Part shown: positions 1-64,000 of the stretch, piece by piece
How the letters are laid out: each line of letters starts with the position of its first letter
Position numbering within the stretch: position 1 is the first letter of the stretch
From: Haliotis rubra
Lineage: Eukaryota
Length of the DNA stretch: 64,000 nucleotides
NCBI RefSeq assembly: GCF_003918875.1
Contig: NW_025766978.1
Coordinates: 248,001-312,000, forward strand
Direction: 5' to 3'
Program-made: the position numbers and the translations under genes
The notes under the pieces: generated by a model
Database searches by the model: none
What the model was told of the DNA's origin: nothing
Seen by the model: the letters and a program-made list of their open reading frames with translations, nothing else

Positions 1-45
1 CAGCAATAAAGAAGTTGTTTATCCATATATTGTTATCCTTCCCTG
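1..45 (+). mobile_element. 3' edge of a Penelope-like pseudo-LTR remnant (truncated by the window start)
   Basis: caataaagaagttgtttatccata matches the segment following the hammerhead-like core at 45189-45215 (caataaagaagaaattgatatccata). Confidence 0.3.
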
Positions 46-932
46 TCCACGAAGGGCAGTGTAAAACGTATATATTCGTCTACATCTCGTGAAAGTCAAG
101 TGAGTGAAACCTACAGACCCATCCATGTTTTGAAGCACAGACGCGTGAAATCGTCGTTCAGAATATGACGTACCGTTGTACTATCAAGCTTGTGTTATTT
201 TTTAGGTACAGACTTTCAAGTTACATGACCAGTTCTCATCTTACATTTATCAAGCCCAATACAGTCGCGCTATGAAATCCATTCACGGCGTGCACTTCAG
301 ACCATCACGACTGCTGTCTGAGGCAACATCTGTACTAATGGACTCCGGGCAACTGGAAATCTGTCATATTGGGGACACGAACAAAAGCTATATTACGACT
401 GACTAAATACGTGACACTCGGCCCTCAAGGAGAGTTAGTAGTTTCCACACGCTAACACTTGTAGGATGACAACTGTTATTGAATAACGGTAAATCCATAT
501 GTTGGAGAAAGGCTGCAGGCCGCAAGGGCACGGATTTCTTGCACTTCACACAGCTGTCATGTCAACAACACACTGAGTCGCTAAGAGGTCAATGAATAGT
601 CAATACGACCAACCCCTCGTGGACAAACATGTTCACAAGACAAAATATTTACCTTGGTTTGTTCTATCATGAAGTAATTTAGGATAGTCAATGTGGTTTA
701 GCCCTGGATGGAGAGTCTCGCGACCGATAGTCCCCTCAGCCACACCGACAACCCACACCAGCTTTAAGAACTTTATACAACTTAATTCCAGATCAACATT
801 GGTGTGTTCGGGTAGCGTGCTCGTTGGTGTGCTCTCTCGTGGCAGACATCTTGTGGTCGATTACTCAGATAAGCAAATTAGTGGTGGCAACCACTGTAAT
901 GTATACAATGTGTAGGGCATTATATTGACGAG

Positions 933-1136
933 GTCATTGCAGTATCAGTGTATATCTGTGATACCTAATTAGGACATTGCTGTGTCAGTGTATATCTGTG
1001 ATACCTAATTAGGACATTGCAGTATCAGTGTATATCTGTGATACCTAATTAGGACATTGCAGTATCAGTGTATATCTGTGATACCTACTGGGACATTGTA
1101 CTGTCAGCGTCCATCTGTGATACCTACTGGGACATC
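933..1136. repeat. Minisatellite, 40-bp unit, about 5 copies
   Basis: gacattgcagtatcagtgtatatctgtgatacctaattag repeated with period 40. Confidence 0.9.
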
Positions 1137-3315
1137 ACTACAGACATGCTCGGAATATCACAGACCCCGTGTCACTGCAGACAGTTACAAGATACACCTG
1201 ACATTAACAGTTCTTTTAGCGAAAGTATTAAGTAGCGTTCAATCGATATTTTTCGGGGGGGTTCTACTTAAAATTCTGCAGATGGGGAATTATCTGGTAG
1301 TTGCTTCAATAGTTGTGTGGTAGGCATATGGATGAATTACACGAATTTGGAAAGTCACTGACTATGTAACGGGCATGTGTATCACTACCAAACAGTTGTT
1401 CGCGAAACTGTCAGCGTATCCTGCTCCATGGGTGGCACTCGGCAGAAATATATACAAATACAAGCTCGTTAGTAACCTGAAAAACTCCTGCAAGTCCAAC
1501 TAGAGAATTGTCTACGACATTGAGTGCTGCATCAAAATTGGAAATCCCAACATTCCTGCCTCGTGATGTAACCCTGAATCCAGTGACAACCCAGTGAGCG
1601 ATATCATGAGCAACGATGAGCGACTGCGGGGTACAGCGACTGCGGGGTACGGCGACTTGCTGTTAACCCTGGCACCGACAAGCCAGTCCAGTACTAACCC
1701 GCAACCCACTGTAAATTTAATACTAGCACTGATATTAAACTGACGCAGAACTGCTTTTAATACTTCATTTATGGAACAACGTTCAGCAGAAAACGTTGTT
1801 TTTAGCATATTGATTGATTACATGTCATGATTAACAATGAAATCTAAAAACATTTTTATTGGGAATGAAGTATATCTTATGCGCGGCAACAAATGTTCAT
1901 TTTAAAAAATCCGAGAAGCATTTACAGTGAAATTAAACGATAAAATTACAGCAGTTTCACTCTGTAAAATCAAAAGTTCCACTTTTGAGTTCATTTGTGC
2001 CTGTCGCCTCCGAGTTCCAGAATATTCAGCTGTGGATTCTCAACGCGGTTATAAATCATATATTAACCCACATGTTAGCAATGATATGTTCTGAATTTCC
2101 TTCAGGGCAATTCTCACATGAGAGGAAATTGAGATTCTTCCTGGACATGTTATTAGAATTCATCGACAGATATATAATTTAGCACACCATGGGGACCGTT
2201 TTACAGCGAGTTAAACACCTGATCGATGAAGTTTAATCATTGCGAGAAAGTAAGATAGATCGGAGAGTTTAGAAAGAAACCTGGAAAGAAACTGTATGAA
2301 GAAGGAATGAAGAAAGGATATCGAAATCGTTGCAGAAACATTATTAGTCTTCTGAAGCTTTATGTATGTCGCATAAATCTCCCATCAGGTTGCACCACAT
2401 CCGGGTAGTTTACATTCTCGGGCATGTTTATCGTGCAATGAAAGAAGTAACACGGTGAATGTCACCCCCAAAAATAGAATTGATTTCGACCATACAATTG
2501 AATACTTAGGAAGATGCACCGAACGTAGAAGGCTTCTACTGTCAGGAACTACATTATATATGGTGCTAGAAAGCCTGAACTTAGCCGTCATATGGTTGTA
2601 ATTAAGCTATGGACCACAAGTGGTATTTCCTGACCCTCAATACTTGAAGAAAAGTCTTCCGTTCATGACTAATGTCTCTCTACTGGTACATAAATCACGG
2701 ACTGATCACGGTTCTGTAACACCTCTGGATTGCTATCTGTTTGGTGGCTATTCTGTATCTGTCGATTAAGCTTTTGATATATTATCCGGTTTATATATTA
2801 TCCAGCCCTTTGTCTAAATATCCGCTCGCTATTTCTCTGCCTTCTAGTGCAGCAGAACGGTATATACATTCCTTGAGAACAATTGCAGAAAATGTTACAA
2901 TTGAAGTATTCAAACTTTGTGCAGACAAAAGTAGGAAAATTAATATAGAATGAGGTAATGACTCATCCCGATCTTGTATTAATGACGGTATTACAGACCA
3001 AGAGAGTATCCAGAGATTGAAGGAAGCTTCCTTGTTCCTGGACAGCTCTTTCAGTGCCAGTCTGACGAGGAAATAATAGGTTGATATAATCAGGGATCAT
3101 TGGTCAAGAAAAGTGTCACAAATAACTACAATCTCATAAATATTTGCCCTGCCACTTAGTGGGAGCACGCATACGGGACTGCCTGCCCTAATTTCTGTCG
3201 TCTTGGTGACCTCTTCCATGAACCATAATTGGGCAGGGTTCACGGTAACGAGAGGCTCGGAAACCTAGAGCTACTGAATTAGCAATCACTGTCTTAGCGT
3301 GATGAGCTGGTTATA

Positions 3316-3740
3316 TACTACCCATCAAAAGTTTAGACTCACTTAAAGCACTCACTATATGTTATGTATATGTATGTGGTTACATCGAAGATGAATTTCT
3401 CCACCAACTTGGGGGAACCAACTGAAAACCTTATGCAGATGAATTGCACAAGGATGATGCTTCAAATTGCGAAAGGCATGAGCAAATGTCGTGCATGTGA
3501 ACAGATTCGTTTTGGTGTAAAGTTTTGTTAAGAATTCGCCAATTTTCACAGATTTTAATCATTTACTGAACTCATGACAATAATCTTTTCAATGTTACGA
3601 ATATGTTTTACAATACACCAGTTCATAACTAAACAGTACTTTTAAACAGTATGGAATATTTTGCAAAAAGCTAGTTTAGAACAATGGACAAGTAAGTGGC
3701 TACATTTACACTAGTGAGTCTAAACTTTTGATGGGTAGTA
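3316..3740. mobile_element. Tc1/mariner-type MITE, about 425 bp
   Basis: Perfect ~28-bp TIRs tactacccatcaaaagtttagactcact / agtgagtctaaacttttgatgggtagta, flanked by TA; no coding capacity. Confidence 0.9.
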
Positions 3741-4435
3741 TATATTGCTGCGGCACTTGGTTCAAACTGTCGCGTAACTGATGAATTGCGTTAATTTCTT
3801 GATTTGCCTTTTAGAATTTGAGCATCAATTTTGTGTTTAAATGAGGAAGAAGTGACAATTCCAGATATGTTATAAGTACAACCTGATTGCGATCAGTCAA
3901 CTTACCGCCAGAACAATCAGTACATCTCCCCTGTGTCTTGCAGGAAACCACATCTCAATACAGAATGTAGAAACCGGACCAAGGGCCATCATGACCTCGC
4001 CTGAAGAAACTGAAGAACATACATAGTCGCAAATATCAACGACACAAAGACACGAATCATATACAAATAAGATCTTTTCTTATGAACGAATCTCTAGCGT
4101 GCCATGTGTATCACCTTACCTACCCCAGTGGCCACCGTGGGCGTCTTGTATCGCCTCCTCTCCATCCTCTTTGACCAAGCGTCATCACTGACTGTCAAGT
4201 GATTTACATCATGAACATCGATCTACAAACACTTTATATCGGTCTGTTCACTTCACCACAATGCCAGGAAAGAGGACAAGAATATAGATTATTTAGTAAA
4301 ATTGTTTTTATTTTTTTATTTTTTTCACAATATACGTAAGTTACCTGCCACATCCAATAGAATCTGTCGGATGATTGGGATTCGTTACTCTGGCGCACCG
4401 ACGTTTTAAGGCTGCAATATTATTTCACATGTATG

Positions 4436-4912
4436 AACCCGTTTCCCGTCTCTAGGTGAAACCGTTACCCGTCTACAGGTAAACCCGTTACCCGTCTCCA
4501 GGTCCCGTCTCCAAGTCCCGTCTTTAGGTCAACCCTCTCTAGGTTACCCGTCTCAACCTGTTACCCGGGTCAACCCGTTACCCGTCTCTAGGTCAACCCT
4601 GTTACCCGTCTCTAGGTCAACCCGTTACCCGTCTCTAGGTCAACCCGAAACCCGTCTCCAGGTCAACCCGTTACCCGTCTCTAGGTCAACCCGAAACCCG
4701 TCTCCAGGTCAACCCGTTACCCGTCTCTAGGTCAACCCGAAACCCGTCTCCAGTTGAACCCGTTACCCGTCTCTAGGTCAACCCGTTACCCGTCTCTAGG
4801 TCAACCCGATACCCGTCTCCAGTTGAACCCGTTACCCGTCTCTAGGTCAACCCGAAACCCGTCTCCAGGTCAACCCGTTACCCGACTCTAGGTCAACCCG
4901 ATAACCGTCTCT
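4436..4912. repeat. Minisatellite, ~23-bp unit
   Basis: ggtcaacccgttacccgtctcta and variants in tandem. Confidence 0.9.
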
Positions 4913-5500
4913 TGAGGAATGAAAATTAGATGGAATTACTGGCTGCTCTTCCTATATCCTATATAGATACAGAGCAAGAGGGCAATGGAGAGCTACTGGA
5001 CAATACTGCCCGAGTACGCTGCATCCACGAGAGGAAGTCTGTGAAACAATTATGTCTAGTCGGTTCAAGTAGGCCGACCCTACTGGGCCGCATTAAACAG
5101 TCTCCAATTTGTAAAGACATCGAGTTATTATGAGCAGCCTAAGGTACAAGATGCAGTGATTAATTCTTCAAATTAGGAGACAAGGGTGCCACTTCCGCCC
5201 CGACTCTTTGTATTTGCAGATAGACGGACTTCTGATGTCTGGTGTGCCGTATTCATTACGGTAATGACCCCTCGCTGGTAAGTACTCGACTTAATGACAA
5301 TACATAATGAACATACGCCAAGGCATTATTTCAAAGCGTTTGTCAGCGCCGCGCTTTTAAATCAAATCAAGTGATACAAATTCAATAGCTAAAAGGGCCT
5401 TATATCTGATGTAGCTTATTGTGCACCAGTCATCTAGTGACCGACAAGCTTCATCCACACCTGGCACCACACAGTTAGTTGGAAGAATTTGATACTGACT

Positions 5501-6005
5501 CTACATGTACGTTGTCAGGATATACAATTCCAAGATTAGCATGGTAGACTGGACGAAGTGATTTCTCCTTTTATTCTAGCTTTAAATCTTTGTTAGACAC
5601 AGAAAGATATGTCATAGAATTGTTTAGTCATAAAGATTCATTACGAATATTTTGTAAACTTAGTTTCTTGTCACACAATTCAAAGATTTGTAAATTAAGA
5701 TACGATAAGGATTTTGATACTGTGAGTGTTGTAGAAGATGAGTATCACATTGTATTAGTTTGTCCATATTATAAGCATCTAAGAGAGCAATTTATCTCTC
5801 AATATTATTTCACAAGTTCTACAAGGGTAAAATTGTGTCAATTGTTAACGTGTAACAATCCCTGTCATATAAAATATCTGTCCATATACTTGAAAACAAA
5901 CTTGCCAACATGAGCTGTCATGAGCACACTTTTGAAATGTACTTGCATGTGCTTTGGGCAATGAGGCCTTAGCACAGAATAAACTTGCCACTTGTCACTT
6001 GTCAC
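5501..6005 (+). mobile_element. 5'-truncated CR1-group (Zenon-like) LINE 3' end
   Basis: ORF 5590-5913 carries the C-terminal motif EDEYHIVLVCPYYKHLR; AATAAA followed by a (cttgtca)n tail; 12-bp TSD ttgatactgact at 5489-5500 and 6006-6017. Confidence 0.85.
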
Positions 6006-6397
6006 TTGATACTGACTAAAGCTTGATGTTTAGTCCCTTCTCAAAACGATATATATACAATGATTTTAAACGCAACGCATAAGATGGTGTACTTCATTTC
6101 CCACGTACATTCTATCACAAGACGACATATATTAATTAATTTTGCTAGGTTACAGTGATGTGACGGGACGTCACCGATCATTGCAACAGTCAGAAGAATC
6201 ATGGGTGTGTACTGACACCACCTAAGATATATCTAGAAAGAACGTTTCTTTTTTGTTTTCTAATTCGAATTTCATGTCCTGAGTGATGCCATTATTCAGA
6301 AAGCAACATGTCTAGCGGGATACGGGAGCTGTATATTTTTACAACCTAAATGTTCTTCCACGCTGTGGAAGGCCAAAGAGACAGATATGATATTAAA

Positions 6398-8590
6398 CGG
6401 GGCAGGCTTGGGAACATCCTGCAACATCCGAGTGTACGGGGCAGGCTTGCAAACATCCTGCAACATCCGAGTGTACGGGGCAGGGTTGGGAACATCCTGC
6501 AACACCTGAGTGTACGGGGCAGGCTTGGGAACATCCTGCAACATCCGAGTGTACGGGGCAGGCTTGGGAACATCCTGCAACATCCGACTGTACGGGGCAG
6601 GGTTGGGAACATGCTGCAACATCCGAGTGTACGGGGCAGGGTTGGGAACATCCTGCAACATCCGAGTGTACGGGACAGGGTTCGGAACATCCTGCAACGT
6701 CCGAATGTACGGGGTAGGGTTGGGAACATCCTGCAACATCAGAGTGTACGGAATAGAGTTGGGAACATGCTGCAACATCCGAGTGTACGGGGTAGCGTTG
6801 GGAACGTCCCGTAACATCGTTGTGTACGGGACAGAGTTGGGAACATGCTCCAACATCCGAATGTACGGAATAGAGTTGGGAACATCCTGCAACACCTGAC
6901 TGTACGGGGCAGGGTTGGGAACATGCTGTAACATCCGAGTGTGCGGAATAGAGTTGGGAACATCCTGCAACATCCGAGTGTGCGGGACAGGGTTGGAAAC
7001 ATGCTGCAACATCCGAGTGTACGGGACAGGGTTGGGAACATCCTGCAACATCCGAGTGTACGGGACAGGGTTGGGAACATGCTGCAACATCTGAGTGTAG
7101 GGGACAGGGTTGGGAACATCCTGCAACATCCGATTGTAGGGGACAGGGTTGGGAACATGCTGCAAGACCTGACTGTACGGGACAGGGTTGGGAACATGCT
7201 GCATGAGACCTGGTGACAGGGTTGGGAACATGCTGCAAGACCTGTGTACGGGGACAGGGTTGGGAACATCCTGCAAGACCTATGACTGTACGGGACAGGG
7301 TTGGGAACATGCTGCAAGACCTGACTGTACGGGACAGGGTTGGGAACATGCTGCAAGACCTGACTGTAGGGACAGGGTTGGGAACATGCTGCAAGACCTG
7401 ACTGTACGGGACAGGGTTGGGAGGAACATGCTGCCAACACCCTGACTGTAGGGGGGACAGGATTGGGAACATGCTGCAACACCTGATTGTACGGGACAGG
7501 GTTGGGAACATCCTGCAACACCTCCGACTGTAGGGACAGGGTTGGGAACATGCTGCAAGACCTGACTGTACGGGACAGGGTTGGGAACATCCTGCAACAC
7601 CCGACTGTAGGGGACAGGGTTGGGAACATGCTGCAAGACCTGACTGTACGGGACAGGGTTGGGAACATCCTGCAACATCCGACTGTAGGGGACAGGGTTG
7701 GGAACATGCTGCAAGACCTGACTGTACGGGACAGGGTTGGGAACATCCTGCAACATCCGACTGTAGGGGACAGGGTTGGGAACATGCTGCAAGACCTGAC
7801 TGTACGGGACAGGGTTGGGAACATCCTGCAACATCCGACTGTAGGGGACAGGGTTGGGAACATGCTGCAACACCTGACTGTACGGGACAGGGTTGGGAAC
7901 ATCCTGCAACATCCGACTGTAGGGGACAGGGTTGGGAACATCCTGCAACACCCGACTGTAGGGACAGGGTTGGGAACATCCTGCAACATCCGACTGTAGG
8001 GGACAGGGTTGGGAACATGCTGCAACACCTGACTGTAGGGGACAGGGTTGGGAACATCCTGCAACATCCGACTGTAGGGGACAGGGTTGGGAACATGCTG
8101 CAACACCTGAGTGTAGGGGACAGGGTTGGAAACATGCTGCAACATCCGACTGTAGGGGACAGGGTTGGGAACATGCTGCAAGACCTGAGTGTAGGGGACA
8201 GGGTTGGGAACATGCTGCAACATCCGACTGTAGGGGACAGGGTTGGGAACATGCTGCAAGACCTGACTGTACGGGACAGGGTTGGGAACATCCTGCAACA
8301 TCCGACTGTAGGGAACAGGGTAGGGGACAGGGTTGGGAACATGCTGCAACATCTGAGTGTACGGGACAGGGTTGGGAACATCCTGTAACATCCGATTGTA
8401 GGGGACAGGGTTGGGAACATGCTCCAACACCTGATTGTACGGGACAGGGTTGGGAACATCCTGTAACATCCGACTGTAGGGGACAGGGTTGGGAACATGC
8501 TGCAAGACCTGAGTGTACGGGACAGGGTTGGGAACAAGCTGCAACACTTTACTGTACGGGACGGGGTTGGGAACATCCTGCAAGACCTGA
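6398..8590. repeat. G-rich minisatellite, 39-bp unit, about 55 copies
   Basis: gggacagggttgggaacat(c/g)ctgcaacatccgactgta(c/g); accounts for all the 13-aa-periodic ORFs on both strands. Confidence 0.95.
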
Positions 8591-8751
8591 GTTCGCGAAC
8601 AACTGGTATCATTCCTTTTTAATCGTGATTCACAAATGCATACCATTGAAAAATACACCGAGTTGTTTGACGGATTTCGAATAAGTATGAATGTTAGCCA
8701 TGGATGGTGTTTATGCCATAAAGGACCAGTTTATTTTTGATAATAATTTCG

Positions 8752-9818
8752 TACTTTGAAGATTACACAGATTCCCGAACGTTGGTTGGTTGAGAGAGCG
8801 GTCATGTGATCTAAATTTCAAGGTTCATTTCCCTTGAACCATTCAAATCGTTCATACGTGTGTAAACATCGTTCATACGTGTGTGAACGTTTTCGAGCCG
8901 ATCTGGGACATGTGAACTTTTGCCGGAACTATTTGCCGGGTTTTCCGATACAGATACTCGCTGTCCAGCTTGACGTAAACAAAATAAATCATTTGTATTC
9001 ACACTCCTTTTAAGTTATACATATCACTTACTTGTTTTTGCACGTAACAAAAAGCGCCAACTGAGCACAGTTTTGCAAAAATCTGACCGACAACGCGTCC
9101 GACAACAAGTCCCAGCCAGTGCGACCTAATTTTCCAATTTCCGCGATGGTTTCAAGGACCCCCAATGATCTTGCTGCATTTGCTGATGCCAATTTCGCGA
9201 GCGGTCCTGTCACAAATAAATAGAATACACCAACGAAATCTGCTTCCTATTCGCCACGCCGCACAACTTCGAAGTCGGTCAGTGTATTATTACGCGGTCA
9301 AACGAATCCGTCATAGTTTTATAGGTACAATGACAGTTTGTTAAAATGATATTGTTATTGATATTTGTTTCTGTTTGATAATTTTATTGATGTTATGTTT
9401 AATAAAGCAGTTTCAAGCCTATTGACTAATTTGTTGTAATATTTTAAGGAATACTTTGAGAACTATTTCTTCAAGGGTTGGGATACATGTGGAAAAAAAA
9501 ACCAAGTATACAAACATCGCTACAATACGGTCTTGAACAGAGTGACATTACAACATTTTACAGGCATTAAAACACATCACTGTAAACAATGATCAAGTAG
9601 AAGTGGGTACAATACGTATGTGTAAACATCAAAGTGCGAAATTATAAGAATTGAATGTCACTTTGTGTGTTTGCACTGAAAAATGAACGATGTCAAGGCG
9701 TTGTTCAAACTCTCGTGTGAACTCGCTCGTAAAATTCGCTCGTTCACACGAGTTTGAACAACGCTGTGACATCGTTCATTTTTCAGTGCAAACACACAAA
9801 GTGACATTCAATTCTTAA
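8752..9818. mobile_element. Non-autonomous insertion ending in a 173-bp hairpin (Crypton/Helitron-like; family uncertain)
   Basis: Separates one 62-bp satellite unit (8690-8750) from the rest of the array (from 9820); near-perfect palindrome at 9645-9817; no clear TSD. Confidence 0.55.
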
Positions 9819-9819
9819 T

Positions 9820-10295
9820 TGAGGTAAAGTTAACTGTGGATGTTGTTTATGCCATAAAGGACCAGGTTTTGTATATGATATTGAGGTAAAGTTAACTGTA
9901 GATGTTGTTTATGCCATAAAGGACCAGGTTTTTTATATGATATTGAGGTAAAGTTAACTTTGGATGTTGTTTATGCCATAAAGGACCAGGTTTTTTATAT
10001 GATATTGAGGTAAAGTTAACTGTAGATGTTGTTTATGCCATAAAGGACCAGGTTTTTTATATGATATTGAGGTAAAGTTAACTTTGGATGTTGTTTATGC
10101 CATAAAGGACCAGGTTTTTTATATGATATTGGCGAAAGGTTAACCACGAACATTGTTTATGCCATGTAGGACCTTTATATGATATTGGAGTAAAGTTAAC
10201 CACGAACATTGTTTATGCCATGTAGGACCTTTATATGATATTGGAGTAAAGTTAACTATGACTGTTTTATGTTCCATGTAGGACCTTGATACGAT
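9820..10295. repeat. Minisatellite, 62-bp unit
   Basis: tgaggtaaagttaactgtagatgttgtttatgccataaaggaccaggttttttatatgatat, decaying to the right. Confidence 0.9.
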
Positions 10296-11684
10296 ACTGA
10301 AGCAATGCTACTACATTGGTTTAGAAGTCTGGTGTCGAGTAATGCCTTTTTCTGGCTCGCAGCACGAAACCAATAATCTTCCTCTGTATATGTCTGAAGT
10401 TCTAGTCGTTTGATCATCAGATCAGTTCATGCAATTCGAAAGAACGCTAAAAATAATACAGTGTTTATCATCTTTTGACACAGACGCCATATTTTGGAGA
10501 CTATTTCCCTGATATTAATTAACCGACTTGTCTGCAGATGTTACCACAGATGAAGACGGAAGTACATTAGTTTGCTTCTAAAGAAAACTGAAGGTGAAAT
10601 TAATTCCATAAATACCTCTATGGTATAATGATTCTGTCTGCATTGAATCCGGGCTCGACTTGGGCTAATAGAAAGCCAGCGGAATTAGGTTACCGTTTTG
10701 TTTGCAGTCTTTCAACAAACAAATGGCAGATACATGGAATACAGAAATAACAAGGCGTATGCGTGGTAACCCTGGCGGCTCACCACCCGTACCTGGCTGA
10801 GCAGCAGTTAGCAACAGGTACCACCGTCTCACAGGTGCCGTCCGTACTGCAATTTAATTATCTCTCTATTCTACACTCAAATTGCCTTTACAACAATTTG
10901 TCATCTTAATTAGTCCCGCGTGGCCATGTGGGGGCTAATTAATGACATATTCAGGCAAGGCATACTTGATCTAATGGTCAGTCGAGGATCAATCTTACCA
11001 TGTGTCACGCAAAGATTGTATAAAATAGCCATAACGATGTCAAGCATGTGTAAGGTGTATGGAAGTATAATCTGGTGGATCTGCGTCGTGCGTCATCAGC
11101 TGGGTCGCAGTCATACGTTTGACATATTACACGGGGTATTTGCTGTGATGTAGATACGGAAATCTAATTAGTGTGTGAATGTGCTCGCTTATCCCGCATT
11201 GAAGATCAATAATAAATACTTCGTGTTCAGCCATATGAGTCTGGGATGTATAACGAATTGCGAGAATTGATCAAGTGTATTAACTTAAGGTGGTAACATT
11301 GTAATGACTAAAGAAGCGAAGATGAAGTGAAATCTGGTGTGTGTGCGTGTGTGCCTACAGGTTAAAACAACATGATATGGTCCAGTGATCAGGAAGTGAA
11401 GTTAATGGGAATACACCGATCTGACCTGTTCTACCCCTGCTAAAATGAACTTGACCAGTTAGTTGGTTAATCAACTGACCTGTTCTACGGTGTCTTCCCA
11501 CTCTGCCTACAGAAGTTTAAAAATCGACAAGTGTTGGTTGGTAAGACATCTTTATTCATTCTGAGAATTCTCAGTCTTTACATGGAGACATGGATATATC
11601 ATGAAAAATTGATAAGTTTTACGGTCTTTTACTGGTTTTACAGTCTTTTACTGGTTTCACAATTACACACAACTGACAAGGATG

Positions 11685-12010
11685 TCCATTTCGTTGCCAT
11701 GGACTCCTATATGTGACGGAACCCAGATAAAATGTTTTTGATTATTTTTGTTTTGGGGTATAGTATTCTTCTGTATATGGTATTTATTAGATCTGGTCTT
11801 TTTGTTGTAGAGTTTTTTTAGAGCCTGTATGGAGCTTAAGGAATCCGTAAAAATGCAGATGGTAGTGTTTGTTTGGTCAGATGTTGTTTGCAAGGCCTGA
11901 ACTATGGCTGCGAGTTCTGCTGTGAAGATACTGGAGTTTGCCGGGAGATTATAGGATTGTTAAAGGCTTTTTTGGGGTATGTAGATACCAAAACCAGTAG
12001 TACTCTTTTG
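11685..12010 (-). mobile_element. RNase H fragment of an I-group LINE
   Basis: Minus-strand translation SSIFTAELAAIVQAL...IFTDSLSSIQAL...FIWVPSHIGVHGNEM. Confidence 0.85.
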
Positions 12011-12014
12011 ATTT

Positions 12015-12530
12015 GAAGTACATTCTAACAAATCCCATATTAATTAAACCACTCACTAAATATCTCATTCGTACAAAATTATACCAAGCAATCTAGCAAA
12101 AAAAACCCCAATAATACCACTTTTTACAATTTCAATTTTTTTATAAATATGTATATATTTTCTTTTAACTTTTTAAATCAGATCTCTCTATTTATCAAGT
12201 TCATTTTTTAACCTTTTATATATTTATCATTATTCACTTACTAAGTATGTTTTTAAACATGGGTTGGTTAAAAAGTACAGCAACAATAACCATTTACTGC
12301 ACCACATCTATATTACTCTTTACTCTTTGCCATTTCATATATATTTTTACCTTTTTAATTCGGCATCCCATTCAAATTTCTCTTAATACTCAGTTGTTGT
12401 TTTTTGTAGTAACACCACTCTTTCAAAATTTCTATTTTTTGTTCCCCTCATTTCTTTATAAGTATACTACCCCGTCGCCGAAATACCTTAGTTGTGCGTG
12501 TGACATTAAATAATGCAAATAACTACTACT
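12015..12530 (+). mobile_element. Probable LINE ORF2 end, 3' UTR and (act)n tail
   Basis: ILTNPILIKPLTKYLIRTKLYQAI* resembles I-group ORF2 termini; AT-rich UTR ending gtgtgacattaaataatgcaaataactactact. Confidence 0.5.
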
Positions 12531-13044
12531 ATCTTACTCCAAACGACACATCCCTTCTTCATTGATAATTAGGCTGTTCCATTATTCTACAGGGCAAAAA
12601 ATCATTTCCTAAAGGCTGCCTACAATATTTTTGTTGGCAGTTTGGGATGTAGGCAGTTTGGAACTGTAGCCAGTATGGGCCCTAACCCCTCAACCATGCT
12701 GCACCGTAACAAGGAAAATCCCTCTCAATGTATTCTGACTTTGTATACAGTTATTGTTTTATCCCCGTATTTCCGGACGCAGGGCAGGTCAACAACAAGT
12801 ACCATTTTGTAACTTATTTCGGACCAATTTTCTGAGAAGAAGCCGTCCAGTATTCCAAAGAGGTGGTCAGTGATTGAAGAAGACAACAGAGTTTGTATCA
12901 CAGTTTGCTTTTCTAGTAGTATCTACACAAGGCGTGGGAATTGCGTCTGATTGTAAGACTGCTCAGTTATACCATGACCACATACATTACAGTTAACATG
13001 GTCATAACCACGTCATGCGGTCATTGGCTAGAGGATCATACACG

Positions 13045-14195
13045 TTACGAGTAAAGTGAAGTTCAGTACGTGTAAAGTGAACTTCATTATGTATAAAGTG
13101 AACTTTATTACGTATAAAGTGAACTTCATTACGTGTAAAGTGAACTTCATTACGTGTAAAGCGAACTTCATTACGTATAAAGTGAACTTCATTACGTGGA
13201 AAGTGAACTTCATTGCGTGTAAAGTGAACTTCATTATGGATAAAGTGAACTTCATTATGTATAAAGTGAACTTCATTACCTATAAAGTGAACTTCATTAC
13301 GTGTAAAGTGAACTTCATTGCCTGTAAAGCGAACTTCATTACGTATAAAGTGAACTTCATTACGTGGAAAGTGAACTTCATTAGGTGTAAAATGAACTTC
13401 ATTGTGTGTAAAGTGAACTTCATTACGTATAAAGTGAACTTCATTACGTGTAAAGTGAACTTCATTAGGTGTAAAATGAACTTCATTGTGTGTAAAGTGA
13501 ACTTCATTACGTATAAGTGAACTTCATTACGTGTAAACTTCATTACGTGCAAAGTGAACTTCATTATGTATAAAGTGAACTTTATTACGTATAAAGCGAA
13601 CTTCATTACGTATAAAGTGAACTTCATTACATGTAAAGTGAACTTCATTACGTGTAAAGTGAACTTCATTACGTGTAAAGTGAACTTCATTACGTATAAA
13701 GTGAACTTCATTACGTGTAAAGTGAACTTCATTACGTGTAAATTGAACTTCATTACGTGTAAAGTGAACTTCATTACGTGTAAAGTGAACTTCATTGACT
13801 TCATTACGTGTAAACTTCATTGCGTGCATAGTGAACTAAAGTGAACTTCATTACATGTAAAGTGAGCTTCATTGACTTCATTACGTGTAAAGTGAACTTC
13901 ATTACGTATAAAGTGAACTTCATTACGTATGAAGTGAACTTCATTCCGTGTAAACTTTATTGCGTGCAAAGTGAACTAAAGTGAACTTCATTACGTGTAA
14001 AGTGAACGTCATTACGTGTAAAGTGAACTCCATTACATGTAAACTTCATTACGTGCAAAGTGAACCAAAGTGAACTTCATTACGTGTAAAGTGAACGTCA
14101 TTACGTGTAAAGTGAACTCCATTACATGTAAACTTCATTACGTGCAAAGTGAACCAAAGTGAACTTCATTACGTGTAAAGTGAACGTCATTACGT
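13045..14195. repeat. Minisatellite, 21-bp unit
   Basis: aaagtgaacttcattacgtgt tandem; source of the KVNFITC / MKFTLHV ORFs. Confidence 0.95.
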
Positions 14196-14502
14196 GACTT
14201 TGACCAATAGGAATTCATATAGATGCATATAACCACACATATTTATTGTTATGACCGTTAACGAGTCATGAATTTAGTTTTACGGGTTAAATTCTACCTT
14301 CACACATAACTTACACACGGAAATCGGAAGTGACCGGAAGCGAACGAGTTTTCCGTATCGACGGGGCTGACAGGTGCTGACAAGGCGTAAAGCACATTTG
14401 AGTATAACTTTCATAATTGCAGTATGTGCAGTATAGTTTTCTGAACTGAAGGCACTACATCTTGATAACTATCCCCTTGCCAGTTGTCCGATATGCATTG
14501 AT

Positions 14503-14579
14503 GATAACGTTAGACCTCTTCGTTCTCGAGGTACCCTAGCCAGTTTACAGATCAACGTGATCGACACATTTCCACGGCT
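14503..14579 (+). pseudogene. Old Tc1 transposase relic, left half (interrupted by the LINE)
   Basis: DNVRPLRSRGTLASLQINVIDTFP continues in frame after the LINE as WLRRSPDRNHIAH, giving D-34-(E>A) spacing. Confidence 0.7.
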
Positions 14580-14638
14580 GGCACCCGTGAAGGGCCACCT
14601 CCTCGTGGTGGGTGCTGGGTCACGCTAAGAGCCCTTCA
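14580..14638 (+). ncRNA. HDV-like self-cleaving ribozyme at the LINE 5' end
   Basis: P1 GGCACCC(14580-86)/GGGTGCT(14610-16) with G1-U wobble; P2 TGAAGGGC(14588-95)/GCCCTTCA(14631-38); P3 ACC/GGT with loop TCCTCGT; P1.1 CC/GG; J4/2 GCTAA with the catalytic C at 14625. Confidence 0.85.
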
Positions 14639-15215
14639 ACCCCCGTTGTGGGCCCGGGGGATATTAGGTCCACCAACCCGTTTGCCGTGGGTTGCGCCCT
14701 GTGTCGGTGGAGGACGGGATTCTGGTGGTTGAGGGCAAGGGCTCCAGGAACAGCGTTCCTTTGCCCAATACACCACTTCGACCCTTACTTCACCTAGACG
14801 GGTGGTTGAACTGGCCCGGTTCAACCAATCGGCTGGTCACGTCATGCCCTGTGCATGGTAAATATATTATTTGCACATATACTTATTTTTGGGCTTTGGA
14901 TATTTTGATCCTCAATATACAAATTATTCTTATGTTGCATTGCCTAGAGTCCTATGCCAGAAGGCGGTGGCTCATGGGCCAATCTGGTGATGTTGACCGC
15001 TGAATTCTGTGTGTCTTTAGATTTTTGTTTTGGGCCGAACCAGCTTGACAACTGATCTATTTGACAAATATAGCTATTCATGTCATATTTGCTGGAGTAT
15101 GACACCCCTGTATCCCTGGTGTTAGCATCCTGGAGATCCGGTGCGAATCGACCCCGTCCTTGTTGACACTCCATGGTGGGTGGGGAACAGGGGTGTTGAA
15201 ACATTTCCTTTCATC

Positions 15216-16459
15216 ATGGCACTATTACATTCTGGTTCATCTCGTAGTGAGAAGAAAAAGGCGTTTTGAGGATTTTTAGATCCTTCAAATGGAAGCATTA
15301 CTCCAAACAATGATTCTTGGGCTCGATTTTTGTGTGATCGAGGCTGCTGATTTTTACCGATCAAGCTTAACCCATTCGCTGTTTCAAAGGCTATATCTGG
15401 GATTTGTGGTGAGGTTAACAACGTCACCCGGCTCCGTACTGGTTCACTTCTTGTGGACTGTGCACGGAAGCAGCAATCTCTAAATTTGTTATCGATCAAA
15501 ACATTTGCAAATGTTGAGGTTGCTGTGTCGGTGCACGGGACACTGAACTCTTAATCGAGGCATTGTTCGTGACGGGGCTCGTTGCCTGTCCGACATGTCT
15601 GAAGAGGAAATCAGTGCGGAGTTGAAGGAACAGGCGGTAACAGCAGTTAAACGCTTCACAATAAAGAAAGATGGTATTACCGTAAATACCAACACGTATC
15701 TCATGACATTTGCTCGTTCTACCCCTTCCAGCATCAATCAAAGCAGGTTATCTCAATATCGGGTGGAGGTGTATGTCCCGAATCCTCTCCGATGCTACAA
15801 ATGTCAACGATTCGGCCATGGTTCCAACTCATGTCGAAACTCTGTGGTTTGTTATCGTTGTGGTGACAACCACGAGGCACTGACTGCAAGAAAGACTTCA
15901 GATGCTGTAATTGCGATGGCACCCATGCCGCATCATCAAAATCTTGCCCTGTATGGCAACGAGAATCTAGCATCATGAAGGGTGAAATGCCATAATAACA
16001 TATCTTTACCTTGAGGGCAAAGAAGCTGTTTTACGACACAGTCAACAACTCCATCGATGATAACTTATTCTGCAGCAGTGTCTCGATCTATGACAACGTC
16101 ATCTGTATCTTGTCAAACCGACTTGACTTGGATCCGGACTGAACAACCTGTTGCTTCAGCCGCTCCACCAAAATCCCCAGTCACTCAGTCAACGTCTGCC
16201 TCTCAGACAGAGAGTCAGCCTGAGATACCCCTCACAGATGTCTATTAAAGCAGCCAGTTCCTATAAACTCAACAAAAGGAAAGCACAGAGGAAAAAACAG
16301 AATAGAAAAGAATCAATCACGATCCCTTCATCTCCAGAGGTTACTTTACAGAACTCCTTTGAATCTCTTGACATGGAGGTTACTCTGTCCTCCCAGGACA
16401 GGCGGAAGAATAGTTCTTCCTCACATTCACGTGAAAGATCGCCCGTTGAACCACCATGA
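15216..16459 (+). pseudogene. LINE ORF1 (gag-like nucleic-acid-binding protein), frameshifted
   Basis: KLNPFAVSKAISGICGEVNNVTRLRTGSLLVDC; YVPNPLRCYKCQRFGHGSNSC; CYRCGDNH zinc knuckles; stop overlaps the ORF2 start (ATGA, 16456-16459). Confidence 0.85.
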
Positions 16460-19400
16460 CACAGTTGTCACATATCCTGCAGTGGAATTGTAGAGGACTG
16501 AAAATAATTTCAGTGAAATGCAATTGCTGATACAGGACTTTCAGCCAGCAGCGTTATGTCTCCAAGAGACATATTTAAAACTACTGATGCCTTTACTTTG
16601 AGACAGACAGTACAGCGATTTTCATTCTTTTCTCCTCCGGGAGATCGAGGCAACTGGAGGCGCTTCTATTTTGGTTCACCAGAGCGTCATACACAGCCCT
16701 GTCACTCTAAATGCGAATCTTCAGAGCTGTTGCTGTGCGTCTCACTTTGCACATTGCTCTGACATTGTGCAGCTTGTATATCCCTCCTTCTTCAAATATT
16801 CAACAATCCGATCTTCAAAATCTGTTTGATCAACTTCCGAAGCCATGTCTCATCATGGGCGATCTGAACGGTCACAACCCGCTTTGGGGAAGTGACCATA
16901 TTAATACTAAAGGTAAAATCCTTGAGGAATTTATTTCCGATAATCACCTGTGTATATATAACGATGGTTCTCCCACTTATCTACATCCAGGTACGGGAAC
17001 ATATTCTTCCCTGGATCTGTCAATTGCCGACTCCAGCTTGTATAATGAATTTGAATGGTTGGTCCATGACGACCTATGTGGGAGTGATCACTTCCCCACC
17101 ATTCTCAAAACAGTCAACCCTGGTGATGATCCACCTTTATCGAGAAGGAACTTTGCCAGGGCTGACTGAATCATTATTGAGACTCTGTGTGCTGAACAAT
17201 TAACTCATGATCGGTTTAGCAACAGTGAAGATCCTATTCAGTTGTTTTCTGATATCCTTAATGGCATTGCTGACAGAACAATTACTCAGTCCTCTGCGGT
17301 TCCACATATTCGTAAACCATGGTTCAATAACGAATGTAAACAGGCCAGAAAGTGTAGGAAGAAAGCAGAAAATATTTTCGCCGACATCCTACTGTCCATA
17401 ATTTAGATAAATTTAAAATGTTAAATGCCAAGGCGCGACGCAGTTTTAAACAGAATAAGCGTCAGTCTTGGCGAAACTATGTTTCAAAATAAATTCTCGA
17501 ACACCGATGTCAAAGGTGTGGAACATGATCAAAGAATAAAGGGCAAAGGTTCCAAATCTACCGTTCATCATTTAAAGGACGGTGATAATTTGTTAACTGA
17601 TAAGGCTGACATTGCAAATAAGCTTGGTGAAACTCTCGCCAAACATTCGTCTTCGTCCAATTATGTCCCTGAGTTTCAAAAACATCAGAAACAACAGGAG
17701 AAGAAAGAATAAATTTTACATCAGACAATGGAGAAGACTACAATGAATTATTTTCAATGCATGAGTTACGTACTGCCCTTGAGCAAGCTCATGATACAGC
17801 AACAGGAGCTGATAATATACACTATCAGCTCTTGAAACATTTACCTGATTCATGTTTGGAAACACTTTTAAATATTTTTGATACAATATGGAGTTCAGGA
17901 AATTTTCCAACTTCGTGGCGTAAAGCCATAGTAGTACCTATACCAAAGCCTGGCCGGGATCATACAGATCCGTCTAATTACAGACCAATCTCTTTAACGA
18001 GCTGCGTCTGTAAAACCATGGAACGAATAGTAAATAATAGATTAACATGGTATCTTGAAACCAATCAGCTCATAACAAATATTCAATGTGGTTTCAGGAA
18101 AAATCGTAGTACCATTGATCATTTGGTACGTTTAGAATCCTTTGTAAAAATGCTATAATAAATAAACAACATGCAGTATCGATATTCTTTGATCTTGAGA
18201 AAGCATACGATACCACCTGGAAGCATGGCATTTTGAAGGATTTACATGATTTTGGTTTAAGGGGTCGTTTACCTCTTTTTATTCACAGTTTTTTTAACCG
18301 ACAGGCAATTTCAAGTCCGAGTGGGTTCAACCCTGTCTGACCATTACAATCAGGATCAGGGTGTCCCACAAGGCAGTATTTTGTCTGTCACTTTATTCAA
18401 CATTAAGATCAACAGTTTATCCAAGGTTTTAAACGATTCCATTGATGGATCACTTTTTGTGGATGATTTTAACATTTCTTGTCGCGGTAAGAATATGCAT
18501 ACTATTGAACGCCAACTGCAGTTGTGTTTAAATAAAATAAATAAATGGTGTCTTGAAAACGGCTTTAAATTTTCTAAATCAAAAACTAATTGTCTACACT
18601 TCTGTAGAAAATATAAGCCTCATAAAGACCCAGAACTGTTTTTAAATGGCACTCCCATCAAGGTTGTCAAAGAGGCCAAATTTTTGGGTCTGATTTTCGA
18701 CTCCCATTTAACCTTTCTTCCGCATATTAAATCCTAAAACTAAATGCCTGAAGGCACTCGATTTATTGAAAGTCGTGTCTAATTCAAGGTGGGAAGGGGA
18801 TCAAACTACGCTCCTACACCTTTACAGATCACTTGTCCGCTCGAAGCTTGATTATGGCTCCATCGTATATGGTGGAGCCTGCACAAGCAACTTAAAACTC
18901 TTAGATTCAGTCCACCATCAAGGTCTGAGACTTTGTCTTGGGTCTTTTAGAACTTCTCCTATTGATAGTCTCTATGTTGAGGCTGATGAGCCATCCCTTA
19001 CCCAACGTCGTATCAAACTCTCTTTACAGTATATAACAAAACTCTATTCTAACGAGTCTAATCCTGCATTTAACTGTGTTTTCAATCCTTCTTATGAGGA
19101 GTTGTACAACAAAAAGCCTTCTCTTGTTCCGCCTCTTGGTTTAAGAATTAAACCATTTCTTTCTGCTGCCGGCATTGAGCTGGAAAATATAGCTCCTTCC
19201 GTCTTCTTTCTTCTCCGCCTTGGCAATTGGTTTAGGCCACAAGTTGACCTAACATTAACTACATTTAAAAATCAGAAACAAATGAATTACAGTATAAACA
19301 AGAATTTAGTCAATTAAGAAATAAATATAATACATACAAATCCTTATTTACAGATGGGTCCAAGGATGGTGGCGCAGTGGCATGTGCCACTGTCATTGAA

Positions 19401-20142
19401 TCAGAACAATATCTTCTAGAATACCCGATAACAGCTCTATATTTACAGCAGAAACCAAACGCCATATTAACGGCTCTTAAATATATTCAAAGACATCCTA
19501 AACATAAACAGTACATAATCTTTTCCGATTCCTTTCATGTCTTCAGGCTATTAAAAATATTTCTTGTAAACATCCACTTTTATTAGACATTATTGAATTG
19601 TATAATGAGCTTGCTACTGGCCCAGTGCGACATCGTCTTTTGTTGGTTACCCAGCCACGTTGGCATTTCTGGGAATACCATGGCTGATCTTGCTGCCAAG
19701 GCAGCACTCAACAAATCTGTGACACCACTTCTTATTCCATACTCTGATTATAAAGCTGGCATTAGAACTTACATCCGTGATCTGATGCAGAAGAAGTGGG
19801 ACGCCCAAGTAGGTATTAATAAGTTACATGCAATAAAACCCTATATTGGTTACACCTACTTGGGTTGTCAGTCCAGATTTGAAGAGGTCATTATGCGAAG
19901 ATGTCGCATTGGCCATACCAGATATACTCATGAATATTTATTGAAAGGCGAAGATCCTCCGTTTTGTATCCCTTGTGATGAAAGGATCACAGTCAAGCAT
20001 GTCCTGATTGACTGCATTAGAATATTCCGTCACAAGGGATAAGTATTTTAATGTCAAAACATTGAAGGATCTTTTTAATAATGTTCGTTCTCATTTAGTT
20101 ATTGCCTTTTTAAAAGAATTAGATTTATTAACAGATTTGTAA
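16456..20142 (+). pseudogene. LINE ORF2 (AP endonuclease, reverse transcriptase, RNase H), frameshifted
   Basis: ILQWNCRGL; GDLNGHNPLWGS; SDHFP; NYRPISLTSC; QGVPQGSILS; FVDDF; FTDGSK; CWLPSHVGISGNTMAD; CIPC...TVKHVLIDC; split over many ORF-track pieces by single-base indels. Confidence 0.93.
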
Positions 20143-20694
20143 ATAGCTAAATATTTTATGATTGGAAGTTCAATTAGTAACACAGATTGTTAGTGGCTGT
20201 ATCCTCGAGGGGGGTTAAAGTACTGTAAAATTATTGTCCTCCCGAGAGGGTACATAAGTCCCAAAACATTCAAAGTACATTTCAACTTTCCATTTTTTAA
20301 TCGTAGAATATGTGTAATTTTAACGTATGGCTAGATTTATCTCAATTGCTAACAGCTGAAGGGATGATGTGAATCCAGCTAGGGCCCATGCAGGAAGCAA
20401 ATGTACTGTAAGTCCCCATGGTCTCTAGTATGGTGATCTAACTTCAGTTGTTAGCGATCTATAGCCCATTTTTATATTGTGTTGTCCCCTCTAGTTAAAA
20501 TGTTTTAGATTCAATTACTAGTTTTACATGTATATCTGTGATAATCTAGTTGTTTTACTGTCCTTCGTCGGCAGAATTTTATCATTTCACTTAAATTGTT
20601 GATAGATTTATAACTTGCTTTAGTCACGATATGGCTGAAATATTGCCGATGTGACTTAAAATCTTAACTCACTCACTCACTCATTTCCATGGCT

Positions 20695-20820
20695 CAGAAG
20701 GAGCCCCGATAGGAATCACATCGCACATCGTCGACGCCACGTTAGAGCTAAAGATCAGCCAGTTCAAAATCTGCAGGAATTGACGCAGGATCTGCACATG
20801 GAATGGCAGAGGATTGGCAG
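20695..20820 (+). pseudogene. Old Tc1 transposase relic, right half
   Basis: RRSPDRNHIAH...PVQNLQELTQDLHMEWQRI resembles SPDLNPIEH...PQNLQELxxALxxEWxxI. Confidence 0.65.
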
Positions 20821-20953
20821 AGGATTCAGAAGCTGAGAATTCGACGCTTGTTCGCCAGTATGAGGAGGAGTCTGGTGAGGCATGGCTACATCAGTTACTG
20901 ATGTGGTACCAGTGGTGGTTTATACAATCACAGCAATCATTATTTGAGAACTA

Positions 20954-22467
20954 TACTGAGCAGCAAAAAAACCCGTCAGTACGAATTCAAAATTAGATAG
21001 GCACTGTAATCAAATCATTACAGAAAATGACATAATAAGCGGATCAAAAACATTTCTTGTGTACAATATCTTGACACATCAATATATAACTCAGCAGCAT
21101 TTCAAGGCATTCCGTGAACGTTTGCACTCCATTCAGACTCTTGACTTCAATATCTAGTGTGACCACCACGAGCGGCAATAACTGCAGCACAGCGTCTATG
21201 GATGGAGTGCACCGATTGATGAAGGCCACTGGCACCTGGAACCACACTCTGAGAAAGGCCTGGCGCAAAATATTGGCTGTGTTCGGCTTTGGTATGACAT
21301 TATTCAGTCTCCTCTGAATTTCATCCCAGAGATGTTCAATTGGGTTTAAATCAGGACTAAGGGCTGGCCACTGCATAATGTTGAAGCAGATAACCATTGT
21401 AGCTCTGGCAGTATGGGCCCGGGCGTTATCATGCTTGAAAATGTTGTTCCGGTGACGTGCGACATGTGGTATGACGTGGGGTCTGAGAGCTTGATCGATG
21501 TAGCGCTCCGCTGTGATGCCGCCTCCTCTCCCTGGACCAAGGTTCTGGAACACCACAGGACCCACTCTCTGGTTCAGGCCTATTCCACCCCATACCATGA
21601 TGCTTGCACCTTCCCGTGAGTCTCTTTCCATAACACATTGGTCTGAGTAACGCTGGCCACGTCGTCGCCATATTCGTGTTCTGCCATCTGCAGTTGATAC
21701 GCGGTACTGACTCTCATCTGTGAACAGAACAGTTCCCCATTGCCTGTATCGCCAGTTTCGGTGTTGTAGGGCAAACTGTAGACGTTCACGCCGATGACGA
21801 TGGATAAGGACAGGTCCACGGTAAGGTCTACGGCAATGGAGGTTCCCGCTGTTAAGACGTCGGCGTACTGTATCAGTACTGATTGGTCTTCAGTGTGTTC
21901 CCACTGTCTGGCGTGCTGTTTCGGATGCCTACATGAAGGGATTCTGCACATGCTGTCGCACAACATGGCGGTCTTGTGGTCACCCTTGGTCTGCCAGTAC
22001 GGGGGCGATCATTTGTGGTGTTGGTGGCCTGGAAACGTTCCTGCAGCCTGTAGATGGTCCGAACGTTGACCTGGAAGTGATTGGCAACGGCTTGTGCAGT
22101 GTGGCCAGCTACAAGTCTTCCTAGCGCCTTGCTCCTCTGAGATGTCGTGAGTCGCGGCATCGTGCTGACGTTGTAATGTGAATGTCAACCAGGTTTCGGG
22201 GTGCAATTTATAGGGCTGGTCCTTGTGAACAGCACGTGCAGCATGAGTTGCATGAAAAACATAGAGAACACCGTACCATCTCCGAGATCAGGTTGCGTTT
22301 TTGAGACCATTTCCTGGGTTCCATTCCGAGTTTGGGAAGTCATGTCTTTGCTGAGGTAAAGTTGGAGATTTTGTCAAAAATATACAATCAAAAGCATTAA
22401 ATGAGTTTACAGTTATCCGTTTCTGCGACGGAAAATTCCAAACTGACGTTTCCTTTGCTGCTTAGTA
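20954..22467 (-). mobile_element. Near full-length Tc1-like DNA transposon with a degenerate transposase
   Basis: TIRs tactgagcagcaaaaaaacccgtcagt / actgacgtttcctttgctgcttagta with TA flanks; MPRLTTSQRSKALG...RPRTGRPRVTT; VLFTDES; MVWGGI; HDNARAH; WPALSPDLNPIEHLW, in shifted frames from 22160 to ~21150. Confidence 0.93.
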
Positions 22468-22601
22468 TATAATGGCGTAGTCATGGTGGCCCTACTTTCC
22501 GGCATTCTTGATATTCATATGTTATATTTGGGATTGCACTTTCTGAGTAAAGTGCGGATTCTAGTACCTTTGTCTTTGGTTGAGTCCCATCAGGGATTCG
22601 A

Positions 22602-22845
22602 GTGAGTGAGTTTAGTTTTACGCCGCACTCAGCAATGTTCCAGCCATATGGCGGCGGCCTGTAAATAATCGGGTCTGGACCAGACAATCCAGTGATCAAC
22701 AGCACGAGCATCGATCTGCGCAATTGGGAACCGATGACATGTGTCAACCAAGTCAGCGAGCCTGACCACCCGATCCCGTTAGTCGCCTCTTACGACAAGC
22801 ATGGGCCACTGAAGATCAATATTCTAACCCGGACCTTCACGGGCA
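22602..22845 (-). mobile_element. SINE without a tRNA head, LINE-related tail
   Basis: 14-bp TSD catcagggattcga at 22588-22601 and 22846-22859; mollusc-type core catgcttgtcgtaagaggcgactaacgggatcgggtggtcagg; tail atatggctggaacattgctgagtgcggcgtaaaactaa(actc)n. Confidence 0.9.
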
Positions 22846-23110
22846 CATCAGGGATTCGAACCCACACCCACTTTCTAAAGTGTCATTGTGTATTTATTCA
22901 ATGTTTTTGCATATTCTTCTCAGATTGCTGGGAGTAAATTGCTATCACATTTCAATTTTGTTGTTGTTGTTTTTGTTGTTGTTGTTTTTCACTCAGAGCA
23001 AACTATGTTACAGTTACGATTTCAATACGTGGAATGTTTCGAAGAATGTACATCAACGTGTAGTGGTTTCGTACGTATCATATACAAAATGGGTGGTGCT
23101 TGATTCTTGA

Positions 23111-24450
23111 GGGCACATCGGCAATGCGACTAAAGTACTGTCAGAAATGCCAGAAAAATGCTTTTTAGCCTTAATATCTTTATAAAGGTGATAAATGTAC
23201 TATGTTGTCAATATATCAACTCGCCTATTGTCTACCTAATTTTTATTTCAATCGATTAAACATTCCCATGCATTTAAAGGGCAGTTTACAGGAGAGAATT
23301 TGGTACCAAAACAGCAGCTTAAGATTCAACAACAGAAATCTGAAATAGTCTTTACATTTATGCTAATAATACAGGTGGTGTAAAAATATGAATTAACGTT
23401 TTTCCTAAACAAATAAATGTTGAATGTTTGTGTTACTTTACTTAATTATCGTTTTCTTTATTGAAGAAATATTAATATAAATGTTAAGTCTTGATAAATA
23501 AGTTTCCCGTCATGCATGCACATCTTTATCACAGTGTGCACTATGGCCAACGATTTGCAGTCGATTGTTGCAAAGGTTTATAGTTTTTTTCTGCTTAAAA
23601 AAGACAGAGGTAAACCTTTCATTAGTTTAGAAAGGGTTTATTACAGAACTTGTAGAGCTGTTGGCATGTCTTACCAACAAGTTTACAATATTGTAAACAA
23701 ATCAGACAAGACAGGGACCGTCTCAAATGCAAAACCGGGACGTAAAACCATCCTTGACAACTTTGACAAGGGAGTGCTTAAACGGGCGGTCTACAAACTT
23801 TATGAGAAGAAAAATATATATATTCTAAAGAAGCTACACCAGTGACTTCGTTAAATCTTTGGCCAATGTTCACAACTAGATTAAACTGACCCAATTACAT
23901 CCATATTTTTTCAATGAAATATACTGTTGACATACAAAACATTTATTAAAACGTTGCACATTTCTACAATCAATCGATAAGATAACTCAAGTGATAGGAT
24001 TCTTTCCAATGTACAGTAATTCGTATGTTTATTTCAAAACAAACACACATACACAAATGATCCCTTACATAACTGATACGTATACTATACGTACACATAT
24101 TCAACATTTTGCAGAAAACATCTATTGAGATGACCCCTCGCCCGAGCGTGTGCTCAGGTGTCAATTTCACCTGTCGATACCGTGCATGCTGATGACGTAA
24201 CACAGGCAGTTAATGTTTGTTTCAAATAACTTCCAACTACCCCATATTTTTCTAAGTTTTTGGTATTTTCATCAGTAAAAACACATTTTAGAGCATGTCT
24301 CAAAATTTATTCCCTCGGTCTAAATTAGGTAGATGTTTTTTGAAGTGATATTTGTTATTTAAGTAACTGTAATACCTCTGGATTTTAAATATAAGTCAAA
24401 AAGCATTTTTCTAGCATTTCCGACAGCACTTTAGCAACAAATGACGGCCC
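23111..24450 (+). mobile_element. Internally deleted IS630-Tc1-mariner element (Sailor/DD82E-like N-terminus)
   Basis: Degenerate inverted ends ctaaagtactgtcagaaatgccagaaaaatgcttt / aaagcatttttctagcatttccgacagcactttag; ORF 23516-23845 with HTH-like RTCRAVGMSYQQVYNIV and PGRKTILDNFDKGVLKRAVYKLY. Confidence 0.6.
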
Positions 24451-25509
24451 CATATAACGCTGGATGCTGATGATGACATCGAGGCTCCATGAGGAACCCG
24501 TGCATAATGAACACACAATGTTCGGCAAACCAGTGATACAGGCTCTGACAAAGTCTCCGAAGAACAACCTTCATGGTAAACCAGAATACTAGTATCCCAT
24601 TCCAAACGGAATTTCCTCAGCAGGAATAAGGGGTCAACAAGGTGTCATCATGCTCTATCCGTTGCCCTTAGTGTAATGACATGTTGTATTGTGTGCATCT
24701 TGGTATAGTATATTCCAGTTACAAGATGTGTCTTAAGTTTAAAAACGTTTGCAAATGTTTCAATGTGAAATACCGGGAAAGATCATTTGGTACCCGAGGA
24801 AATACCTTGTGGGGTACCTGCAGCTTTGTTGAAGGATTTGGATAACATCGTAAACGTCACTCCATTTCATTCCAGACGTGTTGCAGGTTATACTACACTA
24901 AATGAGAATCGCTTGCTCACTGAGCGAGAAGCGTATGTAAACAAATGAAGAGATAGAGACATGTGACAGCTGTGATTGGATGAAATAGTGTAAGATGTTT
25001 ATGTTTTTTAAAAGCATATCCAACCAGCAATTAAAACTGACCACAATTTTAAGTATTCAGTGCTGTGATTTTCATCACCATGACTTATGCTTATTGTGTG
25101 TACAGATATTTTCCAGTAGGTGACATTTGGTGCGGATCTGGGGTTGATGTGTTCCGCTTCCTGTGCTCGCAAAACAAGCCGGACAAGTTGGCCAGATGGT
25201 GTGTTTTATGGTAGTTTAAAGGCCATAGTGTACCCATGTGCACATGGAATGGCTGTTGATAGCCTGGATTATTTTAAAAAAAATATAAGGCTACTATAGA
25301 AGTCTATGGGAAAACATTTGGTGGTGTGTAACCTGCATGGGTGACAAATCAGGCAACCTACGGGCCAGGGTCACACATTCAGATTGTTCTGATTAAGATA
25401 CTGCTGAACAACGGGGCAAGTTTTACATTAATAATAAAGAAGTTGTATATCGATACAACTCTCCCCACAGTTGACCACACCAACTTCTAAATGCCACTCC
25501 AAGAAGTGA

Positions 25510-25644
25510 GTGAGTTAGTGTGGTTTTACGCCGCTTTTTAGCAATATTCCAGCAATATCACGGCGGGGGACACTAGAAATGGGCTTCACACATTGTACCC
25601 ATGTCGGGAATCGAACCCGGGTCTTCGGCGTGACGAGCGAACGC
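25510..25644 (-). mobile_element. 5'-truncated tRNA-derived SINE
   Basis: B-box ggttcgattccc on the minus strand; tail gatattgctggaatattgctaaaaagcggcgtaaaac...actcac; 13-bp TSD ctccaagaagtga at 25497-25509 and 25645-25657. Confidence 0.9.
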
Positions 25645-27113
25645 CTCCAAGAAGTGAAGACTACTTATATAAAACTCGGGCAACCTTGGATATGGTTGTG
25701 TTGAGGCGTCACTCCATTCTGTGTCGGTAGAGCGACATTATGCAAAACAGTTCAAGTTGCCGTCAGTCACAATCACTGGTGCACACACCTACAGTTGTCT
25801 TGTACACGCCCAAACAGATTAATATCAGCAATCAGACAGAGATTACAGATGGGCATGTATTCAATGACAGAATGCTCACGGGCGCCACAGTATGCGCCAC
25901 ACTATGCTGTATTCACGGTTAACTAAGCATCACGTCTGCAGATCATGTTCGTGGACAATTATACTTGATCATGATTGGACTACCCAGGTGGTGGTCAAGT
26001 CCCTACCTTACAGCTCAATGTGTGACACCAGACTTGAAGCGGATGCAGATGACCTCATTAGCCTTCGATATATTGAAATACCCCTAACTACACAGAATTG
26101 ATGTCATAGCTGCTATATACCTGGACAGCCCAAATTGATTTAAATCAAACCACGATGTACAACAAGCATTTCCTTCACAAGCACGTACTGCAAGTCGATC
26201 CTCCAGAAGTGACTCTTTGCAATCTAATCCGAACTTTTTCCTCGAGGATGTATTCATTCGCTTGGCTCTGAACAAGGCGTAACTTTTACCATAAAGTAGG
26301 GCCTGTGGCAAGAATTTGATTAATTAGTTCTTACGAGGAATTTGTCTCTCAAGCGCCTTTCAAATCTCCTTGTCAATACCGCAGACGATACGAGATCGAA
26401 TTTACAATGGGAAAAAATGAACAGAAAAAACTCGAAGTGGTAAAACTTGTTGAGTAAGTTATTCTCGCGGGCTGCGAGTGCCTCAAAAGCCGGCGTGTTT
26501 GCCATAGGTTTTTTTCTTACATGCGGAGTGATAATCAACACGAATGCAGCTACATTACTGTGGAGAATAGCAATAAAAAGTATTACGTGTCTGCCAAATA
26601 ACTTACGTAAATCGCTATATTCATCCTCTTAACACGTTTCCTGTCTTTTTTTCAAAAGTCATTAAAAATTCAGTTCAATTCAGCGTGTGACTTCACGCAT
26701 GCATGTATATGTCTCTAAGTGATTTTATGGGAATAGTTTTATACCGCAAGAACTTTAGAACTATTACAATAGCAATTAAACCATTGCTTTGCGTGCGAAC
26801 ACACGCCTACTCCTCGTCGAGTAGGTGACTCGTCTTGCAAGTTGCACTATTTTACAACGCTCTGAAGGGTCCCAGCCAGTTGGTAATTTGGGTTTATTTA
26901 TTTCAGGACTTTGAGATCCATCGATCACTTAAATGACTGTTCTTTTTCAGAGTGCGACTTGGCATGGTCGGAGTTCTATTGTACAATGCGGCGCCAGGCA
27001 CGATACACTCACTTTGTGTTCTGGAGAGGCGGAAGCAAGGGTAGAGAAGTACATGCCCACCTTTGTAGTGACTCTCTGGTGGCGTCACTGATATGGGCAA
27101 TCCATTCATAATA

Positions 27114-27969
27114 TACCATCCCAAAAATTAAACGCATACGCGCTTCGTATCGTTGAAAATCTATTAATTACCTATTGTGTTCAAACAATCGTCAAAATAT
27201 GTAACAGAAGTGTTGATAACAAACAAATTCACAATTGCACAAGTAAAATATCGACTTTACCTGAAATTTTTTATTTTGATGAGATTTCTTACAAGGATTA
27301 AAAAGGCATCACCACAACGCAACTAACAGAAATCACCTTCCATTTGAAATTGTGCAGTTAAGCGCATCCACTGTCTGGCTATAAAAATCCAGATTACTTT
27401 CGGAAATCGGCATTCGTTTTGAAGGAGTTTCAAGGTCATTCACTACGCCACGTCTTGACGCTGCGACACGGAACATCGCCATTGAAAGAATGCACGCTGG
27501 AGATTACCAATCTTCTCTGCCAGGTGTTGTAATGTTAGTCTGAGCACGATATCACGGCTTACAGCTCGTTACAACCAAACAGGTATAACAAATGACCGTC
27601 CCGTACACGCAGACCTCGAGTCACCACTGTAGCCCAAGGTCGGTACATCCGGGAACTACATTTGCGTGATCGTAGTGCCACGGGTGAGAGCACAGCAGCC
27701 AGGGTGCCTATCTGGTCAAACTGTACGGAACAGGTTGAGAGAGATAGAATGAGAGCCAGGAGATCCGACGTCGGGCCCTTGCTACGTCGTCACCATGGCG
27801 CTCAACGTCTCTGTTATCTAAAATTATCCTCATGGTTGTATAGACATTACTTTTTTCTGATGCAAAAATTCATGTACTAAAGTCTATTTGTGGACGAGTT
27901 ATACATGTTTGAAAATACAACATTTTCGCAACAGATTTCTGGGTTATTCGTTTCTTTTTTTGAATAGTA
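27114..27969 (+). mobile_element. Decayed, internally deleted Tc1-like element
   Basis: Degenerate TIRs with TA flanks; PRLDAATRNIAIERMHAG and TNDRP..RRPRVTT N-terminal remnants at 27445-27660. Confidence 0.65.
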
Positions 27970-28445
27970 TAATTCACCACTTTTACCCTTTAAGGCCCAA
28001 AAGAATCTCTTTGGTAGATAATAATCAAACGTTATGTAAGTTATGATTTTCATCTTTTTGTTACCTAATTCGCCAACACGCTGAAATGCAAAACAAAATC
28101 TTCACAGATGGGAAAAACATTAATAATATTTTTTTGGTTTTTGCAACTAAGTGACATGCCATAGCAAAACCAGGAAAGAAAACAATGCATTTAAAGTTGA
28201 ATATTGTCTCTGCGCCAGCAGCGATTGGGATAGGACCAAAATTATCTTCATGAGCTCCAATCTCATAGAAAATAACATACGACTACACACATCGCCCGGA
28301 CATGAATACCTGGGTCTGTCTATTAGCACCAGCCGCTGTCACAAGGATTCAGTACCGGTTGGTATTTGTGTCGTTGGAACCAGGGTCCATCCGGTCTACT
28401 AGTACTGGTGCATCTGTGCCAACATCATACAGGTGTGTTGTGGAT

Positions 28446-28537
28446 AGACCATCTGTCCAGACTTCAGACCATCTGTCCAGACTCCAGACCATCTGTCCAG
28501 ACTTCAGACCATCTGGCCAGACTCCAGACCATCTGTC
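28446..28537. repeat. Short tandem repeat, 20-bp unit, about 4.5 copies
   Basis: agaccatctgtccagact(t/c)c. Confidence 0.85.
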
Positions 28538-29737
28538 CTGGGTGAGGAAGGTGCCTAGTTCAAAGACCATAAGTCGGTAAAGGCTGGTACTCGTTACTCG
28601 CCGTTGAAATTTGTTTCCAAGGGTTCCGATTAATAATCCTGTGGTACAACGCCCACGGAGAGGCAGAGCTGAGGTTCTGTCGCCAACAGCACAGACACGG
28701 TATCTGTGATCATTGTAGACTTCATCGTAGAATAAACCGCCGGCTCCTGTCTCTGTCTCTCTTGTTGGGACATTGTCAGGCAAGTTGTCTCATGAAGAGG
28801 ACGAGTGCACACACACACGCACGACCACACGCACACTGTGTACATGGCGTCAAGCATCCTGACCGACAGCGACAGAGGTCGGTCAACGTGAACATGACGT
28901 CAATATTTCGCTTATTACACCCAAAAGTCTGACATGTCTTACTCACAACTCAGGTTGTCTCCCTTTGTTGCCACTGACTTCCCTTCGTGCAGTGCGTTCA
29001 AATTGGAAATTGTAACTTTCTGGCTGCTCGTTAATGTACATATATCATGTCCTTCTAATACGATTCATTTTGATATACGTCCAGTTGATTACGTAACCTG
29101 GTATTTCTGGTTACGGCGCGTTCTGTGCCACACTTTAATTGTGGTTTATGTGGACGATGGATGACCATAGCGCCAGTTATCAATATATATTTCTGCTAAA
29201 CACCAACCATTTATCATGTCGTTGGTAATGAGACATTTATGAAGCATCGGGCCTTGAGTGATGCTTATTTCAAAGGTTTACATCACATGTCAATTATCTG
29301 GGATTAATGCAGAAAGATGACACCACGAGTTTATTTTTAATGCAGAGGAAACAGAGCCGGGTCGCTGAGAAATGTGCAGGATGTGAAAGGAATCTGAATA
29401 GTGTCAACACTCGCAGAGTCTTTCTGGAACAATCACACAACTATGATTTATTAACCTGCGGGGCAGAGAAGTGTACCTATTGAGGGGCATCGAACCCAGT
29501 GTGACTTGGATACGCTTTCACCACCTGCCCACCTCACAAAGTAACACATGGCCTGAATTAACTAAACAACATATCTATTAGTCAGCCTCAGAGCCTGTTA
29601 ATGTTTACAGTCACACATAGAGATGTACAAACTCACGGGGAACGTCGTAGCAAATGTTTACCAAGGTTCCATGCAGATCGAGTTGTACATGGTAAGATCA
29701 TCAATGTACCAAAATCCAAAAACTTACATATATACTC

Positions 29738-31597
29738 CGTCTAAATACATGCCCGAGTATTCATTCACATTAGATTCAATACACCCCAAACACGATCTAA
29801 ATACATACCTGAGTATTCCTACACATTAGATTCAATACACCCCAAACACGATCTAAATACATGCCCGAGTATTCATTCACATTAGATTCAATACACCCCA
29901 AACCGATCTAAATACATGCGATCTAAATTAGATTCATGATCTAAATACGAGTATTCATTCACATTAGATTCAAAACAAATACCCAAACACGATCTAAATA
30001 CATACCCGAGTAGGCATTCACATTAGATTCAATACACCCCAAACACGATCTAAATACATGCCCGAGTAGGCATTCAAATCACATTAGATTCAATACACCC
30101 CAAACACGATCTAAATCTAAATACATGCCCGAGTATTCATTCACATTAGATTCAATACACCCCAAACACCCATGCCCGAAACACGATCTAAATACATACC
30201 CGAGTAGGCATTCACATTAGATTCAATACACCCCAAACACGATCTAAATACATACCCGAGTAGACATTCACATTAGATTCAATACACCCCAAACACGATC
30301 TAAATACATACCCGAGTATTCATTCACATTAGATTCAATACACCCCAAACACGATCTAAATACATACCCGAGTAGGCAGTATCATTCAATACACCCCAAA
30401 CACGATCTAAATACATAGATTCAATACACCCCAAACACGATCTAAATACATACCTGAGTATTCATTCACATTAGATTCAATACACCCCAAACACGATCTA
30501 ACTACATTCATTCATTAGATTCAATACACCCCAAACACGATCTAACTACATACCCGAGTAGGCATTCAAATTAGATTCAATACACCCCAAACACGATCTA
30601 ACTACATACCCGAGTAGGCATTCAAATTAGATTCAATACACCCCAAACACGATCTAAATACATGCCCGAGTAGTCATTCACATTAGATTCAATACACCCC
30701 AAACACGATCTAAATACATACCCGAGTAGTCATTCACATTAGATTCAATACACCCCAAACACGATCTAAATACATGCCCGGTATTCCACACCCCAAACAC
30801 GATCTAAATACATGCCGAGTACCTTCGATTCATTAGATTCACGATCTAAATACATACCCGAGTAGTCATTCACATTAGATTCAATACACCCCAAACACGA
30901 TCTAAATACATGCCCGAGTATTCATTCACATTAGATTCAATACACCCCAAACACGATCTAAATACATACCCGAGTAGTCATTCACATTAGATTCAATACA
31001 CCCCAAACACGATCTAAATACATGCCCGAGTATTCACATTCAATACACCCCAAACACGATTAGATTCATTCACATTAGATTCAATACCCCCAAACACGAT
31101 CTAACTACATAAATACATACCGATTAGGCATTCACATTAGATTCAATAGACCCCAAACACGATCTAACTACATACCCGAGTATTCATTCACATTAGATTC
31201 AATACACCCCAAACACGATCTAAATACATACCCGAGTAGTCATTCACATTAGATTCAATACACCCCAAACACGATCTAACTACATACCCGATTAGGCATT
31301 CAAATTAGATTCAATACACCCCAAACACGATCTAAATACATACCCGATTAGGCATTCACATTAGATTCAATACACCCCAAACACGATCTAAATACATGCC
31401 CGAGTAGGCACTCACATTAGATTCAATACACCCCAAACACGATCTAAATACATACCCGAGTAGTCATTCACATTAGATTCAATACACCCCAAACACGATC
31501 TAAATACATGCCCGATTAGGCACTCACATTAGATTCAATACACCCCAAACACGATCTAAATACATGCCCGAGTAGTCATTCACATTAGATTCAATAA
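29738..31597. repeat. Minisatellite, 56-bp unit
   Basis: attcacattagattcaatacaccccaaacacgatctaaatacatacccgagtattc, with several scrambled units. Confidence 0.95.
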
Positions 31598-32340
31598 ACC
31601 CTTATCTAAATGCGTTACCTGAATGCATGGTGGGCGTGAAGAGCGAATGCTTAATTGAACCTAATTGAACGTCCTCTTGTTTATCCCATTGGCTTCGTCA
31701 TTATATTGCTACTTTGGTACATTCATCCCACGTTGTGTCGTGTAAACATAACATGAATTATGTTTGTATTTATCAACTCTATGTAGTCACCCAGCATTCA
31801 CCTGGGCAAGGTGGAGCAAGGTGTAGCTCTGAAATGTCGTGATAAACAACAGTGGAGAATGTTATACGAAAGTAAATAAAAATAAACAAATAATATTGAC
31901 ATTGATATTACAAAGTCGACATGTACGATATTCGCATAAGTTTGACATGTTCCATATCTACATGATGGCAATGTCACAGGTTTCAACGTGCAGGGAAGAG
32001 TTAACTAGATAGATAAATGTCTTCCCCGAGTGAGGCGTGATTGACTTTTGTCGATACGTGAACCAGTTCTGCTTAATATTCAAACATTCATTTGCTGATT
32101 TCACTGGCGACATGTGTATATGTATATGTGTGTGAGTGTCGTAGATGTGAATGCGCGTGAGATAATGCGCGTGTTTTATGATGAACACATCAGTAAATGC
32201 AGAATAAAGGCTGTAAATTCCGTGAAGTTTGTTTCGTGTAACTCTAACTACTGCTTGTGACACAAGGAACTACCGGTCCTGGGTAGTGTCTGTACCAATC
32301 TCGGCATGGTGGATATGTTGTAGTATTTCAGTATAGTATA

Positions 32341-33058
32341 CTATGGAATCCTGGAAGGGACATTGTCGCGTTGTCGCCCTCTCAAATACAAGCAAAATTA
32401 AACAAAACGCGACACGCGACATCGCGACAACGCGACATTTCGCCCATTTGTCGCATTGTCGTGATGTCGCGTGTCGCGTTTTTGAATAATATATTTTTCA
32501 TTCCTCAAAGGGCGACACGCGACATAGCGACAATTTTCAAGGTCAAAATATGTCGCGTTGTCGCGCGTCGCCCTATGTAAGATGTGTAAAACAGCCTAAA
32601 ATTTACTAAAACGCGACACGCGACAATGCAGCAACGCGACATTTTGATGAAATGTCGCGTTGTCGCATTGTCGCGTCGCGCTTATTAAAATATTGAGTAT
32701 AGTATGTATTATAACATATGACTAAAAACGCGACAATGCGACATATAATATGTCGCATTGTCGCGTGTCGCGTTTTAGTGAATTTTTAGGCTTCTTTTTA
32801 CACATCTTAGATAGGGCGACGCGCGACAACGCGACATATTTTGACCTTGAAAATTGTCGCTATGTCGCGTGTCGCCGTGAAGGAATAAAATATTATTCAA
32901 AACGCGACACGCAACATCGCAACAATGCCACAAATGGGCGAAATGTCGCGTTGTCGCGATGTCGCGTGTCGCGTTTTGGTTTATTTTGCCTCACTTTACG
33001 TGTTTTTGACAACGCGACAATGCGACATAGCGACAATGTCCCTTCCAGGATTCTATAG
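32341..33058. mobile_element. Foldback MITE, ~720 bp, CpG-rich, TA-flanked
   Basis: ctatggaatcctggaagggacattgtcgc...gcgacaatgtcccttccaggattctatag; ~290-bp inverted arms built from cgcgaca/tgtcgcg motifs. Confidence 0.9.
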
Positions 33059-34906
33059 TATGCATATATTGTCGACATTATATATTTTGTCACCATACCC
33101 AATCAATAATATTCAGAAAGTATCGTTACAACATATTTGCAAAGGGTTGTCCTCATCCATTCAAGTGTACGTCCTTTCCCGAAAACATAGATAATAATTT
33201 CCCTTGTGTCCTTCCTGTGGGTGGAGGGTCACACTCACTCACTCTGAGCGCGACGTCCACGACGGACACAGGAACAGTAACAACTCTGTGGCGCGAGTAA
33301 ACCTGATTCCTTACGTAAGGGCATCATTTGTTTATGTGTTTCACGTAGCCACTAAATTCTGAACATGTAGACAAAATTATCTGAATAAAGTTCTCGATTC
33401 TCATTTATTGTAATTCTTATTATGTTTTCTCGCGTTCTTTGGACTTGTGTCAGCGACTGATTTAAAGATAACCATTTTATATGACGAGGCGGCACGTTTT
33501 AGGTTCTAGTCGGCGGTGTTGGAATGAAAAAAAAAAAGTGTTTTGGGGGAATCGGCAATTTATTTAGAAGGGTCGATGAGAAACACAGAAAATAAAAATG
33601 CTGCCCTAATAGATGGGAATCCTTTACCCCGGTGATAGTTACTGGTACTGGTATAGACAACAGTCATGTGACAATACAGTAAGGTACACTACATAGTTTG
33701 ATGTTGTGTTGGACAGAGTTACTAAATTATGTTTTCAAGAAACACAACCTCACAATACATAAAACTGTATTTTGATTGGTTGAGTTGCCTCTGTGTGTAT
33801 GCCATCAAATGTGGTAGGTATAGTTACCGAGGTGCCAGCTTCGTTTATCCAGTCTGATGCATAATATTGATTTCATATCAGGACATACAATATGTCGTGA
33901 GATACTTACACACTTCTTTTCATGACCAGTCGCGTCGTTATGGTTACTCTGACGTTCAATTACTTCTTCTAAAAGCAAGACGTACGAAGTCCTTACGTCT
34001 TGACTACACTAAACATGTGAAGCACGCCTGTGAGGTGGACGCCCACAATGTTCCCGGGGAGTGAGCCGCGATCATTTCGTGAGGAATACTTCGGCAGGAG
34101 TGGATTGTCAATCACACCAATATCCTTTTTAAAGGGAACAAGTGTTGGGGTGTCGTAGTTCCGTCTTGTCGTTGAATAATCTGCTCATCCAGGCGCGGTA
34201 GTGTCATCTCGTGGTTCTAACACCTGCTCCTCCATTTTGGTGTTCTTTTATCTCCTGGTTCAAGCACTTACAGACAGACAGTTTATTCAGAAGTTTAGGC
34301 CAAACGACCCATAGTACAGTTACATATGTTCAAAGTTTACATACTTATAACGTTTTACATCTACATATAAATACATTTTTCCAAAAACGAGCAACAGAGG
34401 TAATAACATCTTTAATTTTAGAATTTAAGAGATTTATCATCAAATGTTGATCCTTGTATTCTGCGCATAAGTTTGGAAGATATTTATTTCGCAGGTCTCG
34501 ATAGTGCTACCACACAAATAACACATGATACTCATCTTCGACCTGGTTGCTATTACATTTGACACATTTAATTTCACTTGCATTTAATTTTTTACTTTTA
34601 CGCTCACTTTTACAAGCACCTGCTCATCCAGATGTTGTAGTGTTATCCCGTGGTTCAAGCATCTGCTTATCCAGGTGGGGTACTTTCGTCACTCAGGTGC
34701 GCTGGTATCATCTTGTCGGTTCATAATCTGCTGCTCCAGGTGCGGTGGTTAAAACACGTGGTTCATAGCCAACCACTTATTGTTCTTTCGTTTTCGGGGT
34801 TTCCTACATGCACAAAATATGGCAGTGTGATATCCTTATACTCAGTTTCAAGTATGTTGGATGAAAGGTGAGTTTTGGGAAGGCATGGCCTGTGCCTCAT
34901 TACAGA

Positions 34907-36322
34907 TGTTAAAACGCGAGTGTTGGGGAATTAGCTCGCTTGGCAAGAGGTATGACTATTATACCAACCCACACACAACACAACACCTGAGTAAAATAAA
35001 CAAGGAGTTTATTACACAGCAGTCACAGGATGATTTCACATAATCAATCAATAATGGTATGGTTTATAATTAGTTATTAGAACATGTTAACACTGTAATC
35101 ATCTATCAAAGTACATAAACATCACACTTGGATTCGTTACACATACTACATTAATCATGATACACATTCAAAAGTATACAACGTACTGTGATTGTTCAAT
35201 ACTCTACACACCAACCCAGTGGGCGTTCATACCGCACAAAACAGCATATTGCTCATAACGCAATGTACTAGTTAGGATACACACTCTATACAATCCAGAC
35301 ATCACCCCAGTGGGCGTTTATACAATGTACATTCTAGAACAGTCACTAAACATCATCGTGTTTACACATAATGCAACAGTTAGGATACCCGACACACTAT
35401 ACAATCTAGACATCACTCCAATGGTCGTTTATACAATGTGCATTCTACAACAGTCAATAAACAACATCGTGTTTACACGTAATGCAACAGTTAGGATACC
35501 CGGCACACTCTATACAATCTAGACATCACCCCAATGGGCGTTCATACAATGTGCATTCTACAAAAGTCAATAAACAACATCGTGTTTACACGTAATGCAA
35601 TAGTTAGGATACCCGACACACTCTATACAATCTACAATAGCCACAAACAATGTATTATCAAATAACCTATCGTAAACAGTAATACAGACTGAGTAATTGT
35701 GAGATATATATTAAACGACGCCACGTTCCACATAGACCTAACGGTTGCGCCAAGGGTCGGACATATAGTTAAGGTATCTACAGTAGATTACAGTTAATAT
35801 AGAATAGCAATGGAAAAGATTTGTCAAAGTAGAAGAAAGTAAAGTTTCTTACCTGAGTAAAATAAACAAGGAGTTTATTACACAGCAGTCACAGGATGAT
35901 TTGTGACTGTGTGTCGTTCCTGTTTTATACCTTTTCCAGTTATCATACTAGATAATCCCATTTACTGATAAAACTGACGATAAAGTTGTTGTTGTGAACT
36001 TCAGTTGCAGTTAATCCTATTGCCTAACTCGACTGACGATAAGGTGCCTACTGCGCATTTAAGTTACTCCATCTTGGCAGGATTGTCTAATGAGTTTGAT
36101 AAACGTCGGTGTTGATGAGTGAAGTTCGCACTGAATTTGATTAGCCTATTTCTATCTGACGACACATACAAGATACTGGTCTCGTCCGTTCGTTATCATT
36201 GTGACCCTTGGCGGCTTGCAGATTGTGAAACGTGGTCAGTTAGTCTGTAACATTTCCATATTTCAATAACGTATACTGTCATAAAATATTTTAAAACATT
36301 GTGCGTTTCTCCCATGTTAATA
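34907..36322 (-). repeat. 3' LTR (~1416 bp) with ~114-bp internal tandem repeats (35200-35640)
   Basis: Bounded by the PPT and the TSD; minus-strand TATAAAA at 35929-35923; AATAAA within a 52-bp block present twice. Confidence 0.8.
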
Positions 36323-36376
36323 GTATCCCCCTATTCTTTTAAAATTTCGTCCCGAAATTTGTATGAACAAAATGCA

Positions 36377-37410
36377 CTATGCATATTTACACAACGATGG
36401 GTAAATAGAAATAGCTGGCAGTGTCCCTGCACGTTTCACAGAGACAACTGGCAGCATGTACCCATGATGATTAATTAAAATATACGCACAAAATGGCCTC
36501 TTTAAAATTGGGTGCAAACAGCAGGCCGTTCTGAATGGCGGTAGAAAGGAAGAAGGTAACGTGACTGCCTTACCTAAAGAAACATCTGTGATCGTAAGCC
36601 CTGGCATATCGACATATACTCTCGGACGAATCCAACCTATTATCTGAAGATTGGTAATGTTAACTCGGGCCTCTATGTTGTACTGCGTGATACATTTAGT
36701 AAGTTTGGCAATTGGTATAAAAAAGCATTTGGGACCATTTGTTATTTCCAATACGATAGTACAAGACTGTTGATAATTTTGTCGAAACATCCTGAGAGTG
36801 AAGCACAATAAAAGGGAAACAATGAAGACCGACTGAATTGTAAGTACAGTAACCATGGCGTGGTCTAAGGTAAATTCGATTGACTGTAATGCCGATAAAG
36901 GGTTGAAGGGAGTGGTCGTGGGAATGTTATATTTGAATTGAGGAACTTGAACGTCTGCCTTGACCCTACTGGTCTGGAGCAGTGTGAGCAGGGTGGAGAT
37001 TGTGCGTAGTCTCTGAAAGGTATATACAAAAGCAAGAGTAGATGCGCATGCCAAAGTTAAGGCAATAAGTGTCACTATGGAGTCGAGGTTGGGCCACGAA
37101 GCAAAAGGATAGGTTCAGCTAAATTGGTAAAGGCAATTTTTCTGTTCTTAGCCCTTTGTACTAGTCGGGATAAACTCAGATGGTCTTTCTTATCTTGACT
37201 TATAACAGAAGTCAAAGAATGATTAAATAAGTGAAAGGGAGGCACGTCGATATTGATAGGTTCCCGGAATGTAGTATCACCACTGATAGATGCATATTGT
37301 GAGACAGGGACCCGAAGATACTTACTTCCGCCGGTATCATAGTTAAGAGTAAACTCACACACAATGGCGAAACGAAGTAATAGGATACATACTGGGTATA
37401 CAGGCTCCAC
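36377..37410 (-). pseudogene. C-terminal part of an envelope-like membrane polyprotein (frameshift at ~37075)
   Basis: Heptad-like LTSVISQDKKDHLSLSRLVQRAKNRKIAFTNLAEP, TM TLIALTLACASTLAFVYTF, second TM MVTVLTIQSVFIVSLLLCFTL; stop codon just before the PPT, the position env occupies. Confidence 0.7.
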
Positions 37411-39256
37411 TAAATAGCGCGGTGAATATGCCTAGCAATGTGTCTCCATAACATGGGTATACAATAGCTGTTTCGACAGGGAACGACTATATCATATCTT
37501 CCACAATGACACATACAAGATACTGGTCTCGGACGTTCGTTATCAATGTGACCCTTGGTAGCTTGCAGATTGTGAAACGTGGTCAGTTAGTCTGTAACAT
37601 TTCCATATTTCATAAACGTATACTGTCATAAAATATTTTAAAACATTGTGCGTTTCTCCCATGTTAATACAGATATATGGACATGTATCAGTTCTGCAGA
37701 TATTTATAGGTTTGAAATTAATAACACAATGGTCATTACTAAACTGAAGTATACTAGCCAAATAAAACCCTATATATTGGAACAAAACAAGCTCTTGAAA
37801 GACTTGTGACAAGTTACGTGAACAGGCAGGTACTGATTCAAAGAAATAGTGTTGTTTTCCGTTGCGTGTGATCCTATTACTACGAGGGATAATACTGTAT
37901 GTACATGCGCCGGTCATGGTTTCCCTGCGGATTACTTTATTTTCTATCATCCAGATTATACATTTGGTAGAAGTGTCCCGTGCTGCTGCACATCTCACCT
38001 GTCAAGGGAAGTAAGTTTATTAGATTCATTTCTGCTAGCTACGACAACAATAGATGCACACAATGTTTGTATTGTGAAAATATTATGCATATTTTTTGTT
38101 TCCGATGGGAATGTTATCCGAACCTCTCCATACACCGTACACCCATCACAGACGCCGATCTTGGATGCGTTTCACCGAAGTGTAGCTTGTGTGGAATAAG
38201 AAGAAGTATTCACCGTTGTCGGATCTATGGGAATAGTGGCATGGAATTGTCGGATGTGAAACGGAAATGCCACGAGTTCAGCTACATCAGCGCCAACCCT
38301 TTACATCGCCCTGGAGACATCATCCCATTCATTCTGGAGAAGGTGATTTGCACGTCGGCCAACAGTTAAGATGGCAAGTTGTAAATAACACATCAGCATT
38401 TCAGATAATGTCGGCATGATAATGTTTTACCATTTGAATAAAGCTTTAAACCTTCCAACGGATACGTTGTCAGAAATGTCGCTACAAATAAAATTAAATG
38501 TTTGGTCTTATTGTCATTGTAGATCGTGATCTAGACTAACAACTAGTCTCTGAAATGAACATATTTTACTGAAAAAAGTTCATAGTAAAAGAAAATATAA
38601 TTTAATGAAAAGGAGCCCTGAGACTTTCTTCATTTTCAGAAGCTGAGGAAATCTAAGACTTGCCACATTTTCTAGACTTGCGTGGGCTTTCTTGGATATA
38701 TTTGCTTCAGGGTCTGTACGACAGACTAATCGTGATCATGCGTTCTCATTATTGACTTATTGACTGTTTATACATTATGTCCGTGTTATCTATTAGACGC
38801 GTCGTCGGACTATTAAAATAATACATTTTGTAAAAGTATTATGCAACATTTCGATAACATTTTAACATATATCTTCTAATTGCATACATTTGTTTTTAAC
38901 ACTGCAGCTGCTTGTCCTCTGAATGCTGTCGTATATTGTGCCTGTATTCATGGTGTACGTTCTCCTAATGACGTGGGCCATGGCCTCATGGCAATAAAGT
39001 TTTGCAAGGATCCAGAATCAACCAGATGGTACACTTTGATATGTTGTATCAATGTGGCAGACAATGGGTTGTAAACTCCGTCTGTGTCAACACGTGCATC
39101 ATGTACACACAATCCTGCACAGCACACCCCAGACTTACGTCTATAAACACACACCGTTACTCAGGGTCTTGTTTCTTAAAGCGTCCGTAGTCTCCAGACA
39201 GTCGTAACTTTATGTTAAAGTATGGGTTACGATCGTCTTAGGGCTGAGATCGGTTT

Positions 39257-41368
39257 GAGGAATGGCCCACCGATCTATGTGGAGGAATGGCCCACCGATC
39301 TATGTGGAGGAATGGCCCACCGATCTATGTGGAGCGAATGGCCCACCGATCTATGTGGAGGAATGGCCCACCGATCTATGTGGATGAATGACCCACTGAT
39401 TTATGTAGAGGAATAACCCACCGATCTATGTGGAGGAATGACCCACTGATTTATGTAGATGAATGACCCACTGATTTATGTAGATGAATGGCCCACTGAT
39501 CTATGTAGATGAATGGCCCACTGATTTATGTAGATGAATGGCCCACTGATCTATGTAGAGGAATGACTCACTGATCTATGTAGATGAATGACCCACTGAT
39601 CTATGTAGATGAATGGCCCACTGATCTATTGAGAGGGATGGACCACTGATCTATGTAGATGAATGACCCACTGATCTATGTAGAGGAATGGCCCACTGAT
39701 CTATGTAGAGGAATGGCCCACTGATCTATGTAGAGGAATGGCCCACTGATCTATGTAGAGGAATGGCCCACTGATCTATGTAGAGGAATGGCCCACTGAT
39801 CTATGTAGAGGAATGGCCCACTGATCTATGTAGAGGAATAGCCCATTGATCTATGTAGAGGAATGTCCCACTGATCAATGTAGAGGAATGGCAAACTGAT
39901 CTATGTAGAGGAATGGCCCTCTGATCTATGAAGAGGAATAACCCACTGGTCTACGTAGAAGAATGGCCCTCTGATCTATGTAGAGGAATGGCCCACTGAT
40001 CTATGTAGAGGAATGGCCCACTGATCTATGTAGAGGAATGACCACTGATCTATGTAGAGGAATGGCCCACTGATCTATGTAGAGGAATGGCCCACTGATC
40101 TATGTAGAGGAATGGCCCACTGATCTATGTAGAGGAATGGCCCACTGATCTATGTAGAGGAATGGCCCACTGATCTATGAAGAGGAATGGCCCACTGAAT
40201 CTATGTGAGGAATGGCCCACTGATCTATGTAGAAGAATGGCCCACTAATCTATGTGAGGAATGGCCCACTGATCTATGTAGAGGAATGGCCCACTGATCT
40301 ATGCAGAGGAATGGCCCACTGATCAATGTAGAGGAATGGCCCATTGATCTATGAAGAGGAATGGTCCACTGATCTATGTAGAGGAATGGCCCACTGATCT
40401 ATGTAGAGGAATGGCCCACTGATCTATGTAGAGGCATGGCCCACTGATCTATGTAGAGGAATGGCCCATCTGATCTATGTAGAGGCAATGGCCCACTGAT
40501 CTATGTAGAGGAATGGCCCACTGATCTATGTAGAGGAATGGCCCACTGATCTATGTAGAGGAATGGCCCACTGATCTATGATCTAGAGGAATGGCCCACT
40601 GATCTGTAGAATAGCCCAATGTACTGATCTATGTAGAGGAATGGCCCACTGATCTATGTAGAGGAATGGCCCACTGATCTATGAAGAATGGCCCACTGAT
40701 CTATGTAGAGAATGGCCCACTGATCTATGAAGAGGAATGGTCCACTGATCTATGAAGAGCAATTGCCAACTGATCTATGTAGAGGAATGGTCCACTGATC
40801 TATGTAGAGAAATGGCCCACTGATCTATGAAGAGGAATGGTCCACTGATCTATGAAGAGGAATGGCCCACTGATTATGATCTATGTAGAGGAATGGCCCA
40901 CTGATCTATGTAGAGGAATGGTCCACTGATCTATGTGATCTATGTAGAGAGAATAGCCCATTGATCTATGTAGAGGAAATGGCCCACTGATCTATGTAGA
41001 GGAATTGCCCACTGATCAATGTAGAGGAATGGCTCACTAATCTATGTAGAAGAATGGCCCACTGATCTATGTAGAGGAATGTCCCATTAATCTATGAAGA
41101 GGAATGGTCCACTGATCTATGTAGAGGAATGGCCCATTGATCTATGTAGAGGAATGGTCCACTGATCTATGTAGAGGAATGGCCCACTGATCTATGTAGA
41201 GGAATTGCCCACTGATCTATCTGCGGAAGGGCCCTCTGATCTATGTAGAGGAATGACCTACTGATTCTATGTAGAGGAATGGCCCTCCGATCTATGTAGA
41301 GGAATGGCCCTCTGATCTATGTAGAGGAATGGCCCACTGATCAATGTAGAGGAATGGCCCACTGATCT
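39257..41368. repeat. Minisatellite, 25-bp unit; about two further units at 43364-43400
   Basis: gaggaatggcccactgatctatgta tandem. Confidence 0.95.
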
Positions 41369-41369
41369 T

Positions 41370-43360
41370 TGGAACAGGAAAGAAAAAAACAACTAGAAAA
41401 TAATATAAATGAACACAAAACATTCTGGTATCAACTTCAAAAACTAAATCCTAAGAAGAGTCAAAACAAGAACATTGAAGTCGACTAATGGTTCAATTAC
41501 TTTCAGTCATTATTCTCTACCTCCGATATCAACCCGGATGCAAATAGACAAGACAGTATTAACGATACTGAGTCTATTCACATTTCTGGTGTCGCCTCCG
41601 ACATTTTGGATGTCCCAATAAGTAGAGATGCAATATTAAACAGTATACAACATCTAAAGTTTAATAAATCACCAAGAATAGACAACATCCTCCCTGCTTT
41701 TTTCAAACATTCATCTGATCGTTTACTTTCATATCTTGAGCTAATATTCAACATTATTCCAATAACTACCGTGGAATAACTGTACTTAGTATATCTGGCA
41801 AGTTATTTACGTATATTATCAACAAAAGATCAGTTAAATGGGCTGACGTCATGGATCAGATATATGAGGGTTAAGCGGGATTTAGGGAGGGATATACAAC
41901 AACAGATAATCTTTATACTGTATAGTCTAATACAAAGATATCTCAGCTCAAAAGGTCGAAAGTTCCACGCATTATTCGTTGATTTTGCAAAAGATTCTGT
42001 GCAGCGGAATAAACTATCATGACTTCTGCAATCACACGGTCTTAATAGTAAACTGAATAAAATGTTGAAGAGCATATACGAAAATGTTAAAGTGTGTGTA
42101 AGGAATAAGCCTGGATTATCTGAACCAGTGAACTAGGTGTTAGACAAGGCTGTATTTTAAGCCCTTTACTTTTTACGTTTATCATTTATGAATTGGCAGA
42201 GTAAAAATGTGACACATGTACGAATGAGATCCAACTACACCCAGATACAATACAACTATTTCTGCTACTCTTTGTCGATGATATTGTATTATTCTCTAGT
42301 ACAGTCAGCGGTTTACAGAAACAAATAGACAAATTAGACAAACTTTCTGACCAATATAAATTGTGTGTAAACAGAGACAAAACCAAAATTATCGTCTTTA
42401 AGAAAGGTGGAAAGCTTTCTAAATTAGAATAATGGTATTACAAAGGGCAACTACTCCAAGCTACCAGTGTTTATAAGTACCTTGGCGTATATTTCTCTAA
42501 TAGCCTTTCCTGGTCCAAACACACAAAACAAGTCTTGAAAATTGTAATTGGTGTTTGAAAAAATACGAGATGTTTATGTGAAATCTCCTTTAACACATTC
42601 TTAAAAATATTCGATGTCATTGTGAAGATAAGTCCAATATGTCATGCAACAGGTTTCCGAAAAAAATGTTATGATATGATGAAATTGTATGACGAAAATG
42701 GGAAATGAAAGTGGGTGACTGATATTAGAGAGTTGTTGTACAAAACTGGTTATGGTAATGTGTGATGTGATCACAATGTTCAGTCACATGCAAATTTTAT
42801 CATATCATTTACACAAAGAATGAAAGATACGTATTTCCAATCTTGGTTGGAATCAGTAATTCTATCCACAAAATGTTTATACTATAATCAATGGAAATCG
42901 GATATACGTTTTGAAGTCTTAGACTATTTAGCAAAAATCGACGTAAAGAAGTTTCGTATAGCTATCTCTCACTCGTTTTCGTTGCTCTTCCCATGAATTA
43001 TTTATTGAAACTGGCAGGTATGCAGGTATACAAAGAATATGTCAATTATGTAATATGAATACTGTTGAAAATGAACTACATTTCCTTCTAATCTGTCCTG
43101 TTTGTACGACTCTACGAACGAACTACCTAAGGCCATACTATTATAAGCATCCAAGTGTTAGAACATTTATTTCACACTTAACAGATACTACCACATGACA
43201 ATTACAGAATCTGGCAGTGTACATTTATTTCGCTTTGAGTTTGAGAAAAAGGATTGGTACAGAAAAGAATTTATAAATGACTTCTATCTACTCGTGTAAA
43301 CTTTAAATGTACTACAGGCCTGTGGCCTTTTTCAGCACTGTGTACAGGTTGATTGATTGA
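41370..43360 (+). mobile_element. Decayed, 5'-truncated CR1-group LINE inserted in the 25-bp satellite
   Basis: KFNKSPRIDNI; FVDFAK; RQGCILSPLLF; LLFVDDIVLFSSTVSGLQKQ; YKYLGVYFS; CQLCNMNTVENELHFLLICP; (ttga)n tail; possible TSD tgatctt. Confidence 0.88.
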
Positions 43361-43778
43361 TCTTGTAGAGGAATGGCCCACTCATCTATGTAGAGGAATG
43401 TACGTGTACCTCGTGCATCTTGTGTCAAGAGTGATATATGTTGAATGTGAATCCCTGCCAACCAGTTTAACAGTCAATTGAGTTTATGCATACGCCTTTG
43501 AAAATGGTATTTTCATATAAACAGTATGAATTTTGATTGCAATGGCGTGGAACCTAAGAAACTGTACATGTATATGAGAATCTTTCTAGCACTATGTTTC
43601 TTCTTATACACAGATGGAACTCGTTGAAATGAAGTTGTTGATTTCTTTCCGTGGATCCTGCTCGAAACCATCTTTTCTCGGACAAATTCGTGGTTAAGAA
43701 ATACAGAACAAATGTCAAGCGCTTCGTTACTTTGAAGTGATGACACTCTTGCTACTAATGTCATAATCATTAGGTTAA

Positions 43779-44834
43779 AGGTCACATGCAAAGTAAAACA
43801 CAACTTTGCAGATTCTGATACCTTTCGGTATGGACTTACCGAAACAAATCGTCCAAATTGCAAATTCAACTTATAAAGTTAAAAAATAACGCGATGAAAA
43901 AAACGCGCGAAATCGGAGTTCAAACGTTTCACTAATTTTCCCCCGACTTTTCTGGGGAAAACGGGTTTCAACAGCTGGGCTGCGCTCATAGCACGTGCGC
44001 AGTGAAATAGGTTCGCGCAGCTTGGAAGCGGGTTGTCGGGTGAATACTCGGTGAAGGCTTTGGTGTGAGCTATTTTTCTAATGTTTTGTTGATATCTCAC
44101 AGGCGCGAGCTTTTTATATGTTATGACAGTAAATTAACTGTTTATATAATTTCATTTGTCTATTTCACCACACGTTCTTCTTACCGAGTCACTTTCTCAG
44201 TTCGATACTTAAAAGCAATGTCATTACTTAGCGTTGTACAGAATTTCTAACTGTGATATAGATATGTCGTTGTCACAGACAAAACTCAATGTCTTGTTTT
44301 ATTGACACCTGTGTGTCTGCCTGCCTGTCTGACAATATTCAATACACAGCTGCTATCACTGACCACATGCAATTTGAACTTAACACCAATCAGGCTATAC
44401 ACCATAAACAAAATGCATTGATTTATGGCCCGAGTTCGGTCTCTGTCACATTATGTAATTACACAGACAGGCAGGTGTGATACTTGAACACATGACATGT
44501 TATGATGTCTGTTGATTGCAAAATGTTATACACAAAAAATGAGCATGTATTTACAAAACCCAACATCTCTATATAATGAGCCGTGAAGGCATCTGCAAAT
44601 GAACCAGCCGTTACACTTGAGTGCACACCCACCCGCTCTGACTGGGTTCGGTATCCCGGCTGCTTCGTTTCTTGGGAAGTAAACCGAAGTACACAATTTT
44701 GCACTTTTGATTTGCGATTGTACGCTTATAATTTTGTTTATATGTTTTTTCATTACCAGCAATGTATATTATATGTCATGAATAAGTGATAATTGTGTTT
44801 TAATTATGTTTGATTTTTTGGTTGCATGTGACCT
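43779..44834 (+). mobile_element. Non-autonomous TTAA-flanked DNA transposon (Kolobok-like), copy 1
   Basis: TTAA|aggtcacatgcaa...ttgcatgtgacct|TTAA; second copy at 49661-50731. Confidence 0.88.
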
Positions 44835-45139
44835 TTAAATAATCGGTCTATTTCCTGGCAGGCGATGTAATTAAATTATCAACACGAGGCTAAGTTAGAT
44901 GTTGCCCTTTGAAGAACCTTTCCAACTAAAGAGCAGAAATATGCAACATACTCTCGTCTGCTGTCGAGTCTGCAGTGATGATGATGACGTGCAGCACGTG
45001 TACAAAGCAACATGTTGGTTAATCTCATTCAGTCATCATGTTATGCGTCACGCGAGTGTGTGTGAGTGAACCCAGCATATACATACCGTGACAATATATA
45101 ACAGTAAATACCACAACTATCCTGTATAATTGTTAGTTA

Positions 45140-45228
45140 GCATTCACCTGACGAAGGGGCAAGGAACAGCCCAGAAACTGTGTCTATACAATAAAGAAGA
45201 AATTGATATCCATAATATTTTGTCTTAT
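45140..45228 (+). mobile_element. Penelope-like pseudo-LTR remnant with a decayed minimal hammerhead
   Basis: cac-CTGACGA-ag-gggc-aaggaaca-gccc-a-GAAA-ct-gtg followed by aataaa. Confidence 0.5.
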
Positions 45229-45229
45229 A

Positions 45230-45660
45230 ATACATGACTATACATATGACTATACATGACTATACATGACAATACTTGACAATACATGAGTATAAATGAC
45301 AATACATGATTATACATGACTATACATGACAACATATTACTATAAAAGAAAATACATGACTATAAATGACAATACATGACTAAACATGACAATACATGAC
45401 TATAAATGACTATACATGACTATAAATGGCTATACATGACAATACATGACTATACATGACAATACATGACTATACATGACAAGATATTACTATAAATGAC
45501 TATATATGACTATAAATGACTATACATGACTATACATGACGATAAATGACAATACATGACTATACATGACAATACATGACAGTTCATGACAATAAATAAC
45601 TATACATGACAATACATGACAATTCATGACAATAAATGACAATGCGTGACTATACATGAC
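45230..45660. repeat. 10-bp tandem repeat
   Basis: (tatacatgac)n. Confidence 0.9.
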
Positions 45661-45756
45661 ATATAAACAACGTATTTACCTACCAGGTGTATGGGCCTGG
45701 GGTTATTCCACGCATGCTGACCGAGCTGCATCAAATGTTATCTCGTCTGCTAAAAA

Positions 45757-45912
45757 NNNNNNNNNNNNNNNNNNNNNNNNNNNNNNNNNNNNNNNNNNNN
45801 NNNNNNNNNNNNNNNNNNNNNNNNNNNNNNNNNNNNNNNNNNNNNNNNNNNNNNNNNNNNNNNNNNNNNNNNNNNNNNNNNNNNNNNNNNNNNNNNNNNN
45901 NNNNNNNNNNNN
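45757..45912. other. Assembly gap
   Basis: Run of N. Confidence 1.
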
Positions 45913-46029
45913 ACCATATAGGCATATTGTGTGCACGTTCAGCAGTGTTAATTTCAATGATCATGATGTTTCTGTGGATGGTAGTATATCTGTGGCATTC
46001 AGTAGGGAAGTGTGTGTTGTTTTCACACC

Positions 46030-47060
46030 ACAAACACTATAGAAACACTATATACACTACACATAGAGCACTATATAGGCACTATATACACTACATGAGC
46101 ACTATATAGGCCACCTACAGTGTACAAACACCACATACACTATAGAAACACTACATACACTACATGAGCACTATATACACTACATGAGCACTATATACAC
46201 TACATGAGCACTATATACACTACATGAGCACTATATAGGCCACCTACACTGTACAAACACAACATACACTATAGAAACACTACATACACTACATGAGCAC
46301 TATATACACTACATGAGCACTATATACACTCCATGTACATGAGCACTATATACACTACATGAGCACTATATAGGCCGCCTACAGTGTACAAACACCACAT
46401 ACACTAAAAACACTAAACACTACACCATACACTACATGAGCACTATATACACTACATGAGCACTATATACACTACATGAGCACTATATACACTACATGAG
46501 CACTATATACACTATATAGGCCACCTACACTGTACAAACACCACATACACTATAGCAAACACCACTATACACTGAGCACTATATAGGCACAGTACAAACA
46601 CCACATGAGCACTACATACACTATAGACACACTACATGAGCACTATATACACTACATGAGCACTATATACACTACATGAGCACTATATACACTACATGAG
46701 CACTATATAGGCCACCTTCACTGTACAAAAACCACATACACTATAGAAACACTACATACACTACATGAGCACTATATACACTACATGAGCACTATATACA
46801 CTACATGAGCACCTACCACCTGTACAAACACCACATACACTATAGAAACACTACATACACTACATGAGCACTATATACACTACATGAGCACTATATAGGC
46901 CACCTACAGTGTACAAACACCACATACACTATAGAAACACTACATGAGCACTATATACACTACATGAGCACTGTATAGGCCACCTACACTGTACAAACAC
47001 CACATACACTATAGAAACACTACATACACTACATGAGCACTATATACACTACATGAGCGG
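46030..47060. repeat. Compound satellite: 20-bp unit interspersed with a recurrent ~50-bp unit
   Basis: (ctatatacactacatgagca)n plus ggccacctacactgtacaaacaccacatacactatagaaaca. Confidence 0.9.
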
Positions 47061-48009
47061 TGCATACACCACTTACACTGTACAAGCACCACGCACACTA
47101 ACTGTTCCACATACACAACCTAAACACTACATGCATCACCTATACTATATATACACCACAAAACACTTTTTACTACTAAAACTCCACCAACAACTCGCAC
47201 ATCACCAAGTTCGATCAGCTTTCCAACATAGGTTTTACAGTTGCCATCACCGTTAATCAATAACGCCTTCTACAGTTGCTCTATGTTTCCCGCCATTGAT
47301 GTTACCTGACATGAACCTGTGTCCGTCTTCCTCCACGACTGACAGTTTAAGTACCTTCATTTGTCCGTCGTGTCAACACCTCGGTTCACAACGGAACATC
47401 TGATCATACAAGCTCAAACCAAGATGGCGCCAATGAACACTATGATTAAACACGTGTACATAGACGTTAGGCCTAAATATATAAACACAGGCACCCGGTA
47501 ATATTACCATAAGCTGGCGTGGATGTTTAGAAACAAGATAACGTCCATGTTTACCCAGTGCCAGAGACGAAAAGATTGCAGCCTGGAAGATTATGGACGT
47601 TGGCAGAATGCCCCGCCTGATTATAATGGATGTGCATTAATGACGGTTCATCTGGGTGTTCTGCACGTCTAGGCAATACGGAGAGGTCTGGGTGAAGCTA
47701 GTATCCCTGTACTGCTGGGATGGGAGGCTAGCAACAGTCGGCCTATAGGTATGTAATTCCACACATTGCTGCATCCAAGGAGAAGATAAAAGCGGTTGTT
47801 GACAGAGGAGAAAAGTGACAGGGGATGGTCTTAATGGATTAAAGATTGCAGACCCATCCAGTGTCGGCGATTGTTTAGATTCCAGGTGCAGTCCTCCACT
47901 CAAACGGACTTAATAACCTTTTGGCAGCGTGAATAGTCTCCAATCAGGGTCTGTTCCGTAGGGACACGCTCTGTCAATTCCTGTGAATGGAAAATCTGAA
48001 GAATGTGAG

Positions 48010-49230
48010 TTTCACTGGGTATGGTGCACACTTGATTATAGGAGCGTCACTGGGTATGGTACACTCTGGATTATAGGGCGTTCATCGTGTATGATGCAGT
48101 CTTGATTATAGGGGTGTCACTGGGTATGGTGCGCTCTGGATTATAGGGGTGTCACTGAGTATGGTGCGCTCTGGAATATAGGGCGTTCATTGTGTATGAT
48201 GCAGTCTTGATTATAGGGTGTCACTGGGTATGGTGCGCTCTGGATTATAGGGGTGTCACTGGGTATGGTGCACTCTGGAATATAGGGCGTTCATTGTGTA
48301 TGATGCAGTCTTGATTATAGGGTTTCACTGGGTATGGTGCACTCTGGATTATAGGGTTTCACTGGGTATGGTGCACTCTGGATTATAGGGTTTCACTGGG
48401 TATGGTGCAATCTTGATTATAGGGTTTCACTGGGATATGGTGTACTCTGGATTATAGGGGTTTCACTGGGTATGGTGCAATCTTGATTATAGGGTTTCAC
48501 TGGGTATGGTGCAATCTTGATTATAGGGTTTCACTGGGATATGGTGTACTCTGGATTATAGGGGTTTCACTGGGTATGGTGCAATCTTGATTATAGGGTT
48601 TCACTGGGTATGGTGCAATCTTGATTATAGGGTTTCACTGGGATATGGTGTACTCTGGATTATAGGGGTTTCACTGGGTATGGTGCAATCTTGATTATAG
48701 GGTTTCACTGGGTATGGTGCAATCTTGATTATAGGGTTTCACTGGGATATGGTGTACTCTGGATTATAGGGGTTTCACTGGGTATGGTGCAATCTTGATT
48801 ATAGGGTTTCACTGGGTATGGTGCAATCTTGATTATAGGGTTTCACTGGGATATGGTGTACTCTGGATTATAGGGGTTTCACTGGGTATGGTGCAATCTT
48901 GATTATAGGGTTTCACTGGGTATGGTGCAATCTTGATTATAGGGTTTCACTGGGTATGGTGCAATCTTGATTATAGGGTTTCACTGGGATATGGTGTACT
49001 CTGGATTATAGGGGTTTCACTGGGTATGGTGCAATCTGGATTATAGGGTTTCACTGGGTATGGTGCAATCTTGATTATAGGGTTTCACTGGGTATGGTGC
49101 AATCTTGATTATAGGGGTTTCACTGGGATATGGTGCACTCTTGGATTATAGGGGTTTCACTGGGTATGGTGCACTCTTGATTATAGGGTTTCACTGGTTA
49201 TGGTGCACTTTTGACTAAAGGGGCGTACAC
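48010..49230. repeat. Minisatellite, 34-bp unit with a higher-order trimer
   Basis: gggtttcactgggtatggtgcaatcttgattata; every third unit is the variant gggatatggtgtactctggattatagggg. Confidence 0.95.
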
Positions 49231-49660
49231 TGGAAGTAATACAATCCGGATGATAGGGGTTTCACAGGGACCTGTTCAGTCCAGATTGAGGTGGAGGGGG
49301 GGTGTACTTGGATGGGTGCAGTTGGATTAAGGAGTTTTCCCGGTAAAAATGCAGTCAAATGGAACTCTTCCTTGCAAATTCATTGATAACTTATAGCTAA
49401 AATACATTGAATTATCATGAAACGGCCCTCCCATTATCAGAAATTTGCGGGCCGCTGCAAATGATATTGGACCGCTCAACCTTAACGACGGGCCACTATC
49501 AGTTCTGTTGTCAAGTGACGTCATAGTGGGTGCGTGGACTTACGGTTCATTCGACATTGGCTTTGGACTGGCCGATATTCTGGGTCATACAAGTCAAAGC
49601 AACACGAATTCCCGCTTTAAATAGCGATAATATTGGCTTTCTTGCTGGTGCTAACCTTAA

Positions 49661-50731
49661 AGGTCACATGCAACCAACAAATCAAACATAATTAAAACAC
49701 AATTATCACTTATTCATGACATATAATATACATTGCTGGTTATGAAAAAAACATATAAACAAAATTATAAGCCTATAATCGCAAATCAAAAGTGCAATAT
49801 TGTGTACTTGGGTTTACTTCCCAAGACACGAAGCAGCCGGGATACCGAACCCGGTCAGAGCGGGTGGGTGTGCACTCAAGTGTAACGGCTGGTTCATTTG
49901 CAGATGCCCTCATGATGTGTGTGTATATATAGAGATGTTGGGTTTTGTAAATACATGCTCATTTTTTGTGTATAACATTTTGCAATCAACAGACATCATA
50001 ACATGTCATGTGTTCAAGTATCACACCTGCCTGTCTGTGTAATTACATAATGTGACCGAGACCGCACTCGGGCCATAAATCAATGCGTTTTGTTTATGGT
50101 GTATAGCCTGATTGGTGTTAAGTTCAAATTGCATGTGGTCAGTGATCGAAGTTGTGTATTGAATATTGTCATTAGCAGACAGGCAGGCAGACACACAGGT
50201 GTCAACAAACAAGACATTGAGTTTTGTCTGTGACAACGACATATTTATATCACAGTTAGAAATTCTGTCAACGCTAAATAATGACATTGCTTTTAAGTAT
50301 CGAACTGAGAAAGTGACTCGGTAAGAAGAACGTGTGGTGAAATAGACAAATGAAATTATATAAACAGTTAATTTACTGTCATAACATATAAAAAGCTCGC
50401 GCCTGTGAGATATCAACAAAACATTAGAAAAATAGCTCACACCAAAGCCTTCACCGAGTATTAACCCGACAACCCGCTTCCAAGTTGCGCGAACCTATTT
50501 CACTGCGCACGTGCTATGAGCGCAGCCCAGCTGTTGAAACCACTTGAATTCCCCCCAAACGCTGGGGGAAAATTAGTGAATCGTTTGAACTACGATTTCG
50601 CGCGGTTTTTTTTCATCGCGTTATTTTTCAACTTTATAAGTTGAATTTGCATTTTTGATGATTTGTTTCGGTAAGTCCATACCGAAAGGTATCAGAATCT
50701 GCAAAGTTGTGTTTTACTTTGCATGTGACCT
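49661..50731 (-). mobile_element. Kolobok-like MITE, copy 2 (inverted relative to copy 1)
   Basis: TTAA at 49657-49660 and 50732-50735; reverse complement of 43779-44834. Confidence 0.88.
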
Positions 50732-50990
50732 TTAACAATTGCACTATTAACGTTGTTGTTGGACCAAAACCGAACACTGACATAGTTTGACATGTTGCAG
50801 GCTATGGTCGTGTCAAAGGCCAAGGTCGAATATCGTCACTTTCTGTTGTGACGTCACTTGAATTGTTCGATGACGTAATTGCATTCGGTCAGTCAACCCC
50901 GTCAGAGGTTGGTTTTGAGTAAATTTACAGTCAAATTCCTTCATTGTTTCCATTTTATTTTCAACACAAATTCCATGTATTTTAGCAATA

Positions 50991-51114
50991 ATAAAGGTAA
51001 TGCTATTTTTTAGGGCATTATCATTTGCAGAAGCCCTCGGTCTTTTTCAACTGTTAATGGAAGACCGCAGGCTTCTGCAAATGATAATGCCCTCAAAAAT
51101 AGCGTTACCCTTAT
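50991..51114. repeat. 124-bp hairpin, probably the end of a host element (~49327-51114) into which MITE copy 2 inserted
   Basis: ataaaggtaatgctattttttagggcattatcatttgcagaagcc...ggcttctgcaaatgataatgccctcaaaaatagcgttacccttat; ttatagctaaaatacattgaatt near 49391 is inverted near 50970. Confidence 0.65.
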
Positions 51115-51844
51115 AATATCCTCCGGCCATACAGTAGATTCTCAACTAAGGGCACACAAGTGCAGAACGATAATGCTCCATTCATCTGAAGTATCCGATG
51201 GCTATAGCTAGATGCTCTTACCACAGGTCCATCTGATGACCCGGAGGTCATTGATGTGGGCTGACCAGTCGAGTCCGCCATGATATATTGACATCATCAT
51301 TCAGTATTATATTTGTTTGACTCACTTCTTTATATTTCTGTACTGCAGGTCACGTGTCCGCAGTAAAATTATCATAGTGAGTACGTGATATTTTGGTATT
51401 CAGAATTATATTTCTCCGTGAGGTTACCTTGAAAGGGACAGCTGTGCTGGCGAGGATCCGGGGCTATCACACTTCCTGGAATAAATGGGTCTCCAGACTA
51501 ACGAGGGATTGTAATACAGAAGTTGTCATATTTTGTATTTAGTCTTTTAAATATTTTGCTTTTATAATGTTTCCCATGACTAACGTATTTTTTGGACTGA
51601 CGAGGATCGGGGACCGATGTGCTTCCCGAAGGGCCGGTGTTACTGAAATAATGTAATCTGGGCTGGTGTGGTCTCCAGACCGACGGGGTCTCCGAAATAA
51701 CGTGATCTAGATTAATATGGTCTCCAGATAGATGGGTGTGTCGGGCAATGTATGTCCAAGATTGACAGTGTATGTCGACTTATGTGGTCTGCGCTGATGG
51801 GTTCTCCAGATTGACAGGTAGTCGGTCATGGGTTGAAGGGATCT

Positions 51845-52077
51845 CAGGACTGACGGGGGTTCTGGACTCACATGGATTTTGGACTAACGGGGGTTCTAGA
51901 CTCACATGGATTTTGGACTAACGGGGGTTCTAGACTCACATGGATTTTGGACTAACGGGGGTTCTAGACTCACATGGATTTTGGACTAACGGGGGTTCTA
52001 GACTCACATGGATTTTGGACTAACGGGGGTTCTGGACTCACATGGATTTTGGACTAACGGGGGTTCTGGACTCACAT
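51845..52077. repeat. Minisatellite, 34-bp unit
   Basis: ggactaacgggggttctagactcacatggatttt. Confidence 0.9.
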
Positions 52078-52529
52078 CGTTTCTGGAATGATCGGGGTGT
52101 GGGGTAAAATGTCTCAAAGGTTTCCGTGGTGGACGGAACTTAGGGATCATCAGTGTACACATCCGAGTTGTATGACCATGAACCATGAGACAACATACGT
52201 CCACATGCCCACGAACACGCAGACAACAGATGCCGAGCCGCTCACGCCAACACTCGATGCGATAAGGGGATTAAATACAACGAGTATTCAGAATTATCGA
52301 TCACCATGGCGATCTGACCTAGCCATGCATGTGGCGTATCAGTTCATCCATTTTTCACTCAACACCGTCGAGATGTCACATTGTCACGTCCTTCTGGGAC
52401 AAATTAGCTTGGAATAACTTCCTCTCCTTCTTTCAGCCATTCTTATCAGTGATTAGCTCCCAGATGAACTGTGAAGACAAAGCTTCATCACGAGAGATAT
52501 GAGTAGACCTCATTGAAGCTTCGTGAAGG

Positions 52530-52735
52530 GTGAGTGAGTGGGTTTGTTCAGTGCTGAGCAGCAGTTCAAGTGGATCACGGCGCGTCTGTTCTCCGCGAAT
52601 AGCCGTGTGCCACTCACTCCTGAACTGACCAGCAATGGTGTGGAGCTACAAAAACATACAGAATGACCGGGAATCGAACCCACGGCCATTGCGTACTGGC
52701 ACGCCCAAGGGAAGCACCTCAGCACATGGCCCTAC
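52530..52735 (-). mobile_element. Old tRNA-derived SINE
   Basis: B-box ggttcgattccc and (actc)n tail on the minus strand; no TSD found. Confidence 0.55.
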
Positions 52736-53431
52736 AAACACAATCCATATCTCCGGCGCTTGTAGAGGTGTTGTAAATATATCCAAATTTATCTAACTTG
52801 TTGCACTGATGCAGCAAGTCTCTACAATAGACGCTGGGTCCACTGCATCGTGCAGCAGTATAGATTGTTCAGCGACAGCTGGCAATTATCTGCATTCCGT
52901 TACATTTCATACCGCTAAAAAATCTCCAAACCAATAATGTTTATTACATTCGTTTGTCGTCATGTTTATCTACCACATTCACAGACGGACACCCTTTACG
53001 TGATAATCAATAGGAATGCAAAAATACAAACTGAGGGGCTGCTATACGTATTGTGAGATATATACTTGAGCGAACATTGTTTATGCTGATTTGATTTGCA
53101 CTAACTGAATTAAAAATTGAAATTGTACATTGCATTAGCACCTAACCACTTAAGAATGCAGGACATGTCACGAGCTTGAGATTTGAGACATTTTTTCTGC
53201 ACTGCAAGCGCTATTCTCCGGGAGGTCGCAAGTACATTATTGCCGCTTGGTGGAATTGAATTTTCAGACTTTACACGTAATGCAACGCACACAGTGTCAC
53301 CTTGGAGTTGATAGATTAAAAACCGCGTCTACACCACCTCCAGCAATCGTATTGTCCTTACAGTATATGTATATACCACTGCATTCACTTCATTTGCACT
53401 TGGATTTTGAGGTCAACGACGCTGGATACTA

Positions 53432-55898
53432 CTGTTGAGTGTTGAGGTCAACTGTTGGCCACAAATGAGGAGTCATATACTGTTGTCAGTGTTGAGGCCA
53501 GCTCGTCACGTCGAACTGTTGGTCACAATGAGGGGCCTAGGCATCATAGTGTTGTCAATGAGGGAGGCATGTTGAGGCCAGCTCGTCCAGCTCGTCACGT
53601 CGAACTGTTGGTCACAATGAGGGAGGCCTATAGTGTTGTCAGTGTTGATATCAACTCGTCACGTCGAACTGTTGGTCACAATGAGGGAGGCATATAGTGT
53701 TGTCAGTGTTGAGGTCAACTCGTCACGCCTAACTGTTGGTTACAATGAGGGAGGCATATACTGTTGTCAGTGTTGAGGCCAGCTCGTCACGTCGAACTGT
53801 TGGTTACAATGAGGGAGGCATATACTGTTGTCAGTGTTGAGGCCAGCTCGTCACGCCTAACTGTTGGTCACAATGAGGGAGGCACATAGTGTTGTCAGTA
53901 TTGAGTTCACTCGTCTCGCCAAACTGTTGGTCACAATGAGGGAGGCATATAGTGTTGTCAGTGTTGAGGTCAACTCGTCACGTCAAACTGTTGGTCACAA
54001 TGAGGGAGGCATATAGTGTTGTCAGTGTTGAGGTCAACTCGTCACGCCGAACTGTTGGTCACAATGAGGGAGGCATATACTGTTGTCAGTGTTGAGGCCA
54101 GCTCGTCACGCCGAACTGTTGGTCACAATGAGGGAGGCACATAGTGTTGTCAGTGTTGAGGCCAACTCGTCACTCGTCTCGCCAAACTGTTGGTTAGCAT
54201 TTACAATGAGGGAGGCATATAGTGTTGTCAGTGTTGATATCAACTCGTCACGCCGAACTGTTGGTCACAATGAGGGAGGCATATACTGTTGTCAGTGTTG
54301 AGGCCAGCTCGTCACGCCGAACTGTTGGTCACAATGAGGGAGGCACATAGTGTTGTCAGTGTTGAGTTCACTCGTCTCGCCAAACTGTTGGTCACAATGA
54401 GGGAGGCACATAGTGTTGTCAGTGTTGAGTTCAACTCGTCACGTCGAACTGTTGGTTACAATGAGGGAGGCATATAGTGTTGTCAGTGTTGAGGTCAACT
54501 CGTCACGCCGAACTGTTGGTTACAATGAGGGAGGCATATACTGTTGTCAGTGTTGAGGTCAGCTCGTCACGCCAAACTGTTGGTCACAATGAGGGAGGCA
54601 CATAGTGTTGTCAGTGTTGAGGTCAACTCGTCTCGCCGAACTGTTGGTCACAATGAGGGAGGCACTATAGTGTTGTCAGTGTTGAGGTCAACTCGTCACG
54701 CCGAACTGTTGGTCACAATGAGGGAGGCCTATACTGTTGTCAGTGTTGAGGTCAACTCGTCACGCCGAACTGTTGGTTACAATGAGGGAGGCATATAGTG
54801 TTGTCAGTGTTGAGGCCAGCTCGTCACGTCGAACTGTTGGTTACAATGAGGGAGGCATATACTGTTGTCAGTGTTGAGGCCAGCTCGTCACGCCGAACTG
54901 TTGGTTACAATGAGGGAGGCACATAGTGTTGTCAGTGTTGAGGTCAACTCGTCACGTCGAACTGTTGGTTACAATGAGGGAGGCACATAGTGTTGTCAGT
55001 GTTGATATCAACTCGTCACGCCGAACTGTTGGTCACAATGAGGGAGGCCTATAGTGTTGTCAGTGTTGAGGTCAACTCGTCACGCCGAACTGTTGGTTAC
55101 AATGAGGGAGGCATATACTGTTGTCAGTGTTGAGGCCAGCTCGTCACGCCGAACTGTTGGTTACAATGAGGGAGGCATATACTGTTGTCAGTGTTGAGGC
55201 CAGCTCGTCACGTCGAACTGTTGGTCACAATGAGGGAGGCATATACTGTTGTCAGTGTTGAGGCCAGCTCGTCACGCCGAACTGTTGGTTACAATGAAGG
55301 AGGCACATAGTGTTGTCAGTGTTGAGGTCAACTCGTCACGCCGAACTGTTGGTTACAATGAGGGAGGCACATAGTGTTGTCAGTGTTGAGGTCAACTCGT
55401 CACGTCGAACTGTTGGTCACAATGAGGGAGGCATATAGTGTTGTCAGTGTTGAGGTCAACTCGTCACGCCGAACTGTTGGTTACAATGAGGGAGGCATAT
55501 AGTGTTGTCAGTGTTGAGGTCAACTCGTCACGTCGAACTGTTGGTCACAATGAGGGAGGCATATAGTGTTATCAGTGATGAGGTCAACTCGTCACGTCGA
55601 ACTGTTGGTCACAATGAGGGAGGCATATACTGTTGTCAGTGTTGAGGTCAACTCGTCACGCCGAACTGTTGGTCACAATGAGGGAGGCATATACTGTTGT
55701 CAGTGTTGAGGCCAGCTCGTCACGTCGAACTGTTGGTCACAATGAGGGAGGCATATACTGTTGTCAGTGTTGAGGCCAGCTCGTCACGTCGAACTGTTGG
55801 TCACAATGAGGGAGGCATATACTGTTGTCAGTGTTGAGGCCAGCTTGTCACGTCGAACTGTTGATTCACAATGAGGGAGGCATATACTGTTGTCAGTG
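53432..55898. repeat. Minisatellite, 64-bp unit
   Basis: tgttgtcagtgttgaggccagctcgtcacgccgaactgttggtcacaatgagggaggcatatac. Confidence 0.95.
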
Positions 55899-57419
55899 CC
55901 GGCAGTTTACTACAATGCATACCGACGGTAATGAGTTGCTACTTAAAAATGTGCATTAGAAATTCGCTCTTTCTCCAGTGGTTGAGGCACGAAGTAACCA
56001 CACCCGGTCGAGCTTCTTAAAGTCACACTTATGATGTAATCCTTCCCACTGGGACTTGAACAATATTCAATCATAGTCGCGTGTATGTTCTGGGATTGTG
56101 TCTGTCCATGTCAGACATTGGCTTGCAATATGAAAAGAAGACGTGAAAAGACTGTTTGGTCCCATCGACCCCTCTTGGATATCAGCAAATGAGTCCATTA
56201 GGCTGGACTTACTGTCGTGGGGGCGACTGAATGCACAGACTGAACCCTGCACGATCTGTGGCCAACGTCTGTGACAGCAGAACTCATTTCCACTGTAAGC
56301 CAAAGGAGGCCACATAGGGACTAAGTTGGTCGTCTCATCGCGCAATTTAAGGTTTACGGTCTGAGGTAGGGACAGTGTCCTTCAACGCATCTCTCTTTCA
56401 TCAGCTAGTATCTGTTGTTTGTAATTATCACCCTGGTTCATGTGGAACCGAGGCAATAGTGGTACTTACAAAAGGTTGGTAGTGGCGACTCACTGGGATA
56501 CAAACGATCGGACAGGATGCTCGTGTTGCGTGGGAGTTCCTTACTTGGGGCTGGTGGCCTTGAGACTCCACGTCATCTTGATTGCGGGATATGTGTTAGG
56601 AGTTGAATTGAAGTTGTACGTCGCATTGTTTCAGCCTTATAGCGGCATATGTATCAGGAACTTGATATGAGAACATATACTACCACCGTAAACACTTCCA
56701 GATGAGCTCTTCGTCTCCCCGCCTTCGGTCGGCCATAACATGCATATGTTCGTCAGATCTCCATGGCGTACAGCATTAATCAACCCTTTCATAGTTGGTC
56801 ACAACGTTTTCACGACACCAATGTTATTTTATTTCTGGGAGGCTGTTTGAGTGATTTAACAACTATCTTATACATTCATAAAATTTAAACGAGTGTGTAA
56901 TTCTTATCCTCAATCAACATTTACCCATCAGCAGTCACCAGTCATCAATTGGAATGTGAGCATGACATTGCTTCCATATATGTTTGTCATGTCAGATATG
57001 TCCTGCCTTCTACCGAGAGCCGACCCAGTATCAGCTCTCTGCTCGTTTTAAATGTCTTCTGTATCCTCATTCCTCCTTATCTTCATCCTTCCCTTTTCAA
57101 CCTGGCATTCTCTTTCCTCTTGCAAAGCCTAGCCTCAATGTTTCTCTACTTGTTTCATGCACCCGTTTATCTCATATGCGCCCCCTCCTCATCCCTGCAA
57201 TCATCCTGTGCCGTGCACCCCCTCCAACTCGTGTCCCCGACCCTCCCCTCCTTGTGTCCCCTGACTTGTGCGTCCTACTATCACCCCTGTCACGTCCTCT
57301 TTCTTCACCACGGCGTCCACTTTCCTAAAACATTCCTGTCCCTTCATCACTTTTCTCCCAGGAAACCTATTTTCCCAATCATCCGTTGTCCTCTGCATCT
57401 CCACTTGCACCACTTGTTT

Positions 57420-58255
57420 CCAACAACGTCCCTGGGCTGCGTCTCATCTCCAATCAGACAGTTCGTAACCGACTGAGGGAAGCAGATATCCGAGCACGTC
57501 GACCAGTTAGATGACTGTTACGATGACATCACTTCTTCGTGCATGGTGGAGAACAGTTCTCTCCAGTGACGAGTCATGCTGCGCAGGGTTGGTGGAAGAG
57601 CCATGGTTTACAGGAGTCGCAATGAACGTTACGCTGCTAATTGTGTGCAACAGGCCGACCGTTTTGGAGGCAAAAGTGTGATGGTGTGGGCTGGCATCTC
57701 ACACAGTGGCCGAGCAGAGCTAGTGCAAGTTGCAGGTACACGTGTACGATACAGGGATGAGCCCTTGCAACCCTACGTTGTCCCATTTCTTCACCGTCAT
57801 GGAGGGAGTTTCCAGCATGACAATGCAAGACCGTTTATGGCTTACCCGATCGCCATATCTTTCACCTATTTAACATTTGTTGGATGTTCTTGACGGACGA
57901 GTACGACAACGTCATCCTTCTCCAGGAACACTCTAAGGACTGTGACAGGCTCTCCAACAGGAGTGGCAGAACATTCAACAACGCACATCTCATTTCTTCC
58001 ATGGGGAGGCGGGGCCATGCAGAGATAAACGTTAATGCGGGGACATACCCGCTATAAAAAATATGACACCCCCAGTTGCTGTTAATTGTCTTTGATGTTT
58101 CATTTCGTGAACAAGGTATCATTCTTATTGGAGATACGATCAGTTGATAACCTAAGAGCATGTATTCGATGTTGTTTTTATAAATATTTGTTTTCCGAGT
58201 AAAATATATCTCCCTGAAATTTGATGTTAGGTTACTTTCTTTGAAAAATATATAT
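57420..58255 (+). mobile_element. Decayed Tc1 transposase remnant
   Basis: TVRNRLREADIRARRP; FSDES; RNERYAANCVQQADRFGGKSVMVWAGISH; FQHDNARP. Confidence 0.85.
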
Positions 58256-58482
58256 CGCCCTGTCTCATGTGTCCTGTTTCCTCCACAGTATCCTTTCCGT
58301 ATGCATCCCACTCTGGATATTCGTGTATGTGTAATGTATGGCACATTATATCTATGTCATTCCTAGATACTGGCGAATGTGTAATGTGGGGTACATTCTC
58401 TATGTCATTCCTGGATACTGGCGAATGTGTAATGCGGGCACATTCTCTATGTCATTCCTAGATACTGGCGAATGTGTGATGT

Positions 58483-58920
58483 GTAGTAGTAGTAGTAGTA
58501 GTAGCAGTAGTAGGTGGAGGAGGAGTTGTAGTAGTAGCAGGTCGAGGAGGAGTTGTAGTAGTAGCAGCAGTAGTAGTAGTAGTAGCAGCAGCAGTAGTAG
58601 TAGTAGCAGTAGTAGTAGGTGGAGGAGTTGTAGTAGTAGTAGTAGGTGGAGGAGTTGTAGTAGTAGCTGTAGTAGCAGTAGTAGTAGTTGTAGTTGTAGT
58701 AGTAGTAGTAGTAGCAGTAGTAGTAGTAGTAGTTGTAGTAGTAGTAGTAGTAGTATCGCAGTATTAGTAGGTGGAGGAGGAGTTGTAGTAGTAGCAGTAG
58801 TAGTAGAAGTAGCAGTGGTAGTAGTAGTAGTAGTAGGTGGAGGAGTTTGTAGTAGTAGCAATAGTAGTAGTAGTAGTAGCAGTGGTAGTAGTAGTAGTGG
58901 TAGTAGTAGTGAGTAGTAGC
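58483..58920. repeat. (AGT)n microsatellite, preceded by a short ~47-bp tandem repeat (58310-58480)
   Basis: Direct sequence. Confidence 0.95.
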
Positions 58921-59192
58921 AGATAGGTAGGGAGGGAGTTTGTAGTGAGTAGTAGAGTGAAAACGATTATCAATGATGTCTGAAATGTAGGTCTTTGGTA
59001 TATATACATCTCGTTTTCACGATCCAAATATGTTTTTACGCATGACTGCGAATTCACAAACTTGTCAGTGGAACATCTAAACGTTCAATGTTAGCCATTA
59101 GACGTCCCTGGTGTCCAATCACAGAAGTCAGTTCAGTTCAAAGGTAACGTTCAATGTGAGCCATTGCTGCATTCAAGAAAGTAGTTCAGAGA

Positions 59193-60440
59193 TCACGTGT
59201 CGTCAACTCTATTGACCTCCTCTGCTATGTTCAGATGAACCTTTTCCGAATCTGCATCGTAAACCGCTTTTGTTTCCTTAGCGCAATTGTCATTGCCATT
59301 CCTGACTGGAGAACGATTGATAATAACTGATGGCTGTGTCTCAACGTTAGTGTACTGTGTATAGCTGTTCGAAGCACTGTTTTGACGTGAAGGGAAAAAG
59401 AGGCATGGTACTACCAGTTTGAACTCTTTCTTAAAGTTATCATTCATCCAGGCATACAGGAAAGGGTTATATATCGTTGAGCTCATTGCGATGACATGGG
59501 CAATGAAGAATATCAAAGTGAAATAGTACCACACAGCAATGGTCGTCTCATACTCTCGGACAAGATGGACAACATTCAAGGGCATCCAGCAACACACAAA
59601 TATCGTAACCATGGCAATCAACATTCTGTTGGTACGCTTTTTTCTTTTAATCTCCAGTTCATCCCGCTCCCGCGTCCTTGACCCTGAGCCAATCTTGACC
59701 TTCGTTCTTTTCTTCAAGGCCAAGGACACCATGGTGTAGCAGAAGGTGATTATACTGCAAGGCACTATGTACTGTAAGACTAGACTGGTTACAGTGAAAA
59801 ACTGCCGGGCTTGAACTCGCGGCCATTTCTCGGAGCATGCGTAGCTGTCCGTCTTATTGGTCACCTCAACCTCGTGGTATATTCCGAGCGGTAACGAAAT
59901 GGACACGGAAATGATCCATATAGCGATAATCATCAAGAGACACATGTAGATCTTCATACGCGGTTTGAAGGGGTACACAATCACGAAATACCGGTCAACG
60001 GCAATGGCGGTGGAGGTCAGGGTCGAGACGTACACGCTGATGCAGAGGATCATGGGAACGATGTGACAGAGTCCCTCTCCAAACACCCAGGAATCCAGGA
60101 AATACGAGATGGGAGTGAAGGGTACTGCTAGGAGGGCGATCAAAATGTCTGACACGGCCAGGTTGGTGATGAAGATGTTTGTAATGGTTTGCATGGCCTT
60201 GTTTCTCAGCACGACGTACACCACGAGGGAGTTGCCGGTGATGCCCAGGAGGAAGATGATGCAGTACATGATGATGAAGAGGACCATCAACCACGTGAGA
60301 CGCATGACCTGCTGGTTGTCCTCAGGGTCCATCAGGGGGTAGTAAGGGGAGACGCTCTCATAACGGGGGGCTTGTTGGGTGGTGCTGTCACCCCCCCAAT
60401 TACTTGCCACGTATCCGCTGGATGACGTAATAAGAGACAT
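59193..60440 (-). CDS. sNPFR: Class A GPCR, short neuropeptide F / prolactin-releasing peptide receptor-like (415 aa, single coding exon)
   Basis: Seven TM segments; GNSLVVYVVLRNKAMQTITNIFITNLAVSD, LAVPFTP, STLTSTAIAVDRYFVIVYPFKPRM, CWMPLN, AHVIAMSSTIYNPFLYAWMNDNFKKEF; ATG in a gccaccATG context at 60440; in-frame stop upstream. Confidence 0.92.
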   Translation of the reverse strand: MSLITSSSGYVASNWGGDSTTQQAPRYESVSPYYPLMDPEDNQQVMRLTWLMVLFIIMYCIIFLLGITGNSLVVYVVLRNKAMQTITNIFITNLAVSDILIALLAVPFTPISYFLDSWVFGEGLCHIVPMILCISVYVSTLTSTAIAVDRYFVIVYPFKPRMKIYMCLLMIIAIWIISVSISLPLGIYHEVEVTNKTDSYACSEKWPRVQARQFFTVTSLVLQYIVPCSIITFCYTMVSLALKKRTKVKIGSGSRTRERDELEIKRKKRTNRMLIAMVTIFVCCWMPLNVVHLVREYETTIAVWYYFTLIFFIAHVIAMSSTIYNPFLYAWMNDNFKKEFKLVVPCLFFPSRQNSASNSYTQYTNVETQPSVIINRSPVRNGNDNCAKETKAVYDADSEKVHLNIAEEVNRVDDT

Positions 60441-60447
60441 GGTGGCT

Positions 60448-60463
60448 GTGACGTCACTTCCGC
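60448..60463 (-). promoter_or_regulatory. Overlapping ETS-CRE composite motif just upstream of the GPCR ATG
   Basis: GCGGAAGTGACGTCAC on the minus strand. Confidence 0.4.
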
Positions 60464-60505
60464 TCAAGATATGAGATCAGTTGGCAACACAGGTCAAGGA
60501 CATAC

Positions 60506-60530
60506 CTGAAACAATTGGAAATAATGAATG
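60506..60530 (-). promoter_or_regulatory. Probable 3' splice site of a 5'-UTR intron of the GPCR gene
   Basis: cattcattatttccaattgtttcag|G; exon would start at 60505, 65 nt before the ATG. Confidence 0.55.
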
Positions 60531-62384
60531 AAACAATGACAAAAGTGATAATTACCCATATATCTATAACGCTTATGAAAACATTAACTCGTACAACAAA
60601 AAGTAGTCCTAACATATCAACAATCGCATGGTCTCTAGCGGAAACTTTAGATTAAGGGAATTTGAGTAATAAGGGCAAACCGACAATTGAGTCTATACAT
60701 GCTTCATGCCACATGCCTGAGTGACCTACTAAATGACAGACATCTTCATGGGGGGACCCGAAGCCAGTGACACTGACAACTGATGGCACAGAAGATTCAA
60801 CACACTGGCATCGTATGTTGTTATATCGGTTTAATCGGTTTAAGACTTCCCTGTTAGGTATATTGCGTGGGAATGATGGCTATCACATGTCGTCACATCA
60901 CTGTGATGCCGATCAACTCACTCACTCACTCACCCACCCGAACCACCCACCCATCCTCTCACTCACTCACTCAATCACTCAGTCACTCAGGTTGACAAGC
61001 GACAAACGGACATTAGACATTTCAACAAATATAAGTGAAAACATCTTGATGCTTAATTAACCACCAATGAGATTTTCCCCCATGAAAAGGAAACCAGTGG
61101 TAGTGTAAAACTGTGTTGTAGCGCGAGTAATGTGATGCCTTCCCAGAATACATATATCCTTTCCTGTTCCATGTGTATAGATACTGGTTGTGTAGGAGGC
61201 CGGACATAATTAACACCCACGCGCTTCTTGTATTTCTCAGATGAAATCTCCCACAACCACATGAAGAACAGCTAACATCATCTCGTGCCTGGACTTCAGG
61301 GGGCTACTATAAATACCGATCGACTCCTCTTATCATATGTTTGAAGAACTAGATTTTCTGTTGGTAAAGAATTATATCAACCAAATAAAAGTTGAATGCA
61401 TGTTTAACGTGTCTGGTCACGTACATTTAAATTACACGTATATACGGGACGTGTCAGTGTTATGTGTTTGGTCACGTACATGCATATGGAACATATCAGT
61501 GTTCTGCCTATCACTATGAATCACTCTGATACGAATCAGTAATTCAGACCCGACACACGGGGAGACAGTAGTGGTCGATGTGTGTCACGTTTATACAAGA
61601 CTCCATGTAAGTCTGTGTGTAACGCTTAGACAAAACACCATGCAAGTCTGAGTTTGAAAAGTCGACTCCAGGACATGTGAACTTCTTGGCATCAGTTTTT
61701 TCTTGGGCAAATGAAACTGACACAGCGATACGGAAGACGAAAATGACAGGTTCACTGGTTCAATACAATCTGAATTAATGCCGCAGTGACGTTCCAGCTT
61801 CCTTGTATCGGAGACAGTCATTCAATGTGACAAGCAGAACGAAATCCAATCAAAGCAGTATCTCATTATTGGAATAGGAAGAGTGACTCTGTCTTGCTGC
61901 CTGTAGCAGGGAGGCAGTAATTTGAGCAGCAGGTGCCACACTTTGGTTATCACTGTCACAACTTGATACTCATCCCAAGAATTCAAGGACATTTTGTGTG
62001 ATGGGCCTTGGCGTCCAAAACACTCTACCGTCGTTAAGGGTATGTAAAATACAGACATAAACATACTCTATAACCTTGCTACCACGACCCGACAACTACA
62101 CACGTGAAGTCAGCTAGCAGGGACTGTATAGTTCAAGACGTCGACGCAATACTTGCTTTCTCAACACACTATCGACTTATGTTCTCAGTATGCTAAGCTT
62201 GGAGTGCGACGATATGGCAGCGAGACAATGGTTTTCTGTGATACATTGGGCGCTTCACTCAATCGTTGTATTTATGCACAGTTTCTAAATGTTACTTCAT
62301 AGGATGTAATTATGCCTGAAATGTCGATTATTTTGTGAATGATCTGTTGGATCAGGTGGCCCGGCTCTGGCACATGGCACATTG

Positions 62385-62695
62385 CATATCACTCAACCTG
62401 ATGTTGTACATCGTTGATCATATCACTCTACCTGATGTGGTAGATAGTTGATCATATCACCCTACCTGATGTTGTAGATAGTTGATCATATCACTCTACC
62501 TGATGTTGTAGATAGTTAATCATATCACTCTACCTGATGTTGTAGATAGTTAATCATATCACTCTACCTGATGTTGTAGATAGTTAATCATATCACTCTA
62601 CCAGATGTTGTAGATAGTTGATCATATCACTCTCTCTGATGTTGTAGATAGTTTATCATATCACTCTACCTGATGTTGTACATAGTTGATCATAA
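62385..62695. repeat. Minisatellite, 34-bp unit
   Basis: atcatatcactctacctgatgttgtagatagttg. Confidence 0.9.
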
Positions 62696-63692
62696 TATCT
62701 ATCGCAAGATTTTGGGACAGGCTGCGGTCACGAAGTTGAAGCTTTTAAGAACAACCTAGAGTTGTAAGTATGTTAATTGAGTGAACTTTGCTATTTAATG
62801 TTATCAAAAAGAACACACTGGAGCGTTCATCTAATACAGTTTTTTTCTGTAATTAGCGAAAACCCCAAACCCAAAGCCTTGGACATCAGGAGTGAAGTTT
62901 CCCGACAGACAGCTTCAAGTTACTGTACTTTGTTGTATGGCAGCGTACTGATTGTGTTCCCCGGCGAGTAACGCCTCTGTTACAAAATGTACTAAATACG
63001 CTGGCCGAACTTCGTCGGCTTGACCATTCAACTGCACTAGGGATTGTTTCTATAGCTACTTAAGACATAGTCACGTATTTAATTATCGCGTTGAGAGGGG
63101 TCAGTCGGCAAGTCATTAGACGAACACGTGGCTAGAATGACCACCTACTGTTGTGGTCCTCTTGAGTTGCGTGTCCGTCTTTGAAATGTAGATGAGCCCA
63201 GCTCAAGTGAAAGCATCCCCGACTGGCCGGCCTGCTACACAGGCAAATGATTCTTCAGACAAACGGCCAGATCGATGAACACAAACGTCAGGTGTTCGTA
63301 GTTAGTAATGACGAAATCAGGTGAGGATACAAATAGTTGTTTGGTTCAGTATTGGCCAACAGAAAGAAGAGTCACAATCAGACCACAGTCGTACCTTGTC
63401 ATGTATAGTTAATGGTTGCGTCAAGTGCAGTGTGAATTATTAATGACCGGACTTAACCCGGGGAAGGAACTCCGTGCTGGAACCCTGACAGGTTGACAGC
63501 AGCTCATGTAGCACTTCTCATGCTGGGATATGATAACACAATTATCAACAGCTACAATGCAATATATGGTTCTCTCCGTTGGTATATATATCTTCAATTG
63601 TCAGTCAAGACTCGGTCAACACTCAACACCAGCCTCCAGACGTTAGGCGAACACGTAGACACACAATAAATTATTCTGTTCTAATACCGACT

Positions 63693-63901
63693 NNNNNNNN
63701 NNNNNNNNNNNNNNNNNNNNNNNNNNNNNNNNNNNNNNNNNNNNNNNNNNNNNNNNNNNNNNNNNNNNNNNNNNNNNNNNNNNNNNNNNNNNNNNNNNNN
63801 NNNNNNNNNNNNNNNNNNNNNNNNNNNNNNNNNNNNNNNNNNNNNNNNNNNNNNNNNNNNNNNNNNNNNNNNNNNNNNNNNNNNNNNNNNNNNNNNNNNN
63901 N
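63693..63901. other. Assembly gap followed by a (cgta)n/(tatg)n microsatellite
   Basis: Run of N, then tetranucleotide repeats to 63968. Confidence 1.
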
Positions 63902-64000
63902 CGAACGAACGTACGTACGTACGTACGTACGTACGTACGTATGTATGTATGTATGTATGTATGTATGTACCTCACACATAAATGTCGTTCTCTGCAGCTG

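Follow-up and report, generated by a model that had tools for sequence, protein, structure and literature searches.

The 59 nt at 14580..14638 (plus strand) of the window, by which we mean the whole stretch of DNA analysed (64,000 nt of Haliotis rubra NW_025766978.1, positions 248,001–312,000, forward strand), are very probably a DNA copy of an authentic self-cleaving ribozyme of the HDV-like (delta-like) class, minimal and P4-less in form, which defines the 5′ end of a LINE. This assignment comes from sequence comparison, using a fold script, a null model, covariation and a covariance model. More tentatively, and with slightly less than even confidence, the relatives of this LINE suggest an ancient lineage of molluscs and arachnids that carries a two-part 5′ cassette, made up of an HDV-like ribozyme and a covarying domain of ~190 nt, and within which the ribozyme has been miniaturised to the 59-nt P4-less form.

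The predicted fold and its host element

Direct reading from 14580 gives the letters GGCACCC-G-TGAAGGGC-C-ACC-TCCTCGT-GGT-GGGTGCT-GG-GTCAC-GCTAAGA-GCCCTTCA. P1 is formed by GGCACCC (14580–14586) and GGGTGCT (14610–14616) with 7/7 bp paired, the first pair being G14580.U14616, and a J1/2 of 1 nt (G14587) leads into P2, in which TGAAGGGC (14588–14595) pairs with GCCCTTCA (14631–14638) over 8/8 bp. P3 (ACC at 14597–14599 with GGT at 14607–14609, 3/3 bp paired) closes L3 (TCCTCGT, 14600–14606, 7 nt and of the UCCUCGY type), and its 3′ strand runs straight into the 3′ strand of P1. The 2-bp P1.1 is made by C14601 and C14602 (L3 positions 2–3) with G14617 and G14618, the two G residues that follow P1. 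P4 is replaced by an unpaired-looking L4 of ~5 nt (GTCAC, 14619–14623), after which J4/2 (G-CTAA-GA, 14624–14630) is of the C-N-R-A type with C14625 at the catalytic position. Of the features by which HDV-like ribozymes are recognised, P1, P2, P3/L3, P1.1 and the J4/2 cytosine are thus all found in 14580–14638, and a P4 helix is absent from the abalone element, which has GTCAC only (14619–23). The predicted cut lies 5′ of G14580, the first base past the target-site duplication (TSD). A preliminary description of this DNA had proposed a full nested double pseudoknot, and both direct reading and the script found every coordinate to be correct; the ~5-nt P4 (GTCAC) and the 1-nt J1/2 that it gave can be read in the sequence. 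The letters of the ribozyme are unmutated in the window copy although the ORFs of the element are frameshifted.

The element itself is a 6.1-kb frameshifted LINE of the I superfamily (14580–20682, plus strand). A repeat match identified the 5′ copy of the TSD (ATTTCCACGGCT, 14568..14579, plus strand) from its 3′ copy (ATTTCCATGGCT, 20683..20694, plus strand), which adjoins the (ACTC)4 microsatellite tail that forms the 3′ end of the element (20667..20682, plus strand); in a repeat search the match was longer (14564–14579 vs 20679–20694) with 14/16 positions identical. As the base that follows the two TSD copies differs (G vs C), the 5′ boundary can be fixed at 14579/14580 without ambiguity, and the predicted cut site does fall on the TSD boundary, as had been claimed. 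All on the plus strand, the coding remnants comprise an ORF1 fragment with an RNA-binding region and CCHC knuckles (15595..15978; ORF1 is 400–457 aa long in intact relatives) and ORF2 fragments that encode an apurinic-type endonuclease (APE; 16711..17169, PF14529, 80.5 bits), a reverse transcriptase (RT) interrupted and spread over three frames (17757..19317, PF00078, 41.8 and 59.7 bits) and RNase H with a C-terminal Cys/His motif (19377..20042, weak PF00075 match). With its many frameshifts the window copy is a dead element. In L129, a better-preserved relative from H. rubra, PF03372/PF14529, PF00078 and PF00075 were all found, the last at 42.1 bits, a solid RNase H match in this relative. 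Between the window fragments and L129 the APE, RT and RNase H are accounted for, which bears out the two-ORF, RNase H-bearing element of the preliminary description. Neither self-BLAST nor a pattern search found further copies of the element inside the window.

This organization, an ORF1 with CCHC knuckles followed by an ORF2 with APE, RT and RNase H, is that of the I superfamily, and as judged from the sequence it fits the RNase H-bearing I/Nimb/Ingi/LOA/R1 group. Within that group Ingi is at least as likely as Nimb for the abalone LINE family; gastropods carry both Nimbus and much more numerous Ingi elements of the I superfamily (PMC11203168). In an ORF2 search the RT of the abalone family was 55–77% identical to very many proteins, including those of the molluscs Patella and Plakobranchus, of bins mislabelled as clam symbionts and of other assemblies. 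A 2A-like motif has been reported for some non-LTR retrotransposon clades, Ingi included; it was found in 0/379 proteins examined, a result with no bearing on the choice between Nimb and Ingi.

Public sequencing runs were examined as assembled contigs. In the DNA run X1 the summed depth rises from ~200 just upstream to >10^6 from 14580 onward, and one X1 contig matches 14380–14579 and then diverges; both observations support the 5′ boundary. Where a contig begins at 14580 (X27) or at G1, the first base of the element (L002, see below), the start may be an assembly break at the edge of a repeat and is therefore taken as evidence for the boundary only, and not for cleavage. Two RNA contigs of a related species (organism B: X16 record 10 and X25 record 16) run across the junction and continue upstream into unrelated sequence. 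These represent either uncleaved read-through RNA or carried-over DNA, and mean that not all is cut; the read-through transcripts postulated in the preliminary description thus have a counterpart in two RNA contigs that span the 5′ junction, with carried-over DNA as an alternative source. In contigs at least 85% alike, the only positions inside the ribozyme among the variants listed at 10% or more are 14621 (L4) and 14630 (the J4/2–P2 linker after CUAA), both of which are unpaired and non-core.

It should be noted that the summed X1 depth is itself uneven along the element, being ~10^6 over 14584–14855 and 14958–14991 vs ~2–7 × 10^3 at 15230–15380. This contrast may reflect only higher conservation among subfamilies, or could arise from abundant short non-autonomous derivatives that carry the 5′ cassette. 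The upstream flank (14380–14579) is moderately repeated in X1. On the other side of the element, the downstream flank (20695–21631, minus strand) holds a Tc1/mariner-like transposase remnant with an ORF at 21044–21631, its C-terminal motifs having been judged by eye. Elsewhere in the window, the head of a SINE at 22810–22845 reached only 1.1 bits (E 8) when searched without filters with the abalone ribozyme model; ARAGORN found no tRNA there and no relation to the LINE ribozyme was seen. AT-rich tandem units (...AAGTGAACTTCATTACGT...) at ~13040–13800, probably a satellite or minisatellite, gave spurious weak matches to miRNA/sRNA models on both strands.

Relatives, covariation and the P4 series

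An exhaustive search with the ORF1 fragment and a second one with a full ORF1 revealed a large and diverse annotated family in Haliotis rufescens, H. cracherodii, H. rubra and H. asinina, with remoter ORF1 members in Centruroides scorpions and other assemblies. Three of the relatives (L001, L124 and L126) are 67–72% identical to the 5′ kb of the window element; similarity starts at window base 14580, and the sequence upstream of G1 is unrelated between copies. The H. rubra copy L129 is the same as the window at ribozyme positions 5–61 and differs at the first four bases, so its 5′ end looks slightly altered or truncated. A covariance model built from seven copies recovered all seven at 79–91 bits, plus three decayed copies at 61–63 bits.

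In the alignment of the seven abalone copies 95.7% of cells were paired for the full pseudoknot vs 36–48% when the 3′ partners were slid by 1–3 columns, and 0/500 shuffles reached the observed pairing or covariation score. Double changes occur in four pairs, one in P1 and three in P2. At P1 position 6/32 a C-G pair has become U-A in the rufescens/cracherodii subfamily, while P2 positions 11/57, 12/56 and 14/54 are A-U, A-U and G-C in some copies vs G-C, C-G and A-U in others. P3/L3 is invariant in abalone and hence P3 gives no covariation information. The C at the catalytic position of J4/2 is invariant in 7/7 aligned copies and is followed by U or C, as C-N-R-A allows (J4/2 of L128 is of the CCAA type). 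In L127, which has an intact ORF1, the first G of P1.1 is replaced by A, giving a P1.1 mismatch.

Decayed extra copies of the ribozyme plus the downstream 5′UTR module (see below) lie at L129:17982–18253, L127:16002–16265 and L128:6188–6487, with P1, P2 or J4/2 broken; one decayed extra copy is without the 3′ strand of P2. Such decay is what neutral evolution should produce in dead insertions; the changes that separate live subfamilies are, by contrast, compensated.

Two remoter versions of the ribozyme were folded by hand. The first is on L002, a 3.8-kb JGI contig that encodes an ORF1 53% identical to the window ORF1 fragment and then ORF2, and that starts at G1 (GGGCCCG...). Its P1 (GGGCCCG/TGGGCCT) and P2 (TGATGTT/AACATCA) have letters wholly unlike those of abalone and yet are all paired; L3 is as in abalone, P1.1 has GG, J4/2 is CUAA, and there is a real P4 hairpin of 29 nt. 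The second version comes from Centruroides sculpturatus (L130–L136, about 5543–5640), where ORF1 is ~40% identical and six loci are alike only from one base onward. Here P1 is CCCCTCG/TGAGGGG, P2 is GTGGGT/GCCCAC, L3 is UGUCCGU, J4/2 is CUGA and the P4 hairpin is 44 nt long. In P1.1 the scorpion sequences show a double compensatory switch, CC/GG having been replaced by GU/AC (AC in J1/4 with GU at L3 positions 2–3). Their first P1 pair is C-G and not the canonical G.U. The Rfam models detected neither the L002 nor the scorpion ribozymes. As in both of them P1 lies one column off the abalone register with respect to P3 (7-bp P1 plus 2-bp P3), pairing across lineages was assessed sequence by sequence. 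An older scorpion copy, decayed by C-to-T changes, lies at L130:4258–4686. A further candidate, on L137, was set aside; its P1, P2 and P1.1 measure 6, 5 and 1 bp, and it is a single copy without boundary evidence that was not detected by Rfam.

Thus in three lineages with different helix letters the predicted cut falls at the first base of the element, and the claim that the ribozyme marks the exact 5′ end holds in every lineage examined. Covariation in other copies had been named in the preliminary description as a check of the fold, and double changes in P1/P2 were indeed found across the seven abalone copies, L002 and the scorpions. Taken as comparative evidence, these data support a ribozyme fold that is real and under selection. 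As a P4 hairpin is present in L002 and in the scorpions and only ~5 nt in abalone, the P4-less state is by parsimony derived in abalone, where the 5-nt P4 looks like a derived miniaturisation.

Downstream of the ribozyme lies a conserved and structured 5′UTR module of ~190 nt (14668..14860, plus strand) that ends in an invariant CAATCGGCTGGTC. The module is shared in sequence by abalone, L002 and scorpion (also at L129:9458–9651, L002:89–279 and L130:5629–5808). RNAalifold predicted 46 pairs in it, 14 of them with compensatory double changes, in the order hairpin, long multi-part stem, second hairpin and then an invariant CAAUCGGCUGGUC; no Rfam family matched the module. From the predicted structure it could be an element for translation or RNP assembly of the processed RNA. 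Conserved 5′UTR domains have been noted in Repbase elements (PMC5786205), to which the module may be related.

Proposed mechanism and alternative readings

If the LINE works as R2, RTE, Baggins/LOA and L1Tc do, its source copies would be transcribed inside longer RNAs, of the host or from read-through, in which the nested double pseudoknot would fold co-transcriptionally, and the J4/2 cytosine (C14625) together with a bound metal ion would catalyse scission 5′ of G1. The LINE RNA would be released with a 5′-OH at its exact first base, and full-length reverse transcription would copy the ribozyme into every new insertion. As compensatory changes have preserved the fold in related copies, the ribozyme very likely trims the element RNA to its exact 5′ end; catalysis and a role in retrotransposition we infer from the known systems named above.

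Some statistics speak for a fortuitous resemblance within a GC-rich 5′UTR. The Rfam model HDV-F-prausnitzii (RF02682) aligns end to end at 14580–14636 with 25.9 bits (E 0.18 for 10 kb × 4227 families), which does not reach the gathering score of 44; P2 is unscored by that model. The relative L001 scores 28.5 vs 44 with RF02682 and 25.0 vs 50 with RF00094. A loose descriptor has two other matches in the window, and the minimum-free-energy fold of the 61-mer is no stabler than shuffles (z 0.09), a test that is uninformative because pseudoknots are not modelled in it. A canonical descriptor (7-bp P1 with G.U, 3-bp P3, 7–8-nt L3, P1.1 at L3 positions 2–3, C-N-R-A and P2 of at least 6 bp) has exactly one match in the real window vs 0.27 per first-order-Markov random window, and when P2 is required to have at least 8 bp a match is found in only 1/60 random windows. 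The descriptor count alone is modest evidence, but the 0.27 applies to a match anywhere in a window and not at one given base, and since the sole match falls on a base set independently by the TSD, the probability of chance is negligible. Three helices covary across phyla, and in each lineage the motif coincides exactly with the element's first base; the comparative data have, as far as computation can, already refuted a chance origin.

A more serious possibility is that transcription initiates at G1 from an internal promoter, as happens in many LINEs of the I superfamily, and that the pseudoknot is a non-catalytic 5′ structure serving for example to bind the element's own proteins, to stop exonucleases or to act in an IRES-like manner. 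In L1Tc the first 77 nt act as promoter and ribozyme alike (PMC3383444), and binding of proteins and IRES-like functions are likewise described for R2-type ribozymes (PMC6765202); the adjoining conserved module could serve translation or protein binding, and the junction-crossing RNA contigs are uncut. We nevertheless regard initiation at G1 with a non-catalytic pseudoknot as unlikely. It does not predict that the first base is the predicted scissile position in three lineages with differing P1, the letters of the catalytic core (J4/2 C-N-R-A, L3 and the G.U pair) are kept besides the helices, and no Inr-like motif was recognised at +1 on reading of the sequence. It is also conceivable, but very unlikely, that an ancestral P4-bearing ribozyme was active and that the loss of P4 in abalone left a crippled relic carried along by retrotransposition. 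Such a relic would be in keeping with the presence of P4 in L002 and scorpion against 5 nt in all abalone copies, and with the P1.1 mismatch of the one intact-ORF1 abalone copy (L127). It is difficult to reconcile with the abalone subfamilies, which after the loss of P4 fixed compensatory P1/P2 changes and kept the catalytic-position C, or with the listed contig variants (at least 10%, contigs at least 85% alike), which touch the ribozyme only at 14621 and 14630. P4-less HDV-like ribozymes are moreover active in vitro (PMC10879173), and near-identical minimal cores with covarying P1/P2 occur in unrelated metagenome contigs.

If an active ribozyme within a two-part cassette is the correct reading, the known set of HDV-like ribozymes that free LINEs would be extended to an abundant molluscan and arachnid lineage of the I superfamily. 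Minimal HDV-like ribozymes, so far almost only from gut phages, would be placed in animal genomes, and the minimal drz architecture hitherto tied to phages would also evolve and thrive there, in very many copies. The natural series from P4-bearing to P4-less forms seen in one element family offers a way to study the in vivo contribution of P4. On the reading of a two-part cassette, the downstream domain would represent a new conserved RNA element of retrotransposons, acting for example in cap-independent translation or RNP assembly of 5′-OH RNA, and is a concrete candidate for how uncapped, ribozyme-processed LINE RNA gets translated or packaged. In genome annotation the motif marks full-length copies of the family to the base.

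Comparison with known HDV-like ribozymes

HDV-like ribozymes have been described at the 5′ ends of non-LTR elements in six clades, R1, R2, R4, RTE, Ingi (Ingi/L1Tc) and LOA (LOA/Baggins) (PMC5786205; PMC3774820; PMC3185411; PMC6765202), and reviews ascribe to them release from a co-transcript and IRES-like roles (PMC6765202; PMC3774820; PMC3185411). The abalone sequence resembles them in fold class, in placing the predicted scissile bond at the element's first base and in its presumed job, which would be release from a co-transcript, perhaps with an aid to translation of uncapped RNA. The hosts of the Ingi, LOA and R1 ribozymes are, like the abalone element, members of the broad RNase H-bearing I superfamily. 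Should the abalone family prove to be Ingi, its own clade would already contain such a ribozyme (L1Tc/ingi), which would make the find less novel but point to great antiquity. The abalone ribozyme differs from the known LINE ribozymes in its hosts (abalone, with mollusc and scorpion relatives), in the adjoining ~190-nt structured module and in size, the R2 ribozyme extending over ~184 nt from the start of its element (PMC6765202) and L1TcRz over 77 nt, as against 59 nt with a P4 of ~5 nt and a J1/2 of 1 nt in abalone. A literature search, which did not take in key papers of 2009–2011 and is no proof of novelty, found no link of HDV-like ribozymes to abalone, other molluscs, scorpions or Nimb.

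In drz-Agam-1-3 of Anopheles gambiae (bioRxiv 10.64898/2026.10.01.755752) P3/L3/P3′ (ACC-UCCUCGU-GGU) is identical to abalone letter for letter, and this core agrees with the Rfam HDV consensus as well. drz-Agam-1 further shares the G.U at the cut site, the 7-bp P1 and the GG of J1/4, and its J4/2 is CCAA as in the abalone copy L128, but it has a P4 hairpin of ~24 nt, a longer J1/2–P2 region and a total length of 87 nt. The Rfam drz-Agam model gave no match on the window at E values up to 10. In RF02682 and RF00094 it is P1, P3, L3 and J4/2 that can be aligned to abalone, with the 18 nt of P4 in the model cut to 4 nt, and the abalone scores of 25.9–28.5 bits fall short of the gathering scores (44 and 50).

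In form, the closest match is to the minimal HDV-like ribozymes (drz-Mtgn, theta), which are P4-less and ~50–60 nt long, share their core letters with the 59-nt abalone form and cleave in vitro (PMC10879173, which cites Riccitelli 2014). About 99% of theta/minimal drz ribozymes are confined to Caudoviricetes phages, often beside tRNAs, and none turned up when the genomes of human, mouse and protists were searched for minimal HDV-like ribozymes (PMC10879173). A pattern scan of metagenomes for the core returned 120 loci, about half of which fold in an HDV-like manner; as 0/120 carry the LINE downstream module they give support at the level of the class only. Among 26 distinct sequences with the core, P1 was 98.9% paired and there were 49 double-change cells. 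Near-identical minimal cores at L063:742–800 and 2912–2970, L069:510–570, L094:2180–2240 and L117:1021–1082 share the stretch GGGUAAC/GGGUCAU-GCYAA with abalone and score 40–50 bits with the abalone model, while their P1 and P2 are unrelated, paired and covarying. On L063, an AT-rich and eukaryote-looking contig, the two copies flank a SET-domain ORF. The preliminary description overstated its case in calling the abalone ribozyme unusually small, since P4-less forms have been described (PMC10879173) and the metagenome contigs include 19 minimal examples of 53–63 nt, among them those of the four contigs just named; at 59 nt it is small but not unprecedented. A phage genome with the cut site abutting the 3′ end of a tRNA is the setting looked for in this class, whereas the abalone ribozyme lies at the 5′ end of a TSD-flanked animal LINE, where the minimal form is apparently secondary, derived from a P4-bearing LINE ribozyme. 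What is new is thus the context, an animal LINE with apparent loss of P4 within its own lineage.

What the first reader, a model, noticed from the sequence alone, without database searches (positions are those of the whole stretch)
22810..22845. SINE head is a pseudoknot resembling the LINE ribozyme with its catalytic core deleted
Seen (minus strand): GCCCG-TGAAGGTC-CGGGT-TAGAATATT-GATCTTCA. GCCCG/CGGGT (opening G-U) and TGAAGGTC/GATCTTCA form an H-type pseudoknot. It shares cccgtgaagg and the downstream cttca, plus P1/P2 topology, with the LINE ribozyme, but has no P3/L3/P1.1 or GCUAA. No A/B box is visible and the TSD abuts this end. Inference: a non-autonomous element with both ends related to the LINE (analogous to trypanosome RIME/SIDER) that keeps a non-catalytic 5' pseudoknot, perhaps for exonuclease protection, ORF2p recognition or as an RT stop. 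This would make a ribozyme-LINE / pseudoknot-SINE system.
Basis: partly seen in the sequence, partly recalled or inferred. Interest (0 to 1): 0.85.

Follow-up and report, generated by a model that had tools for sequence, protein, structure and literature searches.

The report
Dead-ribozyme head of an abalone SINE
A short jumping gene with more than 20,000 copies in this abalone genome starts with a cut-down, inactive copy of the self-cutting RNA that heads its partner long jumping gene; elements headed by partner-derived sequence are already described in abalone, but what the head is made of was not known.

Summary
On the minus strand, 22844-22810 reads GCCCG-TGAAGGTC-CGGGT-TAGAATATT-GATCTTCA. 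It is the first 35 nt of a ~245-nt SINE with an (ACTC)n tail and a 14-bp TSD.

The family has more than 20,000 copies. Their 5' ends pile up at (G)ACCCGTG, with unrelated flanks, and no tRNA, 5S or ribozyme model matches.

The head aligns to the HDV-like ribozyme of the Nimb-like LINE in this window (14580-14638) at 25/30 to 26/32 identity. There are two deletions. One removes P3-L3-P1b and the other removes the catalytic C, so the head cannot cleave itself by the HDV mechanism.

P2 is kept through compensatory changes. The P1 core (CCCG/CGGG) is invariant and therefore unproven.

The SINE's last ~50 nt match the LINE's 3' end. The LINE also carries a second core-less pseudoknot of the same topology at 14639-14673.

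However, SINEs with LINE-derived heads (LP-SINEs) were described in Haliotis in 2016, and this scan has already noted the head on other DNA of this genome.

The function of the head, and how the exact 5' end is made, remain open. My best guess is that it is an RNA signal used by the LINE machinery.

The parts
22810..22844 (-). SINE head pseudoknot candidate: P1a 22844-22840, P2a 22839-22832, P1b 22831-22827, L3 22826-22818, P2b 22817-22810
   Evidence: Sequence. Family-wide conservation. P2 pairing counts. Alignment to the LINE ribozyme with the core deleted.
22782..22809 (-). 3' part of the ~60-nt head unit (GTGGCCCATGCTTGTCGTAAGAGGCGAC; consensus GYAACCC...), including the small hairpin GTCG/CGAC
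   Evidence: It aligns with LINE nt 14674-14700, the flank 3' of module 2. The 60-nt head unit behaves as a discrete block in tandem arrays.
22602..22844 (-). Whole SINE copy (~243 nt) with body and (ACTC)n tail
   Evidence: In the whole-genome search the top 40 copies are 94-100% identical over query positions 3-247. Junctions are shown.
22846..22859 (.). 5' copy of the target site duplication tcgaatccctgatg. It holds a B-box-like GGTTCGAATCC that belongs to the target, not to the SINE.
   Evidence: The same 14 nt recur at 22588-22601.
22588..22601 (.). 3' copy of the target site duplication
14580..14638 (+). HDV-like ribozyme at the exact 5' end of the Nimb-like LINE (P1 GGCACCC/GGGTGCT, P2 TGAAGGGC/GCCCTTCA, GCTAAG)
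   Evidence: Rfam RF02682 scores 25.9 bits, E 0.18, below the gathering score. All of the roughly 35 listed LINE copies start at GGCA. P2 covaries GGGC/GCCC against GAGC/GCTC across 100 listed copies.
14639..14673 (+). LINE 'module 2', a second core-less pseudoknot candidate of the same topology: P1 CCCCCG 14640-14645 with CGGGGG 14655-14660; P2 GTGGGCC 14648-14654 with GGTCCAC 14667-14673
   Evidence: It is preceded by the ribozyme in about 97 of 100 listed copies. A model built only from SINE heads hits it at 18.5 bits, E 0.004-0.007.
20629..20683 (+). LINE 3' end and (ACTC)n tail, similar to the SINE's last ~50 nt
   Evidence: blastn 82% over 51 nt, E 5.7e-7. Sequence.
14580..20683 (+). Degraded Nimb/I-like LINE copy, the presumed partner family
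   Evidence: Pfam hits on ORF pieces: a weak, below-cutoff zinc knuckle (zf-CCHC, E 0.01), an endonuclease, a reverse transcriptase in two pieces and a weak RNase H.

Best explanation
The 35 nt are the start of a ~60-nt LINE-derived head of a very abundant abalone SINE of the published 'LP-SINE' kind.

The head descends from the HDV-like ribozyme that heads the co-resident Nimb-like LINE. It keeps the inner part of P1a, J1/2 and both strands of P2. It has lost P3, L3, most of P1b, P1.1 and the catalytic C. It therefore cannot cleave itself by the HDV mechanism.

What remains can fold as a P2 hairpin whose loop (CGGG) can pair with the 5'-terminal CCCG, giving an H-type pseudoknot. The same core-less architecture is also present in the LINE just 3' of its active ribozyme.

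Inferred, not shown: the fold works at the RNA level as a 5' signal for the LINE machinery, in RNP assembly, in the second-strand or 5'-junction steps, or in protecting the 5' end. On this reading the SINE mimics both ends of the LINE RNA. How the SINE RNA obtains its exact 5' end is not explained by this reading.
For: Identity and copy number.

Fixed 5' end with TSDs and unrelated flanks.

No small-RNA head.

Head against ribozyme:
- 12/13 identity in the first 13 nt, matched by 30 of 1e6 shuffles.
- 26/32 identical with two deletions, z 7.6.
- Natural sequences give 25/33 (z 4.9) and 25/30 (z 3.8).

3' end shared with the LINE.

P2 is maintained:
- 93.8% of cells are paired, against 27-45% when the partner is slid, and 4 pairs change on both sides.
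- SINE subfamilies run A-U, G-U, G-C at one pair and keep a purine opposite U at another.

The LINE has its own core-less pseudoknot, conserved in about 1,800 copies and never at a 5' end. This argues that the architecture has a use other than defining an end or cleaving.

Literature: LINE-derived heads are reported in Haliotis SINEs (PMC4758252).
Against: No experiment or RNA read shows the fold or any function.

The P1 core never varies, and its outer pair is A opposite G in a large subfamily.

P2 complementarity is inherited from the ribozyme. The counted double changes come mostly from two lineages.

About 15% of copies with C in P2b carry an A-C mismatch.

Nested folding energies are not unusual.

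The precise 5' end needs a promoter or a processing step that this explanation does not supply.

Identity with the published Hdi_LP consensus could not be checked, because the figures are not held.
Confidence: 0.6

Rival explanations
1. The head is a DNA-level internal promoter taken from the LINE. This is the 'LINE promoter' idea of Matetovici et al.: Pol II starts at its first base, and the RNA fold is incidental.
For: The 5' end is precise, and new copies must often be transcribed to give successive subfamilies. G is enriched just before ACCCG, which could be cap-derived: 22/68, p 0.024, and about 66 of 100 in one subfamily. ACTAAA sits before the tail, as noted for LP-SINEs (PMC4758252).
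Against: In the LINE, the homologous sequence is a ribozyme whose job implies read-through transcripts. LINE module 2 never marks a 5' end (about 97 of 100 preceded by the ribozyme). Paired changes in P2 point to RNA-level constraint, not to a protein-binding DNA site. No Inr or DPE-like match was evident by eye.
Confidence: 0.15
2. The head is a functionless relic. A LINE 5' fragment with a chance deletion was fixed in a master copy, the stems are left over from the ribozyme, and a few master loci with outside promoters make all the RNA.
For: P1 shows no covariation and its outer pair is lost in a big subfamily. A-C mismatch sub-subfamilies exist. Folding energy is not unusual.
Against: The head is kept at full length in all subfamilies down to 75% identity. 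P2 changes are pair-preserving across subfamilies. The LINE keeps a separate core-less pseudoknot of the same design.
Confidence: 0.15
3. The head descends from LINE module 2 (14639-14673), not from the ribozyme. This is the reading of earlier notes of this scan.
For: Semi-global alignment of the 60-nt head to module 2 plus its flank gives z 5.1-6.0. MAFFT aligns them with 11 invariant columns. A model built only from SINE heads finds one LINE module 2 at E 0.004-0.007. The topology is the same.
Against: For the pseudoknot proper, module 2 gives z 0.8-1.3 against 4.6-7.6 for the ribozyme. SINE nt 14-61 alone are not significant against the LINE (z 1.6). The ATATT shared with module 2 is a derived insertion of the youngest SINE subfamily. 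The composite of ribozyme minus core plus the flank 3' of module 2 scores 39.9, against 20.1 for module 2 plus flank.
Confidence: 0.15
4. The head is the 3' half of a tRNA-derived SINE head (variable loop plus T arm with a B box), and Pol III transcribes the element.
For: GAAGATCCGGGTTAGAAT resembles the T-arm region of the tRNA-derived SINE at 25508-25650, GAAGACCCGGGTTCGATT. There are 328 copies reading GGTTCGA.
Against: There is no A box and no upstream tRNA part in any copy. ARAGORN and the Rfam tRNA model are silent. TTAGAAT, not TTCGAAT, is the state in old and young subfamilies. No T stem can form. The ribozyme alignment accounts for the same letters.
Confidence: 0.03

Closest known systems
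[quoted passage not shown] 2016, Genome Biol Evol, PMC4758252), reported in Littorina, Haliotis diversicolor/midae, Ostrea, Saccostrea and scallops
   Same: TSD-flanked short retroposons with tandem-repeat tails. [quoted passage not shown] There is no tRNA head. ACTAAA sits before the tail repeats. The genus is Haliotis.
   Different: The paper proposes a promoter and gives no RNA fold. It mentions the L1Tc ribozyme only as an analogy. Here the LINE partner is in the same window, its 5' end is an HDV-like ribozyme, and the SINE head is that ribozyme minus its core. Identity with the published Hdi_LP consensus could not be checked.
L1Tc/NARTc, ingi/RIME and SIDER of trypanosomatids (Pr77 hallmark; PMC3185411, PMC4035085)
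   Same: Autonomous and non-autonomous elements share a ~77-nt 5' module that is an HDV-like ribozyme. Some lineages have lost activity.
   Different: Most Pr77 copies in non-autonomous elements keep the whole fold and cleave, and Pr77 is also a proven promoter. Here the core is cleanly deleted in every SINE subfamily, and the body is unrelated to the LINE.
R2 SIDEs of Drosophila (internally deleted R2 derivatives). This comparison is from my own knowledge; no paper was read here.
   Same: Non-autonomous elements that keep both the 5' ribozyme region and the 3' end of their LINE.
   Different: SIDEs keep an active ribozyme, which they need in order to be cut out of the rRNA co-transcript.
HDV-like self-cleaving ribozymes at LINE 5' ends (R2, RTE, L1Tc) and twister variants on Perere-3 (PMC8501958)
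   Same: A structured RNA sits at the very 5' end of a retroposon, with the TSD abutting it. The order of the P1 and P2 strands matches the HDV fold.
   Different: There is no P3/L3, no P1.1 and no catalytic C, and no covariance-model hit. It fails the family definition.

Membership tests
HDV-like self-cleaving ribozyme | P1 helix of about 7 bp that starts at the cleavage site | tested here: inconclusive
   Only 4-6 pairs are possible (CCCG/CGGG core, plus A-U and an optional G-U). The RNA start lies at the base of this short helix.
HDV-like self-cleaving ribozyme | P2 closing the nested double pseudoknot | tested here: met
   An 8-bp P2, 7 of 8 pairs identical to the LINE ribozyme variant. 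Pairing is kept.
HDV-like self-cleaving ribozyme | P3 with L3, and P1.1 | tested here: not met
   There are 0 nt between P2a and P1b. The 20-nt stretch holding P3-L3-P3'-P1b is absent in the alignment.
HDV-like self-cleaving ribozyme | Catalytic C in J4/2 (GCUAAG in the LINE) | tested here: not met
   The C falls in a 3-nt deletion. L3 reads UAGAAU(AU)U with no C.
HDV-like self-cleaving ribozyme | Match to an Rfam HDV-type covariance model | tested here: not met
   There is no hit at E<=10 on the SINE alone. The LINE ribozyme gives 25.9 bits.
LP-SINE (LINE-derived head) | Short, TSD-flanked, tandem-repeat tail, LINE-type 3' end | tested here: met
LP-SINE (LINE-derived head) | First ~70 bp homologous to the 5' end of a Nimb-type LINE 5' UTR | tested here: met
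   The LINE domains are those of an I/Nimb-like element.
LP-SINE (LINE-derived head) | Sequence identity with the published Haliotis Hdi/Hmi_LP consensus | not testable with these tools
   The figures and supplements of PMC4758252 are not held.
tRNA-derived SINE (SINE2) | tRNA-like head with A and B boxes | tested here: not met
   ARAGORN finds 0 genes. There is no Rfam tRNA hit. Only a B-box-like 8/11 motif is present, with no A box and unrelated upstream flanks.
H-type RNA pseudoknot | Stem 2 (P2) supported by covariation | tested here: met
   One search gives 4 pairs with changes on both sides and 93.8% of cells paired. These reflect few independent events.
H-type RNA pseudoknot | Stem 1 (P1) supported by covariation | tested here: inconclusive
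   The core is invariant in the SINE and the LINE. The outer pair is A-U, G-U or A opposite G depending on subfamily.
H-type RNA pseudoknot | Fold demonstrated by probing or structure | not testable with these tools
   Needs SHAPE/DMS or a solved structure.
Internally deleted LINE derivative (SIDE/NARTc type) | Body as well as both ends derived from the LINE | tested here: not met
   Only the last ~50 nt and the head match the window LINE. The ~130-nt body gives no blastn hit.

The most novel reading that the evidence does not exclude
The dead-ribozyme head may still direct formation of the exact 5' end. In this reading the precursor is cut at the base of the shortened P1 by something acting in trans: the LINE's ribozyme or RNP, a host RNase that reads the P1/P2 coaxial stack as a tRNA-like helix, or an unrecognised minimal catalytic fold. 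That would make a split or trans-processed ribozyme system between a LINE and its SINE.
Probability: 0.08. Interest if true: 0.85.

Novelty: new variant of a known kind. Interest (0 to 1): 0.5.

Why it matters
LP-SINEs were reported as the only SINEs headed by LINE sequence, with an unknown function and an unknown polymerase. This locus shows what the head is in abalone: the LINE's HDV-like ribozyme with its catalytic core cleanly removed. The element has nevertheless produced more than 20,000 copies.

Two points become testable:
- Whether the P1/P2 scaffold of these ribozymes has a second, non-catalytic role in retrotransposition. The LINE's own extra core-less pseudoknot hints at this.
- How a retroposon with neither a Pol III head nor an active ribozyme obtains a precise 5' end.

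Tried and rejected
- Rfam at gathering score on the whole window: nothing. At E<=10 on the SINE alone, only a chance snoRNA-like match. At E<=10 on LINE nt 14630-14830, only noise.
- tRNA origin: rejected (see rival explanations).
- 5S rRNA origin: a resemblance recalled from memory, with no support from the 5S model. Dropped.
- A complete HDV-like fold using downstream SINE sequence (P1b at CGGGT about nt 73, P4 at GTCAG...CTGAC): no P2b partner and no C-N-R-A could be found by eye. Dropped.
- Twister or other ribozyme classes: no Rfam hit.
- Mid-session reading that the head is the homologue of LINE module 2: weakened. Kept as a rival.
- Viral contigs: two exact patterns gave 0 hits. A looser pattern gave 25 hits, none with a P2 stem, so these are chance.
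- A SINE with an intact ribozyme head: all 100 listed ribozyme copies run on into the LINE 5' UTR.
- LINE copies that start at module 2: about 3 of 100.
- RNA evidence: only assembled contigs are available, with no raw RNA reads. Depth and ends are therefore uninformative about transcripts.
Later sampling used the listed pattern matches only.

Full report
**What is at the coordinates**

It is the start of a ~243-nt element that ends in (ACTC)n.

The element is flanked by the 14-bp duplication tcgaatccctgatg at 22859-22846 and 22601-22588. One extra t lies between the duplication and the head. The GGTTCGAATCC just upstream is part of the duplicated target, not of the element.

**Family and 5' end**

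The genome (1.38 Gb, 2,855 contigs) holds thousands of copies. The best 40 are 94-100% identical and all begin at query positions 3-6.

Copy counts by head type:
- The head motif CCGGGTTAGAATWKTGATCTTCAG occurs 11,576 times (up to 2 mismatches), against 0 for the reversed control.
- Heads with CCTTCAG in P2b add 3,472 matches.
- The older CAGC type adds 5,471 listed matches.

Evidence that 5' ends pile up at ACCCG:
- Of 27 full-length copies listed from 30 loci chosen only by position on contig 1, 25 start at ACCCG or a one- or two-letter variant of it. TSDs are recognisable in about 16 and end 0-3 nt before it.
- Copies of 75-88% identity start at the same place, and their upstream flanks are unrelated to each other.
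- In contigs of a run from another organism, similarity stops at 22843 in 335 contigs, with no consensus beyond it (agreement 0.38).

The family consensus opens with A, so P1 is ACCCG/CGGGT. The G of the window copy is a private change.

G is enriched at the position before A. It is found in 22 of 68 held copies (p 0.024) and in about 66 of 100 in the CGGGGTAGAATAGG subfamily.

**No small-RNA head**

ARAGORN finds no tRNA in the window. Rfam gives no tRNA, 5S, 7SL, snRNA or ribozyme match on the SINE at E<=10.

The loop holds GGGTTAGAAT, which matches 8 of 11 positions of a B box. There are 328 copies reading GGTTCGA. However, TTAGAAT is the state in every subfamily seen, and no A box or T stem exists.

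**The LINE**

At 14580 (+) a ~6.1-kb degraded element begins with GGCACCCGTGAAGGGC...GCTAAGAGCCCTTCA. It gives the only HDV-type Rfam signal in the region: RF02682, 25.9 bits, E 0.18, below the gathering score.

All of the roughly 35 related copies listed start at this GGCA. Across 100 listed copies, its P2 exists in two covarying forms, GAAGGGC/GCCCTTC and GAAGAGC/GCTCTTC.

The ORF pieces carry a weak, below-cutoff zinc knuckle, an endonuclease, a reverse transcriptase and a weak RNase H. That is the I/Nimb-like build.

The element ends at about 20683 with an (ACTC)n tail. Its last 50 nt match the SINE's (82% over 51 nt, E 6e-7).

**Head against ribozyme**

- The first 13 nt of the older SINE consensus (ACCCGTGAAGATC) are 12/13 identical to the GAAGAGC ribozyme variant, at the place of P1a, J1/2 and P2a. 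Only 30 of 1,000,000 shuffles reach this anywhere in the ribozyme.
- P2b (GATCTTCA) is 7/8 identical to GCTCTTCA.
- With a score that tolerates long gaps, SINE nt 1-33 align to the ribozyme at 26/32 identical with two gaps (z 7.6, 0 of 1000 shuffles).
- The first gap is 20 nt and covers P3, L3, P3' and P1b. The second is 3 nt and takes out the C of GCUAAG.
- That test used a ribozyme in which I had changed the two P2 strands to the listed variant. With natural sequences only, an old SINE copy against the window ribozyme gives 25/33 (z 4.9). The window SINE against the window ribozyme gives 25/30 (z 3.8, 5 of 1000 shuffles).

**A detour: LINE module 2**

Just 3' of the ribozyme, the LINE has ACCCCCCG TT GTGGACC CGGGGGG ATATTA GGTCCAC (14639-14673 in the window copy). 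This has the same strand order as the SINE head and also lacks a core.

For a time I read the SINE head as its homologue, as earlier notes of this scan do. The evidence for that reading:
- Semi-global alignment of the 60-nt head to this region gives z 5-6.
- MAFFT aligns them.
- A covariance model built only from SINE heads finds one LINE copy at E 0.004-0.007, with the LINE stem placed in the SINE's P2.

The evidence against it:
- For the pseudoknot proper, module 2 scores z 0.8-1.3 against 4.6-7.6 for the ribozyme.
- SINE nt 14-61 alone are not significant against the LINE (z 1.6).
- The shared ATATT is a late insertion of the youngest SINE subfamily.

The best composite is LINE nt 4-57 minus the core, followed by LINE nt 94-121, the flank 3' of module 2. 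It gives 45/59 identical and scores 39.9, against 20.1 for module 2 plus flank.

I therefore take the head to be ribozyme-derived. I regard module 2 as a second core-less unit of the same design. Common origin of all three by tandem duplication and core loss is possible but not shown.

Module 2 is preceded by the ribozyme in about 97 of 100 listed copies. So it does not create a 5' end in the LINE, either as a promoter or as a ribozyme.

**Is the fold real?**

For P2, on a stem-anchored alignment of 9 SINE and 7 LINE module 2 variants:
- 93.8% of cells pair, against 27-45% when the partner is slid.
- 4 of 8 pairs change on both sides.
- These reflect few independent events: mainly the two lineages, plus A-U to G-C within the SINE.

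Within the SINE, subfamilies carry GAAGATC/GATCTTC, GAAGATC/GGTCTTC, GAAGGTC/GATCTTC, GAAGGTC/GACCTTC and GAAGGTC/GGCCTTC, among others. All are pair-preserving, with a purine always opposite U6. However, about 15 of 100 copies with C in P2b have an A-C mismatch.

For P1, the core (CCCG/CGGG) never varies. Its outer pair is A-U, G-U or A opposite G depending on subfamily. P1, and so the pseudoknot, is compatible with the data but unproven.

The geometry is classical for an H-type knot: a 7-8-bp stem 2 with a 0-2-nt loop 1 and a 6-9-nt loop 3. That judgement is from general knowledge. Nested folding energies are not unusual.

**What is known**

Matetovici et al. 2016 (PMC4758252) described 'LP-SINEs'. 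These are TSD-flanked SINEs in Littorina, Haliotis diversicolor/midae, oysters and scallops. Their first ~70 bp resemble the first 68 bp of Nimb-17_LMi and of two other LINEs.

The authors proposed a promoter and left the polymerase open. They cited the L1Tc Pr77 promoter/ribozyme only as an analogy. No RNA fold is proposed for the head. The ACTAAA they note before the tail repeats is present here.

I could not compare sequences, because no figures or supplements are held. The trypanosomatid Pr77 elements (PMC4035085) are the nearest functional parallel. This scan has also noted the head on other pieces of this genome.

**Mechanism**

Shown:
- LINE-derived head and tail.
- A deleted catalytic core.
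- A preserved P2.
- A fixed 5' end.

Inferred: the scaffold is kept because the LINE machinery uses it at the RNA level. The reasons are that the LINE keeps a separate core-less copy, that the SINE also mimics the 3' end, and that changes in P2 preserve pairing.

Open: how the 5' end is made. A promoter, a host nuclease or trans cleavage cannot be told apart without RNA 5'-end data. Only assembled contigs were available.

Noticed in passing
L027:924-1457; also G000 C8:71357-72343, C7:60556-60694, C1:6287946-6288889 (seen in lists only): The ~60-nt SINE head unit alone forms tandem arrays. In L027 there are 8.9 copies of a 60-nt unit at 96% match. Elsewhere the spacing is 50-52 nt. The head behaves as a discrete, satellite-forming block.
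   Followed up: partly
window 14639-14673 (+): A second core-less P1/P2 pseudoknot candidate lies directly 3' of the LINE's HDV-like ribozyme. It is conserved in about 1,800 copies and is almost never found without the ribozyme in front.
   Followed up: yes
window 25508-25650 (-): A different, tRNA-derived SINE copy, 5'-truncated, with TSD cttcttggag. It has a canonical T arm (GGGTTCGATTCCCG) and the same LINE-type 3' end and ACTC tail. Two SINE types therefore use one LINE tail.
   Followed up: partly
G000 list; window 14587-14595 with 14631-14638: The LINE ribozyme P2 exists in two abundant forms that covary tightly, GAAGGGC/GCCCTTC and GAAGAGC/GCTCTTC, with only about 3 mixed copies in 100. 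J1/2 is G or A by subfamily.
   Followed up: partly
window 22600/22843 joint; flanks in L014, L034, L038, L048, L053: SINE copies often sit head-to-tail, or directly after another copy's (ACTC)n tail. 61 contigs of one run join 22843 to 22600. This suggests insertion into existing tails.
   Followed up: no
L052:2294-2565: A subfamily of thousands of copies (head CGGGGTAGAATAGGTCTTCAGC) has a ~24-nt internal duplication of ATGCTTG...AGGCGACTA just after the pseudoknot. It nearly always starts with an extra G.
   Followed up: partly
L063-L090 versus window 14580-16400: Several LINE subfamilies are 95-98% identical over the first ~280-320 nt (ribozyme plus 5' UTR) but only 73-77% identical downstream. 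This looks like exchange of the 5' module between LINE lineages.
   Followed up: no

Follow-up and report, generated by a model that had tools for sequence, protein, structure and literature searches.

An eroded LTR element in the window

The window, i.e. the whole stretch of 64,000 nucleotides of Haliotis rubra contig NW_025766978.1 that was analysed (positions 248,001 to 312,000), contains a 2763-bp LTR element at 37669-34907 on its minus strand, with CAGA on either side. The features of the element, in window coordinates, are:

34903..34906, no strand: left copy of the TSD (CAGA)
34907..36322, minus: complete 3' LTR of 1416 bp, termini TATTAAC...TTTTAACA
35851-35902 and 34985-35036, minus: two copies of a 52-bp repeat inside the 3' LTR
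36326..36340, minus: polypurine tract, 3 bp before the 3' LTR
36377..37114, minus: open frame of 245 aa, within which 37108-36392 corresponds to env residues 584-822
36392..36406, minus: IYPSL, a late-domain-like motif (ALIX type) in the C-terminal tail
36434..36766, minus: beta-rich domain (~110 aa), predicted cytosolic, nearest in fold to Mononegavirales matrix proteins
36794..36859, minus: TM2, predicted anchor of a second protein
36860..36955, minus: short S/T/P-rich luminal stalk, with a conserved P-x-F-x-Y motif at its start
36956..37015, minus: basic QRLR and internal signal peptide, with a predicted signal-peptidase site after V-K-A
37016..37078, minus: TM1, anchor of the F-type fusion protein
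37105..37302, minus: terminal part of the F ectodomain (env residues 513-578); its frame differs from that of the downstream part
37302..37507, minus: ~205 bp of non-env sequence from the interior of a related non-coding LTR family (L011, L022, L027, L028)
37508..37669, minus: 5' LTR, first 162 bp only, 95.7% identical to the 3' LTR
37670..37673, no strand: right copy of the TSD (CAGA)

Several elements of the initial annotation are borne out by this anatomy. The order that it proposed is seen in the sequence on the minus strand, where TM1 and QRLR lead into a hydrophobic stretch to SRVKA, then a T/P-rich stretch, TM2 and the SCTIVLEITNGPKCFFIPIAKL domain; the polypurine tract at 36326-36340 and then the LTR lie downstream of the module; and the 4-bp TSD is present as CAGA at 34903-34906 and 37670-37673. 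A 5-bp TSD (ACAGA) was dropped because the T is the LTR's own in all other copies. The description of 36377-37410 as a single ORF has to be abandoned in favour of two frames, 37431-37075 (118 aa) and 37114-36377 (245 aa), and not all of this interval is env, the part above 37302 being derived from the non-coding LTR family (85-92% identity over the ~205-bp piece). The env part itself starts at 37302 and runs downwards, corresponding to env residues 513-822 in the numbering of copy L013 (824 codons), with a frameshift near 37105-37110; its 37108-36392 portion is 95% identical to the open env frame of L013, and the final codons of the 245-aa frame are unlike those in other copies. The window element is a dead, deleted, frameshifted and chimeric copy of a chromodomain Ty3/gypsy element, from which gag, pol and the fusion ectodomain are all absent. 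Both this chimerism and the apparent splicing of env to gag described below were overlooked in the initial annotation.

Elsewhere the window contains a rhodopsin-family GPCR in a single frame (59193-60476, minus; 7tm_1, E 1.8e-58), a broken LINE with endonuclease, RT and RNase H (15547-20042, plus), a Tc1-like transposase (21044-21889, minus), nested MITE-like inverted repeats (32287-33061), and long inverted arms (43774-50736) in five pieces, 96-99% complementary, around tandem repeats, which are possibly a foldback or DNA transposon.

The element family in the genome

A DNA search of the genome with the element yielded 51 matches, from 40 of 375 scored candidates, and the 5' part of env is present in four copies at 96-100% identity. 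The initial annotation had stated that its reading would fall if intact copies lacked gag and pol or an upstream fusion ectodomain; gag, PR-RT-RH-IN-chromodomain and the F-type ectodomain were instead found in other copies. L015 and L017, both env-bearing, contain gag, PR, RT, RH, IN and chromodomain, with frame breaks, in the same order (gag, then PR-RT-RH-IN) that Pfam gives for the sister L024, whilst L013 contributes the open env frame; the chromodomain (PF00385) is C-terminal to integrase and scores above cut-off in L013 and L024. The two LTRs are 99.7% identical in L013 and 99.1% in L014, and the family has therefore been active recently. The 4-bp TSD is shared by the window copy and five of nine other elements or solo LTRs, the LTR termini are TA..CA or TA..TA, not TG..CA, and full copies have TGG two bases past the 5' LTR, a candidate tRNA primer-binding position. 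The element type, an env-carrying Ty3/gypsy, is already known (errantivirus in the operational sense set out in the accessible part of PMC13524379).

Some variation surrounds this family. The 52-bp repeat, found twice in the LTR (window 34907-36322), contains AATAAA and a donor-like CAG-GT, and a short LTR form of ~550 bp (L014:1370-1913; L023:2140-2695) has no segment between the repeats. The non-coding LTR family that is the source of the window's 205-bp piece has LTRs 78-85% like the window's and an interior of ~1-2 kb. A sister family (L020, L023, L024) with 94-99% Pol identity has no env; its 3' region retains remnants of the env start, TM1 and C-terminus, and env was therefore lost there. 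L020 is a tandem of units with a common LTR.

The fusion-protein half of env

On profile and fold-model evidence the env ectodomain is an F-type fusion protein. The structure and profile check against F proteins that had been proposed in the initial annotation gave a profile match to PDB 9w4d (E 2.8e-17), and the ectodomain model (pLDDT 80) matches the RSV and hPIV3 F folds (E ~2e-9). Baculo_F falls below cut-off for the window's element family (E 1.8e-4) and above it in 9 of 19 relatives. A furin site, RSRR-A, is located at env residue 131, and a furin-like site occurs in 44/56 rows. A single env protein gave no match to the PDB by sequence, and the coronavirus spike rows in the PDB profile search were set aside as heptad-level matches only.

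A second membrane module beyond TM1

A protein search of the genome with the module gave 71 matches (120 candidates scored), and the 40 places examined resolve into nine families whose module tails are 24-60% identical. A profile search places the module in 938 clusters at 50% identity, of which the best 150 were inspected; those relatives that bear a species name come from bivalves (Mactra, Mytilus, Pinctada, Mya). F and the module occur together in 56/71 rows, and the module is downstream of F in the full-length relatives examined. Its existence is, on these sequence comparisons, far beyond chance; the module is old, and the retrotransposon that carries it is widespread among animals. Between families dN/dS is 0.16-0.33 in the three pairs giving a value (two further pairs were saturated), within families it is 0.32-0.73 (six pairs), and between the window and L013 it is 0.23. 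The module is conserved at 40% as against 45% for the F ectodomain, and the distances of the two are correlated (rho 0.63, p 0.007). Across nine families, three of them with partial integrase pieces, integrase distances are marginally related to those of the beta-rich domain (rho 0.49, p 0.042) and not significantly to those of the ectodomain (rho 0.41, p 0.076).

Several other searches were negative: Pfam returned no family for either window frame, the beta domain had no PDB sequence match, a word-seeded search with env residues 590-824 found 0/1905 candidates, and the ESM Atlas, searched with a homologue, gave no usable match. Longer fused forms numbered 0/7991 among proteins of 822-2345 aa, which is weak evidence. 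For 23 rows of the domain Pfam returned L27 alone, in 4/23 (best E 0.019), and this was rejected. In a separate subfamily of five copies (L073:7905-8477, L077, L079, L084 and L091) the F ectodomain has been lost and the matrix-like domain kept, one common junction fusing the env signal peptide to TM2; L073 is open through the domain and the other four copies are broken to varying degree.

To examine topology, 71 env proteins were aligned, of which 67 cover the region and 64 have a basic anchor after TM1. Signal-peptidase-type sites were called with an in-house version of the (-3,-1) rule of such sites (small residue at -1, small or aliphatic at -3), not with SignalP. Such a site is present in 61/64 anchored rows, as compared with 36.4 +/- 3.7 in shuffles (0/2000 reach 61), and in 50/61 the predicted cut lies 16-17 residues from the basic anchor. 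The hydrophobic core of the internal signal peptide has a mean KD of 1.68 over 10 aa, against 2.3-2.6 over 19 aa for TM1 and TM2, and TM2 lies ahead of the domain in each of the 64 anchored rows (minimum KD 1.87). The segment that follows TM1 is more positively charged than the one before it in 67/67 rows, and the same holds for TM2 in 65/67; this would put the stalk (40% S/T/P) on the luminal side and the beta domain on the cytosolic side. N-glycosylation sequons, compared with shuffled sequences (1.05 vs 0.94 and 0.74 vs 0.71), give no distinction between ectodomain and domain. The internal signal peptide, TM2 and the predicted cytosolic domain are conserved among relatives, and a second membrane protein is likely released from env by signal peptidase.

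The beta-rich domain and its tail

The model of the beta domain has a pLDDT of 89. In a fold search of 48,161 chains the top five are matrix proteins of four viral families, as are eight of the top 12, albeit with weak Z, and viral matrix proteins rank above all else in two aligners. Identity to Mononegavirales matrix proteins is 8-17%, with no match at the sequence level. A coronavirus M/ORF3a-like fold is absent among the fold-search rows listed and is not thereby excluded. The domain is net positive in 54/56 rows. Within it (window 36416-36793) the residues E16, C23, C34 and H109 are near-invariant, a possible metal site, and many relatives have a C-P-x-x-C-x-x-C stretch after the conserved His.

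The tail was studied in 166 proteins, 142 of which have one beyond the conserved His; 75 of these tails are at least 20 aa long. The motif [LIVM]YPx[LIM] occurs in 27/75 long tails (27/142 overall; shuffles mean 0.3, maximum 3) and P[TS]AP in 6/75 (shuffles mean 0.1, maximum 2), whereas PPxY, in 3/75 as compared with 0.8 in shuffles, is not enriched. YPxL-type motifs number 29 in the last 40 residues and two in 69,957 other residues, and in several tails PT/SAP and YPxL are adjacent. According to PMC3640512, matrix proteins bind ALIX through YxxL and Tsg101 through PT/SAP motifs, and Rous sarcoma virus Gag is cited there as having an LYPSL late domain. The window copy retains IYPSL; only two of the nine families of this genome have a late motif, and YPxL is missing from 115/142 tails. 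No late motif was found in seven Gag frames (one an 87-aa piece), and the Gag N-termini examined are low-complexity. The matrix-like role guessed in the initial annotation thus gains two lines of support, i.e. the nearest predicted folds (weak Z) and the motifs in the tail. The domain resembles a matrix protein in its predicted action, but its transmembrane anchor and its place within a polyprotein kept it from being filed as a member of the Mononegavirales matrix family.

Probable expression of env from a gag donor

The env frame reaches its first Met only at codon 100, past the signal peptide. One contig from run X1 (putative RNA; depth 3.9) joins gag to the env start over 4296 nt, with GT..AG ends and a short side of 30 nt; no such joint was seen in X2, X5 and X6. 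The gag donor and env acceptor are both phase 1, and the joint is in frame. A phase-1 acceptor with a pyrimidine tract is found ahead of the env signal peptide in 9/9 families (no null comparison), and a GGT donor after CxxC, just before the zinc knuckle, in the 7/7 families in which the motif was found. This donor is strong in 6/7 families, as compared with 20/441 pol Gly codons, and sits where the capsid region ends, 240-390 codons into Gag. The window's family has the weak one, and there the contig uses a donor 18 nt upstream. The NCBI models P0003 and P0014 (Mactra and Pinctada; predicted) join Gag to env at the same Gly. On this one contig and the conserved in-phase sites, full-length relatives likely produce env by splicing from a donor at the end of gag, immediately ahead of the zinc knuckle, and we infer this to be the general route of env expression.

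A proposed mechanism and its alternatives

Taken together, env specifies an F-type fusion protein and, after it, a second, single-pass membrane protein which signal peptidase probably releases, the latter a predicted membrane-anchored matrix or budding protein, with env likely spliced from gag. The spliced product would read capsid, signal peptide 1, F2/F1, TM1, signal peptide 2, stalk, TM2, basic beta domain and late-domain tail, and would be processed by two signal-peptidase cuts and a furin cut in F. The tethered capsid domain would co-assemble with free Gag, bringing cores to the membrane; the matrix-like domain would line that membrane; and the LYPxL/PTAP tail would recruit ALIX/TSG101 for scission. 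Such an arrangement would take over the functions of retroviral MA and p6/p9, which are apparently missing from these Gag proteins.

An unlikely alternative is that env stays uncut after TM1 as a multi-pass protein, the short hydrophobic stretch crossing the membrane again or forming a re-entrant loop, and the beta domain, late motifs included, acting in cis as an oversized F cytoplasmic tail. Cleavage of env was not observed, the AlphaFold model draws TM1 and the next hydrophobic stretch as a single helix (591-629), and the consistent position of the module downstream of F (in the full-length relatives examined, 56/71 rows having both) would suit such a protein; small residues at -1/-3, at a fixed distance and well over shuffles, and a core as short and weak as that of a signal peptide argue instead for release. 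That the module is released but serves as a metal-binding or enzymatic accessory, e.g. a membrane-anchored protease or host-modulating factor, its matrix likeness reflecting a common beta-sandwich, seems quite improbable. The conserved Cys, Cys, His and Glu fit such a role, but matrix proteins of four families are top-ranked in both aligners and motifs of ALIX and TSG101 type cluster in the tail; no protease is among the 50 fold-search rows listed, which does not exclude one.

Least credible, and already largely refuted, is that the C-terminal module was captured from a host, or that it is a passenger which plays no part in the cycle of the element. Since env-less sisters exist at high Pol identity, copying inside a cell does not need the module, and a host relative might lie beyond the 150 clusters inspected; against this stand purifying selection between families, conservation near that of the F ectodomain with correlated distances, and the fact that neither Pfam nor PDB sequence searches matched a host family, the initial annotation having named a captured host gene as fatal to its proposal. 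Release of a matrix-like protein is our preferred reading.

Comparison with known systems

The window's element family fits the chromodomain F-type 'ancient errantiviruses' of Mollusca, Annelida and Cnidaria (Chary and Hayashi 2026, PMC13524379). From the accessible part of that paper, these share the Ty3/gypsy gag-pol with C-terminal chromodomain, the F-type env before the 3' LTR, the furin site, the fusion peptide and multiple near-identical copies. The analysis there covered the ectodomain between signal peptide and TM, whereas the module lies beyond the TM; 'splic', 'matrix', 'cytoplasmic' and 'budding' have no occurrence in its main text, although its figures or deposited sequences may show an extra TM. 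Drosophila errantiviruses (gypsy, ZAM and the idefix subclade; Senti et al. 2025, PMC12992720, accessible in part) likewise produce Env-F from a spliced transcript, and in the idefix subclade splicing is from a donor within gag, as here; their Env-F, however, is described as ending in a TM and cytoplasmic tail, whereas the present env continues with another signal peptide, a further TM and a folded domain. The membrane and budding mechanism is said to remain elusive for most elements (PMC13524379, accessible part), and how env-bearing Ty3/gypsy elements with no retroviral matrix domain reach the membrane and bud is open outside Drosophila. This clade offers a concrete answer that is testable on isolated parts, i.e. 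a capsid tethered to the membrane together with a matrix-like protein that would be cut free and bears late domains. Full-text searches of the literature outside subscription journals found neither the module nor a capsid-env fusion described for these elements, and the env architecture appears to be undescribed so far.

In alphavirus and hepacivirus structural polyproteins the capsid is followed by glycoprotein and small membrane proteins with internal signal peptides between them. The layout is alike, but these viruses have class II fusion proteins and are not known to use splicing, and no homology is implied. The Mononegavirales matrix proteins (Borna disease virus M, paramyxovirus and pneumovirus M, filovirus VP40) come from free-standing genes and are peripheral membrane proteins; the module, by contrast, is transmembrane-anchored and lies within the env polyprotein. 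Long glycoproteins of Jingchuvirales (Aliusviridae and some chuviruses) offer a further comparison. The top five BFVD rows for the domain, like all 11 rows with a probability of at least 0.77, are proteins of 739-1235 aa from chu-like or unnamed RNA viruses; the E-values of 0.011-0.56 are not significant and the rows give no aligned range. Aliusviridae glycoproteins are described as long class I fusion proteins (PMC12583693, accessible part), and the ICTV profile lists no matrix gene for Jingchuvirales (PMC10770922). It is possible, if somewhat doubtful, that the module and the Mononegavirales matrix protein are truly homologous, the module being a single-domain version, anchored in the membrane, that the long F-type Aliusviridae glycoproteins also contain; an F-plus-matrix cassette would then have passed between negative-strand RNA viruses and Ty3/gypsy elements, and enveloped particles would arise from one spliced polyprotein containing tethered capsid, fusogen and ESCRT-recruiting matrix, an envelopment route separate from that of retroviral MA. 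Were the fold match to reflect homology, it would bear both on the origin of the filo-, paramyxo-, pneumo- and bornavirus matrix protein and on how jingchuviruses assemble with no annotated matrix gene.
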